This document shows positions 1 to 22,716 of a stretch of DNA of 22,716 nt, one piece after another. A program made the position numbers and the translations under genes. This stretch comes from Zygophlyctis sp. KS116. Lineage: Eukaryota > Fungi > Chytridiomycota. The notes below the pieces were generated by a model. The model was not told the origin of the DNA, did no database searches, and was given only the letters and a program-made list of their open reading frames with translations. Every line of letters starts with the position of its first letter. Within the stretch, counting starts at the first letter, position 1. Location: NCBI GenBank assembly GCA_054661495.1, contig BAAFSQ010000160.1, forward strand, positions 1 through 22,716, written 5' to 3'.

Positions 1-2
1 CA

Positions 3-74
3 ATTCCTAAATGGTGTTTGGATCTAGAGAATCAAGTAATTGTTTATGAAGATAACGATACCCCAAAACCGTAG
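3..74 (+). CDS. Possible 3' end of an upstream gene (IPKWCLDLENQVIVYEDNDTPKP*)
   Basis: Stop-free frame from the window edge to TAG 72-74; no recognisable family. Confidence 0.3.
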   Translation: MPKWCLDLENQVIVYEDNDTPKP

Positions 75-80
75 TTTGAT

Positions 81-174
81 TCAAATATTTTCAAATACTT
101 TCAAATACTTTTTCTAGTAATATAGGTATTTCTGATAATATAGGTATTGCTAATAATATAGGTATTTCTAATAA
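81..174. repeat. Two adjacent short tandem repeats upstream of RPS10
   Basis: TCAAATAYTT x3 (81-110), then an 18-mer like TTTCTAATAATATAGGTA x3.5 (111-174). Confidence 0.85.
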
Positions 175-270
175 GGTGTTAGAATGTAGGGCAAGTAGGG
201 AAGGGCATCCGAGCAAACAGTCTAAAGGGTTGTCAAGTGGCGTTAGTTTTTTTTACTCGAGTTAAATATA

Positions 271-752
271 ATGTTGATTTCTAAAGAAAACCATAAAACT
301 ATTTGCCGATATCTTTTTCAAGAAGGAGTCTTGGTTGCTAAAAAGGATTATAATGCTCCAAAACATCAGGACTTGGATGTTCCAAATCTTCAAGTGATTA
401 AGGCCATGCAATCCTTTAATTCAAAAGGATATGTCAACACTCGATTCTCTTGGCAGTACTACTACTATTATCTCACGGATGCTGGTATTGAATACCTTCG
501 GGAATACTTGCATTTGCCTCCTGAAATTGTACCTTCTACGTTTATTAAAACTAACAAGTCTGGAACAAGACCAAGTGGTAGATCAGGTAAGAGATTTAAA
601 ATTTAACAATTAAAGAAGATCGTCCTTCCAAACCTAGAGGGGATGGTGAATATAGACGTGCTGCACCAGCTGATGAAAAGAAGGAAGTTGCTTCAGGAGA
701 TTTTAAACCAGAATTCCGTGGTGGAATTGGCCGTGGAGGTCCCAGACAATAA
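271..752 (+). CDS. RPS10: 40S ribosomal protein S10 (eS10), 2 exons
   Basis: [26 protein letters not shown]...[11 protein letters not shown] is the S10/plectin domain. GT-AG intron 587-615 (29 nt) restores the tail ...GEYRRAAP...[16 protein letters not shown]. Confidence 0.97.
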
Positions 753-790
753 AAAAAAGAAATTTTTTTCATTATATTACAAATTTATGA

Positions 791-3764
791 CTAGGAATTT
801 GGGCCAGCAATGTCTAGCGATTCTTCCAATTCACTTGCACTTGTAGTCTGTTGAGGTTCAGGGTCTTCAGTATCCTGTCCAGGATCAGGTTCAGTTTCAG
901 TTTCAGGACTATGAGGAGAGTAAGGTTGGGGTGAGTCATCGAGTTGAGTGTTAGTGCCAGTGTATTGTGCATTTAGAGATTCTACCGTGTCTGATGGAAT
1001 TGGGGACTCTGAAGATTCTAGAGAATGAAGTGGAGATGTTTCTAGTGATTGATAATTTTGTTCTGAAATTTTGGGTTTTTTAAGAGCAGATTTGATACGA
1101 ATTGGTTTTGAGGAGTTTTCATTTTTGAATGCAGTCATTCGTGAATTATACTTTTTCATGGTTTCTTTTTTAAGATCTTCTAAACTCTTGTCCGCTTGAG
1201 ATATAGAGTATCGATATTCTTTTACTTGTGCCTGATACATATGAAGTTCAGCTGACATATGCTTTAATTGGAGATTTTTATCTTTAAGGATAGTTTCAAA
1301 TTCTTGTACTTGCTCCAAAGCTTCTGGGCCAACTTGTTTAGCTAATAATCCTTTTAAATGTAGATATAGCTCTTCTTTTTTACTAATTAAAGACTGTTTT
1401 TCTTCATCATCTTTAGAAAGAGAAATCAATTTTTTTTGTAGACTTTGAAGCATTTGCATGTACTCAAATTCTTGAGGATTAGAGCCTTCCATTTTCCTCC
1501 ATCTATGAACATTCATAGGATGCTTCAATTCTTCTTCTAGAGCTTTTAGCCGTATTTTTTCTTGAGTTAGCTCGGTTTCAACATTTATTAAATGCTGCTT
1601 CAATTCACCCAAGTTTCCAGTTTCTTCTAAAAGAGATCTTTGCTGTTTGCGTAAATTTATGATATCCAAACGAATGTTTCCAATGACTTTGCATTTTTCA
1701 TTATAGTAAATCTCTCCGCGGTTTAATGAAGATTGTAGAGTTTTTATACGATCGTATACTTTGGAAAGCTCTTCATTTTGACGCATAAGCTGTGCTGAAA
1801 GATTATCCCGTTCACTGATTAAAGCATTTAGAGCCTTTTCTTCTCGATTCTTTTCGGTCTCTGCCTCTTTTGCAAATCGAGCTAATTTTGCTCTCTCCGA
1901 GGATTGAGTTCTAATATAAGTCTGAGCTAATTCCTGCTGTGACTTTAGATTTTTGATTTCTTCATGAATCGCCTCGATATCTTTGGTTATTTTAGCTACT
2001 TCTGCAGCTTCCTTATTCAAAGCAATATCTTTTGCATGTATTTCTTCTTTACTTCCATTGATTCCAAAATTCATTATTTTCAGTTTTCTCTTCATTTCAG
2101 CAATTTCAGCTTGAGCTTCTAGTAAATGTTTTGCATGAAGCTTTCTATCGGATAAGACAGATTCATATAAGTTATGTTGATGTTTAATTTTAGTTTCACA
2201 GGCAGATATTTGCTTTTTATAATCATAAAGCATTAATTCCTTTTCTTTAATTATTCCTAGACTTTGGACATATGTCCCTTGTATTTCAATAGCTTCTGTG
2301 ATGAGCTGATCCTTTTCAGCTTGGTAGATATTGATATTTTTAGTGTACTCGTCCACTTCCTGAGTTAATCTAACGATATCCAAGTTCATGTTATGTCGTG
2401 CTTGTTTAAGTATAGAAATTAAGGATGTTTGATGCTGACTATCCCCTACAGCTTTTGTTTGATTATTATTAATTATATCCCTTTCTCTCATCAAGTCATC
2501 AATCTTCTTTTTTTCAGAGTCTACAATTTTCTTGTATTCGTCTACTTTTTTTGTTAAATCTAAACAGCTTTGCCGCAACGTTTTCCTTTCTAATTCAGCA
2601 ATAACTTTTGTTTCTTCCAACTTTCTATTTCTCTTTATTAAGATCTCCTTAATTTTGCCAACTTTCTTAATCTCTGCCCTGTGTGCTGCTAGATCATTCT
2701 CTTTTTCCTTCAACTGCTGAAAAAGCTGCTCATTTTCTTCCGTCAACAGATTAGCTTCTCTATACTGCACTTCATAGTCGTCTTTTAAAGTAGATGTTCT
2801 TGCTTGGAGAGAATCTAATCGGTTAATTTCTACAAAATCTCAGAATACCTTGATCCTTTTTCAACTTTTCCAATAACAATTTCTGATTTTTAATATGTGA
2901 TTCAAAAATCGTAATATCATCTGTTGCTCTATTTACTGCATCTTGTTTATTTCTAACTTCCTGAGATTTTAAAGTGATAACTGCCCTTAATTCACGCAAT
3001 TCATTCTCTAACCGATCCTTATTTCTCTGTTCCGTATCGATTTCTCTCTTTTTAACTGCACTTTTTTCTTTTAGATTGAAAATCTCTGAATCTAAATTCC
3101 TTTTTGACAAATCAGCAAATCTATTTTTTTCAGTCATTTCTGAAATTCTTGATCTTTTGTTTACAATCTTGTCCATTTCCATTTCAATTTCTTTTGCAAG
3201 TGTTTCTTTAGCATTTGTCAAATCCGATAAATTCTTTTCTTGTAAAGCAGAAAGCCCGACGCCTTGTTTAATTGTATTTGTTAAATTTAGTATATCTACT
3301 TTTGCCTGCCTTACTTGATTTCTATAATCATCTTCATTTTTTGTAGACTGCATTGTTGCAAATTCAGCCTCCCTAATTTGTTCCTTTAGAGATAAAATCA
3401 ATTGAGCATCCTCATTTAAACCAACTGTCATTTGTTCTGTTATAGAAACATTTGCTAGAAATTCAGATTCATATTCTTCAAACTGTCCAACCATTTTCTG
3501 AATATGATCTTTGGATCTGCCCAATGCCGAATGCATTTTTTCATATTCGGACAAGAATTTTGTAAATAGCGGATTTCCTTCTACAACAGCAACAGTTTCA
3601 TGAAACTTTCTTTCTGCATCCTCTACTTCTTGATCAAACTTGATCTTTTCTTCCATCATACTCTTATATCTTGCGCTTTTTTCAGTCTCATTATTTTCAG
3701 GAGTAAGTTCTGGTACAATTAAGATCTCCTCCATCTTTCGAGTGATGTCACAGCAACCGGACAT
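791..3764 (-). CDS. CFAP58: Cilia- and flagella-associated protein 58 (CCDC147), 2 exons
   Basis: Long coiled coil with the family motif PMNVHRWRKMEGSNP. Intron 2815-2848 (34 nt) joins the 313-aa and 659-aa ORFs in frame. The start could instead be the ATG at 3734. Confidence 0.88.
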
Positions 3765-3951
3765 TTATTGGCAGAGTGTTTCATTCTCAAGTTTAAACAG
3801 TTTCTCATAGACGCTAATTATAATTAAAAACATTTAGGAAGAGTGGACAATTTATTACACGATAATTTTTAAAATTCAAAAGTAGAAATGGAAAATTTAG
3901 AAATCTCAGGACAAATTTAGGTCAAGATTGCAGGCCAAGGATAAAAAACAA

Positions 3952-4794
3952 ATGGCTGATCATCTTGCGTCGATTTATGGAACTGAGAAAGACAAGGTCA
4001 ATTGCTCATTTTACTTCAAGATTGGTGCTTGCAGACATGGGGATAGATGTTCTCGGAAACATATTCAACCAAATTTCTCTCAAACTGTTTTAATTCCTAA
4101 TGCTTATATAAATCCTGGACATTTGGCCGCTTGTACTCTAACAAAGGCTCAACTAAGGGAAAACTTTGAGATTTTTTATGAGGATATGTGGATCGGATTG
4201 TTTAAATATGGTCAAATCGAGGAAATAAATGTTTGTGATAATGTCGGAGAACATTTGGCTGGAAGTAAGTTTATTATACTCTAAATATTTGATGTGTATG
4301 TAAGATTCAAATATGAAGAAGATGCAGCAAAGGCAGTAGAAGGATTGAATGATCGTTTTTATGATGGTAGTTTAAACAAATCTTATGATAAGGAAGACCT
4401 TTATGGGCAGAATTATCTCCAGTGACTGATTTTGGTGAAGCTTGTTGTCGGCAGTATGAACAATCAGAATGTAATCGTGGTGGTTTTTGTAATTTTATGG
4501 TAATTTTTTTTTTTTTTTTAAAAATTACAGCATGTCAAAACTACAAGTAGGCAATTGAGAAAAGAACTTTATGAAGGTCAATTGCTCTCTCTAAAGATTT
4601 TGAAGCCTAATGGGGATGAAAGATCACAATCACCTCCTCCAAAAAGAGAAAGAAAGAGATCTAGGGAAAGAGATGATAGAAGAGATGTTAGAGATGATAG
4701 AAGAGATGATAAGAGAGGTAGGGACTCTTATGAGCGTAGAGATAGATCAAGGGATAGATACAGAAGAAGAAGTCGTGAGAAAAGTTATCGATAG
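3952..4794 (+). CDS. U2AF1: Splicing factor U2AF small subunit (U2AF35/U2AF23), 4 exons
   Basis: [37 protein letters not shown] (ZnF1), [34 protein letters not shown] (ZnF2) and an RS/RD tail. Introns 4265-4291 (GT-TG), 4367-4392 and 4500-4530. Confidence 0.97.
4265..4291 (+). other. Non-canonical GT-TG intron (27 nt) in U2AF1
   Basis: GGA A|GTAAGTTTATTATACTCTAAATATTTG|AT GTG TAT GTA. Only this excision restores the conserved GNVYV(R/K)F motif; the intron contains an in-frame TAA. Confidence 0.8.
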
Positions 4795-4823
4795 TGTGAC
4801 GTCAGGAGGGGAAAGTTAAAAAT

Positions 4824-7499
4824 ATGGATGTTATTCAGGGAGAATATCAAGTTTCTCGTAAAAAGATTTATAGCCTTTCAATGAAACCAGATGAAAGAGT
4901 CCATAGTCCAGAACCTGAGCTGAATAAGACTCCTTTATCCGCTGCGGAAGTTTCTTTCCAGTTTGATCGCTTTCGGACATTGGTAAGAGAAAAGGATGCA
5001 GATTTAACTAAATTGAAACATGAATTGATCTTACTTAAGCAGGTAAATAAAGGACATCACTGATCCCAGATTGAGCGCAGGCAACAGAAAGATATTGAAT
5101 CGTTCCAGGCTCAGTTTAATGAGGCACCAAAGATTATCAAAAGGTTACAAGGAGAAATAGCTCATCAGAAAGTAAATTTAATCAGTTAATGCTAGAAAAA
5201 ACTTAAACAGTATTTTACGCAGATTGAGAAGGAATCAAAACAAATCGCAAGTCTTGATGAGGACAGGAGAAAGCTCAGAGAACAGAATGAAAAACTGGAA
5301 AACCTTAATAATGAAAAGAGTCTACTGGAAAGATCGCTTCTATCCAAGAAACTTGAAGAGGCACGATCAAAAGCAAAGGAATCTGAAACATGTTTAGAGG
5401 AAGAGAAGAAAAAGTTTGAAGTATCTTCAAGAAATTTGGGAAATGACAATAGACAACTCAGAGGGAAAATCAATTCCATGGAAAAAGAAATATTGATTTT
5501 AAGGGATAGAACCGTGACTTTGGACGACGTAATCAAGGTAAATATAATAGATCAATTATACTTCTCTATATATTCTATGATCAATCTCTAAAATAAAGGA
5601 AAAGGATAAATTGATTGCCTCACTATCAATCTATCGATATAATGCTATACACAGAAAGGTAGAGTCTATTTGTAAGAGTTGTCTTAAAAGAGAAAAGGCT
5701 GCGGCAGAATTGAGGAGGAAGGCGGCAATTTTAGGTACATTTTAACGAAATAATGATCACAGAAAAATTACCTAAAATTTCTTCACCAGTCCTTTCAGTT
5801 GCTTCGAGTACATCAGTAATGGTTACCATAGCAGTTCCACAAAAATCAAAAACCGATTCTGTAGAATATTCTAGACTGACCCTGATATATTCAAGTGACC
5901 CCTCAATGCAAGATAATCATAAAGTATTGATTGATCTTGATGATCACCAAAGTATCTCGAGAAAGGCGACAATTACAGAAAAAGAATTCACGGCTGAAAA
6001 AGAAAATAATGAGAAGACAATTTCTCGAAAAGTCAAAGTCACAAATTTAGAATCTGGGAAATTTTATTTCTTTCAATTATTAGCTGGGTTCCAGGATGTT
6101 GATGGCACACCTACCGAGCTAGAGAGTATATTTGTTGATGGATTGCCAGAGCCACCTCCCAAACCAATAGCAAATATCAATTTTGATAATTCATCTATAA
6201 CAATTTGTTCAGAATTAGGATCAACAACTGGATCTTCTATCCAATCATATAGGCTTTATCATTCTGCTGATTATAAGATGAAAACAAATTTCCTAGTGGA
6301 TGAAGTCTCTGTAAAGGACTTACAATTGGTAGAAGGAAGGATTAAATTTGTATTCACAAATCCGGAATTGCGCCTTTCTCATTTTTTTCATATAACAACT
6401 GTTAATGGAATGGGAGAAAGCGCACCTAGTGAAGTTTCAGAAAAATGTATAATCGGTATATTTTTGATGATTTACTCTAGATTATCCTCCAAATCAACCA
6501 AGTAAGCCCATTATTAAGAAACTTTCTGCTACGGCTCTGCAAATTTCTTCACATGTAAAGCCAAATGGAGGATCTGATGTTGATTTTTTCATTATTGAAG
6601 TCTTGAATTCTAATGATGAATCGAAAAAAGAAATTAAAACTAATGTTGATGTCCTTTATGGCACCCAGTTGGAATATGTAATCGATGGTTTGGAACTAGA
6701 TACTACGTATGAATTTCAAGTGATTGCTCAAAATATCGTAGGACAATCAATTCCTAGTGAAATGAGTGAAAAAATAAGTCTTGGTATATTTTTAATCATA
6801 ATTAATCATGCTAGATGCGCTTGTGCCAATAGCCGAGGCTCCTAAAATTCAACTTGTAAGTACTAATTCAGTCAAAGTAATTTTCCCAAATATATCATCA
6901 ATCAAAAAACCAGTTTTAGAGCAATTCAGAATTTCATGGTCAAATACACCTGATTTAAATAGTGAGATGGCAACAACAGTCACTTGCGCTGTTTCAAATA
7001 CTGCTTTTGTTGTTGAAGATTTACCTGAATGCCAAACGTTTTATTTTGGTATATGCCTGATTGGAGAAAATAGTGGTAATTTTTATTAAATTTACTAAAC
7101 TTAGAGGGATTATTTTGTGAACCGATCCAGATTCATTTAGCATCAGCCATTCCTCTCCCAGAGTCTATAGCATCAACTCCTAGAATAGGCGCCTCTCCTC
7201 TGCCCCCCGTTTCTAGATCTTTATCTAGTCTTAGTCTATCGCAAAGAGCTCAAAATATGCATGACGGAGTTCCAGCCCACTTTCAATCCATGAGCCAGAT
7301 TGATGGAATGACTCCTAAAAATGGATCCCGTCGACAATCGCAAGTTGATCTATTAAAACAGAAATCTCGGGATTTCCATCACTCTGTTGATCAAGTCAAA
7401 ACCAAAACCTCTAAACCATCATCTGGACCGAGTGGACATGTTCCTACTTCTGCTGGTGGCCCAAAAGTCCCTCGTAAAAAAGGACAAAAGATTTTTTAA
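4824..7499 (+). CDS. Lebercilin-like coiled coil plus about 4 fibronectin type III domains, 8 exons
   Basis: N-terminal LKHELILLKQIERRQQKDIESF...EKDKLIASLSIYRYN resembles the lebercilin domain. FN3 motifs include VTNLESGKFYFFQL and IDGLELDTTYEFQVIAQNIVGQS. Introns 5043-5069, 5172-5195, 5538-5598, 5735-5762, 6456-6480, 6784-6814 and 7076-7104 give one open frame. Confidence 0.75.
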
Positions 7500-7566
7500 A
7501 GAGAATAATGGAAAAAACATAATTTATTTGAAAATATAATTACAGTCGCTTTACGTACTACTAGAT

Positions 7567-7598
7567 ATCAGTCTGAAATTACGTAGCTTCGGACTGAT
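7567..7598. repeat. Near-perfect 32-nt inverted repeat
   Basis: ATCAGTCTGAA-ATTACGTAGC-TTCGGACTGAT: 11-bp arms with one G:U pair. Confidence 0.7.
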
Positions 7599-7700
7599 TT
7601 TTCTCATATTTCCTAAAAACTGAGAGATCAGTGGAAATCTGGAATTTTTTTGAAAGAAACAATGTTACATTGTCTAAAAATAGATTAGACATCATATCAG

Positions 7701-7745
7701 GGCTAATTATAGCATGGCTAATTATAGCATGGATAATTATAGAAT
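7701..7745. repeat. 15-mer tandem repeat x3
   Basis: GGCTAATTATAGCAT GGCTAATTATAGCAT GGATAATTATAGAAT. Confidence 0.85.
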
Positions 7746-7785
7746 ATTTAAGAGCAAATGCCGCAATCGATTTCTAAAAAAAACT

Positions 7786-8277
7786 ATGAAACTAACACTT
7801 GGTTTGATCTTCTTCTCCGTACTTGTAGCTGTAAACTCTGTTACTGGAGCTAATCCTAAGTACAATGATGGACCTGTTTACAACCCGAAAGGCAATCCGG
7901 ACCAAGTGATTGTAGAAGAAGATGAATTATGTGACAATTACTATCTCATCTGCAACCCCAGAGTGAAAGGTAGAAAGTATCTTGCTTGTGTTTATGATCG
8001 TCATTTAGAAGGAAGTTACTGTAAAAAAGTTGATGTTTATTATAACCCACCAAAAAAGGAAACAAAACCAACTGCAGAACCAAAAAAGGAAACAAAACCA
8101 ACTCCAGAACCAAAGAATGACGGAACAACAAAACAAACTGATCCCAAGGATGACGGAACAACAAAGGGCACTGGGATCAAACAAAATGTAATGGCAGCTC
8201 TTGTCAACGCTATTGAAAACAAACCGATAGGCAGTCTTCTAAACAATCGGATAGGCAGTCCTCCTGGCGCTGCTTAG
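7786..8277 (+). CDS. Small putative secreted protein with a 4-Cys domain and K/T/P/E repeats
   Basis: Signal-peptide-like MKLTLGLIFFSVLVAVNSVTGA from ATG 7786, four Cys, PKKETKPT(A/P)E x2, PK(N/D)DGTTK x2; no intron needed. Confidence 0.75.
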   Translation: MKLTLGLIFFSVLVAVNSVTGANPKYNDGPVYNPKGNPDQVIVEEDELCDNYYLICNPRVKGRKYLACVYDRHLEGSYCKKVDVYYNPPKKETKPTAEPKKETKPTPEPKNDGTTKQTDPKDDGTTKGTGIKQNVMAALVNAIENKPIGSLLNNRIGSPPGAA

Positions 8278-8374
8278 GCTAATAAAAAAGCCTAAGATAT
8301 AAAGTGATAAATACATTGTTTTTCCTTGATAAATCTCATCAATAAGTAAAGGTCGATATGAGAGAAAGAGAAAT

Positions 8375-8410
8375 TTAAAACCAACATTAAAACCAATATT
8401 AAAACCAAAT
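8375..8410. repeat. 12-mer tandem repeat x3 upstream of MHR1
   Basis: TTAAAACCAACA TTAAAACCAATA TTAAAACCAAAT. Confidence 0.8.
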
Positions 8411-8440
8411 TATAACCTTTTAAAAATCTCAACAAAAAAA

Positions 8441-8935
8441 ATGATCAACAAACTCTTCTTTTATCGACACATCATTAATGGATCAGTGATTCTCTCTAAA
8501 ACCCATACACTTAAAAACCAACATCTCTCCCAAGTTGGTCTTCATAGACCAGGAATTATTATAAGAAGAGATCACTGGACCCAATTTTTAGAATTTGAAT
8601 CTACAGACTCTGATCTCTCTTATTTCCATGATAATTTACTTGTTAATCATAAATACCCATTACCAAAAGTCAGATACCCACTTCCTATGAAATCATTGGT
8701 TTGGACTGTTCCTGAAAAAGTAGAATTTACTATAAACAAATTAAATACTCTTTTACAAAATCATCCAATTTCTAGTGGTAAAATGCTTTGGGAGAGACTT
8801 GAATATCAAAAATCGGACACTTTAACATGGCCTGGAACGATATCTCATGATAAATTACAACTAAAGAATTCAATTCCAGACTCTAAACCGGAAAAAGTAA
8901 AGACTTTTATTGCAAAGACTAGACTAGAATATTAA
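8441..8935 (+). CDS. MHR1: Mitochondrial Mhr1 / large ribosomal subunit protein mL67-like
   Basis: LFFYRHIINGSVILS...LSQV...IRRDHWTQFLEF matches the fungal Mhr1 N-terminal pattern as I recall it (FRN..T.QV.YS...LRKD.W). Confidence 0.65.
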   Translation: MINKLFFYRHIINGSVILSKTHTLKNQHLSQVGLHRPGIIIRRDHWTQFLEFESTDSDLSYFHDNLLVNHKYPLPKVRYPLPMKSLVWTVPEKVEFTINKLNTLLQNHPISSGKMLWERLEYQKSDTLTWPGTISHDKLQLKNSIPDSKPEKVKTFIAKTRLEY

Positions 8936-9202
8936 ACAAACGTTTCCTTGACATTGTTTGGTCGCTCTTTCCAATTTCTATTGATTGAAATCAATTTTAA
9001 ATTTTTATTTTGAGGAGTAGAAAGCCAAGGGAATGGATTTTCATCCTTTTTAAGAATCACATGCGGATCATTTCTTAGAATTCTCTAATTTTTAAAATTA
9101 ATAAATTACTGTTGCTAAAGAGAGTCCTCCGACGGTTGCTAGAGTTACACATCCTAATAGTATTCCAATATAAGGTTTCTTCAATCCCTGGATCATTGCC
9201 AT
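8932..9202 (-). CDS. NDUFA4/MLRQ/B12D-family mitochondrial membrane microprotein, 2 exons (absent from the ORF track)
   Basis: MAMIQGLKKPYIGILLGCVTLATVGGLSLAT|RILRNDPHVILKKDENPFPWLSTPQNKNLKLISIN...ETFV*. One TM helix followed by the DP.V....NP.PW motif; intron 9085-9109 (25 nt). Confidence 0.8.
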
Positions 9203-9810
9203 TTTACAAGTTTTTCTTACTAAAACACGAGACTCTGAATGAGTTTAAATTCCGTGGACTGACTCATCTGATGATGAGCTTTGACAATTTGTGAGAATTT
9301 TACTCTTTCCTGTTGCTGAATGACCTAAAATTACCCAAAATTAACCTCTATTTACCTAAATTTTACAGCTGTCGTAGCTGATCAGTTGTTGCGGCTGCTG
9401 CTTGCGCTTAATACGCTAAAAAGCAGTGCTGATCTTGCGCTTCACAAGTGTTGTATGGTAAGGTTTCTACTCTTTGGATAAATTGCAAGGAAACCTGCAG
9501 GGACTATTTAATAAAAATTATGGGATTTAAAGGGATCTTTAAGGTTTGGAATTTTTATTTTGTACATTTATGTGAAACTTTTTCAACTTTTTATTCCCAC
9601 TTGCATGAGATATTTATTAGTCCATTTTGTATTGTAATTTTCCATGGTTTCTGAAATTAGAAACCTTTAATTTCATCCTGTACCGTTACTAGGAGTAACA
9701 ACAGTCTGGCTCTAATTTTCAAATTTTTCTTGTTGACATGTCCGAAAGTCTCAAAGAAAATTATACTCTCATAAATAAATCATAAGTTTATAAACTTTAT
9801 TCCAAGATTC

Positions 9811-9960
9811 CTACTTTCTAGGTGGATTATTAGATCGTCCAGAACCTGATGGATTTCCAGTCTTACTTGGCCATCCTGCTGTATTTGATGTTGTTTCACT
9901 CGTATTTGGAGCATTTCCTGCGCTTGGTTTAGAATTATTTGAGCTTTGATTAGAATTCAT
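9811..9960 (-). CDS. 49-aa hydrophilic small ORF
   Basis: MNSNQSSNNSKPSAGNAPNTSETTSNTAGWPSKTGNPSGSGRSNNPPRK*. AAAATG start context and higher GC than its flanks. Confidence 0.6.
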   Translation of the reverse strand: MNSNQSSNNSKPSAGNAPNTSETTSNTAGWPSKTGNPSGSGRSNNPPRK

Positions 9961-10159
9961 TTTGTAGAGTTTTAATAAAGATGAATTATTTAATACATTT
10001 TGCTGCGTTTGATTAATTGTCAGGGTATTGTCCCCAAAGTCCCAAAATTTTATTACAAATCAGTTGATTTATTAAAAACTAAAAGATCTTAGATTTACGA
10101 AAACTTTAATCTCAAAATAATATAGAAATTATCAAATCTTTTATATTTTTTGAAAATGC

Positions 10160-11338
10160 TCAATATAGCAAATGTGGTTTTGTCAACTATATTTAATTAA
10201 ACTAGAAAATTACCTTGTTTTGCATTAAAGAATGTTGCATTATACCAATTCTTAAATCCATTGTTTTAATTTCAGATTTCAAGGCTAAAACTCCAGATTT
10301 TATATTTATAAGAGGCTTAGAATCTGTCATTCCATTTCCTATTTCGTCCATTCTAGACTTTATAGACTCTAAATCCATAGATACAGATGCTAGAGTCTCT
10401 GAAAGACTTGAAACTTGAGAATTTGCCTTGTTAAAGTCTTGTTTAAATTCAGAAATTGAACTTGAAATTTCCAAATGTTTACTAGAATATTTTTCAAATT
10501 GTGACTCTAGATATTTTTCTCTAGATTTTATTTTTTCTAGAGATTTTTCAATTTCTGTCGCTAATTTACTCGTATATCCTAGTATAGAGTCTTGAATAGA
10601 ATTAATTTTCTAAAAATCTTAGTTAAATTACATACTTTATAGTGAAAATTCATAGTTTCTAAATGCATTCTCCAATTTCTAGAATCATTAGAATAGTTTA
10701 GTAGTAATGGAGTCACTCTTTCTACTTGTAAAGCCCATTCTTGCCTATCAACTTTTAAATTTGAATTTTGTAATTGTAAATTTGTAAAATCTTGTGATAG
10801 AGCTAATCCTTTAAAAGAAATTGATTCTTCCTCTTCTTCTTCTTCTTGCCATTCCTTTTCATCAATTTCCAGATTAGCCGTAATTTCTGCATCTTCATCA
10901 ACCTCTGCATCTAGAGTTTTATCATCAATTTTAAAAATTGGTTTAGAAAATACAATTCCTTTTCCCTTGATAACAAGATTACTCAAGTATTCTAGTACTT
11001 GAATGACAATTTCACCTGTTCCAGACTTTAATTTAAGTGGTGGAATTTCCTCTAGTCCGATTTCCTTGAATACATTTACCATATTACTAGCCACTACATT
11101 TGGATCATCGAATTCTCCTGGCACTGGAAAACTCTGATTCCCACATTCTTCAAGTAGCCAATGTACTAAATTTCCAAAGTAAAAGAATTGGAAATTTGGA
11201 TTTGCTGATAACAGACTGAATGAGAATTTATTTAATTTGGGAAATTGTCTTCTATAATTCTTAAATTTAATAAAAATACTTGATAACCATTTCCCTCTCA
11301 TAATCCAATAGAGTCAATTTATCTAGTACTCCACTCAT
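10160..11338 (-). CDS. IFT57: Intraflagellar transport protein 57, 4 exons
   Basis: LDKLTLLDYE, NPNFQFFYF, EFDDPN, PPLKLKSGTGE, EWALQVERVTPLL, WRMHLE, LEKIKSREKYL, MDLRIGIMQHSL. Introns 11252-11279, 10610-10635 and 10187-10213. Confidence 0.93.
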
Positions 11339-11513
11339 TCGCGAGATTAAATTCCTTTCTACTTGCGCTTAATATTACCGATGACCAATCTATCTATTAC
11401 TCGGGCGGTGATCAGCGGCGGTGATCAAGTGCATAAGTATTCAGACATTAAACAGATCTAGTCAACAACAGAAATCAGAAATCGCCCTAAAACAAGTTGA
11501 AACTCAAAAATAG

Positions 11514-14500
11514 ATGAAACAGTCTAAACTATCCTTTGGAAAAGGTTTAAAACAACCGTCAAAGTCAAAAACTACAACGACTGACAAACAAGAGAAAAAG
11601 GCGGTTGATCCAATGCAGTTTTTTAGTAAAAAAGTTGAACAAACTCCAGGACTCGTAAAGGGAGTTAAAAAGAGTAAATATTTCCATGATTCTGAAATTG
11701 ATTCTATTTTACTAGATAAAGCAGAAGAATTGGAAAAACCGTTACTGGATATTACTCTAGTCAGTGATGAAAATGTTCCTGTAGAGGCAAAAGACAATAT
11801 AAAACCTGTAGAGGCAAAAGATGAAACTCTAAAAGTGGAAAATGATTCTAAAATTTCTCAAGACTCTACAAAGGAAGAGGGGAAAAAGAAATTCAATTTT
11901 TATGCGCACAAGGCAAAATTATCACAGATGCCAAAGGCTCATGGCTCAAAAGAGATTCCAGTAGGAGAAGAAAATTGTTTAGGTGGTCTAGCGTTTGTTT
12001 TTACTGGAGAATTGTCTAGTTTAACCAGAGATGAAGGAGTGGATTTAGTAAAGAGATATGGAGGGTATATTTGAAATTCTAAATTTATAGGAGAGTTGTA
12101 GGAGCTCCTTCTTCAAAAACTTCATATGTCGTGGTTGGAGAAGAGGCGGGAGCTTCTAAATTGGAAAAAGTAAAAAAATTAGGATTAAAGACGTTGGATG
12201 AAGATGGGTTATTAGATCTAATTAGAGATTCTAAAACTCAAGTGGTAAAGACTCCACCAAAAAAGTCTCCTAAAAAGACTTTGAAAAAATCTGTAGAGAA
12301 AAGTTCCCCAAAAAAGGATATAAAGCATACAATCGAGTCAATTAAAAGAGATAATTTAAATGTTGCTGATTTATCTGTTGCTGTAATTAAGGAGATTTTG
12401 GAAGAAAATAAAATTGATACGGTTGGTCTAATAGAAAAGTCGGAATTGATTGCAAAGATGAATGAACTATTGGGAGAGAGAAAAGAAGATTTCGCTGTTA
12501 AATCAGACAAAGTTACTATTCAAATGATAAAACAGGGTTCAGTTGATGTATTATCCTTGTCTATTTCATCCTTGAAAGAAATACTTGAAAAGAACCATGT
12601 ATCAACGACAGGCTTACTGGAAAAATCTGAACTACAGAATGCAGTCAAAGAGTTGGCTTTCAAGTCTATTCCCCAGAAAAATAAGTCTTTTGATTTTTCT
12701 CAAGAACCATCTAGTAAAAAGCAAAAGATTGATACGGGAAAATCTTTAATAGATGCAGTGGATGATCAGCTATGGACAGTTAAGTATAAGCCAAAATCCT
12801 ACTCGGATATTATTGGAAATAAGTCCATTCTTGAAAAACTGTCCAAATGGTTAAGAGAATGGTATTTTACTATATTTAATTTATAAAGGCATCAAAATCG
12901 CATGAATGATTTCAAAAAGCGCGATGAAACGTCTAGCTGGCGGGCTGCTCTTCTCTCAGGTCCTCCAGGTATGTTTTTTTAAAGGTGATAAAAGGTATTG
13001 GAAAAACTACCATGGCTCATCTTGTAGCTCAAACTGAAGGATATGATCCAATTGAATTTAATGCAAGTGATGTTCGTAGCAAGAAAGCTTTAGAGGTATT
13101 AATATATTCTCCCAAAGTTTAGAATATTGTAAAGGAGGCTTTAGGCACAAAAAGTATGACTGAATTCTTTCCTGTTCTGGGAAAAGGGCAAGACACGGTA
13201 TGCAATTAATGCATTTACAGGTAGAAAACCAAAAAAACTGTGATAATCATGGATGAAGTGGATGGAATGAGTGCTGGAGATAGAGGTATATACCCCCAAA
13301 TCATTAAATACAAGGTGGAAGTGCCGAATTAATTAGACTGATTAAGAAAAGTAAGGTCCCAATGATATGCATATGCAACGATCGAAAATCGCCCAAAATG
13401 CGTTCATTGGCTAATTCTTGCTTGGATTTATCTTTGAGAAGGCCAACTGCACAGCAGGTGGAAAACCGTATTAAAATGATTGCAGCCAAGGAAGGATTAG
13501 ATTTGAAACCAAATGTAGTAGGTGAGTTGGTTGCTAGCACGTCTGCCGATATCCGACAGATTCTAAATATGCTTTCAACATATCGACTATCCCGAAATGT
13601 TATGACATATGATCAGAGTAAAAATATGTAACATTGATAATTTCTAAATTAAAGTGCTCTGAATGCGAAGAAGAATATTACCGTTGGCCCATTCGATGTG
13701 ATGTCAAAGATTTTTTCTCAATCAGGCTTTCGTTCAATGTCTCTGACAGAAAAAATTGAACAATATTTTCATGATTATTCTATAATACCTCTGATGATTC
13801 AGGTAATATATTTAATTTTATGAATAGGAAAATTACATTCGAATGTCTCCTTCATTAGCCAGAGAATCTGGAAAGACTCCTAAAGAAATAGAGCTTGAAA
13901 CTCTCGCATTGATAAGTAATGCTGCTGATGCAATCTCTCTCGGTGACATTTTAGATAATTCTCAGAGAAGGTAATAACCCCTTAATTAAATACGTAGTGC
14001 TAATAATTGGTCTCTATTGCCAGTTCACGCAGCTTTTTCTACTGTAATACCATGCTTTTATACACATGGGCAAATGAATGGAATGTTTAACTTTCCAAGG
14101 TATAATATTATGCGCTTATAAAGTAGTTGGCTGGGCCAAAATTCAAAATCGTCTAAAACTGGAAGACTGTTGCGTGAGCTTGCGTGCCACACTCGCATGC
14201 ATGTTTCGGGGGATAAATTAGAATTTAGAGAATCTTATATCCCAGCATTTGTATCTAGAATGTTTGATCCTCTTTCCAAACAAGGACAAGGTGGAATTAA
14301 TGAAGTGATTAGTTTTATGGACCATTACCATATTACAAAGGATGATTTTGACTGCATTAACGAACTTTTTATGGGGAAACTTCCAGATATACCTAGCTCT
14401 GTTAAATCGGCGTTCACAAGGACTTACAATAAGATGTCTCATCCGACTGTATCAACATTTAAGAGTAGCGGTGGAGGTGGGCATGGAGATGTTTCTCGAC

Positions 14501-14661
14501 CAGATTTTGAAGACATTTTGGATGATGATGAGGATGTGCCAGATGAGGAGGAAGAAGAGGAGAAGCTGAATGATAAAATGATCAAAATACCTAAAAAGAA
14601 GGAAACAAAATCAAAAGAATCGAGTTCGAAGCCAAAAGGAAAATCCAAAAAACAAAGTTAA
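11514..14661 (+). CDS. RFC1: Replication factor C subunit 1, 11 exons
   Basis: BRCT domain (GEENCLGGLAFVFTGEL), LWTVKYKP, Walker A SGPPGIGKTT, Walker B IIMDEVDGMSAGDRGG, FPSWLGQNS. Introns 12065-12090, 12862-12888, 12969-12994, 13096-13122, 13198-13224, 13286-13314, 13628-13654, 13803-13827, 13971-13997 and 14100-14126. Confidence 0.97.
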
Positions 14662-14709
14662 GGTCCTTGGTTCAATTCTGTGCTTGTAATTTTTGATTAG
14701 ATTTTTGAG

Positions 14710-14925
14710 ATGAAACTTTCAGCAGAATATGATTCACTTGAGAAATTAGTTAATAAATTGATGGTTCAATATGGACAAACCAAAAAGGCTCAAGTGGAAA
14801 ATATAGAATATCCCCTAGAGCTGATCGGGTAAGTGAAATCCGCTGATTGTAGAGAAATTAACAAGGATCTCGAAAAAGTACATTATATTATTGATGATAT
14901 GGAACTGCAACTTAGAGATCAGTAG
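14710..14925 (+). CDS. Unknown 63-aa helical/coiled-coil protein, 2 exons (absent from the ORF track)
   Basis: MKLSAEYDSLEKLVNKLMVQYGQTKKAQVENIEYPLELIG|EINKDLEKVHYIIDDMELQLRDQ*. Consensus intron 14829-14852 (GTAAGT..GCTGAT..TAG) removes an in-frame stop. Confidence 0.6.
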
Positions 14926-14973
14926 CGGACCTTTTAATCCTTTGATTGATTTAGTACAGTCAACTGATGATAT

Positions 14974-17900
14974 TTAGTTTTTCAAATAAATTCGACTTGA
15001 TTGCGTTTCTGGCATTATCTGGATTTGTTTAGATTTTTTAGGATTTTCAATCACTACATTTAATTTGTCATGAGTGATAGAGATTTTAGGGAGATGAATG
15101 TGTCCAGGCACCAACGGAATAAGAAGTAATTTGATCTCGACTTTCGTCTTCTTAAAATAAGTGAAAATACAATTACATCAAGATCAATTACTCCGGCAGA
15201 AGTCCCTGAAAGCATCCATGAGTTTCCAAGATCTACTTCAAACAAAACATTTTGAATTGGCCCGCCAGAGCATTTGATGATATTCAATTTTGAAGGGATC
15301 GGTTTATACACTTGATATTGCCCATGTGGTTCAAGCTCAAATTCAGTTAAAAGCTTTGCCTAAGATTAGAAATATTGGAAATATTACATGGATGAAAGGA
15401 CGGACAACGCCATATTCTAAACTCCATTTCCTGATTGATAAATTAGAATATTCAATCCAAGAATTCTCAGACTTGAACTGATTTAAGATGTCAAGAATTT
15501 TCTCGGCAGTTTTGAAATTTACAGTTGATAATTCGGGGGGATTTGATACAATGTCAGGAAAACGTATTTTTTGCCAAACTGCCCATTCTATCAAGTTACA
15601 TTGGGGTATTATATGCTGTCGAATGAAATATGACAAGAATCCAAAAAGATTTAATTTTCCACATTTGGAAAGGTGTTGATTGAGACGATCCAGCAGATAT
15701 ATTTCCAAATCTAAACTTTCAGCATTCTAAACATACCCTCTGAAGAATTATGATACTTTATCTCGAGTTTGAGATCTGATAAAAGACTTTCAGATTCCAT
15801 CGGAAATATGAATGATAATTTTTGGTTTTCATATAAAAACTAAAATAAATAACTTTGACAATCCATACCTGGCTTTCAATCTTTTCCAATGGGCTTATCC
15901 ATTCATTATCCGAGTTCTTAAGACCAATGAAATCTAATACAAGCGGGTTTTCATCTGCTGAAACAATATCTGCTTTTAGAAAGCACCTTTAAGAGTTAAA
16001 TGTGCATGAAATACTTTTCTTTTGCATAAATAAATTTATGCTCAATATTTAACGGACTTCTTGTCCGAATTTCTTCAACAGTTGAATAAGTATGCGGAGT
16101 ATCATTTTGGCGAAGAAAATCAATCAAAATTTTGATCTTGGTATGAGTCGATATATATAAAATATACCAGTTTTGGTGATTTTTCATCAACTTCTACTTG
16201 ACAGGATAATTCAATCACATACAAAGAACCGTGATTGCATTCTTGCATGTAAAAAAATCCATCATTCATGTACTTTATACGACCTTCAACAACTTCTTCT
16301 CCTAATATATCAGCAGAGTATAGAATACCAATATATTGAAAATACTTAAGCTCAGTGCCAGCAGAAATGTGCAGCCCTGAAATTGGCTCAAATTTCAGTT
16401 TCAAATCACGGAGCTGTGGCTCCTTGACTGAGAGAAAAACAGAAAGTCTGTCAAGAGGAGAACCATATGACACTAATAATTTATCTGTATAATGTTACCA
16501 TTAATTGGAAGACCAACATCTACTTTTAAAGATGATAAATTTTCATTGATTGATATTGGGCTAGATTTTAAATCCATTTTGTAATTCATCTGCAGCTTTC
16601 CTATTTTGATCGAAAAAATATTAGGGATATATTTGCCTCCATTTGAAAATTCCTATTATTATTTCATTGATTATACATCAAAAACAAGATTAACAGTATT
16701 TTCTCCTGGGTTCAGTAATATTTCGAACGCACGGCAGTCAATTTCCCGTGCATCTGAACTTTTTAACATTAAACAAAGCTCCTTCACCATTATATCCTAT
16801 ATAATAAGTAATCTTAATCACCATTTCTAGCATATTTATTACGGATATGGTCAGAGTCATCACATCATCATCAGCCAGCTTGTTTTGAACTGAAAGAACT
16901 TTAACATGAAAAACATCCGGGGATTCAAATGCAGCATGTTCCTCCATTTTTGATGCATGCAGTAAAATATCTTTAAAATAGTCATTCACTTTCCGGAAAT
17001 GTATCAGATTAGGATTCCTAACGAGATAAAAGCATGTCTTAATAAATGGAGTGATTTTCCCAAGACCTTTCTGACACACTGCTAGATTTTCCAAAATAAA
17101 AATAGAAATACTCTTCCAATTCTGATCAACATATTGCTGACTTATTTGTTCCCAGATTTCACAGGCATCTGCATAGCGATTACGTGAATAATGAATTCTA
17201 GCAATATCATGAAGAAAAAGAAGTCTTAAATTCAGACGTGAACAATTTTCCACTGATTTAATAGCCATATATGTAATTTTCTTACAGTTAGTCATAATAA
17301 ATTACAATATATAGCTCATCAAACTTTCCAACATCACCTAGCGCAGACTTGAGCTCTAAATTTGTTGTCGATATTAAACTGTCAGAGTATTGATTTGAGT
17401 CATTATCTTCTACTAAAACTTCTTTTGAAAAAGGATGCAGAGGTTTTAGAATCATTCCATGTAAAAGACCAAACTTATCCAACTGAATTCTCGCTAAATG
17501 TAGCAAAGTACTTTGAATCGCTTCACATTGCCGAAATGTAGTTGGATTCATTGGAGTTGAAAGATTTCCAACCAAGTCTTCATAAGATTGAATCACAGCC
17601 ATACACCCTGAAAAAACCCAAGATTCCCTAAAAAAAGGAATCAGTGACACCTTGTATTCATTCAGCGTTTTTGAAAAAGAATTTATAAAATCCAAACACC
17701 GTGTCAGAAACTGTAATGGCTGTTGTAATCTTTTCAATAATGCGCATTGTCTTGCAAAAAGATAAATTCTAAAATCAAAAATAGTCGTACTATTTTGATA
17801 AATATCTTGTCTATAATTCTTTTTAGTGAAATCTAAAATATTTCCTGAATCATCTCCATCCAAAGTCCCTCCAAACTTTTTAAACCAAGGAAGTGCCTGC

Positions 17901-18729
17901 TCTAAATAATTTTTTAAAAATTGTCTAGTACCATATAATGTCTGAAAAAACCCAGCTTCTAATTCATCATACTGCACCAATGCTTCATCAAAGAGCCCCA
18001 TAAGTTCATATGTAAACGATAATGACTCCTTTATATTAAAAATAAAGACGTAAAACCTTTAAAATAAAAAACTGACAATAATTCCAACCGGGAATCAATC
18101 TTTGCTGATCTAATCTCCTTGTATCTTCATCCGCATGATTAATTTGCATTGTAAAACTAGCTACTATAGCTTCTTTAATTTTTGCCATAAGTTCATTCCA
18201 ACATTCAAAATCTTTTGATTCATTCCCATTTAATTTTAGATTTAAAACTCTAATTGTTTAAGATTCTAAAATCACCTTTTAGGAGGAAAATCCCCTTTAA
18301 TCCGATCAGGAATATTCCTAGATAAACTTTGTAGTATTGAATTTCCTTTTTTTTCGACAGATCCTACGTGTATTATATACCATTCCTGAAAGTTTTTTGG
18401 AATTGTTGCAATCCAATCCTGAATTTGCCTCTTAATAATATTTTTGTACTCATCTACATCATCACAGCTAGTAATAAACAAGTGACAAAAGAATGTGTTT
18501 TGAACGAATCCACCCATTCCTATGGCCGGAAACATTTTTGGAGAAAACCGGACAAAATCAATTTCGACACTTGGAATTATTTTTGTTTCTGAACGAGTTT
18601 GCACCACCAGCGATCTTAACGGAAGTCTGCTAGAAATGCCCTTCCAAACACTATTTTCCCAGCCATCATCGGCAAAATCTATTTTTAATAATCCAAAGTA
18701 CAAGAGACTTGTATTTTTCTATCAGCCAT
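14974..18729 (-). CDS. TRAPPC10: TRAPP II subunit TRAPPC10/Trs130, about 15 exons
   Basis: RLPLRSL, QRLIPGWNYCQFFILKESLSFTYELMGLFDEALVQYDELEA, IFDFRIYLFARQ, and C-terminal LLLIPLVPGHIHLPKI. Fourteen GT-AG introns of 23-31 nt give a continuous frame. Confidence 0.92.
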
Positions 18730-18769
18730 AAAACCAACGTTTGGACAGAGGTCTAGTTGAAGGAGTTAA

Positions 18770-19514
18770 ATGAAATTTCATTCGTCGTCACCGTTGCCGT
18801 CTAATTGTACCTTGATTCTTCCCAGTTGGAATAGTATTAATATGATTAATGCATGCTTAGATCTCTTTATATATAATACCGGTTTCAAGAGAATCGGTTC
18901 TTTGGAGTCGCTATATTCTCTTCCAATGGTTGGATCTGATGCGCTCGGCGGTACAAATTTGTGTTCCGGACTAGAAGTATATCTAAAGGAAAATACGATT
19001 ATAATTCAGGCACGATCGTCAATCGTCAAGGGAAAAGGAATTAAATTTGTACAGGAATTGGTAGAATGGATTGCAAGTATAAAAACTTCAAAAGTGTTGA
19101 TTGTAAGTTCTGCTGATTCAGCTAGAAAACCGGATGGGGCTGAGGATTGGTTGGCTTTTGTAAATTATGGTTTCATGGGGATTGAAGGGATACAGGGAAT
19201 ACAGAATATTGATATTTCTGTTCCTTCTTATTTAGCAGTTCCTGTAGGGGATACTTTATGGCCAGTAGGAGGTGGATTGACAAGATGGGTCTTTGCAAAG
19301 TTGAAGCAAGAAAAGATTCAAACGGCTGCATTAATCGCTTTTTGTAGTCAGGGGGATATAAAAGATATTTTGACTCATATGGCAGATAAAATGAATCAGA
19401 TATTAAAAAGTGGTAATTTTAGAAATAATTTATAATCTTTTAGAATCACTTGAAATTTTGGAATTTCCACCTTCTTGGACTGCACAAGATAAATTTGTTA
19501 AATATCAAACAGAG

Positions 19515-19526
<12 letters not shown>
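18770..19526 (+). CDS. PSMG2: Proteasome assembly chaperone 2 (PAC2), 2 exons
   Basis: TLILPS, LPMVGSDA, LEVY, IIQARS, GGGLTR, FCSQGD and C-terminal PPSW...LYG. Intron 19413-19443. Confidence 0.85.
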
Positions 19527-21935
<2,409 letters not shown>

Positions 21936-21952
21936 AATATCAAACACGTCAC

Positions 21953-22716
21953 TTACAATTTAGGAAATATTACCGCTTTCTTTTGTAGAGAAGCTACAGC
22001 TGCATTAGGAACATCAGGATTATTTAACATGCAAGAACTCCATAACGCCACATAATCTAGACCATCAGCCACTGAATGATCTCTAGAATGAATTAAAATA
22101 TGTTTTGATCCTAAACTTGCAATTGGTGACTTGGCTGCAATAATCCTTGCTAATTCAAGAGCTTCATCTAAATTTAGTGATTAAATTATACTTTTTAACT
22201 CGATCTTATCTTTTAAAACTTTACTTAGCAGTCCAAACTCTAATGCTTCTTTAGCAGATACATTTTTAGCAGATAAAACAATTTCTCTAACCCATGATTC
22301 ATTTCCTACAATTTTTGGAAGCCTTTGAAGAGTTCCAATCTTTTAAATTAAAATTATAAATAATATACATCTGCTGCAAGACCAATATCCACTTCCTTTA
22401 CACAAAAATACGCATCATTAGACGCATATCTTACATCACAAGCACAAATCAAATCAACTCCTCCTCCAATACATGCCCCTGAAATAGCAGCGATAACCGG
22501 TTTATTACATTTTTCAATTGCAGTAATTGATTCCTGGAATAATTTCAAAAGTGGAAAGAATCTTAATGCTTCCCTAGCAGGATCCTTATCAGTCGATCCA
22601 GGAAATACATCCATTTCAGATAAATCCAAGCCCGCACAAAATACTCTACTATTTCCGCCACAGAGCAAAACAACTCGAACATCAGAAGAATCTCTGACAA
22701 AATTAAAAACATGCAA
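21953..22716 (-). CDS. ECH1: Delta(3,5)-Delta(2,4)-dienoyl-CoA isomerase (crotonase family), 5' end outside the window
   Basis: FCAGLDL, IEKCNKPVIAAISGACIGGGVDLICACDVRY, VKEVDIGLAADIGTLQRLPKIVGN, HSRDHSVADGLDY. Ends in PKL* (PTS1-like). Introns 22340-22368 and 22168-22191. Confidence 0.93.

Follow-up and report, generated by a model that had tools for sequence, protein, structure and literature searches.

A GT-TG micro-intron in the U2AF1 gene of a chytrid-like fungus and its probable place in a rare intron class

ARS2 is an RNA-processing factor. Its gene carries a GT-TG intron, a single mammalian case, that human and mouse have in common (Sheth et al. 2006, PMC1557818). Human U2-type TG 3' splice sites have been described solely where an AG within 28 nt offers the other choice, and as not working constitutively (Szafranski et al. 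2007, PMC2374985). BG ends rank with the most used non-YAG sites in yeast that lacks Prp18 (PMC10711555), and in Fritillaria borealis, which has duplicated, divergent U2AF subunits, 95% of introns escape the AG rule (PMC13326754). Vertebrate U2AF1 has an isoform c (exons 3 and Ab), a premature-stop form under surveillance (PMC4402522).

We analyzed a window of 22,716 nucleotides (the whole stretch of DNA studied here) in which the first intron of U2AF1 runs from GT to TG. Like the ARS2 intron, it combines these ends with an optimal U2 donor; unlike the ARS2 intron, whose ends have been kept in both human and mouse, its TG is limited to one species. The human TG acceptors, some of them conserved between species, have the same U2-type donor and TG end, but here the TG cut alone gives an intact protein, the introns are 25-27 nt long, and TG is not the alternative to a main functional AG that it is in human TG-AG tandems (PMC2374985). 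The S. cerevisiae BG sites resemble ours in having a UG near the branch point with the terminal G kept; they are errors of a mutant, whereas here PRP18 is present and the gene product would need the UG. F. borealis likewise has spliceosomal introns without a terminal AG and a link to U2AF, but here such introns are below 1%, one U2AF1 was found, and its AG pocket is intact. The vertebrate U2AF1 pre-mRNA also has a premature-stop isoform, as is predicted here, but through tandem duplicated exons with canonical ends rather than a non-AG acceptor. In a literature search of incomplete coverage, neither obligate GT-TG micro-introns of chytrids nor a non-AG intron in U2AF1 turned up.

The gene is organized in the window as follows.

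3952 to 4264, forward strand: U2AF1 exon 1, with ZnF1 and the first part of the UHM
4265 to 4291, forward strand: U2AF1 intron 1, 27 nt, phase 1, GT-TG; the same in 7 assemblies of the species, while 7 other lineages have AG
4265 to 4270, forward strand: GTAAGT donor of intron 1, a form found in ~5% of donors; intronic part at the 99th percentile
4281 to 4285, forward strand: CTAAA, branch-site-like motif of intron 1; its A at -8 falls on the A peak of the genome, and it overlaps the in-frame TAA 4282-4284
4290 to 4291, forward strand: TG acceptor of intron 1; flanking context at the 96th percentile of canonical acceptors
4292 to 4366, forward strand: U2AF1 exon 2, the rest of the UHM; contains AG 4303-4304 (Arg codon, poor acceptor) and an out-of-frame TAG 4337-4339
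4367 to 4392, forward strand: U2AF1 intron 2, 26 nt, GT-AG
4393 to 4499, forward strand: U2AF1 exon 3, ZnF2
4500 to 4530, forward strand: U2AF1 intron 3, 31 nt, GT-AG, common to the sisters
4531 to 4794, forward strand: U2AF1 exon 4, the end of ZnF2 and an RS-like tail, stop codon 4792-4794

An earlier note on this DNA had proposed that U2AF1 depends on a non-AG intron, and on the basis of DNA and homology we agree. Its coordinates for the intron (4265-4291, 27 nt, GTAAGT start, TTTG end) were all correct. A cut after 4291 yields GNVYVRF, the motif it had said TG splicing restores; retention does run into the in-frame TAA, and use of the next AG, 4303-4304, does make a 40-nt intron and a frameshift into the TAG at 4337-4339. 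In-frame AGs farther downstream (54 nt and more) would remove the VYVRF strand. Exon 1 matches residues 1-105 of S. pombe U2AF23 and exon 2 starts again at 107, which leaves room for exactly one junction codon, as the TG cut makes. By this alignment, no cut but that at the TG is predicted to keep the protein in exact register with U2AF23. A relaxed gene finder that allowed all 15 non-AG ends chose the intron unaided, and it was the only robust non-AG intron among ~510 in 226 kb. Metatranscriptome contigs from three runs contain exon 1 and later pieces, and none covers the 4264^4292 junction. Of the features of a U2-type intron, the GTAAGT donor and a branch A in the usual place are present and the terminal AG is absent; a U12-type intron was ruled out by the donor, which is GTAAGT and not the U12 consensus GTATCC.

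A weak 8-bp AU-rich stem can be drawn between window positions 4285-4292 and 4307-4314, pairing the TG acceptor and leaving the AG 4303-4304 in the loop. Strain variants preserve this stem via a G-U pair, and the region folds no better than shuffled sequences (whole-region z +0.87). A species-private synonymous Val codon also makes a strong donor-like GTAAGA in exon 2 (window 4299-4304), overlapping the same AG.

By exon arithmetic, the protein has 252 aa. Compared exon by exon with S. pombe U2AF23, it has the ZnF1-UHM-ZnF2 order of the U2AF small subunit and conserves the AG-binding residues, which we took from the U2AF23 structure (PMC7505975). The AG-pocket residues F20, C27, R28, H29, C33, S34 and R35 are intact in exon 1, as are the equivalents of C149, R150, Q151, R159, C163, N164 and F165 in exon 3, and the equivalent of R145 is G, as in other chytrids. 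The closest named U2AF1 belongs to the chytrid Irineochytrium (76%). We found one copy in the genome, a 12.7 Mb assembly of 1175 contigs that may be incomplete. Over the 60 codons after intron 1, comparison with five sister lineages gave a pN of 0-0.014 against a pS of 0.42-0.56; the exons downstream of the intron are under purifying selection. With one copy found and pN near 0, the objection that this is a dead paralogue is unlikely to apply. The flagellar genes CFAP58 and IFT57 lie near the locus, and the source genome is seen in freshwater metagenomes. The source organism is a zoosporic, chytrid-like fungus, and the protein tree gives no finer placement.

We then compared the intron across strains and relatives. 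Six other metagenome assemblies of the species (L083-L088; ENA, Logan), with flanks up to 3% diverged from the window, carry an identical intron 1, TG included, so an assembly error at the TG is excluded. Seven other lineages, five of them sisters (L002, L099, L089-L097, L098 and L100) and two more distant (L122 and L123), have the intron in the same place, at 21-31 nt and always ending in AG. The TG conserved among relatives that the earlier note had looked to was thus found in 0 of 7. The TG-bearing assemblies form one well-supported branch of the protein tree, and since AG occurs in seven lineages including the outgroups, parsimony makes TG derived and AG ancestral. An ancient conserved sensor is ruled out by the AG in all other lineages. 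A metagenome scan for further loci returned only distant, mostly intronless ones.

Intron 2 (4367-4392) is present here and in the outgroups L122 (as GC-AG) and L123 and absent in the five sister lineages, a pattern that suggests a precise intron loss in the sisters. The L122 gene has U2AF1 introns of 21-22 nt (L122:595-619 and 700-721), one or more extra introns and a GC donor.

To describe the introns of this genome, we used a self-trained gene finder. Its training set was the window together with 200 kb from the rest of the assembly, and it gave ~505 predicted introns. Of these, 99% are 22-37 nt long, with a mode at 25-26 nt; 27 nt, which had been given as the modal length, is within the peak and is not the mode itself. 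The GTAAGT donor, earlier counted in about 3 of 55 introns, opens 27 of ~505 (~5%). A branch-like A peaks at -8, and in 481 of 506 cases the intron stops at the earliest AG that lies 23 nt or more from its start. An in-frame stop occurs in 86% of predicted 3n introns (partly a bias of the gene finder), a second AG lies within 13 nt of 47% of canonical acceptors, and only 4 predicted introns reach 38 nt. A 61-nt predicted intron at window 5538-5598, an outlier among introns of 22-37 nt and nearly invariant between strains, may be two micro-introns around a micro-exon.

In unselected DNA holding ~450 introns, the relaxed gene finder found no robust non-AG intron, which caps the GT-TG class near 0.7%. 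Those of its other non-AG calls that were examined could be replaced by a canonical intron, contained no in-frame stop, or fell at the end of a gene. Across the genome, a pattern count found 165 TAG, 40 TTG and 7 TCG ends following GTAAGT; against a calibrated expectation of 39.6, the TTG ends show no detectable excess, again implying a small class. The genome has genes for U2AF2, PRP18 and UPF1, in which every predicted intron ends in AG. We found no change in the spliceosome that would explain tolerance of TG, with PRP18 and U2AF2 present and the AG pocket of U2AF1 intact.

Further GT-TG introns were found, as listed below.

L125, 2135 to 2160, reverse strand: intron of PFK-2/FBPase-2 (PFK2), 26 nt; only the TG cut restores RIFNVG
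L128, 1852 to 1876, reverse strand: intron of ureG, 25 nt; only the TG cut restores AVTND
L129, 2947 to 2973, forward strand: intron of SAC1, 27 nt; assigned from frame and stop, not from homology
L132, 333 to 357, forward strand: intron of ureG in a diverged sister; TG kept, intron body different

The earlier note had named TG acceptors common genome-wide as a point that would refute its reading, and this holds in part: obligate GT-TG introns with the same strong donor occur in unrelated genes, although they are rare rather than common. The next AG past the TG lies at +13 in U2AF1, +24 in PFK2 and +26 in ureG, and SAC1 has none within 30 nt. The first AG would give an intron of 50 nt in PFK2 and 51 nt in ureG; in SAC1, the 61 nt from the donor onward contain none. 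All of these next AGs imply lengths outside the intron range of the genome, and the AG-spliced products of U2AF1, PFK2 and ureG would be frameshifted or lack conserved motifs. The four TG introns verified in this genome all end in YTTG and all start with GTA(A/T)GT, compared with 8.7% of introns overall (p ~6e-5, with ascertainment bias possible), which makes the strong donor a mark of the class and not of U2AF1. The sister ureG intron and L099 were recovered from one sample, and in L099 intron 1 of U2AF1 ends in AG; the U2AF1 lineage of that sample differs at 56% of fourfold sites. In four sister clusters, gene calls start on an NTG codon right before ureG AVTND, and these calls suggest that further sister lineages share the ureG TG. 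The ureG intron is the best-conserved member of the class that we saw.

We consider it probable that obligate GT-TG micro-introns of U2 type form a rare class found across the clade, that intron 1 of U2AF1 joined this class recently, and that no feedback is needed to account for it. With a near-fixed length and a branch A ~8 nt from the end, the 3' cut would be set largely by geometry. A near-perfect GTA(A/T)GT donor and a good branch region could let the spliceosome assemble without the contact between U2AF1 and AG, and ligation at UG would keep the terminal G and lack only the A at -2. The change from AG to TG in U2AF1 could then have been tolerated and fixed on the branch of this species. 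Splicing would probably leak to some degree, NMD would take up the retained or 40-nt forms, and a feedback specific to U2AF1 would not be required.

Some observations count against this explanation. One is the spliceosome described above, with PRP18, U2AF2 and an intact AG pocket and no change found to account for the tolerance. Within the species, intron 1 is invariant and other introns vary at 4-10% of their sites; we counted this against tolerance although the difference is not significant (p 0.05-0.35). Another is the identity of the gene: the chance that one of so few TG introns should fall in U2AF1, the AG-recognising factor itself, is roughly 0.15-2%, a real coincidence that speaks instead for an autoregulatory sensor. 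In such a sensor, abundant U2AF1 would reject the UG or pick the AG 13 nt downstream, both producing NMD substrates, and scarce U2AF1 would let splicing set by branch site and length use the UG; we regard this as possible but unlikely. The loop would be young and specific to the species, and its capacity to buffer itself may be why it was fixed.

Several properties of the gene fit such a loop. The protein has a strong preference for A at -2 (PMC7505975), and the pocket here is intact. When U2AF35 was depleted in human cells, 93 proximal 3' sites were promoted and 45 repressed, and most of the promoted sites were the weaker ones (PMC4402522). Among the four verified TG introns, only in U2AF1 does an AG follow at so short a distance as 13 nt; premature stops make the two alternative products unproductive, and UPF1 is present (the only UPF gene searched). 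Against the loop, introns of the same type occur in metabolic genes. An in-frame stop and an AG within 13 nt are both ordinary in this genome, at the frequencies given above. The supposed decoy at 4303-4304 scores at the 3rd percentile as an acceptor and would require a 40-nt intron, a length almost never seen here. It is also an ordinary Arg codon, common to the five close sisters, which have an AG acceptor.

Autoregulatory splicing elements are usually deeply conserved. The TG of U2AF1 is not, the 7 other lineages all having AG. A weak 3' site might equally suffer when U2AF is scarce, in which case the sign of the loop would be reversed. We hold only as a tentative idea, and a doubtful one, that U2AF1 recently gained negative feedback by losing the AG of its own intron, by way of the clade-wide tolerance of GT-TG, so that full-length protein would be made mainly when AG recognition is weak. 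That the GT-TG class is wider than U2AF1 is a firmer result than autoregulation of U2AF1.

A control acting on the whole class seems less likely still. Here UG ligation would depend on second-step fidelity (Prp18, Slu7, Prp22) or on growth state, and U2AF1, ureG, PFK2, SAC1 and others would be restrained together, with TG selected but not sensing U2AF1. The TG of ureG has been kept in lineages whose synonymous sites are strongly diverged, and loss of Prp18 does activate BG sites in yeast (PMC10711555). However, the genes share no evident pathway, and the U2AF1 TG was found in one species only. Reversion from T to A is one specific transversion, and we estimate that persistence over about five lineages has roughly even odds under neutrality.

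That the protein is made without the TG at 4290-4291, through retention with read-through of the TAA, the in-frame TG 4293-4294, editing of the RNA or another intact copy, is very improbable: the intron is 3n, a second in-frame TG exists, the RNA contigs stop before the junction and the assembly may be incomplete, but read-through would insert 9 residues in the UHM core and cannot account for PFK2 (26 nt) or ureG (25 nt), members of the class that are not 3n, the 30-nt TG scores at only the 7th percentile and would cost the protein a conserved residue, and the downstream exons are under purifying selection in the one copy found.

Membership in a GT-TG class remains our preferred explanation, and the locus looks like part of a rare rule-breaking intron class in a tiny-intron fungus rather than a proven self-regulating switch. 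If this is true, a fungus with several conserved genes, including U2AF1, that seem to require a GT-TG micro-intron with no other acceptor would run counter in nature to the human rule that TG acceptors never act alone and need an AG nearby. Its substrates of 25-27 nt would test to what extent geometry at the branch point, together with a strong donor, can stand in for second-step proofreading and for the recognition of AG by U2AF1. Gene predictors that accept only AG would truncate real genes in such chytrids, and an AG-only model of U2AF1 here lost the VYVRF strand. The feedback reading, if true, would give a very simple sensor of splicing fidelity.

Elsewhere in the window, a 182-aa ORF without a Pfam match (7729-8277) sits in a segment for which the syntenic sister contigs L098 and L099 give no alignment. 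In L099 (6100-6696), an NSE1 (SMC5/6) gene stands beside IFT57; it is absent from the corresponding place in the window (11338-11514). Downstream of U2AF1, a CRE-like TGACGTCA palindrome at window 4797-4804 begins 2 nt past the stop codon and ends 19 nt before the next ATG, and the 3' UTR of U2AF1 must overlap the promoter of the next gene. The palindrome is kept in most sisters and nearly kept in L089 and L123, and 5 of its 6 copies in 223 kb are near predicted gene starts.
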